Positions 1-64,000 of a stretch of 64,000 nt of DNA are shown one piece after another. A model generated the notes under the pieces. The model worked only from the letters and a program-made list of their open reading frames with translations. It did no database searches and was not told where the DNA came from. The DNA comes from Blepharisma stoltei ATCC 30299 (Eukaryota > Protista > Ciliophora), in NCBI GenBank assembly GCA_965603825.1, contig CBFDEM010000046.1:731341-795340 (forward strand), given 5' to 3'. Positions within the stretch are counted from its first letter, which is position 1, and each line of letters opens with the position of its first letter. A program made the translations under genes and the position numbers.

Positions 1-486
1 ATAGTTATGAGATAATAAAAATAGCAAAAATAAAATTGAGAAAATAATTGTGTCAATGCCTAAAGTGTAAAGTATTTGATAGAATCCTTGATCCATTTCA
101 GATTATTACTAATAATGCAATTAATGGTTTAATTATTTACTTTTTTAAGAAATGCATTTTGGAATCTTTCTCTGACATTTTTATCAGAAATTAATTTAAA
201 GGAAAAGCACCTAGAAAATCTGATGGTCAAAAACATCAATTCTTTCTATTTTTTATATAAGTTGATTTATTTTAATATTTTATTTATTCTTTATGTTAAT
301 CTTAATTTATTTTAATCAATATGCTCTCTGAGAGTAATATAGATAAAATTTACGATTAAAAATTTATTTAAAGTAATAGTAAATAAAACCATACAGTCTC
401 TACCTGCCCATTAAACCACATAATTTATTACCTTTATATCATTAATTAACTTATTATCCGATAATTACTAATTTATATTCTCACAA

Positions 487-2634
487 TTAAGAAAGATATT
501 TCTGTTCAGGCAAGCTTCCTCTTCTGCTGTGTTGTATTGACTTAAAAAGCCTTTCGTATTCCTCCATATTTTCATCCTGTGGTGCTTCTATTGACGTCTG
601 TCTCCTATTCGGAAAATTATGTGACATCCAGAAAACTTCATTTTCTTCCAGCTGCACCAATATTTTTTCCTTTATACTAACTGACGGCCTAAACATATAA
701 AAAGTCTGATACAAAGGCCCCACAATATTTTTAATAAACCCTATCTGTGTTTTCGCTATTTCAGTCACTTCTCTATCACAATACATCGAAACCGGTATCC
801 CCAGTGATTTTTCCACATCGCCTTGCTCGAAAAATTCCTGAATCACCAGCGCGCACCATTTTGCATGTAAGTCCCTCTTTTTGGCAGCATGTCCTACATC
901 AGCTACTTTTATAGTCATTTTAAATAAATCAAGCCGAAAATCAGGGTCGTTCATATCTTGGACTTCATTTATGGCCAAATATTTTGCTTTAAAATGGCTG
1001 ACAATTTCAAAGTGTTTTGCTAAGTCTGTGGATAAAATCATTTCGATAATCATTTTTCTTACCAAGGACCATCTGTCAGGGTCTATTGATTTTATTATTT
1101 CTGAAGCGTTCTCTTTTAGGATTTTGAAAATTATGGAAGCGTGGTGCATCTCGAGGACACTGATGTCGTTGAATTGGATAGCTAAATCGTCCATGGTCTG
1201 GATTAGAAAACGATTACTTTTAGCTGGGTGGCCGACGTCGTGGCCTATAGAAGTTATAATTCCTGCTAGGAGTTCTAAACTATTGATTTCTTCAATAATA
1301 AAAGTATTGAAAACTATGTATATATATGAGCACATTACATCAGCGGCATGACAGGAATTGTGGTAAGGATTTTGATTGCTATAGCGACTTTCTATTACTT
1401 CTAAAAAGGTAGTCAAAGTTTTTTCGGATATATTAAAAATGTCTTTTAAGCCATATTTTACTATTGCATAGTACCCACAGGTCTGAAGAGGCCGACCTCC
1501 AGAACAATCATTAACAAAAAACGTGTTAAAGTTTCATTCTCTACCGATTTGGTTTAAAACGCCTTGAAGTTCTGCAACTCCGTATATAGAGTCTAATTTT
1601 ATTAAAGATTTTTGCCTTGGCGGAAGACTATAAATTGTTCCGCCTCTTTTAGATATAAAAGTTTGCTCAAAATAAATTTTGTCTTGCTCATCTAAACCTT
1701 TTGTAATATTTTCTATATTTGTATAATAAATATTTGTACTTCTTCTAAGCCTCGCTAAAATTGATTTTAAGATACTCATAGAAATAACAGCTTGTTCTTT
1801 GGCTTTTAAATCTTTAGAATCTTTTATGATGCTCAAAGACTCTATTGAAGAATTTATTGCATCTACAATTTCTTCAATGGCTGTATCTGCTTGCTTTTTA
1901 GCTCCATGTATAACCCCATCAGTCCTTAAGTCAGATTCAGAAATCGCAAAACTTTGGCTTTCTTTTGCAACTTCTAAATAATGGACTTTACTATTTTTCT
2001 GTTCTTTAAGAGCCAGAATTAGGTACCCAAGCACTATTAATAGACAAAAAAACTGAAAGATCGTTAAATTTGTACTTTGGTTTCCCATCATGTTTAAAAA
2101 CAAAGAAATAAATGCAAGGATACTGCTGATTATAATAAAGCTAGCTTTATTTTTCATTTTTTCTTGAGCAGCAATCGCCAATACGATAATTGCAGAAAGA
2201 CTGGGGAGGTAGCCTTTGCAGTCATTTTCTTGCATAATTACTGTAAAAGTGTTAGGATCTGAGAGAATTATAGTAATTCCTGATACCAAATATATCCAAT
2301 TTATCAATAATCACTTATCAAGAAGGTCAGATCCATATTTTAATTCTAGGATAAAAGCAATAGTAGATAATGCAAGACTAGCAGAAAGAATTATAACACC
2401 AAAAATAAATGCGCTTGCATTTATTTCTTGATCACTATAGCTCAGAATTATTGATAAAATGCATAAAATTAAAATTGCAGCATAAGACAAATAAAATTTG
2501 AAATTGGAGGAATTTGTATTTGGGTTTATATCTGATTGATTCAAAGTAATTTCAAGAGGAGGTCCAATTTGAGTTAGATCGCTTCCTATTTGATTTTTAT
2601 GCCCTGCTAAAGCTCCGTTTCCACTAAGTTCCAT
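487..2634 (-). CDS. Membrane-bound class I cyclic-nucleotide phosphodiesterase (~715 aa, ~6 N-terminal TM helices)
   Basis: Three in-frame ORFs join through TGA at 2311 and 1534 (giving GRE-W-NFN). The catalytic domain has NPYHNSCHAADV, HDVGHP, LEMHH, ADVGH, EFFEQGD and QIGFI. Ends at TAA. Confidence 0.92.
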
Positions 2635-3280
2635 AGTCTTGTATTTATATTAAATTAATGATAATTGCTATGATCTGTAATAGCAGGATGAAAAAAATTT
2701 AATGGCAAAATGCTTGTTAAAATTTATTATATGCTTTTTGCATGCAAAATATGCTAATTTCTGCGAAGTAGGATGCTAAATAAAAAAAATATAAAAAAAT
2801 AATTTGAATTTGTGTCAAGCTTATCTTGAACAAATAATATGAATGAAGCTGAAAAAATCATTAAATAATATAAAACACCATTTATTTGCCTAAAACCTAC
2901 TGCGATATTTAATTCTACTTAAAATTTTGTATGAATGATTCTATCGAGTATCCTATAAGTTTTCATTTATTCACTATTCCATTTTTATAAATTTTGATTA
3001 TTTTAAAAAGAATTTATTTTTATTGCTCTTCAAAAATTGCTCAGGGATCATAATAAATTGCAGCAACTAGCAATAAATAAATTATCAAAAATAATCGTTT
3101 TTTACTTTTCTGTATTCCTTAAAGATTAATAAATATTTCAAAATTATTTAAACTTAATATTAAATAAATGTTCACAATTTCTCTATTTTCTCAAAAATTA
3201 TTAAAATTCTATTCTTTCTTCCTCTCTTGCCTTATTCCAATTCCATTTTATATCTCGTCTAAAGGACAAGCCTTATAATA

Positions 3281-4183
3281 ATGGCATCTCAACTATTTAT
3301 TGAGAGATTCAAAGATAAAGTAAGCACCATAAACAAACTCGGGCAGTTTGAAGTCGACACCTCAAAAGCTGTCAATAAGCCTCAATTTCATTCCCAAAAA
3401 TCAATCATGCAAATTTCTGCATCCAATATAGTAAAAAGCGGAATTCATTCACTATCCCCAACAAACGATTATCCCAATTTTGCTCGACCTCTTAAGTTAC
3501 AAGGCCCTGAAGGACGTTCATTTTATGCGCCTCCAAGTGAAGCTGCAACTGAGCCTCATGATTTTCATTCGCTAAACCCTAAAAACAGTTATTATCCTAT
3601 TCCAGCTGAAAATATCCCACATGGATATTCAGCTCAGCAGTCTCCTAGAGCTTCAGAACCCCATCAAAAACAGAAAAAAGCCGTTTCAGCTGCTCCTTTA
3701 AGAAAAACACAAGAAAACTTACGATCGACTGATTCAGATCAGCTTATTGGCCGACCAAAAAGAAGGGCTATTGATTTTACGCCATACACATTAAAAGATT
3801 ATAAGAATATTAGAAATGATAAATACTATGAACTTGGAGGGCTCGGGCCAATTAATATAGGAACAGAAGAGTGGGAAAAAAAGAAAGAACTTCAAGATAA
3901 AAAAAAAGAATACGCCAAACAGGTGATGCAAGCTAATTCTTCACTATTGCCCCCTACAGTTGTAAAAAAACCTAAGGAAAAAGAGATGAGCTCTAGACAG
4001 AGGGCGATTGAATTTGCGAAAAAAATACAAAAACCACCTTTAAAGGTAAAAGCTTTGGGTCAAGAAATTAAAGAAGAAAATGAAGAGTTTGAGGATAAGA
4101 CACTTTCGTGGCTCTCAAATTTAGAAAAACAGCATGAAATATATAAAAATAAAGCTCAAGAAATCAGGACTAAGATGGAGTAA
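3281..4183 (+). CDS. JHY: Jhy-like ciliary protein
   Basis: C-terminal motifs YTLKDY..LGGLGP..KEYAKQV..RQRAIEFAKKIQKP resemble the conserved Jhy C-terminus. Confidence 0.7.
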   Translation: MASQLFIERFKDKVSTINKLGQFEVDTSKAVNKPQFHSQKSIMQISASNIVKSGIHSLSPTNDYPNFARPLKLQGPEGRSFYAPPSEAATEPHDFHSLNPKNSYYPIPAENIPHGYSAQQSPRASEPHQKQKKAVSAAPLRKTQENLRSTDSDQLIGRPKRRAIDFTPYTLKDYKNIRNDKYYELGGLGPINIGTEEWEKKKELQDKKKEYAKQVMQANSSLLPPTVVKKPKEKEMSSRQRAIEFAKKIQKPPLKVKALGQEIKEENEEFEDKTLSWLSNLEKQHEIYKNKAQEIRTKME

Positions 4184-4275
4184 TATATGGTATTTTGACA
4201 TAATTTAGTAAATAAATAGGAAATTTTTAGAAAATATATGGACTTATAATAATAAATATGGAATAGCTTATGGAA

Positions 4276-4339
4276 ATTGAGTGATGATTACTCAGCCGCC
4301 CCAGTCTTACTACTGATGAGAGGCTCTATCTGACTTCAT
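4276..4339 (+). ncRNA. SNORD31: Box C/D snoRNA, SNORD31/snR67-type guide for LSU rRNA P-loop Gm
   Basis: Box C GTGATGA 4281-4287, guide GCCGCCCCAGT 4295-4305, D' CTTA 4306-4309, C' TGATGA 4314-4319, box D CTGA 4330-4333. The guide is antisense to the LSU sequence CUGGGGCGGC, and the D+5 rule hits the G equivalent to E. coli Gm2251. Confidence 0.85.
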
Positions 4340-4476
4340 TATATTTGCTTTCCTTATCAATTTTGAATCATTACAGTGAAATTATAATTAGCTTAGAAAA
4401 TCTTAATCAATCTACCATGAATTATTATAAGCTAAACAATAGTAAATTTAATATCAAGCTAAGAGATTGTCTTATT

Positions 4477-5334
4477 TTAAAGATTTTCATTATACCTTTC
4501 TTTCCACTCAGCCCACGATCCATCATAAAGTGAAGCTTTCTTTCCTAATTCTTCCAATGCAAACAAATTCACACAAGCTGCCAGTCCTTGATGGCACATG
4601 CTAATCACTGCTTTTTCTTCATCTACCCTAATCCCAGCACCTTCATATAAATTTCTCAATTCTTCTTGAGTCTTCAATGTTGCATCTGCATTCATAAGAT
4701 TTTTCCAAGGCACATTTTTCGCTCCTTTTATATGGTTAATTTTCAGTTTTGGGTCTTCTTTATTGAAAATCGCCGTCATTCTTGCGTCTAAAATCACACT
4801 ATCAGCTGCTTTAGAGGCTGCCATAGCTTCTTCAAAAGCCTTTACTCTTGAAGCGTCTTTTGAATATCGGTAGTCATTGTCATTTTCTATTGAAGGGTCT
4901 TTATATAATTCATATTCGCCTGATTCAGTAGGATAGCTTTGGCTTAGCCAATAAGGAAGTCCTCCATCAAGGACTTTTACGTTTTGTTTACCGAATGATT
5001 TTAACACAAACCATGCACGTGTAGCTGAAAACACCCCAAGCTTGTCATAACAGACCACAAGGGTGTCATCGTTTTTAATACCTAGTTTTTTCATATGAGA
5101 AATAAACTGTTGATTATTTGGCATCATTAGAGGATAAGGAGATGATCTGTCTGATATTTCAAGAAGATCGAGGAATTTTGAGCTGGTAATACGGGTTTTG
5201 TAGTGGTTAGAAAGAGGGGTGCCGTCTTTTTCAGGAATCGCATAGGTGCTGTCTAGGATATGAATTTTTGATTTTTTTTGAATTAAGGAGTTAAGGTCCT
5301 GGGCTTTGATTAACGAAGAAAATCTTCTGTACAT
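4477..5334 (-). CDS. Tandem-rhodanese sulfurtransferase (TST/MPST family), probably mitochondrial
   Basis: Motifs ATRAWF, VLDGGL..W, active-site loop CHQGLAA and LYDGSWAEW; short basic N-terminus MYRRFSS. Confidence 0.92.
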   Translation of the reverse strand: MYRRFSSLIKAQDLNSLIQKKSKIHILDSTYAIPEKDGTPLSNHYKTRITSSKFLDLLEISDRSSPYPLMMPNNQQFISHMKKLGIKNDDTLVVCYDKLGVFSATRAWFVLKSFGKQNVKVLDGGLPYWLSQSYPTESGEYELYKDPSIENDNDYRYSKDASRVKAFEEAMAASKAADSVILDARMTAIFNKEDPKLKINHIKGAKNVPWKNLMNADATLKTQEELRNLYEGAGIRVDEEKAVISMCHQGLAACVNLFALEELGKKASLYDGSWAEWKERYNENL

Positions 5335-5788
5335 ATTTTTACTGATTTTTAAGAAATTAAATTCGGGGAAAAATAGCTGAAAAATTTTTCAGTTGTGGTA
5401 GAAATTGGCAATTTATAACGATTTTTGGGTGTTTTTAATTCAGTTTGAGATTTTTGAAGTTTTTGCCTTGATGATGTTGATTTAAATGAAGGAATTTAAT
5501 TTCCAATGCAAAATGGTATACATTTCTAAGAAAGCCTATTTAAAAGATGAAACCTATCAATAGATTTAGCTATAATTAGGCTTTCATTAGCATAAGTGTA
5601 ATGTTAAACGCAACCAAAACCACGCATATATAATAATTAACGCATTTTTACTGATATAGATAGTCTAAATATTGGAGCATAAGAACACCACATTTCTGTT
5701 ATCACCACTACTAACCTATTTCATGGTTTTTATTATTTAATCTAAATTTTGAAACTCATAAAAGGAATATTCTGATACTATAATTATA

Positions 5789-7189
5789 ATGAAAGAAGCT
5801 AAATTTTGGCACAAAAATACATTAGCAATTCCTCTTGCTCTATACATTCTTTCCGCAACCTTCATGATAATCTCAGTCCTGCTTCCCAATTGATCAACCT
5901 TAGAGCTAGGCGCTGAAACTTACGAAATGAGCCTATGAAAATGCAAAGGGTGCCCAAAGCTCCACAAGTCATGAAGCTGAAAATGTTTTTCTGACTATAG
6001 GTGCAATTCTAACATAGATGACGGAAATTGTATGACCTATAGCGCTGGACATGGAGCTGCCGTGACTTATTTTTCATTAGAAGCTTTAGCCTTCATTTCC
6101 AGTCTTATGCTGATTGAAAAATTATCTATAAGACTAGTTGATAAAGACTTCGGATCTTACATTTTTGTTCATTTATTAGGATTATTTGCAGCTTCTGGAC
6201 AAATAATTGCAGCAATTGCATGGTTTAGCTTAAATAAAGCTGTATTTCACTCAAGTGGAGATTCCTCGTGAACCAACCCGATTTTGGTGGCTAGAAATGG
6301 ACCTAAGTTTGCAATTGCAAATTCTATCTTATGCACGATAGCATATTTTAGCTTATTTGTAGTCATATGCAAACAAAAAAGGGGAATAATTATAAAAAAC
6401 TTGATAAATTTAGATGCAAAGGTATTGAAAGTCAATTTCAGCTGGTGAATGAAAATTGTGGGCCTTTTCTTTTCTGCAGCTTTAGCAGCTATTATATTTG
6501 GCTTAGGATACGGAAAATGGGTCCTCCGTATTTCTTCTGATAGCTCCTGGGAAGGAGGACTTACATCATGCATAAATTGTGAAGAGAACGGAACTAATAC
6601 CAACTATGACTGCTTATCAGCAGTTTATTGCTATGATAATAAACACTCGTCAACCTGTGCTTTATACAAAGACTTGCATCATGCTGGCATATATTATGAA
6701 GTCTTAGAAGGGTCAGCGTTAATAAGTTTCATATTATTTTTCCAAACTTATTTATCAATACTTAATAAGAAAGATTATGGAATTCCTGCATTGAATTATG
6801 TAATTTTTATTTAGCTGTACGCAATTTTAGTCGTTTTACTAAACTTTGCTGCATCGGTCTCATGGTTTGAAATCAGCAATGCTCGATTTACGACTAAGTG
6901 CCGAAGCCAAGCAGGACTTGACAAAAAGCCTAAAATGTGCTCAACTTTTGGACCTTACACTTTGATAGTCTCAAATATTTTCCTAGTTCCTATGGGGATT
7001 ATATTTTGCATTGCATATTGGAAAAGAGAGATCCTTGGAAAATATACAGGAAAAATTAGTGATGACCATGAAATACCAAAAATTGATATTTCTTTTAATT
7101 CACATCGAAACTCGAATTCTGAAAATGAGCCTTTAGATTCAATTCCCCAAGAAAGAGATGAGGTAAAAATAAGAAATTCAATTAGCTAA
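5789..7189 (+). CDS. Eight-TM protein with two tandem claudin/PMP22-like 4-TM modules (~461 aa, 1 intron)
   Basis: ATG at 5789; frame stays open through six TGA codons and the 15-nt intron 6800-6814. Both halves show TM-W..(S/G)L(W/T).C..C..C..C..C-TM-TM(W)-GP-TM. Confidence 0.75.
6800..6814 (+). other. 15-nt spliceosomal intron
   Basis: GTAATTTTTATTTAG; removal deletes an in-frame TAG. Confidence 0.9.
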
Positions 7190-8417
7190 ATTTTATATAT
7201 TAAGTATTATATAGAAATCGCTATTAAATGATAGGGTATAAGGTAGCTTTTGGCAGGGATGCTAAATAAAATCATAAAAGGAGAAAAATTCTTTGAAAAA
7301 TACACTTTTTAACTCAAAATAATTTTGGGAAGTAAATTATTGTAAAAAATAGCAAAAGCATAAAGTCTTTATTTGAAATCAAGAGACAAATTAAAATTTT
7401 TATTCAAGATTGGGTTTTATTAAATCTATTGGCTAGATTGCTATTTTTCATGTATTATAAGCAATTTTTTATCGCTTTTGAAGCCGATTTATCTTAGTTG
7501 CTATTTATAATTATTCGAAATAGCAGGAATTTTTTGGCTCTTTGGATTAAATTTTATTAGTGCTATATAAAACGCATACAATTCTTTTTGCTTAAATATA
7601 TAAATATTTATCTTGCAAAAAAATGCCAAACTTACTTCCATTTTAATGGACTCATTAGCCAATTCTAAGAAAATAAGAATAATTCTCTGCTAAATATTAA
7701 AGATGCTGAGTTTATTTATTAAAAACAAATTTTATCTAAAATTTCTTTGGTCTGAAATGTTAACAATTTTTAATTTTTTAAAAATTTTTATTAAAAAATT
7801 TTTTAGAACTTTAGCAATTTTAAGCAAGGCTAATAAAGATGAGAATATAAATCTTCTGGATTTACTATAAAGATTTTTGTGGTATTTCTAATTTCCATTA
7901 TTTTTGGTTATCATCATGATTTAAAATGTCCTATTTTTATTAATAAAAATGTCGTAGAAAATTTAAATTATCAAAATCTAATTTGCCTATAAAATGCCTC
8001 AAAAGTATGAAAATAACTCAAAATTTTATTATAATTTGTTTACAATCTCATTAAGTGAGAGAAATAAACGAAAAAATTTTTTTCCTAAAATTCATCTTCA
8101 TGAAAACCTAACAATTATCATAATTCTAAAGTTCTAACTAAGGTAAAACACAAGATCTAATGCAGCAAAACTTAAAAAATAAAATCTTTATATCTTTGTC
8201 ATTTTGCAAGCAATTAAATAATTTTTACAAAAAACACGGTTTTCTTTGAAAGCGAAGAGATTTCTTAGTTAATTTCCATTTATTGAATTTTTATCTAAAT
8301 ATCTAATTGAAAACTCATGATAATTTAAACAAAGCTGGATTTATAGCGCTTTAGCAGCTGTAGCCTACAGAAAAAAAAATGCCTTTAAAAACCAAAATGT
8401 GTAGTTAACATTTCAAA

Positions 8418-8837
8418 TTAAGGGTTGTTATTAAGTAATGAATGTAATATTGGAATTCTTGTTTGTACCCACTCAGATTGACGGTTTTTATCCACTGGCG
8501 GAAGCACAGGCATAGGACCACTTGGGACTTTGATATTAGGGTTGCTTTTAAATAACTCTTCATGAATAAATAAAAGTTCAAATGGAGTTGCAATACCTTT
8601 ATTCTCTGTATTTTTTAATTGAGGTTTAGTCCTCTCTTGTTTGCACAGTCTCTTTGACTTATTGTGCAAAAGTTCATGCTCGTTGAGGTTTTGCTTACAA
8701 GCAAAAGTTTTAGAGCATATAGAACACACAAAATTGCGAATTTTTAAATGAATTGCGTTAATATGTCTTCTCAAATTGTATTTTGTCTTATAGGCTTTGG
8801 TACAGTTGAGGTAGTAGCATTTGTATTGGTTTTCCAT
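8418..8837 (-). CDS. Small C2H2 zinc-finger protein
   Basis: Two fingers: CYYLNC..H...H and CSIC..H...H. Confidence 0.85.
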   Translation of the reverse strand: MENQYKCYYLNCTKAYKTKYNLRRHINAIHLKIRNFVCSICSKTFACKQNLNEHELLHNKSKRLCKQERTKPQLKNTENKGIATPFELLFIHEELFKSNPNIKVPSGPMPVLPPVDKNRQSEWVQTRIPILHSLLNNNP

Positions 8838-10187
8838 TAAATCACAGTAATTTATATTAAAATTAAGAATTCAGATTAAATGGATGAATAAATTAGAGAG
8901 TGGATAAGACTAGCAAGCATCAAATCAAATTTAAATGTTAATAAATGTCCACTGATCCCACTTACAATTTAAAAAAACATGGAACAATATAATATGACTA
9001 GTGACTCATACTTATAATAATTTCAGAGACAAAGATTTTGATAAGCTTTATTTGATTGTATTTAGGAGGAATTAAACAGAACTTAAGTTGCTTGACATCT
9101 GCTGAATGTTTAATTATTAAGGCATTTTCTATCGAAAGTAAAATGTCATTATTTGTCTTCTTAATGTATAAGTAATTCAATTCGATTAATTATTTGAATC
9201 ATTTGTATTTAGAAAATCCAAAATATCATTAAATTTGCTTATGAACCATTCTAAATTATGCGGAATTTTAATGCCTAATCATGACATCAATTAATTTTCA
9301 TGCAATTGTCAAAACCCAGATAAGATCATGAAAACTACTATAGGCTTACTTCTCCTACTAGAGATTAAAAGATATTAACTAAGCTATTGCTGCAAGCTTG
9401 GAAAATTTAACAAAAAGTTCAAATTAAAATCGAACTTATAGTATGGCTATGCACAAGACTGCTAAAGAAGTATGCATTTTAGGCTCAAAATAGCCAAAAA
9501 TTGGAATTTCGCAGGCCCAGAGGCTCAGGAGCATCATCATTCTAAAAAAGGGTAACCGAAAAAAAAAACCACAAAAACTCACATAATCAAAAGGGACAAT
9601 TTTACCAGCTCTTTTGATTATTTAGCTTAGAAAATTTAATTTTTTTTTCTCTTTGATAATTGTAAAGCTCTAGAAATTGGACAAACTAGACAAATTAATC
9701 AAATTAGAAGCTTATACTAAGCGATAAATTTAGCCTTTTTAATAGATGAAAAGCTGTATGAGATATAATTTATAAATTCAATTGAATAAATCAAACAAAA
9801 GAACTATAAATGCAAAAAAACTATAGATTTTTAGATATTTTAGATCAGCGAATTAAATAAGAGTTATCAAAGAATTTCGCAAAGTTAATTTAATTTTGAA
9901 GATAAGCCAGAAAATTTCAAAGTAATCGAGCTAAAGCTGAATTTTATTGCCAAACTTTATAAGAATTAAATTCGATGTTTCATGTCTTTTTCAAAAATAT
10001 CTAAGTTTATTAGCAAATTAAATAGGTCATCTCAATTATTTATAATAAGCATTATTTGGAGCTCATTTATGTTGTTTTTCTTATTATTATTCTCCTAATA
10101 TTAAGAATTATCCTTTTTCGTGCATAAATTCAGCTTCTATGAATTTCACTTAAAAAGCCTTCCTTCTTTTTCAAAATGAATAAATAA

Positions 10188-11774
10188 ATGCAATTGTCTA
10201 AGACTTATGAGCTAAATCCCAGAGGCGAAAAATCATTTCCCTCTCTAAAGCGATCTTCAAGCAACCCAAAGCAGCGCCCTGATATTGACTTAATTGCTCC
10301 TCCAGTAAACAAAGAATACCGTGAGCTTGAGCTAATGATGCAAAACAAGAATCGAGAAATCGCAAAGCTCGAAAATATGAACAAGCAGCTTGTCATGGGC
10401 CAACAAAAGCGAGACGAAATTATCGCTTCTGCACTAGAAGAAAATCGAAAATTAAAAGAAAACATCAGATGATATCAACGTCTGTTAAATCAAACCAAGA
10501 AACAAATGAAAGCAGCCGAGATTTCTATGCCTTCAAAATCCAAACAGAATTATCAAGATTACCAACCAAAGCAAGAAAAGCGCTCAGAGAGGAAAAACAC
10601 TCACAATTTAATTCAGCAGACCACAAATTATATGGAAAGCGAAGATAATATTGCAAAAAGGAAAATCATTGATAATTTATTAGATGATTATGATACTTTT
10701 TCAGAAAAATTAAATGCGATGGATAATTCAACTAGAAATGAAATTTTTGCTTATATAAAAGACCAAAAAAAAGAATACGAAAAATTGCTAGGATTGACTA
10801 TGAGATTGAAAAAGCTCATATCTGGGTCTCATCAAGTTTCAATTTCTTTAGTTTTAGATGAAGCAATAGAGACATTGGTACATGAAACCTGCGAAAATTT
10901 AATTTGTGATAGAGCTAGTGTGTTTTTAGTTGACGAACTTAATGGAGAATTATGAACAAAAGCTGCAAAAGGGACTAATAAAACTATTAGAATTCCAATG
11001 GATAAAGGAATAGTGGGATACGTAGCTATGAGCGGAAACAAGCTAAATATTGAAGACGCTTATAAAGACAGCAGATTTAATAAAGCAGTCGACATACAAA
11101 CCTCGTATCGCACAAAGACTATCCTTGCAATTCCTATTAAGGATCCTTCAGGGAATATTATAGGTGTAGCAGAAGCTATAAATAAAGTTGACGGGATTTT
11201 TACACCAGATGACGAAGCTCTTTTTGAGCTCCTCTCAGCTCAGGCAGGAATTATGCTAAGAAACTCTATGAGAAATGAAATTTCTATGCTAATGCTCCAC
11301 AAAATGCGGTTGGTATTAGAAACTTGTATATTAATAACTGAGGCAAATGAAATTGTAAAAGTCATGGAAATTTCTGAAGAAAGGTCAAAGGACCTTATGG
11401 GCACCGATGTCTCCAAAATATACATGGTAAAAGATGGGAATTTGATTAGATATGCAAATGGGGAAGAAGAAAAATTTAGCTGTAATATCGGGCTTGTAGG
11501 AAAATGCGCAAAAGAAAAAGTCATATTAAATATCCCTGATGCATATAATGATCCAAGCTATAATGGAATTGTAGATATTGATTCAACGCTGCCTGTGCTT
11601 TGCTTTCCTATATTAAATCATGAAGGAGACGCTATAGCAGTTTTAGAAATTTTAAATAATAGAGGGGTTTATGGCAGAGCTTCATCAAATAGAGCAAAGC
11701 TTAATCAAGTGGACAATGAGATTTTCCAGTATTTTGAGAAGATTTTAGCTTTAAATTTAAATCGATTCTCTTAA
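10188..11774 (+). CDS. Coiled-coil plus tandem GAF domain protein with no catalytic domain (~528 aa)
   Basis: Three ORFs join through TGA at 10470 and 10953 (GEL-W-TK). GAF motifs GIVGYVA..LNI.DAY.D.RFN..D and AINK..G.F...DE; a second GAF follows. Confidence 0.88.
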
Positions 11775-12631
11775 TTACTAGTATCTATATTTGCTCTTCT
11801 ACGGACAGAAATGCCTGGTGTTCCTGATTTTGATGTTTGGAGGATCCTACTGATTGATGTACTTTCACTCATAGTCCAACTTGATGGGCTATTAAGTCTT
11901 CCTTTTGCTATCACTTTTTCATGCCCTTGGACTCTTTCAAGTTCTTTTTTATTGTTTTGTGCATGTCTTATAACTCTTTCCATCTCCATCCCTCTTCTTC
12001 TTTTAAGCTCCTCATAGTTCCTTTTAAGCCTATTTTTCAGCATTTCGTATTCAACTTTTTGCTGCTTTGCTATTTTTTCCATGAATTTTTCGATTTTTAT
12101 TTTTCTCTCAGCTTCGGCTTTTTCTATTTCTTCTTCCTCGAGTTTTTTGATTTCTTGTGTCAGGTCATGCGCCAATTTATATTGTTCTTGCTTAATCGCG
12201 ATTTCTTTGGCTTTCATTAAATTCAATTTTTTTGAGCACGGCTTATGTATTATTTTTATTTTTTCTTCTGCTTCTTTTTGCTTTTCTTCTAGCTCTGCGC
12301 TGTGCGTTTTTTCAAGCTCAATTAATTGAAGCTTGCATTCTTGTTTGTACTTATCGAATTCTTCTTCCCACAAGCTATTAAATTCTTGAAATTCCTCTAA
12401 ATGGCCAAATTCTACCTGCTCGACTTCTTTTTTTTGCTTCTGCAGGAGTTCTTTTTCTCTTAATTTTTGTTCCTGGATCTTCAATTTTTGGATTTGCTCG
12501 ACAGCTTTTTCAGCCTCCAAAAAATTCCCAGCAGCTACACTTTGCTCTTTATAAGCTTGTAGAGTGGCAATCATTTGTGTAGGATTGTCAGTAGTAATGT
12601 CATCTCTGAGGGTTAGACTGTTGGTTTGCAT
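11771..12631 (-). CDS. Coiled-coil hypothetical protein (~286 aa)
   Basis: Long E/K/Q-rich ORF. ATG at 12631 is preferred because the upstream extension is AT-rich and UTR-like. Confidence 0.75.
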   Translation of the reverse strand: MQTNSLTLRDDITTDNPTQMIATLQAYKEQSVAAGNFLEAEKAVEQIQKLKIQEQKLREKELLQKQKKEVEQVEFGHLEEFQEFNSLWEEEFDKYKQECKLQLIELEKTHSAELEEKQKEAEEKIKIIHKPCSKKLNLMKAKEIAIKQEQYKLAHDLTQEIKKLEEEEIEKAEAERKIKIEKFMEKIAKQQKVEYEMLKNRLKRNYEELKRRRGMEMERVIRHAQNNKKELERVQGHEKVIAKGRLNSPSSWTMSESTSISRILQTSKSGTPGISVRRRANIDTSN

Positions 12632-12727
12632 TTTTAATAATTTAAAATGTGAATAATGCATACAGAATATATACGCCGTATTAGTTATCATTAAATACAT
12701 ATTTTTTATTTGTTAGTGTTTTTAGTG

Positions 12728-12780
12728 TATTTTCATTATTTTTGGCTTTATTTTCATTATTTTAGCTTTATTTTCATTAT
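12728..12780. repeat. ~20-bp tandem repeat, ~2.6 copies
   Basis: TATTTTCATTATTTT(T)RGCTT repeated between two divergent genes. Confidence 0.7.
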
Positions 12781-12968
12781 AGATACTTTAATCCAATCCC
12801 TATGTTTTAAATTCAAAATTACACTTTAAGACTTCTTCATTTTAAATTGCCCGCTTCTAGTTTCTCAATCCTAAATACCTTTCTTTATTATCATCACTCT
12901 AAAATTTCTCTTGTCTTTTCCTTATCTTTCATTCCTATCCAGACCTTATAATAATAGGTGAAAAAATT

Positions 12969-14021
12969 ATGACAGAAGACCATTCCCCAAAGAAAACCCA
13001 ACTGGAAGAATTTTTATCCAGTATCAGTGACAACTACAGCAGGTACGAAACAGACGCGACGCTTGATAATTCTCAAGCAATTTCAAACCAAAACGAGCTC
13101 GTCGACAAATCAGGTTGACTCCTCAAGAAATCTAACAACTTCCTACGAGGTTACCAGCAGCGATATTTTGTATTACGAGATAAAAGGCTAGTCTACTTCA
13201 GAAAAGAGTCCGACCCTCAGCCAGCTGGAATTATTAATTTTAATCTTATAACAGTTGACGTACAAGTATACGACCCAGAAAGGCCAAGAAAAATTTTTAT
13301 CAAGCCTTTAGGCGCCAAAAGGTGTTTTGTGCTAAAATCAACTGATCCTAAAGAAATTGTTGATTGGGCTATGGCTTTACATAAACATATTACGTATTCT
13401 GATGGGAGAAAATTGGACATGACAACTATAAGTATGCAAAAGGAATTCTGGAGATTTGACAGGGTTTCAGAAGAACAGTTCCGATACCAAGCTTGTACTG
13501 GAGATTTAATACTGTTTAAAGGGAAAAGTGTTGCAGCGAAGCTGCAACGAAGCGTTTTAAGAGGCAGGTATGACCATGTTGCTTTATTACTGTGCTATTC
13601 GACTGGGGATATAGCAATTCTTGAAGCGACTGGAGATGATGGGGTTGCCATAGTTCAATGGGATGACTTTTTGAGGTATGGCTGGCATCGGCTTTATAAA
13701 AGAATTGCATTCCGCAAGCTGACTATGAACAGAACAGAAGAAACTTTGACAAAATTGCAAGGATTTATTGATAATGCTAGAGGGAAAAAGTATAAAATTT
13801 CATATAAAAAAGTATTTGGAATTGATCAAAGGAGGCAGCCTGGAACTGAAGATAATTATTTTTGCTCAGAGCTGATTGCTTCAGCTTATAAAGCCTTAGG
13901 AATTCTAGATGAAAATATTCCTTCAAGCAGGTATTGGCCAGGGGATTTCGAAAGCAAAAACTCGATACCTTTGATGGACGCTGAGCTTGGTGAAGAAATC
14001 ATGGTTGATTTCGAACTGTAA
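12969..14021 (+). CDS. PH domain plus permuted NlpC/P60 (YaeF/YiiX, peptidase C92-like) protein (~350 aa)
   Basis: PH motif KSG-W(TGA 13116)-LLKK..RYFVL..W; then GDLILF..HVAL..Y..FCSEL with His before Cys. Confidence 0.85.
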
Positions 14022-14209
14022 GCGAGCATAAAAAATTAATAAAAATTATTGTGAATTAAAATTTTTATTTTTTTAAATACGATTCTTGATGTTTCAATTC
14101 GCTAATTAATTATTTCCTATCATAAGCAATAAATGCAAAAATTTCTTACTTCAGCCTCCTCTTTTTAGTTGAAATTTCTTTATTATAGATTTTATATTTT
14201 GTATAGAAT

Positions 14210-15562
14210 ATGACAGAAAACACTTAGTAATTTCTAATCAGCCTTGAAATCCAAACGTCCACTTGGCATCGTGACACCAACTGTCTCTACGATTATCAAG
14301 CTACCGTCACAACCAAAAATCATTTTACTCTAAATTATTCCGCAATTTTGCATAGAGCGAATAATTCCTGCATCCTGAACAGCTCAAGCTGCCACCGAAA
14401 GCTTACTGAAGACTCAAACCCCATTTTATCAATAAAAGCACGTGGGGGCGAGTTTACTATCCAGCAAGCTGGCGATTCTTTAAACGAACGCCTTTGACTA
14501 GTCATAAAATCCATTCGAAACAGCGGCATCAAAGGCTACAAAATTTGTGAAGGCGACTGGATTAGGCTAGGCCGCGTTCGTCTACAAGTAAAGCGCATCT
14601 GTACAAATCCCAAGGCAAATTTAGCGATCCCAATAGAGTCGAATATAGAAAAAGCGAATTTTCAGTATTTTGAGCCATTTCAAGGGGACGAAGTTGTATC
14701 TTGCCGCATATGCTTAAGCAATACAAATTCTAAAGAAAACCCACTGATTTCGCCTTGCCACTGTATAGGGACTATGAAGAATATTCACGTTGGCTGCCTG
14801 CAGGAGTGGCTGACTAATAAAGTTATTGTAAACAGGCTGCAAAAAGCGACTTCTTATTATTGGGGGGAACTGTCTTGTGAAATATGCAAGGCGCCATTGC
14901 CATCAAGTATTTGTATAGGAGCAGAGCGGTTTGATTTAATTGCAATCGTAAATCCCGATAAACCTTACATATTATTGGAAGACTATAGGCCTGAAAGAAG
15001 TGAATCTCGATGTTTACATGTAGTAAGCTTAAATGACGGTGAATCTGCAAGCTTAGGTAGAGGCAATGACAGCGAAATCAAAATTTCTGACGTTTCAGTT
15101 AGCCGAAGACATTGCAAACTGAAATTCATAGATGGAAATTTTGTATTGGAAGACAGCAACAGCAAATTTGGCACTCTCGTGCTGATGAAAAAATCTTTTA
15201 TTCTGCAGCCACATACAGAGGTTACTGTCCAAATCGGACGAACTATAGCCCATTTAGTATCAAAAGAGCCTTTTAGCTGCAAATCTTGCCTTTGGGCTTT
15301 TGGGATAAAAAAAGTGGTTCCAATAACCCATTGTTCCTATTTGACGCAGGCTGATATTATTGAAGACAACCCTGCCGCTTTTGGGGCTCCTACAAGCTCA
15401 GTTGTAGAAGAAACCAACGTCAGGAATTACAGTGACTCGGAAATTAAATGGAACCGAGAAGACATGGCCCATCAAGAAGTTTCGATTGCAATTGAGACAG
15501 TAAATGAAGAAGAAAAGTCCATTAGCAATGACAGGATATTAAATGAAGCTTCAATAATATAA
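14210..15562 (+). CDS. FHA/RINGv alveolate-type E3 ligase (~445 aa, 1 intron)
   Basis: Splicing gives N-terminal TWHRD..LYDY; TGA at 14495 (RL-W-LV); RINGv CRIC..PCHC..H..C...W..CEIC; FHA LGRG..SVSRRH..SKFGT. Confidence 0.88.
14227..14241 (+). other. 15-nt spliceosomal intron
   Basis: GTAATTTCTAATCAG; removal deletes in-frame TAG and TAA. Confidence 0.88.
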
Positions 15563-15588
15563 ATAAATAGGCAAAAATAATAAAAAGT

Positions 15589-15957
15589 ATGAGGATTATT
15601 GGGATTGGGATAGATCTTTGTAAAAACATAAGGATGCATAAAATTTTGGAAAATAAAAATATAAGGGAAAGATTTTTGGAGAAGGTACTTCATCCAAATG
15701 AAAAAATCAAGGAAATTAATTCGAAATATTTAGCGTCAAGGTGGGCTATAAAAGAAGCTCTGGTAAAGGCGACTGCGTCGAGGAGGATTTTGTTTCATGA
15801 AGTGGAAATTTGTAAACAGGAGTCTGGGCAACCGTATATACGGGCTTATGGGGAGACGAAAAATCTGCTTGAAGAAATTGGGGTGGAAAATACAATGATG
15901 TCACTTTCGCATGAGGATGAGTATTCGGTTGCTGTGGTGATTGCAATTGGAAATTAA
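15589..15957 (+). CDS. acpS: Holo-ACP synthase (AcpS-type phosphopantetheinyl transferase)
   Basis: Motifs GIGID, LASRWAIKEA..KA, G.P and SLSHE. Confidence 0.9.
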   Translation: MRIIGIGIDLCKNIRMHKILENKNIRERFLEKVLHPNEKIKEINSKYLASRWAIKEALVKATASRRILFHEVEICKQESGQPYIRAYGETKNLLEEIGVENTMMSLSHEDEYSVAVVIAIGN

Positions 15958-16206
15958 AATTTAACGACACATTTATTCAGGCTTTCGAATCTTAATATTA
16001 TTTTTATCTTATTAAAATTGAATTTTGCATTATAATATTGAATTATCAAATAGCAATATTATACACAAATTGAGTTAAGCTATTATTAGCTTCTAATAAT
16101 TTTTTTAAAAAATCCTTTAATTTTCCGATTTTCAAAATTCCCCATTTTTCACATCTCATAACAGTCATCTAACCGTAATAATTAAATTTATACAAGTCTA
16201 ATTCAA

Positions 16207-17496
16207 ATGAAGCCTTTAATAACCCCCAAACTCTCTAATGCTGATCAAAAATTTTCAGAGAGATTTCTCCCAAACCGAGCCTCTTCTAACTTGCAGGTCA
16301 GTTTTGATTTAATCAAAGACGAAAAATTCCAACAATCCCAAGACCCAGTCGCTGACGACTCACAAGAAGGCTACACAACCCTTCTAAAAAATCAGTTCCT
16401 AGACCACTCTGCATCCAAAAATAACCGTTTCACCTACTCCCAAAACACATTAACCAAAGAAAACATGCCGTTGAATTTTTCAGGAGAAGACATTTACACC
16501 CCACTGAAATCCCAACGAAATATTCCTAAAGCTCCCTTCAAGGTCCTTGACGCCCCTTCTCTACAAGATGATTTTTATCTAAATTTATTAGATTGATCCT
16601 CGAACAACGTCCTAGGTGTAGGCTTAGGATCCTCAGTTTACCTCTGAAATGCGTCAACCTCCAAGGTCACAAAACTCTGCGATTTAGGGTCAATGGACCC
16701 AGTTACCAGCGTTTCCTGATCTCCTAATGGAAATTACATATCCATCGGCACAAATACTGGAAGTACACTACTATGGGACTCTAACCGTTTAAAATTAATC
16801 CGGTCCTTTTCAGGACACTCAAGCAGAGTTGGAGCTATGGCTTGAAGCAACAAAATTTTGTCCACAGGATCCCGCGACCGACAAATTTTACATCGTGACA
16901 TCCGCTGTCCTGAAGAATTTGTTGGAAGACTTATAGGGCATAAACAAGAAGTCTGTGGGCTGAAATGGTCATTTGACGACCAGCAGCTGTCATCAGGCGG
17001 AAACGACAATAAATTAATTTTATGAAGTTTACAGTCCACGTCACCTATGGCGAAATTCAATGAACATATAGCAGCTGTAAAAGCTATAGCGTGGTCTCCA
17101 CACCAACATGGACTTTTAGCAAGTGGCGGGGGAACTGCAGACAGAACGATAAGGTTTTGAAATACTTTGACCAATGAGCAGCTGCAATGTGTAGATACAG
17201 GGTCACAGGTGTGTAATTTAATGTTTTCCAAAAATAGTGATGAGATTGTGTCGACACATGGGTACTCACAGAACCAAATTATGCTATGGCAGTACCCGGG
17301 GCTAAGGAAAATTGCGACGCTGACTGGGCATACTTTTAGGGTTTTGTATTTGTGTATGTCACCAGATGGACAAACTGTAGTCACTGGGGCTGGTGATGAA
17401 ACTTTGAGGTTTTGGGATTTGTTCCCTGGAAATAAAGAAAGTTGTGAAATAGGACAGAAAACAGCACTGTTTCCTTGTGCTTTTGACCTGCGATAA
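16207..17496 (+). CDS. FZR1: APC/C activator, Cdh1/fizzy-related WD40 protein (~429 aa)
   Basis: C-box [36 protein letters not shown] and terminal LR. Six TGA codons (16594, 16645, 16717, 16843, 17023, 17158) sit at conserved Trp positions. Confidence 0.93.
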
Positions 17497-17672
17497 TGTA
17501 TTAATTAATATGCATAATTATTTTTGATAATAAAAATAAAAATTTCGATGAGCAATTAAGGTAAACATAGATTTGGCTGAAGAATAATTTTTAATTTTTA
17601 AGCTAATTTTTTTAATTTTGCACAGGCTCATCTTCTAACTTAGATAAATTATAACAAAATTACGCTGATCAG

Positions 17673-18308
17673 CTATAACCCAGAAAGTAAAATTCTTCTT
17701 ACTTTACTTTTCTTAAGTTCTTTTAGCTGGACTTTAGAATTCAGATTAATCCCATCTCTGCTTACAATATCTGTACGAAACTCTCTCGAAAGAATAGTCG
17801 CCCTCATATCAAAGCTGCTCCTCGTCCCTATTGAGTATTTTCTCAAAACAGGATTTTTCAGCATTTTCAAATCCTTATTAAAATCCCTTATTTCTGGAGT
17901 CAGATAATGCCTATATTTTTCATTTGTTTCTATAGGGTTTGCATCACTTCTTCTTCGATTATGAATTTGGTGTTTTTTCTCAAAATTTCCGATGCTTGAT
18001 TTTCGACGTTTAAAATAGGCTCTCTCAGGGATAGGGACTAGCCTTTGGCTGAAAGGGTTTACACTAGGTTCTTCTATTGGAAAAGACTCATCGTCATCTG
18101 AGGGCTGTTTTAAGGCTTCAGTAAATGCAGCAAGATGGTTATCAAGTGTATTTAAAGCTGTTAAGACTTCTGGAGTATATTCAGGCTTCTGAAGTGGAAA
18201 AATTCATTGCGATCAGGTATTGCTCCAATCTTTAGTTTTTTTTGAGGAAACGTTGAAATTTTTGATGGTTTGTGGGTCGTAGAGAGCATTTTCGTTTTGA
18301 AATTGCAT
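17673..18308 (-). CDS. Hypothetical basic protein (~211 aa)
   Basis: Frame runs from ATG 18308 (MQFQNEN..) to TAG 17673 with two internal TGA codons. Confidence 0.7.
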
Positions 18309-18614
18309 TGTTTTTATATATAGAGTGAGAAACCAATTATAACCATTTTATGGCTTTTAATCCCAAAGCGGTATTTACAAATAGTTTGGGTAGACGAATT
18401 TGTTTAATAGCAGTTGGCTTGTTAATTCCCAGTTGGCATTTTCGCTTTTTTAGTCCCTCTTTGCTTGCTGCTAAATCTCAATAAGGCTCCACTAAGGCCA
18501 AATTCCTACAAAATTTAAAGATGAATTATTTGACATTTTGAGTGAAAATGCAACGCTTTTTGTGAAATAAAAAAATTATTTATTTAGTGTAAACATAACA
18601 GCAACTATTTTAAA

Positions 18615-21317
18615 TTAGCCTTTAAATATTTCTTCAGTTACTACCAATTTACTTTTTTCTTGAATTTCTTTTAAGTTTTCAAAATAATTCTCTATTTTTG
18701 TTATATGGGCTTTATAGAACTTGAATGGTTTGTTTAGCCTATCAATTTCTTCTTTTAGCTCATTTTTTTCAATAAGTAAATGGTTATTAATTAGCACCAA
18801 ATCAGAAATCTGCATCCTCATTGTATCAATTTCAGCTGAAATAGATTCATTTTTTTGTTCGGCTGAGTCATTTTCTAGCCTGTATTGATAGAATCTTTTT
18901 GCGTTGGCATCTTGCTCATTTACCAAATTATTTAATTTATTTTCCAAATTAATTTTTTCTTCTGACAATTGTGCTATTTTTGCATGATTTTCTTCTAATT
19001 TTATTGACAAATTTGATATGCATTGCTTTAGCTCATTTACTAAATCTTCATAATCAGATAAAATAGCTTTAAAGCTATGAGAATCAGATTCTAATGAATT
19101 TAAGGACACTAGCAATCTTTGAATATGATCTTCTTTTGATCTGTTTTCTTTTATGCAGTTACTAAGCTGGTTCATTAAATAAACAATTTCTAATCGCTGT
19201 GATTTATTTTCTAAGTTTTGGGATTTATCAAAAACAGTAGACTCTTCTTTTATTTTTTCCTTGATCTCTTTTTCTTTGGTCAGCTTGTTATCTATTTTTA
19301 TTAAAATATCCAAAATGCAAGATATTGTAAGAGGATATTCTTCAGGTTTATCATTTTTAACACTGCTAAAAGAAAAATTATCGAGACAATCAGGCGATTT
19401 TTGGATCAGTTCTTGAGAATTCTGTAGCAGATGCTTTGTTTTTTCTATTTCAATTCTCGCATTTTGCTTCATATAGTTAAATTTTGACAGAAAAAAATTA
19501 ACATCCTGTGAAGGTAGAAATTTCTCAGCGTTTTTCAGCAATTCAATTAAATTTTTTACCATTATTTGTATATCATCTAAAGGCTGCCTTAAATACTCTT
19601 CAAAATTTTCACAATTATAATTTAGTTTGCTTTGATGATTCAATTTTAAATATTTTTCCTCAAAAATCTGCAGACTTTCATGTAAACTTGTCAGCTCTTT
19701 GCTCAACTCGATTTTTTCATTTTTCACATTCTGCAGCTCAATATTTAATTCTTTTGTAATTTGTTGGTATTTTAACAACTGAGCTGCCATCAAACTGATT
19801 TTTTTACTGTAAATTTCTTCAGTCATTTTTAGCTTTTTCTTTAAGTTTTCTGCATCATTTTCTCTCTCTTCAAGCTGGTAGCTGTTTCTTTTGGAAATTA
19901 CATCAGGTGTTGAGTTGCGAATTACCTTCATCTCTTCTATAAACTTATCTTTTTCTTTTAATAAAAAATTCTGTTTTTCGAGCTGATGCTGCAAATCTGC
20001 AAGATCTTTTGTCTTTATCTGGGTAACTTTGCTTGAATTTGAACGGTGCTTTAATCGATAAGAAACAGGAGATTCTTGCTTTATTGGGCTTTCTTCTATT
20101 CTAGAATCTAAAACTCTTTTAAAAGAATGGTTTTCGTCTATATTAATTATTTCGCTGAATAATCCTGTGCTTTCGTTTTCAATATTATTTTTTTTTGAAT
20201 TTTGTTTAATAAAACATAATAATTTTTCTTTTTCTTCTGAGTGCTGATTTTGCATTTTTTTAATTTCTTCATTATATTTTTCTTCCAATTCATTTTTCTC
20301 TAAATTAAGCTTTTTAATTTCTTCAGTCAGCATTTCTATTTGTTTTCTTGATTCTTTTTCATTACTCATATTTAATATCATCTTCTTTTCATTAATGCAT
20401 TCTTTAATTCGGCTTATAAATTTTAATATCGGTAAGGAATCTTTATAATGTCTAGGTAAAGGTGATGCGCAGCATATAAGAATTACCTTGCTAGGATTTG
20501 TATTAGAATGATAAACATCTAGCGTATCTTTAATATAATTAATCAGCGCATTTTCTCTAATATTTTCAAAATTATCAGTCAGCATATTAGAAATCGAATT
20601 CAAAGCTCTTGCAATCGATTTATCTTCCTTCACAAACTCAGACCCCGCGAATTCCAAAAAATCAGCCCTAGAAATAGCTTGATTCCCTTGATACACTTTT
20701 AAGCTTATAATAAAATGTATTTTTCCCTTATTTTCTTTATCAGCAAACGAATTTCTATTCATAATTGCCGCTCTTATACAAGTGGCCAAATCATTCATAT
20801 TAGAAATCGTCATCTCCATTCCGTTCATCAAATCAGCTAAAAAATCCCCATTAAGTGCTACAGCTGAAAATTTTACTTGCAAATATAAGTTATTTTGCTT
20901 AATTTGATTAAGCAGAGTTTCAGTACTTCTGATAATAATTCCTCGGTTATTCCCGTCATCACCTCGGAGTGTATGGCTTTTTCCAGACCCTGAGATCCCG
21001 CATGCTAAAATGCATACGTTTCTCCCGGCTATCATTTGAACAATAGATTTTTCGACTCAGTCAGAAAAAAGCTTGGATTGGGAGATATCGGAGTGGATGA
21101 CGCTGTCGAATTTTAGCATTTGGGAGTCTTCTAAGAGGGTAGATCTGAGGGAATTTAATTTTATGGGATCTTTTAAATCACTTGGCCGAAGCTGTTTAAG
21201 AGGACTTTGACTGGTGATGATACTTTTGGAGTCAGGATATGGGACGATGCAGCTTTTTTCGATGGGAGAAGACCGGATTCTGCAGAGGATTGTGATATTG
21301 GGATTTGGCTGAGTCAT
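18615..21317 (-). CDS. Divergent kinesin-like protein with long coiled-coil tail (~900 aa)
   Basis: ORFs join through TGA at 21057. ILCRIR, FD.V, P-loop GISGSGKSHT, switch II altered to EFAGSE, and LKF.SR. Confidence 0.82.
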
Positions 21318-21926
21318 TTAACTTTAAATGTAAAATACATATTTTAAGGTAAAATAAATTTATTATGATTTGAACTATAAAAATTGAATTTTTCATGTCT
21401 ATTAACTTTATCATAAAAATTTGGTTTTTAACATTGAGATCTAGGCAGAACTATTTTCATTTTGATCACAATAAAAAATATAAATGACCTAACAATAAAA
21501 ATTTTTAACCAAGATATAATTGCCTTAGAAATCTTAAATTTATAGTAATCAGAATTATTTTCAGCTAAATTCCTTATTATCTCAAGTAATCATAAAAAGA
21601 AAACTGAAAAAAAATTCAGAAGGATTTAATTAAGCAGCTTATAAATTTAAGCTGCTATGTTTTTCAATTGCTTAAATACAATTTAAAATTTAAAATCTCT
21701 TCATAATTAATGAAAAAATTTAAATTTTCTCTTTTATGCCAAGTTGCGAAAATTTGAAAATTTAGCTAAAAAATGCATGGTTCTAGAACTTTCTAAAAAT
21801 TCTCTCAAAACTCGGCCAAAAAATCACAGAAAAAGTTTTTGATTAAAATTTCTTCTTAATTAACTATATCGAAGGCAGACATTTTTATTACCAGTTATTT
21901 TGACTGGTCTGTGGGTGATTATAAAT

Positions 21927-23426
21927 ATGAGGTTGGTATTTCTTATTCTACTTATAGCAGCAGTTCAAGCCCAAAACAAGTATTCACAAAAGTGCTCGAC
22001 AGATGACGACTGCGACCCTTTAAATTCATGCAACACAAAACTCGGAAAATGCTACCACAAAGACTTATGGCCGCTTGAGGGTCAAGAATGGGCTGGCACC
22101 TTTTTAGTTTTCCTAATGAGTGCCTTGTCAAACGCAGGAGGCATAGGAGGGAGCTCTATAATGATCCCTTTCTTGCTTCTCATCTTCAATTTCGAGACTC
22201 ATATGGTTACTCCAATCGTACAAGTCATCATTTTAAGTGGAAGTATCGTAGCAGTTGGCATGAAAGTCAGACTCAGACACCCTACAAGGGACCGTCCTTT
22301 AATTCTCTACGACATCATAATGCTAGAAGTGGGGCCTATGTTATTCGGGAGTGCAGTTGGGGTGTTCCTTAACATCGGTTTCCCATGGTGGCTCATCTTA
22401 TCAATTTTTTGTGTAATTACTCTGGGTCTGATAATCATTACTTTTATCAGAGGTTTCTTACTTTATAGAAAAGAGACCAAGGTTAAAAAGATTTCACATG
22501 TCAATGTTAATAGTCAAGACACCGTGGAAATTGACACTCTTGATGGCGACAATAAAAATGACATTATAGAGGCTGATGACTCTGAGAAAGATCCAGTCGT
22601 CTCCAGACCAGAAAATCAGCCTGACAATCAGACAAGCAAGGATTCAAATCTTATTATCGTTGAGGCAGAGACAGGCAGACCAATCAGAGACATACACACA
22701 GAGCTACAAAAAATTTACAAGTTCGAAAGCCAATGGTGGCATCCTTCAAGAGTTTTTGTAGTATTTGCAATTTTTTCTTGGGCAGTTGTAGCAGCTTTTA
22801 TTAGAGGTGATAGCAACACTGAGTCAATTGCTGGCTGGGAACTTTGCACAAAGGATTTCTGGGGCTTTTTTGTCGGCTTCATGATTTCCATGGCACTGAT
22901 CGGAATTAGTGTTTCCACATATCTCAATAGAAGGGATAAATTAAAGGAATCACTTGGCTACGATTTTGATACCCATGACTTGCGCTGGACTGTCAAACAG
23001 TGTGCTACCTTTATGTTTTTCTCATTTATGGCCGGCTTTTTTTCAGGGCTTGCAGGAGTTGGAGGAGCTGTCATTTTAGGGCCTGTCCAATTGGCATTTG
23101 GAGTTAGGCCAGAAGTTTCGACAGGAACTTCGTCTTGCATTGTTATTCTTACCTCCACTATGAATTTCATCTTGTTTTTGAAGGCTGGGCTTGTTACAGT
23201 AAACTACTCCCTTTGGCTTTTAGCTTTTTCAGTTACTGGTTCTGCCTTAGGTGTCTTTGTGGTGAAAAAGCTTGTAGACAAATTTGGAAGACCTTCCATT
23301 ATGGTGTTCTGCTTGGGGACTGTGTACATATCTGCATTCATACTCACAGTGACTTACAATATCAGAAAAATCATCAAGGACCAGGAAGATGGCAAAACTG
23401 AGTATGATTTCAAGGACTTTTGCTAA
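21927..23426 (+). CDS. TauE/SafE sulfite-exporter family protein
   Basis: AGGIGG, HP.RDRPLI.YD, G.AGVGG..LGP and STGTS motifs; signal peptide plus a small Cys-rich domain. Confidence 0.88.
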   Translation: MRLVFLILLIAAVQAQNKYSQKCSTDDDCDPLNSCNTKLGKCYHKDLWPLEGQEWAGTFLVFLMSALSNAGGIGGSSIMIPFLLLIFNFETHMVTPIVQVIILSGSIVAVGMKVRLRHPTRDRPLILYDIIMLEVGPMLFGSAVGVFLNIGFPWWLILSIFCVITLGLIIITFIRGFLLYRKETKVKKISHVNVNSQDTVEIDTLDGDNKNDIIEADDSEKDPVVSRPENQPDNQTSKDSNLIIVEAETGRPIRDIHTELQKIYKFESQWWHPSRVFVVFAIFSWAVVAAFIRGDSNTESIAGWELCTKDFWGFFVGFMISMALIGISVSTYLNRRDKLKESLGYDFDTHDLRWTVKQCATFMFFSFMAGFFSGLAGVGGAVILGPVQLAFGVRPEVSTGTSSCIVILTSTMNFILFLKAGLVTVNYSLWLLAFSVTGSALGVFVVKKLVDKFGRPSIMVFCLGTVYISAFILTVTYNIRKIIKDQEDGKTEYDFKDFC

Positions 23427-24219
23427 TAATCTTTAAAGTAATAATAATTCGAAAATTCTCGATTTCCTTTTAATTTTCTGCTGGCTGGGTATTTTAAAAA
23501 AATTTTGGAATTTTGGTTTGATTAAAGTTTTTCCGGCCATTCTCGTTTAAATTTTATATAGTTTAATTGTTGCGGTAGGAGCTCGAAGCTTAAAGTTAAC
23601 TTCGAAATTTTGGTCTAACTTGCAAAGAAATTTTTACCAGTGATTAGTCAAAAATTCGAAATTTATGACACTTTTATTGGAATTTCTTGTAGAATTTTGG
23701 ATAACTGAAGAGTTATGAGCTTTATAACTAAAAGCTTTGGTTGGAAAATTTTTAGCTGAAGGCGACATAGTCTCTACTCTCCACCATTTTTTTGTCGAAT
23801 TAGATTTGATCTAGTTTCATATTACAAATTACGAAATTTTTAATAAATTTTATAAGGAAAACTTAATTAAGCTTTTTGTAATTGGTTTTAAAACTAATAA
23901 AAGTAAGAAAGTATTAAATTAAAACGATGAAACTATTTCCAGCAGTTTCTTACTTTAAGCAAAACTAGCCCATATATGCCTTATACATAAATTTAGCTCC
24001 TGCATTATTAATACTTGCAAAGCAAAATAGTTTCTGCGAATTTGGGCGAATTAGTATCTTGCAATCAGAAAAAATGATGGCTTAATAAAGGGCTTAAAAC
24101 AAGCTTATCAGACTTGAGTTGATGAGTATAGTTTTTCATGGAGCAAAAATGCAGGGTGAGTTATATAAACTTCATAATTTATAATAAAATAAAATCTCAT
24201 TATCTGAAAATTTATATAA

Positions 24220-26631
24220 TTACTCAATTGAAATTAGGCTTTTTATTAGACTCGCCATAATTTCTCTAACAGCTCCATCTTGACATCTGACTTCAATTCT
24301 TCCAGCTGAAGCTGACTTATTTAATGTAATTTTACATAAAGCAATAAAATCTCCTTCTCCATAAATAACTACACTCCTCTGGCCATCTGGGTATGCTCTC
24401 ATAATTCCATGCAAATTGCAATACTCTATCAATAGTTTCATGGATCTTATATGACTTCTTAAGCCATAGAACTTTCTGGTAATTTTTTCGCTTGATAGAG
24501 AATGCCATACATCCTGAGGGTTCTTACTGATAGAACTTTTGAATGATAATATATAGGTGATTGGAAGCTTTAAATAATTAATTTCTGAGTTATATATAAG
24601 CTTCCAAATTGGAGAGTTCTCGAAAGGGCTTGAAATAGTGTAATTAATGCAAAGCTCAAGGTTGGTATTTGCAGGGATGATAGATTTTTCGTTTTGGAAT
24701 GAAAAATCTATGCCTTCACGCTCGATAAATTCCAAGCGAAAATTATTAAAATCAAGCTCAGAGTTATTATTTATCGCTAGCTTGATTTTTCCTTCTTCAT
24801 GCAAGTTATAATCAACCTGAATTTTTTCATTTCTATAAAGAATTCCTGATTTTGATAATAGATTTTTTAAATAGAAATCATCATTTTGCACCTGAATGCC
24901 AAAAGATTGCGATTGTGAAGATTTTAAAGGAGTTATTGGGTTATTCAAACTATCTCTTTGGAGAATTGGAGATATATGTCTTATTGTTGGATATTTTGAT
25001 TCATGAGCGATTAGATTTGAAGAAAAATCTAGAGTTCCAACGTCAATAGGCTCTTTAGGGATTGATTCAGTCTTAATTGGAGAAATATCTGGGGTTAAAG
25101 ATACTGGAGACAAAGTAGAATTTGAAATATTTGATAAATCGATTTTTCCTTTATTGCTGCAAACGGAAAAAGAAAAAACAGTTTCAGTTGTGAACGATTT
25201 TTCATTCCCTTTTGCGTCTTTCAGAGCTTTTAACTCATTTTCAGCAATTTCTCTTTGGGCTGCCATGTATTGATTTATTGAAATTTGTCTTTTTACTTCT
25301 TCTTTGTCTGCCTTAATTTGAATTTCAAGCTCATTTATATGGTTTTCTAAATTTTTGTTTATTTCTTTATAATTCTCAATCACAATCTGATTTTCTTCAT
25401 TTTTTGCTACACTTATTTCCAGCTCTTTAATTTTTTTGACCAATTCTTTATTTTTAAAATTTTTAATTTTATTTTCATCAATTGCACTATTCAGCTTTTC
25501 ATTGATTTCATTATAATCTTCTTCTGATTTAGTAATTATAACAAGTGCATTTTCGTACTTGTCTTTTAAATTAAAATAGGCTTGTTTAAATTCTTTTCAT
25601 TCAGGGTCTAACTCAAGCTCAAAATCGCCTTTTTCACCTTTAAAAGGGCTTTTGTCGAACTCAGAAAAAGAAAGTGCAGCCTTTGCCATGTCATTTTCAA
25701 TTGCAGATCCTTGATAGTCAAGCTGAGGATCAACTTGAGGAGAAATTTTCGGATTTGGGTCTGAGTAATTCTTGGAAATTGGCTGGGGCAGTAAATTACT
25801 TCTGGAAATGGAAATCCTTTTGGTCTCCTTAATAGGAATCGATGATTTTTTTCAGTATCTGTAAATCTGATAAGCCTTATTGATTTCATCTGTAATCTGT
25901 GTCAACTCATTTATCAGCTGAAATTGGTCATTTTCCATACTTGTATTTACTTCCTTTTCAAACTCGTATTTTTGCTCAATTAAAAGTTTTATTTTTCTAC
26001 TAATCAATTTTCTGTCAGGATTTGCATCCATCATTATTCTATGGACTGAAGCCAGCAAATCTTTGCATTTTTCGATATTTTGGATAATTTTAGAAGTATT
26101 TACCTCTGTTGGGACGTCTAATGGAATAAGTTCTGGAAAAGTTACGCCCATTTCTTTTAGTTCTTGATAGGTTTTAAAGAATATTGAATCGTTTTTGTGT
26201 CTGTCATATCGATAAATCTGAGCCCAATCTTGAATACATTGCAAAACTAAAATAAAAAACTCTGCTGAGGCTTCTCTTTGAATATCAGAATCCGCTAAAA
26301 AAATATCCATGCCTCTTAGCATGTCAGAAGATTCCTATGTAAATATTACACATCTATACTTAGCGATTTCTTTATAAAATTTCAAGCCTTTTCCAAGAAT
26401 TCTAATAAAATTAAGATTTTTTGTCTCAGAGATGGCTTCAATTATTTTGGCAGCTTGAAGCTTGTAAACAGGAAGCTGCTGAGAGTCCATAATTTTTAAT
26501 AAATTTTTTAGCAGATCTCTGCATTCAGTTTTATGAGCTTTTGCATACTTATTAGCAACTTCTTGAATTAATCCTTGGTTTCCTATTGACAGAACAGCTG
26601 ATTTTAATAAAATTACATCTTCTTCTTTCAT
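24220..26631 (-). CDS. VHS-like domain, helical/coiled-coil region and alpha-adaptin-appendage-like domain (~798 aa, 1 intron)
   Basis: ORFs join through intron 26335-26349 and two TGA codons. VHS end ILVLQCIQDWA..YQELKEMGVTFP; ear-like SGILYRNEKIQV..LKLPI..W..L..RIEVR. Confidence 0.72.
26335..26349 (-). other. 15-nt spliceosomal intron
   Basis: GTAATATTTACATAG, phase 0, ends in an in-frame TAG. Confidence 0.88.
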
Positions 26632-26990
26632 TATTTTTATAGATGGAATATTAAGCTGGCTAAAATAATAACAATTTATTTCGTAAAGTTTAGAGTCTAA
26701 AAGAATTTTCTATTTCTGGTAAATCTGGAAGATAGTTATAATTGTAAATAATTAAGGCTAAAGAAATTTGGATCATACTCAAATATAATTATATTAAATT
26801 TCCATCATCTTTGCTTTTTGAATTATAAAAAATTTAGAAGCTTACATTTTGCTTTTTAAGGCTAAAATAGATTTGGTTCATAGGATGTGACTATAAGGTG
26901 GATACTAAAATAATTATTAAAATGGCAATGTTATTTCCTTCTTTTTATTAAATATAAATTATTATTGATTTTATAAACAAATTAAGTTAA

Positions 26991-29135
26991 TTAGCAAACG
27001 CAGCCCTTTTTCAATTTTCCACATTGGAAGCAAAAAGTTGTGTGGCAAGAAGAGCATTTTACTATAGATTTATTAGTTTCATTCAAAGTCACTATTCCGC
27101 ATTTAGGACAGACCTTGCCGTTGTTCATTTCAATCCAATTCAGGAATTCCTGATTTTCTTTTGCAGCATTGATTGCACATTCGCACTCTCTCTTGGTTTC
27201 TATTGCACACTTTAAGCAGTATTCAATTTTGCAAAGCGGGCACGTATACTTGCAAGCACACCCAGGGTCAAAAAAATACTGGCAATTATTCGTAAAACAC
27301 TTCATAATCCCAGGTATCAGCCAATTCGGATGTGACTTAGATTTTCTCTTTTCAGGGTGCTTTTTCTCATCTTTTTTCTCTACTTTTTTCTTTTGTCTGG
27401 CTGGGTCTATAATATACTTTATCATATTTTCTGTAAGTGGAGTCCTGCACATCGGACAAATTACCCCAGATTGAGACTTTTTTATTGATTTATTCACAAT
27501 TTCTATAAGGCAAGCGTTATGAAATTGATGAGAGCATTCGAGCTTTGTGTCGTCCTCTTCTAATTCTTCCATACAATATGGACACTCTTCTGGATGCTTA
27601 TATAGACTGTAAATGACGTAATTATTAGCGACTTCTACGTCATCTATACATGTCAGCAGGTCTTCGAAGTCAAAATAGCCAAGGTAGGTTAAGCTCACAA
27701 CTCGTGGAGAAAATAAAGATCTCACAAGGTGGAATAAGTCAGTTATTTGTATCCCGTGCCTGCGCTCGAGAAGAATTCCAATAACCATATTTATGCATTC
27801 TTGAGGGGTAACGAAGTCAGTTTTTTTAAATAGAGGAATGTTGTGGTTGTCAGAGTTATTTCTTTTATTGATTTGGCTTACTTGTACAAGTTTTTTTCTT
27901 TTGATTGCAATACTTCTTTCTTGGATTCCGAATTCAAAAAACTCATAGATCTCTTGAATTGAAAGTTTTGGCTTATTTCTCATATATAAATGCTTAAATA
28001 AGAGAGATAAGGCTAAAACTCCTTTTGGCATACGCTTGCCTATCAATTTTTCTAAAAATGCTAAAAATGCTTCATATTTTTCCAAAGATTTTTGATTTAT
28101 TTGGCCATTATGAAAAACTGTCCTGAATTCTCCATCGTCTACTTTTTTAATGTAATTTTGAGGATCCTGCCTATATTCTGAGGAATATACTTCATAGCCA
28201 GGAATATCATGCACAAATCCCTCTATAAAATTCAACGACGCATCGAATCCATAAACATTCAGCAGCATTTCCTGGATTCTAAATAAAAATGGCACCAGTT
28301 TGGAATTTTCAAAAAATTTTATGGTGCCTTCAATAATTTCAGAATTAATTGCAGGTGCATTTTTAGAAGCAAGCAGCAAATAATTTTCGCTTTCCTCTTC
28401 AAAGAGCAGCAATTTTATATAGTTTTTTCTTTCTGTGGTCTCTATAAGTTTATTAAAGTCAAACCTCAAATTTTTATCTTGGAATTTCTTTATAATTCTG
28501 CTTTGAGTGCAGAGTGGGTAGCCCTCTGATGAAATTTCATCAATAATTTTTGCTAAGTCTTTTGGCTTTGCTTTGCGAGAAGCTGTTGGAACTATAGCAT
28601 GCATCTCTTTTAAGTCAGGCTTATACCAAACAATATTCAGTTTCATATCTCTTATCAGCTCACAGAGATCTTTTAAAATACTATGAGACAAAGTATTAGT
28701 TGCTATAATAACCAGTTCGAGTTTTGATACTACTTTATCTTTGATATCTTGTATCAAACTTTCCTCCATATTTGACTCATTTGGCTCTACACCTATTTCC
28801 CCTATATTTTTTCGAAAAGCATAGAACAATATGTCAGAAATATTTTTATTGATAATTGAGTTGACGTCCTGCTGAATGTTGGTTAAGTCTTCTTCTTCTC
28901 CTCCTGCTCCTGAGGAGTTTAAAAAGCATATTGGGCTTTCAAAATCTTTTATTCTGTTGGAAAAGCATTTTTCGCATAGCGATATAAGATCATAGATACT
29001 TCTTATATGGATTTTTGGGCCGCAAGATTCACATGCTGTGCATATGTCTTTGCATTGGCAAACTCGACAGAGGGATTTTTGACAGGTTAGGCAATCCTTG
29101 ACAAATTTTGACTCATCGCAATTGGCACAATTCAT
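26991..29135 (-). CDS. B-box-like, LOTUS/OST-HTH and RING-IBR-RING-like protein (714 aa)
   Basis: N-terminal CxxC clusters; LOTUS-like GIQITDL..SLTYLGYFDFEDLL.CIDDV; C-terminal RING1, IBR and RING2 Cys patterns. Confidence 0.8.
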   Translation of the reverse strand: MNCANCDESKFVKDCLTCQKSLCRVCQCKDICTACESCGPKIHIRSIYDLISLCEKCFSNRIKDFESPICFLNSSGAGGEEEDLTNIQQDVNSIINKNISDILFYAFRKNIGEIGVEPNESNMEESLIQDIKDKVVSKLELVIIATNTLSHSILKDLCELIRDMKLNIVWYKPDLKEMHAIVPTASRKAKPKDLAKIIDEISSEGYPLCTQSRIIKKFQDKNLRFDFNKLIETTERKNYIKLLLFEEESENYLLLASKNAPAINSEIIEGTIKFFENSKLVPFLFRIQEMLLNVYGFDASLNFIEGFVHDIPGYEVYSSEYRQDPQNYIKKVDDGEFRTVFHNGQINQKSLEKYEAFLAFLEKLIGKRMPKGVLALSLLFKHLYMRNKPKLSIQEIYEFFEFGIQERSIAIKRKKLVQVSQINKRNNSDNHNIPLFKKTDFVTPQECINMVIGILLERRHGIQITDLFHLVRSLFSPRVVSLTYLGYFDFEDLLTCIDDVEVANNYVIYSLYKHPEECPYCMEELEEDDTKLECSHQFHNACLIEIVNKSIKKSQSGVICPMCRTPLTENMIKYIIDPARQKKKVEKKDEKKHPEKRKSKSHPNWLIPGIMKCFTNNCQYFFDPGCACKYTCPLCKIEYCLKCAIETKRECECAINAAKENQEFLNWIEMNNGKVCPKCGIVTLNETNKSIVKCSSCHTTFCFQCGKLKKGCVC

Positions 29136-30369
29136 TTTATAAGCTGAGACAAATAAATAATTATTGCGAATGTTTACTTCTTAATTGGCAAAGAAAAAAG
29201 TAATAAAATTTTTTTAAAATTGTAAGCATCTATAACCTGAGAGAGAAAATTTTATATTTATTTTAAAGGCATTTTAAGTGCTAAATACTTTAACCTAACT
29301 TTGATGAAAATCAGTTATAAATATTTTATCAACTTTGCTATCTTAGAATTTCTCTTAAGTGCCCATCAAAGAAATAAAGTTTAGTGCTTTTAGGTCTAAT
29401 AAGCCGAGGAATGTAACAGAAAGTAATTTATGATATAAAGCTATGTATAAAGTTAAATTTCAATGTAAATTAAATGAGACGTTTTATATTTCAATAATTA
29501 CAAAATAAATTGACCCCAAATGGGCTTTAAATTATAAAGAGAATGCTTTTAAAATAGGTTGCTTTATGATTTTATTTTTATTGATTATTATGACTTATCA
29601 CTACTTGTTAAATAATTAGAAAAGATTTGATTATTCTTCCAATTATCGAGAAACAAATGTTATTTGAAATAAAATAATAAATAGGAATAGAGCAGCAGAG
29701 GTATCAATTTTATCTCTCAGAGCTTGTTTTTATATAAATTTAAAATTTTGTAACCATCTTTGACGCCAAAATATACAAGGAAAATATTAACTATGAAGCA
29801 GCATTTAATAATTTTGCATTTGCAAGACAACTCAATATGCCAACTCTATTTTAAAATAAATATATTTAAAAATTCAACTTGGATTCAGAAAAATAGGCTT
29901 TGATTTTACGTCAAAAAATAACATTTTTAGCCGATTATCTAAAATATAAAATTTGTATATAAAACTTCATATAATTAAAAAATTCTAAAAGACTAAAAAA
30001 GTAGACTGAATGAAAAGGAAGCAATAAGTTAGACTTTATAGCAATTTTATTGAATTAGATACAGATATAAAGTATGAATTCGCATGACCTCTCTGTTGCA
30101 TCATAAGTATTTTTAGAGATTTTGAGATATTAAGTGCACTTAGAATGATAGCATAACCAATTATAATCTATTAGTTCAAGAAACTTAATTAAAAATAAGA
30201 TATTATTTTTGCAAATATTCTAAAGCGAGCTTTTATTTTATTTTATTACATTATTATGAGAGTTTCTATGGAATTAATACGATTTTACTGAGTTTTTTAA
30301 TTAATATTTATATACGAATTAAGCGACACAAATTTAACTTAGCAGAAAAGTATCCATAAAGGAACAAAA

Positions 30370-30966
30370 ATGTCAGAGTGCCGAATCTGTTTAAATTCTT
30401 CAAACGACTCCGCGCTCATATCTCCGTGTATGTGCAGTGGCTCTATTAAATACGTCCATTCGCATTGCTTACAGCACTGGCTAAAAGAAAAATACCCTAA
30501 TCGATACAAAACTATGCCTATTAAGACTAGGGGATGCAATACCGGATTAAAATGCGAACTTTGCAAGTATGAATTTCAGGGCAAATTAAGGTTTTTGGGG
30601 ATATCAGGGATACTTAAGAAACTAAAAGAAACCCAGGCTTTGATTTACATTATTCTCAACGTTCCTGTAGTTTTGTATCTGATATATAAGTTTAACTACC
30701 TGCTACGTCATCTTTTAAATGTGTCAAAATCACATATAAATTTAATCAAACTTCAAAGCTCAGGATGCAAGAAAATATTTATGTTGACCAAGTTTTATAT
30801 TAGATTCCTTTTAGGACTGCTGCCTGTGGCAGTATTCGGAGCGTCGGCTCCCACGATTGCATATAGCACTATGGTGCTCGCCAAAAATTTAATATCAGAA
30901 TGCCAAGTTTTTGAGATCAAAAGTATCAGTGGGAAGATGCAAAATCAACTAAAAGCTGTAAATTAA
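30370..30966 (+). CDS. MARCH-type RINGv E3 ligase with TM segments
   Basis: [24 protein letters not shown] followed by two hydrophobic helices. Confidence 0.88.
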
Positions 30967-31416
30967 ACTCGTTATTTAAAAGATATATTAATATATATAA
31001 TTCTAAATTATTTTATAAAAAAAGTTGGTAGCTGAATGTGTTTAGACTTATAAAAAAATATATAAGAAGTAACTAATGAGATTCAAAGCAGTTTTGGTGC
31101 TTAGGTAACTTTTTTTTAGATCTTGAATTTTTCTATCAACATTTTGCACTGTCAACTGGTGAATAAATGGAATTTTTCTAACTCAGAAAAATAAATTAAA
31201 TTTGAAATTTAAACAAATGTCTTTATATCCTTAATTTTGACAGGATAATAAGATTCAAATTTTTTAAAAAAAGAGAAAATTTATAAAAAATAAATCCATT
31301 CGCCAAAATATAAAAATTGACAAAAAAAGACCTTCAACTATTTAATTGTAAATTTTTAAATTATAAAAAACACAGCTTTAATTTACATAAGATTTGGTTT
31401 TCATAGCTATGTAAAA

Positions 31417-31914
31417 ATGGAAGCTTTTATGAGGCGTGCTCTCGAGCTTGCTCGGCACTCAAGCAGTCAAGGTGAAATCCCAGTTGCCTGCGTTTTCGTT
31501 CACAATGGCCAAGCTCTCGCTGAAGCATGAAATATGACAAATGAAACAAAAAATGCCACAAAGCACTGCGAAATCGTTGCAATCGACGAGATTCTTAAAA
31601 CCCATCCTCCTTCTATCCTTCAAGAATGCGAATTATACGTCACTTGTGAGCCTTGCATTATGTGTGCTTCTGCTTTAGAAATAATTGGGATAAAAAAAGT
31701 GTATTTTGGGTGCTATAATGAAAGGTTTGGAGGAAATGGGTCTATACTTTCAGTGCATGAAGGGTACTTATAAAGTAGGAAATATGAAAGTGTTGGAGGA
31801 TTTTTTGCAGAAGAAGCAATTAAGATTTTTAAAGATTTTTATGAGAGAGGGAACCCAAATGGTAAGGAATATGCAGCACCTCCTGAAAAAAGGCACAGAC
31901 CAGTTGCAGAATAA
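31417..31914 (+). CDS. ADAT2: tRNA A34 deaminase catalytic subunit (~155 aa, 2 introns)
   Basis: GEIPV, HCE, CEPCIMC, N.RFGG.GS and [10 protein letters not shown] after splicing; TGA at 31528. Confidence 0.9.
31764..31778 (+). other. 15-nt spliceosomal intron
   Basis: GTACTTATAAAGTAG; contains an in-frame TAA. Confidence 0.88.
31862..31876 (+). other. 15-nt spliceosomal intron (no stop codon)
   Basis: GTAAGGAATATGCAG; removal restores the conserved NPNAP. Confidence 0.8.
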
Positions 31915-32145
31915 TGATTTTTAATAAATAATATGAAGAGGAATAAGTTTAAGCGGCACTTAATTAAAGAATATTAATTAGAAAATAAAGTTTTCTTTTT
32001 TAAAGAGGTAAACTGTAGTCTCCATATTTCTATCATAAAAATGATTATAATAAATAATTGAATGATATTTTAATAATTGTCTTATTACTTTAAAGTTTTA
32101 GATACTAATGAAGGTATATTTAAAGAGGCGAAAGGATAAATTCTC

Positions 32146-32264
32146 GTTGTCGGCCATACTATGCCTAACGCACCAGATCCCATCCGAACTCTGAAGTTAA
32201 GCGGCATAAGGCGAGGTTAGTACTTGGGTGGGGGACCGCCAGGGAAGCCCTCGTGCTGACAGCT
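32146..32264 (+). rRNA. 5S rRNA
   Basis: GTTGTCGGCCATAC..GATCCCATCCGAAC..GAAGTTAAGC..GTTAGTAC..GGGAA..GCTGACAGC, with paired ends, ~119 nt. Confidence 0.97.
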
Positions 32265-32268
32265 AATC

Positions 32269-32273
32269 TTTTT
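32269..32273 (+). terminator. Pol III oligo-T terminator of 5S rRNA
   Basis: TTTTT immediately downstream of the 5S gene. Confidence 0.7.
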
Positions 32274-32511
32274 CTTTCTCAAATTCTTTTTAACTTTAAA
32301 TAATCAATCTCTTTTAGCAGTCATACTATACCTGTTCATATCCTTTCCTATTTTCTAAAAATTTATTTTTAAAAATTCAAAATAAAATTTTCTTATTCAT
32401 TAATCAATTTTTTAAATCTATCTTATCTCTTTTCCAAAATTATAAGTTTTATGCTTAATGATCGTTATAATTTTACTTTCTATTTAATTTAAATTCATAA
32501 ATCAAGTAAAA

Positions 32512-34608
32512 ATGGAAGATGGAATATCTGGCTTGCTTCTTACAGTAATAACAAACACAATTGTTTTTTCTATATGCCTTCTCTTTTTCTTACTATATCG
32601 ATCTCTACGCTCAAAGCCTCTATTTTCTTCAGAAAGGGTTTCAGGCCCACCCTTTCCCGAAGGTCATATATCAATACTAGAAGCGATACATAAGCTTTAT
32701 TACACCTCTGATCATGAATTATCAATATACTGCAAAATGGACGGAGCTTTATATCTAGCATTAATCAGAAGAGTGGGGTATCTGCTCTTCATTTTTTCAG
32801 TCATTGGAATTATTGGGCTTATTCCAATTTATATGACTGGAAAGAAGAAAATTTCTTCAAATCAAGGAGATATTTCATATTATTCAATAGCGCATGTAAG
32901 TGGGTATGATACAGAAATGATTTTACCTGGGGTTTGTGCTCTTTTATTTTCAGTTGGATCTTATATTTTAGCATATTCTTTTTTCAAGCTTACCAAAACA
33001 AGAGAGATGTCTTTGACAGTAAATTTTATATAGCCTGAAGCCAGCAAAGAATTATATGTAAAATCTAGCACTATCCAGATTTCTAATGTCCCAAAAAGGA
33101 TTTCGCCATTTAAACTGAATGGGATTATTTACAATCATATTCATACCAGATATCCTGACGAAATTTTATCAGTGAATGTAGTACCAAATTTATCTAAATT
33201 ATTTTCATTGTGTCAAGAACAACAAAAATTAGAAAAAATAATAAGCCGATATAAGGTAATAGCAAGAGAGTAAACTTTATATAGAAATAACCAAAGACCA
33301 AAAATAAGGGCCAGCTGATTTTCTAGCAAAATTGACGCGATAATGCATTATGAGAGAAAAAAACAAGAAATTGAGGATTTAATTGAAATCGAAAAATATA
33401 AAGAAATTGATTCAAATTTAGGATATGGATTTATCGTTTGTAAAAATCCTGAATCTGCAGAGCTGCTATTAGAAAATTTTTCTCCAAGTATTGATTTAGG
33501 CATCGAGATGAATAAATGGAAATTTGAGCCAGCGCCCTACAACTCAGATATTATATGAGAAAACATCGGTGTCAGCAAATTTTATTCAAATTTAAAAAAA
33601 TGAATTGCCAATTTTTCATTTATTTTAATTTTTTTGATTTTATTGACACCTCTTACTTTAGCAGGGCTGGCTTCAACAATTATAGAAAAAGTTGAATTTA
33701 TTACTGGAATTAAGGCTTTGATCTCTTTTTCGCTGCCTTCAATTGCACTAAGCTTGTTTCAATCTTTAATCATCCCATTTGCTGTAGGAATTTTAGTCAG
33801 ACAAGAGTTGCATTTATTGTTTTCAGAATCAATAGCAAGCTCTATATGGAAATTCTTGATCTTTGTAATCACCAACTTAATTATATTCCCATTACTAGGA
33901 GCAGTCACTTTAAGCATGGCTTTTGTAACTTTATCTAAAGTAGAAATTTTGGAATGGAATATAAGATTCGCTAAGAATATTATTTCTGTAGGAGAATTTT
34001 TTGTAAGTTTTGTGATTTCTATGAGTTTTGTATCAAATTTGCTTGATTTATTAGCAGTCCCTACACTTTTGACTACAAAATATAACGAATGAAAAGCAGT
34101 TACTCCAGAAGAAGAAAAAGAAGCTGCCAGAGCACCGAAGTTTGATTTTGGGCTAGAATATTCTAAAATGCTGGGCGTTTTTACTGTAACTTTGATGTTT
34201 TCTATTACAATGCCTCTGATTTTACCATTCGGCTGCCTATATATTTTTATAAAATACTGGGTAGATAAATACAATTTATTATTTGTATATAGAGTTGAAA
34301 TGACTTGTATAGGAAAAGCACAGGAAGCGATTTTGATGTTTATCATGATAGCGATTGGGCTATTTCAGCTAGTGAATTCTGGGGTTTTTATGGTAAGTGG
34401 CGAAAACTGATTTTCTTATTTTGGGTGGTGCTTTGCTGTAATTTCAATGATAACTTTTTTAGCTTGTTTTTTTGTAGATGCAAAAATACTGGAATTTTTG
34501 AATAGAAAAAGAGGAAAGGAAGAAGAATCCCTTCTTTTTTATGATTTGACAGGAGATATCAACACACTTTATAAGCATCCTTGTGAAGCAATTGTAAGAC
34601 ATTTATAA
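32512..34608 (+). CDS. OSCA/TMEM63 (CSC1-like) mechanosensitive channel (~688 aa, 2 introns)
   Basis: DGALYL, KIDAI..Y, GFI, AP...DII-W(TGA)-EN, P.ILPF..Y..IKYWVDKYN and YKHP; five TGA codons. Confidence 0.92.
33019..33033 (+). other. 15-nt spliceosomal intron
   Basis: GTAAATTTTATATAG; ends in an in-frame TAG. Confidence 0.92.
33270..33284 (+). other. 15-nt spliceosomal intron
   Basis: GTAAACTTTATATAG; removal deletes an in-frame TAA. Confidence 0.9.
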
Positions 34609-34708
34609 TAAATAATTTAAAATTCGTAAAGCTTTTTTATTTTTTTGAGAGCTGAGAAAAATGCATTAAACAGAAAAATAAAACACCAAAACTTAAATAT
34701 AAAACAAA

Positions 34709-35560
34709 ATGGCAGAAACGGTACAAAAAGGCATGACAATAGATTTTTTACGTGAAGTAACTGAAAAAGTAAATAAGTTAAAAACACTCAGCAACATCAA
34801 AGGGATTTCTGACTTAGAAATAAAAGTCAAGCAAATCTCTGAAAACAAAAAATCCAGCATCACCTTATCAGATATTGACAATCACGAGACAGAGCATCGA
34901 GACGATTCCAATTACGAGATTTATCCTACAGACGAGCTCTCCAAAACTCTCCGAAGATCAGCCACCAAAAACTCTTTAGAAATTAGTTTAAGCAGCTCTA
35001 ATAGTTCAAAATCTTCTAGCGACCGCAGCATAAAACAAAAAAATAAATATATTTGTGGAGCAGTCAAGCAGCAGCTAAAACAACTAAAGCAAAAAACAGC
35101 AGAAAGCTTAAAATATATTAATAAAAGCAGCAAAGAAGCAGAAAACTATAAGTCTCAAGTCAGTGAGATGAAAAAATCAATACATGAGCTGCTTGAAGAA
35201 GCAAGCCAAACTAAGGAACACATCAGCAGCATGAGAGGCCACTTTGAAAGTGTTATTGACAGCATTAAAGGAGAAGAAAATAGCCCTTTCGCCAAAGATG
35301 AATGTGTAGAATTTGACGTCAGCGCTATCAAAGGAAGCGTTTATGAGCCAAGCGTATCAGAACAAATTAAACAGCTTCAGCAAAAAGCAAGCCACATACA
35401 AAGCAGACTGTTAACTAGGGAAAGCGAAGTCATGCAGAGATGTGAAGAAAATTTAGAATTAAAAGCTTTGATAGAAAAATTAAATAACGCGCTGGACGAG
35501 AAGACTGTAAAAGTGGAAAAAGAAGAAAAAACCATTGGATGCCAATGCGAAGTTTTTTAA
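34709..35560 (+). CDS. Coiled-coil protein with C-terminal CaaX motif
   Basis: 283-aa ORF ending GCQCEVF. Confidence 0.8.
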   Translation: MAETVQKGMTIDFLREVTEKVNKLKTLSNIKGISDLEIKVKQISENKKSSITLSDIDNHETEHRDDSNYEIYPTDELSKTLRRSATKNSLEISLSSSNSSKSSSDRSIKQKNKYICGAVKQQLKQLKQKTAESLKYINKSSKEAENYKSQVSEMKKSIHELLEEASQTKEHISSMRGHFESVIDSIKGEENSPFAKDECVEFDVSAIKGSVYEPSVSEQIKQLQQKASHIQSRLLTRESEVMQRCEENLELKALIEKLNNALDEKTVKVEKEEKTIGCQCEVF

Positions 35561-35607
35561 TTCTGCAGTGGCATAATTAATTTGAAATTTATAAGGATTT
35601 TTACATT

Positions 35608-36945
35608 TTATATAGAAATTATTTTCCATGATTTTGTTCGGAAATTGTACTCATAACCGTTCCTGACTCCTAAAATCAAAAATCTGTCATCCCGCTTCAG
35701 AGCTTCGCATGTAAAAGTGTCAGCGAATTCAATTTTATCAAGCTCTGCAATCATTTCTTTGCTGATGTCCATCATCCACATTTTGTTTTTAATTTCGCCA
35801 CTTGAGCCTCCAATTATATAAATATTTCCGTCATTGATGGGAAATAGCCCAGGCTTGGACAGTGGGATTGAGATTTTTAAAGAAATTAAAATTCATTGGT
35901 TTCCGCTGTATAATTCAATAGAATTTTCACCTACACCTCCACAGACCACAATTTTAGTCCCAGACACAGTAGCACTGTGTCCGTATCTTCCAATATTTAA
36001 GTCTTCAATTTTTTCCCAGTTTCCATCAGAAAAAACTTCGCATTCTTTCATTGGAACCCTTTGTTTTCCGCCAATTACAAAAATTTCGTCATTTAAGCAC
36101 ACAGATGCATGGTTCATTCTTGGAAAGCTCATTTCCCTTAGTTTTGTAAATTTTTCTGAAGAAAGGGAGACTTGGATAACAGATTTTGGCCTCTTTGAGC
36201 CCCCAGTTATAATTATGTCTCCTGTCGATAGCACTGAAGCTCGGCTATTCATATCATATAAAGGATGATTCAGTCTTTTCACTGCAAGCGTCCTTGTGTT
36301 CACTGCTTTTAAGAATCCTTCCCAAACTCTAACAACGTATTGGTCAAAAATATTTAGATCGTTTCCCTCAATTGTGTCTACTCCAAATAAATCAGGAGGC
36401 TCAACTTCTTCTAGTTCTTGGAGTTTTATGATATTAGAAGAACTATTATGGTTGATTTGGTAGATTTGTGGGAGATCAAAGAAGGAATCATGCTTTAAAG
36501 AAGGGGAAGAAGGCTTGGTAGGGCTTTTCATAAAAGCAAGAGTCTTAGGAGACTGAGTGTTTACTTCATAAAGGTGAGAGTTGTTGAGACTGTCAGGTTT
36601 TCTCTCAATCCGAGAGTTGTTGAGACTGTCAGGTTTTCGCCTTGGGCTAAGCTGGAATGAAGGCTGCTTAGCAATGACTATTGAAATTTCGATTTCTAAG
36701 GTTTTAGGATTTAAAGCGATAGCTTCAATGTATTCTTGTTGACAGGTGATTGGAATTATGCCTTCTTCTCGGTGATTGTAAGAAATAATGATATCACCAT
36801 CTGGGAAAAAGGACATAACTTGGGATTTTAATTCTTCATAGGTTTTTGGAGCTTTTATGAAGGTTCTTTTTTCGTTTTGGTCTAAAAATGCGATTTTACA
36901 TTTTGTAAAATTGATTTTTTTGCCTTTGGAGTTGCTGGATCCCAT
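35608..36945 (-). CDS. N-myristoylated PB1-like plus Kelch-repeat protein (~445 aa)
   Basis: Begins MGSSNS; PB1-like segment; Kelch GG..W repeats continue through TGA 35893 to TAA 35608. Confidence 0.85.
36576..36638. repeat. Intragenic tandem duplication, 36-bp period
   Basis: GAGAGTTGTTGAGACTGTCAGGTTTTC at 36576 and 36612, encoding RKPDSLNNS twice. Confidence 0.9.
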
Positions 36946-37006
36946 TTATATATAATTTAAATATTTCCATATAGGCTATCATATTTATTAAAAAAATCAT
37001 ATTTAC

Positions 37007-37489
37007 TTATTTTTTACCCAGCAATAGATCTGGAAGCTCCTTCATAATATAGCCACAGATCTCTGGGTCTTTTATTTTTACTAAAGCCCTCAACTTGTTT
37101 TTGAATACTCCACCTTCTTCAGAAACTCTTGAAAACAGTTTTGCAGTATTAACCAAAGCTTCCAGCATATTATAATTTTTGCTTTTTAAAGTTTCTGATA
37201 AATTTCTGCTTGGAATTATTTTAATAAGGTACTCCAGCGGTCGACAGCTTTTATAAGTATTGAAGACTAGATCAAGCAGGGAGTGGCATTCGTTTTCATA
37301 GAACTTTTCAACGTCAATTGATCTGGTTCCCTCAAGAATATCATCAATTTCTTCAAATCTTTCTTCCCTAAGACACCTATATATTGCTCTCCTGACTTTC
37401 CAATTCAAGCATTTTTTCTTTTGGGGAGGAAAAACCGTGACTTTTTTTCCTTGAAGATTTTCTTCGAGACTTTCTTGAAGAATATTCAT
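37007..37489 (-). CDS. Hypothetical protein (160 aa)
   Basis: ATG-TAA ORF of coding-like composition between short spacers. Confidence 0.7.
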   Translation of the reverse strand: MNILQESLEENLQGKKVTVFPPQKKKCLNWKVRRAIYRCLREERFEEIDDILEGTRSIDVEKFYENECHSLLDLVFNTYKSCRPLEYLIKIIPSRNLSETLKSKNYNMLEALVNTAKLFSRVSEEGGVFKNKLRALVKIKDPEICGYIMKELPDLLLGKK

Positions 37490-37589
37490 TTTGGATTTAT
37501 TTAATGGTTTTAATTAAAAGGGGCCTTATAAATTTATTATGATTTTATTCAAGTATTATTGCAATTTTTGGGTTATAGTTAAACATTAA

Positions 37590-39125
37590 TTAAGTAAAAG
37601 TAAAACCTTGGTTCCCCTCACAATACCTCTTCAGTAAATCTGAGCAAAATACTTTCATGAACTGCTCATTCTGTCCCCTAAGATCTTTAAATACAAAGTA
37701 GCAGTTTTCCAAAGCTTCACGGAGATCCGAACTATTCAGCGCACTATAAGTCTCTTCTGGAATATCAAGCTGATTTTGTATAGAAAATTCAAAGCAAATT
37801 TGGCAAAATCCGAGGCTCGCTTTCAGCAAATCAACATCGTAAATCGCTTGGATTCCCAACTTCAGCCACATAGGGACATTATTTATAACCTCTTGATAAA
37901 AGCTTATAAGTCTTTCTCCTTTTTTCCTGAGGATCCTAAGCAAATATTTTGATGATTGGACTTCACAGATATTGTACAGTGCAATTCCAGCTTCAGCTTT
38001 AATATCTCCTGCGTCGTTATCGAGAAGCCATATTAATAAATCAAGGATTTCGTTGCTTAAATTTGAACTCATTAGTATATCAATATATTCTCTGGGGCAT
38101 GAAACGATATTTGAAATAAGCCATGCTGTTTCTCTTTGGATTTGGCTGCTCTCAGTGCTCAGAAATTGTATCAATAACTCAATAAAATTCCTATTAAAAA
38201 GATAGTCTATATAAGGATAATATAAAAACGCATTCCCAAAGATCCTCAATATCGGGATTATCAATTTCGGGTCATTTGCTGAGCTTAATATCAAGAAAAA
38301 TCTTGAAATATTTTCTTCTTTAAAAATCTGCTGAAAAGCTTCTGGAGATGTGTTATTTGTAAGAAGTGACAAGAACCATAAAGCTTCTATACACTGATCA
38401 GAGTTTGGGTCTCTCTGAGTCAAGTCTAAAACTGGGAAAATCACTCCATTTTCCACAAAAAGAGAAATATCAGGATTTGACCCTCTTATCAAATTACAAA
38501 GTGTCCAGCAAGTAATCGCGCTCAAACTTGGGATTTTAAACTGTAAAAGCGCTGAAATTCCTTTCACCAAGCCACAAACCTGCCGAATCCCATTTCTCAA
38601 ATCAAAAGAATCAGCTGCTAAGTTTCCTAATACCCAACAAGCCTGCTCAGCTAGCATTTTATTGACCGGGTTAATGATAAAAGCACTGATAGCTGGGATA
38701 AGCTTGGAGATCTCCATAATCAAATACGAAGGACCCAATGCTAAGTTTGTAAGGCACCAGGATACTTCAAAAGCAAGCTCTGATTGTGGATTGTTAAGCC
38801 CTGGGGTGAGTATTTCTATGATATTCGGGCACATCTGCACCAGCTTATTGAAGTCGAATTTCTGATATGAAAGCAGCTTGCGGAGGTTTTTCACTGTTGA
38901 GACCTTGCTTATATCAAGCTCATTGAGAACTTTGTCAAGCGAAAGATTGCAACTTGGCGAGGTCGTTTGTTTGAGTCTTTTATATCTGATTGATTCTTGC
39001 CGCTTTTGTTTCCGGAGCGTCACTACAGCTTGAGATCTTTGTGTAGAAAATTCATTTGCAGATTTCGCTAGTCCTGTGTCCATGAAAGTGACTTTCCGGT
39101 GCTCGAAAGTGATTTCGCGGTCCAT
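37590..39125 (-). CDS. Divergent importin-alpha (IBB plus ARM repeats)
   Basis: IBB-like VTLRKQKRQE..KR; ARM motifs WCLTN, WVLGNLA.D, WTLCN and ETAWLISN. Confidence 0.85.
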   Translation of the reverse strand: MDREITFEHRKVTFMDTGLAKSANEFSTQRSQAVVTLRKQKRQESIRYKRLKQTTSPSCNLSLDKVLNELDISKVSTVKNLRKLLSYQKFDFNKLVQMCPNIIEILTPGLNNPQSELAFEVSWCLTNLALGPSYLIMEISKLIPAISAFIINPVNKMLAEQACWVLGNLAADSFDLRNGIRQVCGLVKGISALLQFKIPSLSAITCWTLCNLIRGSNPDISLFVENGVIFPVLDLTQRDPNSDQCIEALWFLSLLTNNTSPEAFQQIFKEENISRFFLILSSANDPKLIIPILRIFGNAFLYYPYIDYLFNRNFIELLIQFLSTESSQIQRETAWLISNIVSCPREYIDILMSSNLSNEILDLLIWLLDNDAGDIKAEAGIALYNICEVQSSKYLLRILRKKGERLISFYQEVINNVPMWLKLGIQAIYDVDLLKASLGFCQICFEFSIQNQLDIPEETYSALNSSDLREALENCYFVFKDLRGQNEQFMKVFCSDLLKRYCEGNQGFTFT

Positions 39126-39734
39126 TTGCAAATTAAATTGAATATGGGTTACTATTGGTATTTTAATAGAAAATGAATTTATTGAAATCCATTAGCGAAG
39201 AAATAAATTTAAATAATAAACGCGTTTTTGGCTAATATTAACGGTATTTTTAAAAAATTAATAATTTTGGTAGGAATTATTAGGTTATTAATATAAATAA
39301 TTCCATACGCCAGTTAAAGACTTTGCAGCAGAGCTCTTCTTCAGATATCAGATCCAAGCCTTTATCAATGGCTTTGCGAGTTTTTAAGGATTATAGTGTG
39401 CAATGATGAGAGGGATGAGCACTTTGCTCATCTATCGAAGGAGTCTCGGAAATTATACTTACATTTAATATTTTTATTTTTATTATTAGGATTATTCTTT
39501 ATCAAGAGCTGGCAATAAAATTTTAATAAATAATTAAAACATTTTGATGAATTTATTATTTTTCACATACACCAAGCTAAATATATAAGCTCAAATTAGT
39601 TCTCTCTTTTTACAACCTTTAAATATTGCATATTCTTCTATATGATTCATTATTAATTTAGTATGTAAGATTTCTGTTTAAATCAGCATTTAATCCTAAG
39701 CTTAACAGAATATGCAAAATCTATTCACAATAAA

Positions 39735-40904
39735 ATGAATTCCCATAAAGAGTACATTCAACATACTCTTAACCCGTTCCTCCAAGAAATTGTTGCAGCT
39801 CTAATTGAGACCAAACCAGAAGATCCTTCACAATTCATGACCAAATGGCTTCAAGGCCGCTTAGGGCTGCATGATCAGCCTTCAGAAAAAGAAGAACTGA
39901 GAATGCTAAGACAAGAAGTCGCAAGGCTAAAATCAACTCAAAACGTCGGGTCAGAAGGCGAAGAAAGCGAAATTTCTGAAGGAGAAGCAATAGAAGAAGA
40001 CCTAGCCGAAAAAAGTAGGAGAAAATCTCACCGAAGTGCAGTTTCAGCTGAAGTCTATGGGAGCTGGAACAAAAAAGAAGACTTTGTCCCAAGAGTCATT
40101 GAAAAAATGCATGAACAAAAAGCAAGGATTGTGGAGAGACTTGGCCGAGCTTTTATGTTTAGCGCTTTTGACGAAAGAGAAAAAGAGATTGTTGTCAATG
40201 CTATGGATGAGTGCATCTTTCGCAATGGCGACACTGTAATTAACCAAGGAGAAGACGGAAACGAGCTGTTCGTCGTCGACTCCGGCACGCTAAAATGCTA
40301 CAAAAATATCCATGGTGAAAATAAATTCCTAAAAGACTATTTTCCAGGCGAAGCCTTTGGAGAGCTCGCTTTACTTTATAACGCCCCACGCGCAGCTACC
40401 ATCATAGCCTCAAGTGACTGCGTCTTGTGATCTTTAGACCGCGAGTGCTTCAACCACATCGTAAAAGGTTCCGCAATTCGTAAGCGAGAGCGCTATGAAG
40501 CCTTTTTATCAAGGGTCGAAATCCTAGGCTCAATGGATCCTTATGAGAGATCCCAGCTTGCTGACGCTTTTATTTCTGCGGAATATGAAGAAGGAAGCTA
40601 TGTCATTAAAGAAGGCGAACAAGGAGACGTGTTTTATATAATTGAAGAAGGTTCAGCAGTTGCAACAAAAACAATAGTCCATGGCCGGGCTCCTGAAGAG
40701 GTCAAACAATATGGCCCTGGAGACTACTTTGGAGAGCTGGCTTTGATCAGAAATGAGCCAAGGGCGGCCAATGTGATTGCGACTTCTCGCTTGAGGTGTG
40801 TGTCACTTGACAGACACTCTTTTAAAAGAATGCTCGGACCTCTTGAAGAAATCTTGAAGAGAAATGCAAAACACTACGAAGAGATAATCGCCATGAAGAG
40901 ATAA
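39735..40904 (+). CDS. PKAR: cAMP-dependent protein kinase regulatory subunit (~389 aa)
   Basis: N-terminal dimerisation/docking segment, linker RSAVSAE, two cassettes FGELAL..PRAA; TGA at 40428 (L-W-SLDR). Confidence 0.95.
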
Positions 40905-40991
40905 AAATAATTCTTAGTTAATTTTCTGAAATTTATATAACTGGAATTAAGTTGGATAATACCCCTTTTGAAATTATTATTTTCAAGCGAA

Positions 40992-41168
40992 ATGGATAAA
41001 AAGGCTGAAGCAAACCAAAGCATGCAATCCCTGCCTATAAGATCGTATCTTGACCAAACTGTGGTACCTGTGCTACTTCAAGGACTTTCAGAGCTAGCCA
41101 AGGAAAGACCGGCAAACCCTATTGAATGGCTCGGACATTACCTATTGAAAAGTTCTGAACGGCAGTAA
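40992..41168 (+). CDS. DPY30: Dpy-30 protein (58 aa)
   Basis: [34 protein letters not shown]. Confidence 0.88.
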
Positions 41169-41460
41169 TAGCATAACAATTCTTACTTTAAGAAGTTTTT
41201 GCATATCTTTAAATAATTCTTGTTTTTATCTGAATGATCTGCATAAACTGTAAGGAGTTTCTTATCTCTTCAAAGGAGTTACTGGCATTTGATTATTTCA
41301 AGCTGAAAATAGTAATTGAATATTTAGCAGATAATAAAATCTTGGTTTTTGAGGCAGAAATTCTGCCTTTATGTCTTTGCTTGCTCTGCATTTTAGCTGC
41401 TTTAGAATTTTTCAAAACTAGGATTAGCATTAAATTGCAGTTTTAATATAAATAAATCTA

Positions 41461-44400
41461 TTAGCTAATAATTAGGCAAGCCAAAAGGCCAATCGTCAAT
41501 ATCCATCCGCCACTTGTTGTCCTGTTCTTCATTTTCGCATAAACATGGGCCACTCCCGAGTAGTCATCCCCTTCAATACAAGAAGGCCACAGCGGATAAC
41601 TGCTGCAAGCCGTAAAATAGCAATAATAAGTCGTCCCAGGCGACAGATTGCCAATATAAAAATTCATAGGAGTGTTTTCATACGTATCTATACAATGATA
41701 AATCGTCGAGTTAGTGTTATTAGTAGTCAAACCTACAAGGACCTGTGAAGCCAATGTTGCAGGAGACTTGCTTGTCGCACACATAAAGCAAGTAATCCCA
41801 TCTGTGTCTGTTGTCGCTGTAAAGAAGGCAGAAGTATCAGTGACTCCCAAGGTGGATGGGGCAATGCTCCATTGAGGAATTTCATCAGAAGTAATTGCAA
41901 AACTGGAAAACGTAGGAGCTGAGCCTACTAAAGACTGAACTGCAGCTTTGGCGAGGGATGACTGAGAATTCATCTGAAGGATCATTGCAGAGGTGTATTG
42001 GGGTTTGGACCTATCAAAAAGCACTGTATAATTAAACAGTGTCCCAGGTTTATATTTGCTGGTTGTCACAATTTGATCGTAAAGCCATAGAGGATTGATA
42101 CCCATATACTGAGCCAAAATCAGTCGAATCCCATCAGCGTATTTTGATGCTATATTTCCTGAAAAATAAACAGTGAATTTATAGATAGTAGGAAGCGAGC
42201 TTGTAGTAAAGTTTTTAGAAGCCGCCTGGAGTAAGGTTGTATTTATTACTCTGTTATCAATATAAGTAGTCAGAGTATAACTAGTTCCTCCAAACAGCCA
42301 GTCAAAATCTAGCGTTATAGGGTTGTTTTGGTATATAGGGACTGCTTCGTAATAAGGAGTTTCGCAGTGGTCTGCGTATTTTCTTCGCATAAATGCGACA
42401 ATATCGTCATCCACATTATTCATAGGATTTACTTCAGTATTAGAATAGTCTCGTTTTAATTGTTCATTTAGCGATGGATTATTATCAGAATAAATCAAAT
42501 CAGAAGTAATTGTTTTTAGCTCGTCAAAAGTAGGAATTGGCGTCTGTGCACATGATAGGTACCAGTAAAGCAGACCTGTTTGGGAAGGGCCTACAGTAAC
42601 TACAGCTTCAGTCCCACTGATTACTTTGGCTGTGAGGGTGGCGATAGGAGAAGATCCAGATGATCCAGACGTAATTTTCAGTGTTTTTGATTCAGGCTGC
42701 AAGAATATGGCTGCATCAGTTCCTGTCAACGTGAAAACCAGTTTTGGTGATTTCTGTGAGGTATCATAACTTTTATCAACTTTAATTTCAAAATATAAAG
42801 TCTGGATATCAGGGAGGAATGCTAAAGAAGTCGGATAGACAGATATACCAGTTGAGCTTTCAAAGGCAAGGCTAACAGAAATATCGGTAGCAGGGGCTGC
42901 TGGAATTGAGACCTTTATTGGGATACTTGTGTAACCTATATATAGCATTGGGATAGTATCAACAGAGATCATATACATTTTGGAGATCCCATCAGTCACT
43001 TCTACTAATAGATTATAAGGTGCGACATATTGGCTATTTTCAATACCGTCTTGTACAACCTCAGCTGTGCTCCAATCTACATAATAAAGTCCTGCTGCTG
43101 TTGCACTTGAAGCTGATACTCTGAAATTGATTTCATTAACCATCTGATAAATAGTAAATTCGTGTATCGACGAAGTCAGCTTTATCCCGCCATTATCCAA
43201 TGTCTGTGCATTTATTGTAGGTGTCAAAACTACTTTTTGAGATACGCATGGCCAGCTTCCAGTGCTTATCACTAAATCACTGCTTTGTGACCCTGAATAT
43301 ACCACAACTCTATTAGTCATTAGCATTGGGCTGTAGTTATTGATGCTCAAAGGATAATAACTCCTGGTGAACCCTAAATAAGCTGAATTCAGTAATCCGT
43401 AGCTTTTGCCAATAATGCTTAAATTTGTGTTATCGTAGACCAAAACTTCAAATCTTGTCGTCCAGAAGTCATAGTCTGAAAAAGTGGTATAGTCAGTCAT
43501 ATCTCAGTAGCTTGAGGTAACTCTTGGAAGACCATATTCGGGGTTAGGAATGGAGGATAAAGTGACTGAAATTCGGTAATTCGATTTTATTTGTTGGGAG
43601 GTAGACGAGGGGATTTCGACTTCAAAATAATTGTAGCTTGCTTGACAGCTGGTAGTTGGGTTCCAGGAAACAGCTTTGGTAGAATCTGTGTCTGTTGTGC
43701 CGGATTCGTCATAGTATACACAGCTGCAGGTAGCTGCCTGGCTTCCTCTAGAGTAATATAGCGAATATTGGTCTGGGAAGTTGATATAGAAGGAATATTG
43801 AGATGTAAAAGTCCCTGAAGTATAGAAATCAAAGGTGTAGTCTGTGGTTTCTAATAACTCACTATCTGCTACACTTACTCCTTTTAAGGTCAAAACAGAA
43901 GGAACGTCACTTATAGTAACTTTTCCATAAGAAGATGTATAAGACTTCACGCTCTCACTTGAGCTCATATGGTAAACAATAAAATTGCTTGTGTCTCCTT
44001 TTGATGGATTTCTTATATACCACACAAGTATGGATAAAGATGTCCCTGCAGTAACGCTTGAAGTTATACCTGAAATAACCAAAATCCAGTGACTTGCTGA
44101 GCATGAAATACTACTACCCAAAGCAGAAGAACTGCATGATAAGTAGTACGTTTGGCCATGTGATGATAACGAATTCAAAGCATCTCCTATAAATGGGTCA
44201 TAAGTATTTGGAAAAACTATCCAAAATGAGTCTCCAGAATCTATGTTGCTGCCTGAAGAAAAAGTAAAATTGTATCTAGATTTCTCATTTGCATGGGGAA
44301 AATTGACAGAAATTGGTGTGGAGTCAGGAGTTATGGTTGTGGGAGCGTTGTCGTTGATTGTGAGAGGGGTAGAGCTGGAATCAGTAGTTAGGGTTACTCC

Positions 44401-47400
44401 GTTCCAAAGAGAAGTAATGGAAAAGCCGTTGGTAGTTGTTCCATTTATGCTGGGCAAATCCATTGCGCCGTCTAAATATACAGAAATATAGCCTCCTGAA
44501 GAGTAGTCGCTGGACAGAGTTAATTGTACAGCAGAATTTTGCAGTTGGCATGATGAATACTTTAAGCTGCTCCAGCAGTAGTTTGCAATAGAGCCGCTTG
44601 TGTAAAGTCAGCTTCCTATTCCGTTTGTGATCTTGATAACCCCACCTGCTGGGATATTCACACTTAAAGAAAAGTCCAGCTCAATATCAACTGCTTTTAG
44701 TCCAGCTTGGTTAGGAAAAGCATATGGCTTGATACTAGAAGTTCCCACATCCTGAGCTGTGCTCAAAGAACATGTCTGAGTAAACGATGTCACCAAGTCA
44801 ATGATTTTCCCAATGTAATCATAAGTCTTAATAGAAGACAAATAAGCCGAACTTGTTCCAGACGAAGGCGGTAGCAACCCATTTAAATATACCGCCACGC
44901 TCGTAGACGCTGAAATATCTGCAAAATTTGTAATTGTCAGTGTATTTGAGCTTATTGCACAGCTTATAGACAGTCCACTAGCAGCATTCGGTCCTTGTAC
45001 ATTGCATGACGATAAGCTGCTGTCAGCCACAAAATTCGAGCTCAGTACAATTTCTATTTTTCCTCCCTGTGGTACAAGATTTACTGTGCTAAAATTGATG
45101 GTCATCGTCACACTTACAGCTCCTGGGCCTCTTAGCTGGTAACTATCAGGCGAAAATGAATAAGTTGCTATAGTCGCACTGTTAACAGAAACCCCTGTAA
45201 TAGAAGAACTGGTCACTCCCAGACAAGCAGAGCCTACCGAAGTGGGGTCAGCCTGAAAAGCATAAAATGCGACGTTATTTTCAGAAGCTGAAGAAGCGCC
45301 TAAAGCTGAGTGGATATTAGTAAGGTCAAGCTGGGTAGCAGAATTGCTTATTTGGAAACTTCCAGTTTGGGTCCCTATGACAACTCCAGCCTTAAATCTT
45401 TGGTCTGTTGAGGAAATATAAATGTAGTTAGTCGGATTGATCCCACTGACTGCCATTGTGGTAGAAGAAGAAACTTGGAAGCCTTGAGGGATGACGATGC
45501 CTATGTATTTATCAACATTTGCCAGAGAGGTAGCTAGCTGAAAAGACATGCTGAAATCTTGGTTAACTGTTTTAGTATAAGAGGTAAGAGTAGTCGCTGT
45601 AGTAAAAGTTGTCCCTGCGGAATAAGTCACAGTTGCTGAATTCGAATACACATAATACACAAGTGTGGGGTTACTTGAAAGGGTATAGCTTAGCTGGTTT
45701 GTCACAGTATAAGTCGTTGCTGTCACTCCTTTAGGAATATAAAGAGTTGCTACATCATTTATATTAAATGAGCCAAGATTGGTGATTGTTAGCACCACAT
45801 TTGAGCTGCTGTCTGAAGAAAGGACAACTGAAGCATTAGGCACTTCGCTAGAATAGAAAGGCACTGATGAGCCTGAAGATAAGCCAATCCCCAGATCTGA
45901 CATGCCAGAAAATGTAATTTGGTATACCAGATTGGTGGTAGAAAAGTCCATGTTGATTTGTAAAGCTGTAAAATAAGCAATCAGAGGGATGCCTGGAATG
46001 TTGCTGAGACACATAGGAACTGTGTATATATCTGTAGAAGAAGCTGTGATTTGGGTGACTGAGAACTGCCAACTTCCAATATAAGTGCTTGCACTTCCTG
46101 TGGTCGTCGTTTTCGCCTTTGCCCAGCATTCATAATAAGTCGCCAAGTTTGACGCAACAAGGGGATAAGCAGTCTGGCCGCTTCCACTGACGACCATTGA
46201 GTAATAATTAGCACTTGGCGGGCTCACTATAGAAATATATATATGGGAGCTGTAAACTGTTATACTTTGAGATACTGATTGACTGACGACGTCCTCTGAA
46301 ATGGCCTGAGTCGACCCACTATAATCATAAACCGTCGCATCCTGAGCAGCAAAAATTTGTGTATATGAAATCCCCATAATGGTCAGAGGACAGTATATGT
46401 CTATTGTAGTAGACGTATCCCAACTATTGGCAGGGCTAAATGTGTAGAATAAGTACCTGCCATTCCCAGCACCACCTACCCAGTAACCAGTCTGTGGGTC
46501 ATCCATCAGCTGAGAATTTGGGCTTGCAGAGAACTCAAAAGTAGAGAAAATTGTATTTGACGTGCTATATGTAAAGGTTATCCCAGCGCTAGAAATATCA
46601 ATTTGTCTACCTGCGGAATTTTTCGTGACGATTGAGGATACTCCAGGAGTCCCAGATAAGAATTTTACAAGCATATAAACGTAAAATGTTTGGGCACTGA
46701 TTTGAGAGGTAGATGTAGTTATAGTTAAAACGGTCGCAGAGGTAACGGTACAAGAAAGTCCGCTTACGTAAGGAGTGACGTAGCACTTCTGGCCACTTGA
46801 ATTAGTCCCATCTGTTTCTGACCATCAGTTTTTGGTGGAATCTACGTTTGCCATTGTAACTATTGCGCTTCCTCCAGCTGTTATTGAGTGACTTGTCGTA
46901 AAGCTGAGTACCATATAGAGAGACATAGACTGTACTACATCGGTTAGACTTATAGAGCTATTTGGGCTCCAGCTTACCAGCTTCAAGGTTCCAGGACTGA
47001 GACCAGTAGGTCCTGAACTTGCTGTATATTGAGCTATTATAGCATTAGTCCCCCATCTGACTATATTTATTTTCCACTTAAAATCTGACGACTGATATGC
47101 TACGCTAGGAAGCGTAAACTTCGAAATCTTCAAAATCACTCCATGAGAGGCAGAACCAAGCAGAACGTCCTGAGCTAGCCCATAAATTGTGATTGTTTTT
47201 GAGCTATCGAGTGCACATGGGAGGTTTCCATCATTATTCGGCCCAAATAAAACGCTGTTTCAGGAGGTTGAGTTCTGGGAAAGACATGAAACGGTAGAGG
47301 ATGGAGTCCAAGTTGAGTCAGGGGTGATCACTATTAGATCATGTTTCCATAGATCTTGGGAGATTGTGAAGCTGAATATCAAGTTATCTGTTGACTCAAT

Positions 47401-47931
47401 AGTAGGACTTGACGCTCCAGAATCAAGTTTCACCGTCAGCGATGTTGATGCGGTGACTGCACTTACAATCGCGACACAGCCAAAGACTTTATTTATATCA
47501 ATAATTTGGCCACCTGCCCAGTTTCTCGTCTGTATAGCAAAAGGCCCATAAGCTCCAGCTGTGCTTGGGAGTTTTACATTTGTAACTTGGACTGAGGAAT
47601 CATGGGATCCATAATAGGATGCCGAAGAAATTGTTACAGTTTGGCCTCCTGATAAAGATATTGAAGAAGGAAAAGTAATTTCAATAATCCCGTTCGAAAT
47701 ATCATTAGAGAGCCTAAAATTGAATGTAAAAGTCGCTGTAGCGCTAGTTGTTACTGTGTCAAGAACTATAGGATTTATGCTTCAGTTTTCTTTTCACCAT
47801 GTTATTCTTCCAGGGTCAAAGTAGGTACTTCTTTGGCCCACGTCCATTGATTGAGAGGAACACACAACAATAAGGCTAATGCAAAGAAGCAACTGTGGGG
47901 GAGAAGCCTTAAAAAGATAAGGGAAATTCAT
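41461..47931 (-). CDS. Giant Ser/Thr-rich surface protein (~2156 aa), beta-sandwich-like repeats, probable GPI anchor
   Basis: A single frame from ATG 47931 through six TGA codons (47794, 47782, 47260, 46825, 44608, 43504). Signal peptide at the start and hydrophobic tail GGWILTIGLLACLIIS at the end. Confidence 0.85.
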
Positions 47932-48012
47932 ATTATAAACAAGAAGTTATAATTAATAGGTTTTATTAATCAGAACTAGATTAGCTTGCTAATTTTCCCG
48001 CTATAATAAATA

Positions 48013-49314
48013 ATGTCTGAAGTCCTAGCAATTCAAATTGAAAGTTCAAGAAAAAGAAAGAAGCCCAACCTTTGTACTGGCAGCAAAAAAGCACGAAAAA
48101 TTGCCCCGAAGCTGAATGATGATAATTTAATTGAAACTTTAAATTCACTTATGCAAAAATCTGAGCTAGCAGACCAAGCTCCAAAAATACCCAAGCCAAT
48201 TTCTACTCAAATACCAGCGCTGTCTGAAGGGACTGCGAATTTGTTGAAAAGCTTACAGATAACGAGTCATAAGCCAGCAGTCAGGCCAACTGAAGAGATT
48301 TTAAACTCTAAGCCTATGAAAGAACTTTATGGGCATTTATTAGAGCCACAGCTGCCGCTGCATTATAAAAAAGTGTTGACTATGTTTGAAAGAACTGATT
48401 ATACAATGAATTATGCAAAGCATAGAAAAGCAGTAACTTCATTTGAAAACATAAAGAAAGGGATTGAAGAAGTCTATCACTCTAATTATGATATTGAAAT
48501 TTTGCAAAAAATATTATTCATTGATAGTAGCCTTTATAAAGTTTTTTGGGCTAAGGATTTGGCGAAGGAGTATAAGCTGTTTTTAGAGTTTCCGGCAGAG
48601 CTGGAGAAAGAAAAAGGGCAGATTACTAATGAAAAATTAGAGGAAAGGAAAAAGATTGTTAGGAAAAAACTTCTGGATTTGGTGAAAAGCTACCATTTGG
48701 ACTTTCTGCAGTCTGCAAATGAAGTGTGGGAGTCTGAGAGCTCTTGGCATCCAAATTTTGATATTTCCAAGGTCTCTGATGTCCCACTGTTTAAATTGCC
48801 TGAAAAGCCAATAGATAATTCAGAATCCTCAATATCAGATTTTCTTAAAAAACAGTTCGAAATTAATGAAAAAAACCGAAAAATTGACACTGGCCCAGAA
48901 ATTGTCGACGCAAACGACGTGATCCCTGGCCTAACTCCTGAGCTGACCGCAAAAATCAGAATGAAAGAAAAGCTGCTTAAAGAAAGGCTCAAAAACCTGC
49001 AGCCAACACAGAACATTTCCCTTCATGCCAAGGTGGAAAGGATGACTACTCTCTGTGAGATGCTAAAAGCCATTTATCTCAGCCAAAAAACTCCAAGCAT
49101 ATTTTACAGCTGCCTGGTAAAGAAAATCAAAGGCACAGGCAAAATCTCGACAGATTCAATGATTATAGAAAAAGACCTAAACGACGCAATCGAGCTTTTC
49201 CCTTCTTGACTTAAGCTGATAGACACCAGTGTTGGGAAGGTAGTCCGAATGAACCGTCAATTAGAAATGCCACTGACAACAATTAAAAAAGAAGTGAATG
49301 CTAAATTTAACTAA
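48013..49314 (+). CDS. CDT1: DNA replication licensing factor Cdt1-like (~433 aa)
   Basis: LP.HY..L..F...D, WHP.FD...VP, GL...L..KIR.KE and FPS-W(TGA 49207)-L. Confidence 0.78.
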
Positions 49315-49394
49315 TTTTATGGCTCTTACATCTGTTTTTATATTAAATTTTAAAAATCAGATTAATAGAAAATAATAATTTACAGTAGATCCAA

Positions 49395-52300
49395 ATGCCT
49401 GCTTCAAATATTCCATTCGTATTTTGGAATAAAAAGAGTAAAGACCTCAGGCATGTCATTACCTGCGCAATCCAGCACGGCAACCTTATAATAACAGGCT
49501 CAGATTCCGGAGAAATTTGCTTGTGGGCTTTATCAGATGATGGTTATATTCCTGACATTATTTGTTCACCTGGCAAGGATATCGAATGCAAAGCGCTTAC
49601 AACCGCTTTGCCTCCAAGCCCTGAACTGATTAGCAGCGAAAAATGAATAGTTTCTTTGCATTCGGACGGCCGAGTCAGAAGTTGGGATTCAAAAGACGGC
49701 AGATGTATGAGTGCTTCTCAGGTCGGGATGCTGCCTGAGCTGTCTAGTCTTCATTTATTAATCACGATCCAACAGAGATTTTTGGCTGTCAGCGGAGAAG
49801 TAAAAAACATTTTTTTGATGGACGCTTGATCAATGCAGCCGATTGCATGTTTTAGCATGCTGTGCATGATTGTGAGCATTAAAAGCTGCAACTTCTGAAG
49901 GACTAATCATATTATTGGGCTAGATTGTGAAGGCAGCATGGAGATCTGGCCTATTCCTGATCTGAAAGATTACTGTTTTCATAAAGACGAACTCCCTGGG
50001 ATCGATATTTTCCAGTCCAAATCGTTAAGCTTTTCTAAAGGCGAATGCCCTATTTCACTTGCGATATCTGATTTCAGTGGACTTTTAGCGGTCATTTATG
50101 AGAGCTCAGTATCTTTATTTCACAAATCCTGATTTAAAAAAGGAAATAGCCCACCCAAACTGGAATTCGAAAGTCCAGTAATAGGCGCAGAGTTTTTAGA
50201 AGGGAGCTTTTATGTGTTATTTAAAGATGGAAAAGTCAGGAGGTACGAAATTACAGAAATTCTCTATGGGATAGGGGTAAGAGACAGCATGCAGCTTAGT
50301 CAAAGAAACTCAATGAGTAAATCAGGCGCTGAGCCTTCATTAAATTATATTGATTATGAGCTCTGCAAACTAGACTGCACAATAAAACATTTAGCTTTTT
50401 GTGAAAATTTTATTCTTTCTTGAACCAACCAGACAATATTTAGGGTTAATTTGCATGAATTTAAGGAGCATTCAATTTTGAACCACATGGAAATTTTCTT
50501 TAGCTTAAATCTTGGGGACTCAGATAAATTCGCTGACAGCAAAATAGGCTCACTATTAAAAGAAGATGAAACCATTACAATCAGCACAATTTGTTTAACC
50601 AATAATTGGCCTTATTATCTAGTAGGGACTTCATCAGGAAATATGATTCTGTGTCCTTTTCAGCCAAGATTAAAGCCTCAGATATATAGCTACCATCAAG
50701 CTTCGATAACCTGTATTCATCTAATTAATAACAGACTCATTTCTTGTAGCAGCGACAATATTATGTGTATATGAGACTTTGAAATCGAAGGGGCAGTTTT
50801 TGCGAGAAAAAAGACAGAAAACAGGAAAATGTCATCTCTAATGAGCAGAAAATCTATATCAAGTGAGGACAACTATAAAGAAGGTAAAAAGCACGAGCCT
50901 TTTCAAGTCATTGAAACTTATAGGAGTCCTGTCAAAAGAGCTTTGCAAGTAGGGATTTTAAAAGACACAGACTCAAATGAAGACAAATTCGCAAGCACAC
51001 TAAACTACTGGGAAACCACCTTAATTGCCCAGTGTCAAGACGGCAGTATCTTACTTATCTCACTAACCAGAAAAGGAGTTCTCAGCTATTTCCAAGCTAT
51101 CGAATCAGTCATATTAGACGCTAAGCTTAACGTGATGCTCAACTACTTATTAGTCTCATGTGCTGACGAAAAGATCTATGTATTTGACATGACCGCTCAA
51201 TGTCTAGAACGAATCATCGTAGGAGAACAAACAGGAAAAGTTTTAAGAGCAACCCTCCCAAACTTCGCAGAATATAATGCAATGGACGACCTTGAGCACG
51301 CAGTTGACGATAATCATTTAATTCTCCTTTATAACCTTCGTCAGCAATTTATTGCAAACTCGGATATGCCGCTTTCTATAGACCATGTTTCAATAGGTCT
51401 ATGTGACTATACAACACTTCATGTAAATTCTAATGCTTTTATTGGAGAAATCAAGTTCCCAACTGGCCCTCCAATTGAGCTGGATTATATTGTAAGCTTG
51501 CTTGCCTGCTGGATTGAAAAGTGCGAGTCTCACGATTCATTAGTGGAAAATGTCAAAGGGTGCATATCTATGCAGGAGCCTGCAATTATAGGAAATATTG
51601 GAGTTGCTGGAGTTGAGAACAGCATTTCCTTTACCTTTCCGAGGAAGCGGGATAAGTATGAAGTTTCTGAAGTAATCTCTGGGCTCCTGCTAGCTTCAAG
51701 CCTAGGGATCATAAATGCTCTGCCTAGCTTAAATAAAGACTGCAAGGCAGAAATAAAGAAAACCATTGTTTCTCACATTTATTCCCACCCAGCCTTCAAA
51801 AAGCCTGACCTGTCTGTCTTAATTTTGCAATATTTCCACGGAAACCATGCAGCAGGGTATATTTTAAGCAAGTATTTGCCATTCATTGACAATAATCAAA
51901 AGCTTTTAATATTGCGCACAGCAGCCTGCGTAGTTGAAAAAAAGCTAGAAGGCTCCAAAAAGGCAGCTCATGAAAAAACCCACGAAATCGGCAAAATTGA
52001 AGCTCTATGCATATGTCTTCTGGGCTTCTTGACAGGCGATTTAAGGAACATCAGTGAAGAAATATTTGAATCGATTTTATTAGCCTTACGAAATATGCTA
52101 AAAACTGGGCTTCCTCACTATGTGTCTATAGCGTCAAAAATAATTGGCCAACAGATTTCTGTATGAAAAGAAACCTTAAATAACGAGCAGATTTCAGAAA
52201 TTTGTAGAGAAATGCTCGTTAATGGCTCTAATAAGCGTGATGGGCTTCAAAATGTGTTTTATAGAGCTCTTGTAAGGATTGCAGTGGACGATATGAGCTT

Positions 52301-52934
52301 TTATACGCAATTTTTGTCAAATGAAATTGAAAAATTAAATAAAGGCTCTGATTATCCGAATTCCTGCCTTAATTCTTTATCAATGCTGATAGACAAAAAG
52401 TATGAAGAAGTCGCTGTTTTTCTCCCAAGTATCGTTGAAATTTTAATGAAAGCCTTGAACCCTGTAAATCTTGATCTTAGGAAATATTGCGTCAGGCAGG
52501 CTGGAAAAACTCTCAAAAAATTAATTACGCTCCCTATGGTTGCATTTTGCCAAGAAAAACAGAAATTAGCGGTTGGGACCCTGGATAAGCTGATTGTATG
52601 CTATGATATGAAGTCGACATCCCAATGGAAAGTATATCAAGGGCATGAAGGCGCGGTTTGTGCAATTCAGTTTAGCAGTGATGGGAATTTTTTGGCATCT
52701 TATAGTTCTGATGACTGCAGTGTGAGGATCTGGAAAGCAAGCAAAGGGCTATTCAGTGGGTTTGGGAACATCGGGAAAGCCAAAGAAGTGATAAATCTGC
52801 CTAAAATAAAAAGCATCAAGCCAACATATAGGGAATATTTGAAATTAATCACCATTGGATGGGGCGAAAACAATAAAACAGTCCTAGTCACCAGAGAGGA
52901 TGGCGAAAGATACTCCTTCATAGTCCATATATAA
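49395..52934 (+). CDS. WDR7: WDR7/WDR72 (rabconnectin-3beta)-like protein (~1179 aa)
   Basis: Six ORFs in one frame joined by seven TGA codons. N-terminal P.VFW..ITGS.SGEICLW; C-terminal PMVAF..QKLAVG..GH...FS.DG..LASYS. Confidence 0.85.
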
Positions 52935-53157
52935 TCTCACATACAAAAATTGCTAAATAACTTCACCATTAATGCTATTAAATATTTTGTCCGATCCAAA
53001 AGGGCCGTCCATAGTTTTCAGATAAATTTTGAAATTGAAGGCAGCCATTAAGGCTACCCAGCTGAGGAATGACCAGAGCAAGCTTATTCATATTAACAAG
53101 ATTAACAAGAATAATAAAGGATTCCGAGAATAATTAAGTAATTTATGCCCGAGTTAG

Positions 53158-53765
53158 TTAGCGAGAATAAGAAGATGAAGATCTTCTTCTGGAGCGAGAT
53201 CTATTCAAGTTAGAATGTGCTCTTAAAAACTTGTATATTTGAATTACCTTGAACTTGACTCTGATCTGTCTCTCCTGCTGTGCCTTGGAGGAGTGCGGCT
53301 ATGTGCAATTTACCTTCTAGATCTTCTCCGGTACCTTGGGGAGCTGGACCTTCTTCTTCTCCATCTATCTCTTCGCCTCATTTCATCAGGCTACATTACA
53401 ATTACTCCTTTCCGGCCTTCGCGAGCAAAAACAATTTTAAGCGTGCTGCCTTGGAGCTCGGTCCCATCTGTTTTTTCAAGAGCTGCCTTGGCATCATCGT
53501 ACTTGTTAAACTCGACAAAACAGAAGCCACGAGGACGCTGGGTGTAGTAATCGCGAGGGATATAGACATCTCGCACCTCGCCGTACTTGGAAAAGTGGTT
53601 GCGGATGTCTTCCGAACGGGTGTGAGGATCCTGTGTGAAAATTACGATATTCCGGACTAAGAGAGACACCCTGCGAGGAGGGGTGCGAGATCTCCGTGGG
53701 GAATGAGGGGAAGGAGAACGAGAATCATGGCGAGAATGAGGACTACTGCTGCCTGAGGAGGCCAT
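53158..53765 (-). CDS. SR splicing factor, SRSF10/SCL-like (RRM plus RS domain, ~171 aa, 4 introns)
   Basis: After splicing: SLLVRNI, DVYIPRDYYT.RPRGF.FVEF, RKGPDEMR and an RS tail. Confidence 0.88.
53201..53247 (-). other. Probable atypical 47-nt intron
   Basis: GTAATT...TTCTAACTTGAATAG; removal appends RSRSRRRSSSSYSR in frame before the stop. Confidence 0.65.
53299..53313 (-). other. 15-nt spliceosomal intron
   Basis: GTAAATTGCACATAG; removal deletes an in-frame TAA. Confidence 0.88.
53391..53405 (-). other. 15-nt spliceosomal intron
   Basis: GTAATTGTAATGTAG; ends in an in-frame TAG. Confidence 0.9.
53631..53645 (-). other. 15-nt spliceosomal intron (no stop codon)
   Basis: GTAATTTTCACACAG; removes the insertion VIFTQ after RNP2. 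Confidence 0.85.
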
Positions 53766-54387
53766 TTATTATTATCGTCGTAAATTTCAGAATTCGCAGT
53801 GGGATGATAAAAAAGTGAAAATATTTTCTTAATTAAACCATGATTTTGAATAAGAAAAAATAATGGATAGGATTTTTGAAGGGCTTTCTGGAAAATTTAA
53901 TTTAATTGGAAATCATTGGGAAGATATTTATTAAAGTAAAAGTAATTTACTTGATATTTTATTTTTGCGAATTATTTAGCCATTATTTATAGATTCCAGT
54001 TTTGAATCGACTAAGTGTCATTACTAATCTTTTTCATACTTTCTTTTTAGTCTTTAAGGTCAACAATTCTTTTTTATGCAATAAATCTTAAAATATCTTA
54101 GGCAATTTTCACTTATCACTAGATTTTTAGCAATATAGATTTCCCATATTATTTTCGAATTTATTTATACTCTAATAAATAATAGTCCTATTTCAACACA
54201 AAAAAATTAACTTATTATTATCAGTAGACCCACACAATAACACAAAAGATCATAATGAAAGCTATCTATCATAAAAACCAAGGATTTGAAAAGATATCAA
54301 TTTTTCAGAAAATTATCAGACAAGTATCACTTATTAAATAATTTACAATGAATATATTCAATTGCAATATAAATTATTTAATAAAAT

Positions 54388-55923
54388 ATGGATTCTATCA
54401 CAAGCTCGATAATCGCCATCGCCCTTATTCTGGCATTTTCAGTAATCAGTATGTAGTTTGCCGGTGGGAACTTACTATCTTATTTAAATCAGGGATTCAG
54501 TGTAAAATCCTTTCGTTTCAAAGGATTTATTTCAAAAATCCCAATTCCTCCTTTGGTGATTTTAAAGTAGCTTGGAATGATATTAGGTGGAATAATAGCA
54601 GGCAACTTGCTTCACAGAGAAATATCTCTCCTTGATCCTGCTTGGGCATTGCAAATCAGAAATATTTCGATTGCTGTGATCTTATTGAAAGCAGGCTTAG
54701 GGCTAGATGTCCAAAAGTTAAAAGCTTCAAGTGGAGGCATTCTTCGTCTTTCCATAGTCCCGCAAGCTTTCGAAGCCTTAATAATTGCTCTATTATCATT
54801 TCTCATTTTTGACTTATCTTGGTCTTTTGGCTTTGCTATGGGCTTTATGATCGCTGCTGTATCTCCAGCTGTGCTTATTCCTTGCCTAAGCGAATTAATT
54901 CGTGATGGGTATGGGCTGGGATCTGGAATCCCAAGCATTCTGATGGCTGCAAACAGTCTGGACAATGTCATTGCCATTGCTTGTAATTCCTAATTAGTAT
55001 TTGGAGTGCTAATAAATATTGGGCTCGGAGGCTCAGGAGATTCTCTTATTTTTGGAAGTAACAATACAGCATATTATGCGTCAATTGGGCCTTTGATTGC
55101 TGTTGGCGGCATAATTGCGGGGATTATTTTGGGGATATTTTTTTTTCTTTTAACGAAATTAAATGACTGGGTAAAAGGAATTATCATTGCACTGGTATCA
55201 TATGGACTTGTATATGCTGCGTCTTACTTAAATATTTCTGGTTTAGGGTACCTCGGAGTCGTAATAAGCTCAACTTTTGCCGCAGTAAAATGGGGAAAAG
55301 ACTCAACTGCAAAAGTAGCTCGAGTTATAACACTGATATGGAAAGTATTCCAATATGCATTATTTGGACTGGTAGGAACTACCTTTTACTTCCCTCAATT
55401 ATCAGGTGACACTGTCGGTGAATGTTGTGCAATAATAATTATAGGCTCGTTTGTAAGAATTGTTACTGCTTACTATTCAGTTAGCTGGAGCAAGCTCGCA
55501 AATAAAGAAAAAGCATTTGTAGGGATCGCGTGGCTGCCTAAGGCGACAATTCAAGCGGCATTAGGAGGAGTTTTATTAGCAAAGGCTGAAAGTGATGATA
55601 AATATGATAAATATAAAGAGGATGGACTTATTATACTGACTGGATCTGTGTTCAGTATTCTTCTGACAGCCCCTATAGGGAGTATTTTGCTGACTCTGTT
55701 TGGACCAAAGCTGCTTCAAAAGTCTGTAAATGAGTCCAAAACTAATAAAGAAGCTTTTTCCCCTTTGCAAGGCTCTAAAGCAATTCAAAAAATTGCTCCA
55801 AAACCCAAAGGAAGAAGGTTGAGTGATGATCTTAGCGAAGATCTCGAGTATGCCAGGTATTATATGAGCTCAGAAGATATGGTAAGATCGGATATTGAGT
55901 CAATGAGAAGGAATAGTTTGTAG
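54388..55923 (+). CDS. NHA/SLC9B-type cation/H+ antiporter (~496 aa, 3 introns)
   Basis: After splicing: IPPLLGM, IL.KAGLGLD, AVSPAV..P, LDNV, LFGLVG, WLPKATIQAALG and ILLTAPIG. Confidence 0.92.
54442..54456 (+). other. 15-nt spliceosomal intron
   Basis: GTAATCAGTATGTAG; ends in an in-frame TAG. Confidence 0.85.
54556..54570 (+). other. 15-nt spliceosomal intron (GTG donor)
   Basis: GTGATTTTAAAGTAG; removal restores PPLLGM. Confidence 0.88.
54983..54997 (+). other. 15-nt spliceosomal intron
   Basis: GTAATTCCTAATTAG; contains an in-frame TAA. Confidence 0.9.
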
Positions 55924-56590
55924 ATCAAGATTTATAGTTAAATCTTAATTAGCTAGCTTATAAAAAATTCAGAATTAAAATAATTGCACTTTGAAAAAAT
56001 TCAAAAATCAGCGTATATACATAAAATAAGCCAAAAAGAAATAAATAAATCACCTACTTTTTTTGTTCAATTTCAAGTGGAGGAGGAAGGCTTTTTCTTT
56101 AATTCTAAGATTGATCAGATATTTTATTTCGTCACCTAAATGTTAAATTATTATTGGAACGCTTAAACATACCTTTCAAATCCATTGCTTAAATGAAAAT
56201 TGTTATAAGGAGAGAGTGAAAATTATTCGATTTTTAAATAATTGTTGGGAACCATTATTGAAATATATTTAAATGTTTAAAGCTTCTCTTCTTTGTTTCA
56301 TCCCTTTGCAATAACTTATCTTATTAATTTTCAATAAATTATATTTAAAATCGAAAAGCATAAGAGCTCAAAATAGCTAAGAGTTTTTTATTTCAAGCGA
56401 TTTATAATAGAGTTAATCTTAATAATAGGCTTAAGTAAACTCACAGTGTCATAATAATTTAATCAGATTTTAGATCATATCAAAAATTTTTTTGTTGTCT
56501 TTTCTCATTAGGTGGGGAATGAATTTATAAATTTTTTAATAATCTGAACAATTAACTTATCAATTATAAAAGTCAACTAGAGCTCCATAA

Positions 56591-59500
56591 ATGGCGATGC
56601 TTAGAATCTTATTGAGATTGAGTTTTATAGCAAATTTTATTTTCAATATAGCTCAATCGATAGAAGTTATTATTTATAGAAGTATAAAATTCAATATAAC
56701 AGAAAATTTTCAAGTTAACTATTATTACACTAGAACTCTTCAAGAAACAAATAACGCTCTAAAAAACTTAGACGATCCCAAAATTCTGTTTGATTTTTCA
56801 CCAAGTATCATTGAGCATTACCAGCTATCATCTTTATGTGAAGAACTTGGAGTTATTCACTTTGTGACTGATGGTTCTTTGGATTATTTTAGTAATCTGG
56901 CATTTTCATTATCAACGTCATATAAAAATTATCTCAGTTCTATTGTGTCACTTTTAAAATATTTCAACTGGTCTCAAGGCCTAATTTTTAACTCTTATAG
57001 TTATGAATTTATTGAAGAATCTTTATTTGCTTATTCCTCTTCTTTTAAAAAAATTAGGGTGAGTTCAGATTCTAGTATTGAAGATGCGGTCCAAAAGATC
57101 GCTGCTCCATCAGGAGCTCAGTTATATTATATTTTTACAGATAATGACAATTCCTTATCAATCCAGACATCACTTTTGTCCACAAAATTAATTCATACTG
57201 GAGATGGAATTTTAATAGGAAAAGACAGTTACTTTGAAGCGATAATAGAAGGCGCACTAATCATAGCTGAAGAAGGCCAAGAATGATCATATTCTCAAGA
57301 AGATTATTTATCTAATTCAGTTTCCTTTATCATGTCTTTACTTCTTTCAAAAGAAATCTCAATTATGACTAATTACCAACTTGCAAATATTCTGCACTCA
57401 GTCTGCGAGCATAGATTTTGTAAATCAAGCTTCTCATTAGTTAACATTTGAAATGGAGAGAGGATAATTGTAGGCTCACTTAATTCGAGTCATATTTCAA
57501 TAGAAAAGAAAATATTTTTTCCAGGAAATTCTACAAGTATTCCTATTTCAACAAAGAAGGTGCTAAATTTAAGCATAAATGGAGGGCCATCAAACCCAGC
57601 TCCTTCCCCTCCTAATTATGATGTCCCGCTATATGCTAGAGGCTCATTTATGGCAGTCTCTATGATTAATCGAGATTCTGAAATTTTAGAAAATTTTGAA
57701 TTAAACTTATTTGATTTTGACTGCGGAGCAACTTCTTATAATGCAATAGCTGGGGCTGCGTGCTTTACCAAAGATATTGATCATTTTGGGTTAGCCCATA
57801 TATCTTCTTATTCATCAAGTGTGGTAATATCTCAATTGAAAACTTTTAAAAGCTTGAATATTACTATCCCAATCGTTGGCTCTACTTCTTCAGCTATAAG
57901 TTTGAATTCAACTGCCATTTACCCATCATTTATAAGAGTAGCACTTACTGATGCGTTTTTGGCTTCAGAAATTCCTACGTTGCTCCGAGCTTTAGGCTGG
58001 AAAAAATGTGCAGTCCTATACCAAAATGAAGCATGAGGCCAATCGGCCTATTCAAAAGTCAAAGAAGTCGCTGAGCAAGGGGGCGTTGAAATTTTAAATG
58101 ACCCCGAATATAGGGTTATCCCACCTGGGCTTACCAGAGATCAGGTCGCTAGCTATACACATATTTTGCAAGGGATTCTTGAGACGAAAGCAAGACTTGT
58201 TTTAGCATTTATGTATTCCAACTTAATGAGTTATGTATTTGAAAAGTTTTATGATTTAGGCGCAAGGAAAGGCGACCTTGTTATTGTATCTACCCTTGCA
58301 ACAGCACCAGCTGATATTGGTTTTAATGACAGCTTATTATATAAGCGTCTTGAAATCGGTGTTCCTATGATGGTTTTCCAAGGCTCAGTTTGAGTTGGGG
58401 AGTTTGGCCAGAAAGTGTATAATAACCTTCAAAAGACCTATATGACTACCCCAAGAACTTTTGCATGCAATTTCTTTGACTCAGCCTGGTTTATTGCCTC
58501 AGCTTTAGATTGGATGATTAATCGAGGACAGGACTATACAGATGCTTCAAAATTAAATAACACCATTAGAAGCATAGGCATCACTGGATGTTTAGGAAAA
58601 ATAAGAATGGTCAAAGGAACAAATGATAGAGAAATGACGACAATGGATATCAGCAGTAATGATATTGTGAATGGAACAATCCAAATATATCGCGTAGGGA
58701 CTTTTAGCCCCTATGGAACTCATTATCTTGCTATTAATCAACCTGTCATATATGGTGATAATTCAACTACAAAGCCCTCTGACTTAAGACTTATAGATGG
58801 AAGCTGCCCTTTTCCTGATAAAGATATCAGAACTTTTTCAGATGGTAGAATTGTTGTATTTGCTATTTGTTTTGCACTTGGCACTATTACTGCAGTCATT
58901 ACATTTTTTATATGAAAAAAATGGTGGAATGTGAAAATAGAAAATTTGACTGTAAAACAAGAAATTTCTATCCAGGACTTTGTGGTTGGAGCTACGATTG
59001 CGGTTGAGTTCTTTCAGTTTGCTTCAATGGGGCCTGATTATAGGCCAATAAATACTTTTCTAGCAGAAATTGGAGATCTGCTTTCATTGAATTTGAGCAG
59101 TGCGATTGTTTTTGAAAATAATCTTTACTGAATTTTCTTTGACATTATACTAGCTTTATGCTTTTTCTGGATAGTTCTATGTTTTATTATATTATTCAGG
59201 CTTGATGAAAAATTGAGCTCACTCTTCTTATTTAGATTTTTAGGACAATTAGGAGATTGATTTATGCCGGTTTTGGGGAATTTATGCTTTATTCCTTTCG
59301 TTTCAATTCTCTTAGATATCTTTGTTTGTGATCAATCAATTGGAAACAATTTTTCCGACAGTTTCTTGGCAAAAGATTGCAATCAATTTTGCTGGCAAGG
59401 CAGCCACATAATCTACGTAATTTTATCTATTCTTGCTTTACTAACTTATGAACCTCTAGCTGTATTTTGCAGACCACTTTGGCAGGAATTTCAGTCCCAA

Positions 59501-60028
59501 CTGCACGTTAAAACTTCACCAACGTTTTTGATGGTAAAAACAGGTGTACAAATATCACTCATTGTTATGAATAAAACAGTTAAAAGAGCCCAAGCCACTG
59601 CTCATGGGTTTCTATTTGTTCTTATACTGGCTCTATATGATATTTTCATATTCAAGAAATATCCCTACAACTATCCTCGATTTAGTTGGTGGCAGTTTAT
59701 AAGCATCATTGGGGTGGCTTGGCTTTCATTTTTATCAACGATGAACCTTTTGATTGGAGACAATGAAGCCTTTTATTGAGTTGTTCTTGTCTTTTTGGGT
59801 TGAATTAATTTGTGTGGAATCGGCTTATATGTGCAATGAAAGAAGTATCCCAGCTTGCTTTTCAGACCGAAGGGAAATGATCAGTCTATTTTATTTGATT
59901 TTGCTTTTAGATTTGGGAAGGCTGCGGAAAAGTCAATTATAAGGTTAAACTCATCAAAAAAAAGAACTAATCCTCCTGAATCGCAGAGGTCTTTTGTGAT
60001 GCCAGTTCATAATAAAGAAAATGGATAA
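56591..60028 (+). CDS. Receptor-like protein with two Venus-flytrap (ANF-receptor) domains and ~9 TM helices (~1145 aa)
   Basis: One frame through about ten TGA codons. VFT motifs AV..IN....L..F.L, SL.S...YP.F.R and LGW...AVLY; an upstream degenerate copy (LLKYFNW..G). Ends at TAA 60026-60028. Confidence 0.85.
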
Positions 60029-60474
60029 CTGTAGGAGTGCCCAGTTTTAAAAGTAATGTAAATAGTAAAATTAAAAATAATTGTTTTTAATCGATTGGTA
60101 AGTCCTAGACTTTACTGATAATTTCAGACACATCAAAAGAATTTAGATTTCTGAAAGTGTTACTTGAATGAATTATTGATAAATTTGATGATTCATCAGA
60201 AAGATAAAAAATTTCTGGTCATCACGCAAGATTCCATTCTCCCTCCTTCAAATCCCTACTTATTTGGCATGTATAAACAGCAAGAGCTATGATCAGGATT
60301 ATTCACCACATTATTTCAAAGCATAAAGAAATTTTGAACGCTTATTTGGATTGCAACAAACTTGGCAAATGTTTACAAAAAATGGCAAAAGTTTTTTCAA
60401 TCATGCTTAGATAAGGCAAAAATGACTGATTTGCCGATTCCTCTAAGCCTCAAGCAGCTAAAATTGAATTTTCA

Positions 60475-60836
60475 TTAAATCATTCAATAGTAGATCACTT
60501 TCAATCTGGCCTGCACTTTATATGTATTTTTCAATGATTCAATACATTTAGTTGTTGATGGATGAGCTTTTCCTAGTGCTTTTTCTTTTATTTCGATAGA
60601 TTTTTTGTAAGCTTCAATAGCTTCTGGAATTTGTTTCGATTATTATGTGCAATTCCTATATATTTATATATTTTAGCTATACGTGGATGAAAATCTCCCA
60701 GTTTTTCAGCTTTTAACTTAAGTTCTTTTTCAAATAATTCTAAACACTCAGCATACTTTTTTTGGATATAATATACGAGCAATATAATTTCATAGCAATC
60801 ATTTAATAAAGAATCATCTATATTGTTAAATTTTTC
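60475..60836 (-). pseudogene. 5'-truncated, frameshifted TPR gene fragment (KLC/NPHP3-type repeats)
   Basis: LGDFHP.IA..Y..IG, then after a 1-nt shift near 60625 EAIEAYKKSIEIKEKALGKAHP. The frame is open to the telomere with no ATG. Confidence 0.75.
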
Positions 60837-63800
60837 TAGGGTGTTAGGGTGTTAGGGTGTTAGGGTGTTAGGGTGTTAGGGTGTTAGGGTGTTAGGGTGT
60901 TAGGGTGTTAGGGTGTTAGGGTGTTAGGGTGTTAGGGTGTTAGGGTGTTAGGGTGTTAGGGTGTTAGGGTGTTAGGGTGTTAGGGTGTTAGGGTGTTAGG
61001 GTGTTAGGGTGTTAGGGTGTTAGGGTGTTAGGGTGTTAGGGTGTTAGGGTGTTAGGGTGTTAGGGTGTTAGGGTGTTAGGGTGTTAGGGTGTTAGGGTGT
61101 TAGGGTGTTAGGGTGTTAGGGTGTTAGGGTGTTAGGGTGTTAGGGTGTTAGGGTGTTAGGGTGTTAGGGTGTTAGGGTGTTAGGGTGTTAGGGTGTTAGG
61201 GTGTTAGGGTGTTAGGGTGTTAGGGTGTTAGGGTGTTAGGGTGTTAGGGTGTTAGGGTGTTAGGGTGTTAGGGTGTTAGGGTGTTAGGGTGTTAGGGTGT
61301 TAGGGTGTTAGGGTGTTAGGGTGTTAGGGTGTTAGGGTGTTAGGGTGTTAGGGTGTTAGGGTGTTAGGGTGTTAGGGTGTTAGGGTGTTAGGGTGTTAGG
61401 GTGTTAGGGTGTTAGGGTGTTAGGGTGTTAGGGTGTTAGGGTGTTAGGGTGTTAGGGTGTTAGGGTGTTAGGGTGTTAGGGTGTTAGGGTGTTAGGGTGT
61501 TAGGGTGTTAGGGTGTTAGGGTGTTAGGGTGTTAGGGTGTTAGGGTGTTAGGGTGTTAGGGTGTTAGGGTGTTAGGGTGTTAGGGTGTTAGGGTGTTAGG
61601 GTGTTAGGGTGTTAGGGTGTTAGGGGTGTTAGGGTGTTAGGGTGTTAGGGTGTTAGGGTGTTAGGGTGTTAGGGTGTTAGGGTGTTAGGGTGTTAGGGTG
61701 TTAGGGTGTTAGGGTGTTAGGGTGTTAGGGTGTTAGGGTGTTAGGGTGTTAGGGTGTTAGGGTGTTAGGGTGTTAGGGTGTTAGGGTGTTAGGGTGTTAG
61801 GGTGTTAGGGTGTTAGGGTGTTAGGGTGTTAGGGTGTTAGGGTGTGTTAGGGTGTTAGGGTGTTAGGGGTGTTAGGGTGTTAGGGTGTTAGGGTGTTAGG
61901 GTGTTAGGGTGTTAGGGTGTTAGGGTGTTAGGGTGGTGTTAGGGTGTTAGGGTGTTAGGGTGTTAGGGTGTTAGGGTGTTAGGGTGTTAGGGGTGTTAGG
62001 GTGTTAGGGTGTTAGGGTGTTAGGGTGTTGGGTGTTAGGGTGTTAGGGTGTTAGGGTGTTAGGGTGTTAGGGTGTTAGGGGTGTTAGGGTGTTAGGGTGT
62101 TAGGGTGTTAGGGTGTTAGGGTGTTAGGGTGTTAGGGTGTTAGGGGTGTTAGGGTGTTAGGGTGTTAGGGTGTTAGGGTGTTAGGGTGTTGGGTGTTAGG
62201 GTGTTAGGGTGTTGGGTGTTAGGGTGTTTAGGGTGTTAGGGTGTTAGGGTGTTAGGGTGTTAGGGTGTTAGGGTGTTAGGGTGTTAGGGTGTTAGGGGTG
62301 TTAGGGTGTTGGGTGTTAGGGTGTTAGGGTGTTAGGGTGTTAGGGTGTTGGGTGTTGGGTGTTAGGGTGTTAGGGTGTTAGGGTGTTAGGGTGTTAGGGT
62401 GTTGGGTGTTAGGGTGTGGGTGTAGGGTGTTAGGGTGTTAGGGTGTTAGGGTGTTAGGGTGTTAGGGTGTTAGGGTGTTAGGGTGTTAGGGTGTTAGGGT
62501 GTTAGGGTGTTAGGGTGTTAGGGTGTTTGGGTGTTAGGGTGTTAGGGTGTTAGGGTGTTAGGGTGTTAGGGTGTTAGGGTGTTAGGGTGTTAGGGTGTTA
62601 GGGTGTTAGGGTGTTAGGGTGTTGGGTGTAGGGTGTTAGGGTGTTAGGGTGTTGGGTGTTGGGTGTTAGGGTGTTGGGTGTTAGGGTGTTAGGGTGTTAG
62701 GGTGTTAGGGTGTTAGGGTGTTGGGTGTGGGTGTTAGGGTGTTAGGGTGTTAGGGTGTTAGGGTGTTAGGGTGTTGGGTGTGTTAGGGTGTTGGGTGTTA
62801 GGGTGTTAGGGTGTTGGGTGTTAGGGTGTTAGGGTGTTAGGGTGTTTGGGTGTTGTGGGTGTTAGGGTGTTAGGGTGTTGGGTGTTAGGGTGTTAGGGGT
62901 GTTAGGGTGTTAGGGTGTTAGGGTGTTAGGGTGTTGGGTGTTTGGGTGTTAGGGTGTTGGGTGTTAGGGTGTTAGGGTGTTAGGGTGTTAGGGTGTTAGG
63001 GTGTTAGGGTGTTGGGTGTTAGGGTGTTAGGGTGTTGGGTGTTGGGTGTTAGGGTGTTAGGGTGTTAGGGTGTTGGTGTTAGGGTGTTAGGGGTGTTAGG
63101 GTGTTGGGTGTAGGGTGTTGGGTGTTAGGGTGTTAGGGTGTTAGGGTGTTGGGTGTAGGGTGTTAGGGTGTTGGGTAGGGTGTTAGGGTGTTAGGGTGTT
63201 AGGGTGTTAGGGTGTTAGGGGTGTTAGGGTGTTAGGGTGTTAGGGTGTTAGGGTGTTAGGGTGTTAGGGTGTTAGGGTGTTAGGGTGTTAGGGTGTTAGG
63301 GTGTTAGGGTGTTAGGGTGTTGGGTGTTGGGTGTTAGGGTGTTAGGGTGTTAGGGTGTTAGGGTGTTAGGGTGTTAGGGTGTTAGGGTGTTAGGGTGTTA
63401 GGGTGTTAGGGTGTTAGGGTGTTAGGGTGTTAGGGTGTTAGGGTGTTAGGGTGTTAGGGTGTTAGGGTGTTAGGGTGTGTGGGTGTTAGGGTGTTAGGGT
63501 GTTAGGGTGTTAGGGTGTTAGGGGTGGGTGTTAGGGTGTTAGGGTGTTAGGGTGTTAGGGTGTTAGGGTGTTGGGTGTAGGGTGTTAGGGTGTAGGGTGT
63601 TGGGTGTTAGGGTGTTAGGGTGTTAGGGTGTTAGGGGTTAGGGTGTTAGGGTGTTAGGGGTGGGTGTTAGGGTGTTAGGGTGTTAGGGTGTTAGGGTGTT
63701 AGGGTGTTAGGGTGTTAGGGTGTTAGGGTGGTTGGGTGTAGGGTGTTAGGGTGTTAGGGTGTGGTGTTAGGGTGTTAGGGTGTTGGGTGTTAGGGGTGTT

Positions 63801-64000
63801 AGGGTGTTAGGGTGTTAGGGTGTTAGGGTGTTAGGGTGTTAGGGTGTTAGGGTGTTAGGGGTTGGGTGTAGGGTGTTAGGGTGTTAGGGTGTTAGGGTGT
63901 TAGGGTGTTAGGGTGTTAGGGTGTTAGGGTGTTAGGGTGTTAGGGGTTAGGGTGTTAGGGTGTTAGGGTGTTAGGGTGTTTAGGGTGTGTTAGGGTGTTA
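60837..64000 (+). repeat. Telomere (TGTTAGGG)n, complement (CCCTAACA)n
   Basis: 8-bp tandem array to the window end, G-rich strand running toward the end; this is the heterotrich telomere unit. Confidence 0.98.

Follow-up and report, generated by a model that had tools for sequence, protein, structure and literature searches.

Structure of the SR protein gene

The window analysed here, a 64,000-nt stretch of Blepharisma stoltei DNA on contig C46 of the 41.46-Mb, 64-contig assembly that we scanned, contains on its minus strand a gene for an SCL/SRSF10-like SR protein with a single RRM, three introns of 15 nt and a fourth of 47 nt. Its transcripts were followed in contigs from sequencing runs X1, X2, X4 and X5, which we take to be RNA because the tiny introns are missing from them. 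The coding part of exon 1 (53646..53765, ATG at 53765) encodes an N-terminal S/P/R-rich extension and the start of the RRM; exon 2 (53406..53630) encodes the core of the RRM (Pfam RRM_1, E 1e-19); the RS domain starts in exon 3 (53314..53390; contigs and local translation) and continues through exon 4 (53248..53298), which terminates in S-S-R(AG) and ends exactly where an X1 contig ends, at 53248. The three tiny introns all carry A at +10: intron 1 (53631..53645), stop-free and in frame, is absent from the X1, X2, X4 and X5 contigs; intron 2 (53391..53405) is absent from X1, X2 and X5, and a loose end in X4 is compatible with its junction; intron 3 (53299..53313) is absent from X1 and X5 but kept in the main X2 contig. 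The original prediction had assigned 15 nt and A at +10 to all 13 other introns of the window; our check covered the five seen in RNA contigs (the three above, 54555-54569 and 54983-54997), and all five fit.

Intron 4 (53201..53247) has GT-AG ends and is partly retained, as judged from the sequence, the RNA contigs and the alignment of homologues. When it is kept, an in-frame TAA (53244..53246) terminates a 158-aa product, at the end point of MMETSP protein P0001; when it is removed, the coding part of exon 5 (53158..53200, placed by homologues and an X1 contig start at 53202) supplies 13 further RS residues and a stop, giving 171 aa, and is followed by a 3′ UTR with an approximate end (53004..53157; contig ends 53004-53051). 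SR proteins are built of an N-terminal RRM followed by an R/S-rich RS domain at least about 50 residues long. The spliced form has this composition, with RRM_1 and a 56-aa RS region (41 R or S) ending in RSRSRRRSSSSYSR, whereas the RS region of the retained form is only 43 aa.

The best non-ciliate protein matches are SCL30/33, next SRSF10/12, and a paralog in the same genome is annotated as SCL25A. In our tree the heterotrich proteins form one clade (support 99/99) on a backbone without resolution, which gives no placement among SCL, SRSF10/12 and SRSF2.

Two further features of the tiny introns were observed. Intron 1 sits inside the RRM near RNP2, and its retention in MMETSP P0001/P0002 adds five residues. 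Retention of intron 3 likewise reads AGG TAA, and the main X2 contig keeps introns 3 and 4 together, which may give the RS domain three possible lengths. The gene itself lies about 7 kb from a chromosome end: from about 60840 to 64000 the window consists of more than 3 kb of CCCTAACA telomere repeat.

Intron 4 contains a branch sequence complementary to U2 snRNA

The AG dinucleotides of intron 4 end at +18, +26, +28 and +47, with none at +15 or +16. Translation reproduced what had been predicted for the possible outcomes: retention stops at once (AGG TAA), the +18 acceptor gives S-F-stop, and the +47 acceptor appends the RS tail; the +26 acceptor shares its frame with +47. The sequence TTCTAAC occupies +33 to +39 (53209..53215), which places the predicted branch A at +38 (53210), at −10 from the intron end. 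Tiny introns are 15-16 nt long, and their branch A, at +10/+11, lies 6-7 nt before the intron end; intron 4 is 47 nt long, with G at −6 and T at −7. Its GT...AG ends, as well as those of ten of ten long homologues, are of the U2 type. Both copies of U2 snRNA in this genome carry GUAGUA, which pairs with the branch sequence at five of six positions, or eight of ten when the extension is included. The genome also has an SF1/BBP gene with HH and KH domains. This gene (L116, G000:C18:235590) is single, encodes a ULM-like KSRW, a helix-hairpin and KH, and has been retained though the tiny introns have no branch consensus.

Upstream of the branch site lies a purine-rich element (53217..53225) that reads TAAGAGCAC here and TAAAGAACAC in four Stentor-type introns. 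In six Blepharisma/Stentor-type introns the aligned element resembles the SRSF10 binding motif, AAAGACAAA (PMC8522700), and it is missing from three homologues (L030, L032 and L036). We regard it, from this resemblance, as a candidate SR-binding site and as a lead only. A search of intron 4 for structured RNA or snoRNA returned no Rfam match and a folding z of −0.86.

The long intron is conserved among heterotrichs

A long intron (29-45 nt) occupies the same position in the in-genome paralog, in Stentor coeruleus, in five Stentor-like genomes and in two other heterotrich lineages. All four intron positions recur in the paralog, on C20, where the fourth intron (441003-441047) is 45 nt, contains CACTAAC and gives the same stop when retained; two of the paralog's introns are 16 nt. 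The homologous intron of S. coeruleus (MPUH01000525.1) is 43 nt and those of the five Stentor-like metagenome contigs are 42, 42, 43, 39 and 42 nt. ACTAAC occurs in each of these introns, and the exon-5 tail in the six genes is identical in length to that of B. stoltei. A more distant heterotrich (L029, L132) has a 35-nt intron with CTTAC, and a probably Spirostomum-like locus (L036) has a 29-nt intron with GCTAAC. The latter was the one heterotrich locus added by a scan of JGI contigs, whose other matches were plant or unrelated RRMs. One exception was found: L131, also Spirostomum-like and in the tree the sister of the 29-nt lineage, carries a canonical intron of 15 nt here (about 1542-1556).

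The features that set intron 4 apart recur in these homologues. CTAAC is found in the introns of nine of ten lineages at this site vs. none of 23 tiny introns that were chosen from the same genes by their context, a comparison in which the rows are related and not independent; the chance of CTAAC within a 5-position window is about 0.8%. Pairing with the U2 six-mer extends over 4-6 of six positions in the long introns vs. a mean of 2.1 in the 23 tiny introns. None of the eight Blepharisma/Stentor-type long introns has A at −6 or −7; retention reads AGG TAA in ten of ten long homologues; and, while the intron lengths cover all three frames, the distal AG alone yields the RS tail in every case, the internal AGs of homologous introns mostly failing to restore it.

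The prediction of a 47-nt intron (53247-53201) with a CTAAC branch sequence is borne out: the intron is as described in B. stoltei and is conserved in heterotrichs. Two of its finer points did not hold. The start of intron 4 had been described as a standard tiny intron ending in AC; this is a local look-alike, as the corresponding bases in the paralog are T (+10) and CA (+14/15) and other orthologs vary, and we reject a mutated 15-nt intron as a conserved feature: all that is conserved is that neither +15 nor +16 ends an AG. The proposed +18 and +26 acceptors lack conservation in frame, we saw no sign that either is used, and the context of +26 is altered in a second Blepharisma species.

Compared with this second species (organism B), intron 4, exon 5 and the UTR together show 3 differences in 206 positions vs. 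24 in 473 for the upstream coding sequence (p=0.03, for one contig pair); intron 4 differs at 1 of 47 positions and the 3′ UTR at 2 of 116 nt.

Several side observations concern the region downstream of the long intron. Positions 53079 to 53223 are identical in both Blepharisma species; the last exon and long 3′ UTR (53042-53200), which adjoin the 3′ end of a convergent WD40-like gene, have a folding z of −2.1. A fifth, tiny intron lies 3′ of the long one in the paralog (L002, about 1245-1260, minus strand, 16 nt) and in the 35-nt lineage (L029, 964-978, 15 nt).

Spliced and retained RNAs

The RNA evidence comprises assembled contigs and MMETSP proteins; contigs give no splice ratios, and they hold no junction read for this gene. 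The X1 contigs are split into one of 568 nt (53860-53248) and one of 199 nt (53202-53004). In a k=31 graph simulation, a mixture of retained RNA and RNA spliced at +47 reproduced the X1 contig ends exactly; a sole spliced form using +18, +26 or +28, skipping of exon 4, and full splicing alone each failed to do so. Some minor use of the +18, +26 and +28 acceptors may occur alongside +47. Intron 4 is kept in the main contigs of X2 and X5 and in MMETSP P0001/P0002; the source of X5 is probably a second organism, B. japonicum, about 96% identical.

Among the homologues, MMETSP protein P0075 reads across the 45-nt intron of the paralog and is thus a spliced product, while for the 35-nt locus there is both a retained product, P0014 (154 aa), and a spliced one, P0076 (184 aa), which belong to the same cluster and have consecutive transcript numbers. 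The P0075, P0076 and P0014 products, the retained contigs and the X1 contig ends establish that both RNA forms exist, for homologues directly and for this gene indirectly. As predicted, then, splicing alters the length of the RS tail, with some transcripts spliced at +47 and others retained. Public gene models for the Stentor ortholog and for the paralog in Blepharisma terminate at the retained TAA, as seen in the annotated homologues OMJ78367.1 (149 aa) and CAG9318264.1 (142 aa), and we found no spliced Stentor protein in the database.

The signature is not enriched in the genome

A scan of the genome for further CTAAC introns, as had been proposed, gave 16 matches to the exact signature vs. 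26 for a CATAC control. We therefore reject a large class of such introns; a handful at most use the signature, and a second mode would serve few. Beyond the two SR paralogs, the 14 other matches lie mostly within ORFs, in intergenic sequence or on 5S rRNA-like sequence, and convincing ORF restoration was found for none of the 14. Two intergenic stretches of the form AG|GTAAT...CTAAC...AG, L119 1204-1241 (38 nt) and L121 1233-1275 (43 nt), could be introns of untranslated regions or chance matches.

Discussion

Intron 4 is a conserved, genuine major-spliceosome intron. It shares the GTAA donor, the AG acceptor and the spliceosome with the tiny introns of Stentor, Blepharisma and Fabrea (PMC9942806, PMC9505925, PMC9004412), but it is three times longer, its donor-to-branch distance would be 37 rather than 9-10 nt and its branch-to-end distance 10 rather than 6-7 nt, and it has a U2-complementary branch sequence and room for a regulatory element. 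According to the available supplementary text of PMC9942806, 97% of B. stoltei introns have a length of 15 or 16 nt, longer ones are spliced less, and the minor spliceosome is absent. Longer introns do occur in heterotrichs, as in the tail of the Stentor pyriformis length distribution (10.1101/2024.12.19.629502) and in the 3% of B. stoltei introns outside 15/16 nt, although the available text of these sources mentions neither a conserved case nor a branch motif or a function for them; Stentor intron lengths besides 15/16 nt were formerly ascribed to mis-assembly. Our literature search, thin on subscription journals, found no published description of intron 4, which is apparently undescribed.

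We propose, with a probability of about 0.55, that conserved partial retention of intron 4 toggles the last 13 RS residues of the protein, probably under feedback control. The default 15/16-nt geometry would be unable to remove an intron with no AG at +15/+16 and no A at −6/−7, and for the latter reason could serve none of the eight Blepharisma/Stentor-type long introns. Intron 4 would instead be defined by the branch sequence 8-10 nt before the acceptor, through pairing with U2 and probably also recognition by SF1/BBP. Spliced in only some transcripts and fitting the default geometry poorly, it would be the rate-limiting intron, and its retention would set the ratio of short-RS to long-RS protein, if the short form is translated, or the amount of the long form. 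Selection across heterotrichs may keep partial retention as a means of controlling how active or how abundant the SR protein is: because distant relatives keep the same arrangement, a built-in control is probable. The feedback would most likely come from the SR protein itself or from general splicing capacity; self-feedback is suggested by analogy with SCL33 and SRSF10 together with the purine element that resembles the SRSF10 motif.

Arabidopsis SCL33 (whose intron contains GAAG motifs, PMC4598772) and mammalian SRSF10 (PMC8522700, PMC7244321) autoregulate through their own introns. The B. stoltei gene resembles such cases in encoding a single-RRM SR protein with a conserved alternative event that leads to an early stop, as found in unproductive splicing of SR genes, and resembles SRSF10 further in its predicted short- and long-RS-tail isoforms and in its proposed control through an intron of unusual class. 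It differs in that a last intron of 47 nt is retained, where other SR genes use a poison exon, competing minor and major donors, or an alternative last exon; according to the available supplement of PMC9942806, Blepharisma is without a minor spliceosome. By analogy, the event may work like the conserved alternative events of SR genes, with membership of that class depending on feedback and decay.

Several observations count against a regulated toggle: some assemblies keep tiny introns of this gene as well (X2 has intron 3, P0001 has intron 1), the site tolerates a 15-nt intron in L131, the gain is only 13 residues, and the purine element is missing from three homologues. The first two equally favour the main rival, that intron 4 is a relic that never shrank, with CTAAC kept just because a long intron needs it for splicing and with the retained RNA reflecting slow splicing or noise without a role. 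Retention would then need no regulation, since longer Blepharisma introns are generally spliced less efficiently (available supplement of PMC9942806), and it is this, together with the tolerance seen in L131, that makes the relic our main rival. We nevertheless consider it unlikely, as the long form persists in both Blepharisma paralogs, in Stentor and in two further lineages while nearly all other introns are 15-16 nt, the intron is nearly identical between two Blepharisma species (1/47) and has an internal motif in common with Stentor, and the host gene is a splicing regulator.

An attenuator by unproductive splicing, in which NMD or nuclear holding would keep the retained RNA from being translated into the short protein and the intron would determine how much full-length protein is made, would follow the usual logic of plant and animal SR genes (PMC4598772, PMC8522700) and agrees with the stop created by retention in all homologues and with the two UPF1 genes of the genome. 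We judge it improbable: in two runs the main contig is of the retained form, which is also among the MMETSP proteins, the premature stop precedes the normal one by just about 87 nt and lies within the last intron, and both protein forms share a similar S-S-(x-S)-R terminus. That there is no functional intron at all, the TAA at 53246 being the normal stop with a conserved 3′ UTR behind it, or poly(A) addition to most RNAs occurring inside the 47 nt, would suit the public annotations that end here, the fall in X1 depth from 731 to 158 past the site and the absence of a direct junction from the contig data of this gene, but is very hard to sustain, as P0075 and P0076 are products of spliced transcripts, the frame is restored over three length classes, the X1 ends fit +47 exactly, and the X2 and X5 contigs continue into the UTR, with depth tapering at 3′ ends regardless.

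The gene bears on how a spliceosome excises introns of 15 nt and on whether branch-sequence recognition still has a part in it. Beyond the regulated toggle, we raise as a speculation, doubtful at present, that the heterotrich spliceosome has two routes: a fixed-distance default for 15/16-nt introns with little branch pairing, and an SF1/U2-dependent branch search for a few regulatory introns, with the long SR intron reading out the second route and feeding back on RS-tail length.

These results bear on two published views. The first, found in the available supplement of PMC9942806, is that these introns leave little space for regulatory elements. The second comes from a Stentor survey in which SR proteins went undetected (PMC9505925); the S. 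coeruleus locus L021 1201-1778 (SteCoe_21851, OMJ78367.1) encodes an RRM-RS protein, and its gene model ends early at the long intron.

Because one transcript combines a classical intron with three tiny ones, and the homologues have introns of 15, 29, 35, 39-43, 45 and 47 nt at one site, the effects of SF1, U2AF or SR knock-down could be compared within one RNA. RNAi works in Stentor. The 15-nt intron of L131, whether shrunk or never lengthened, provides a natural control.
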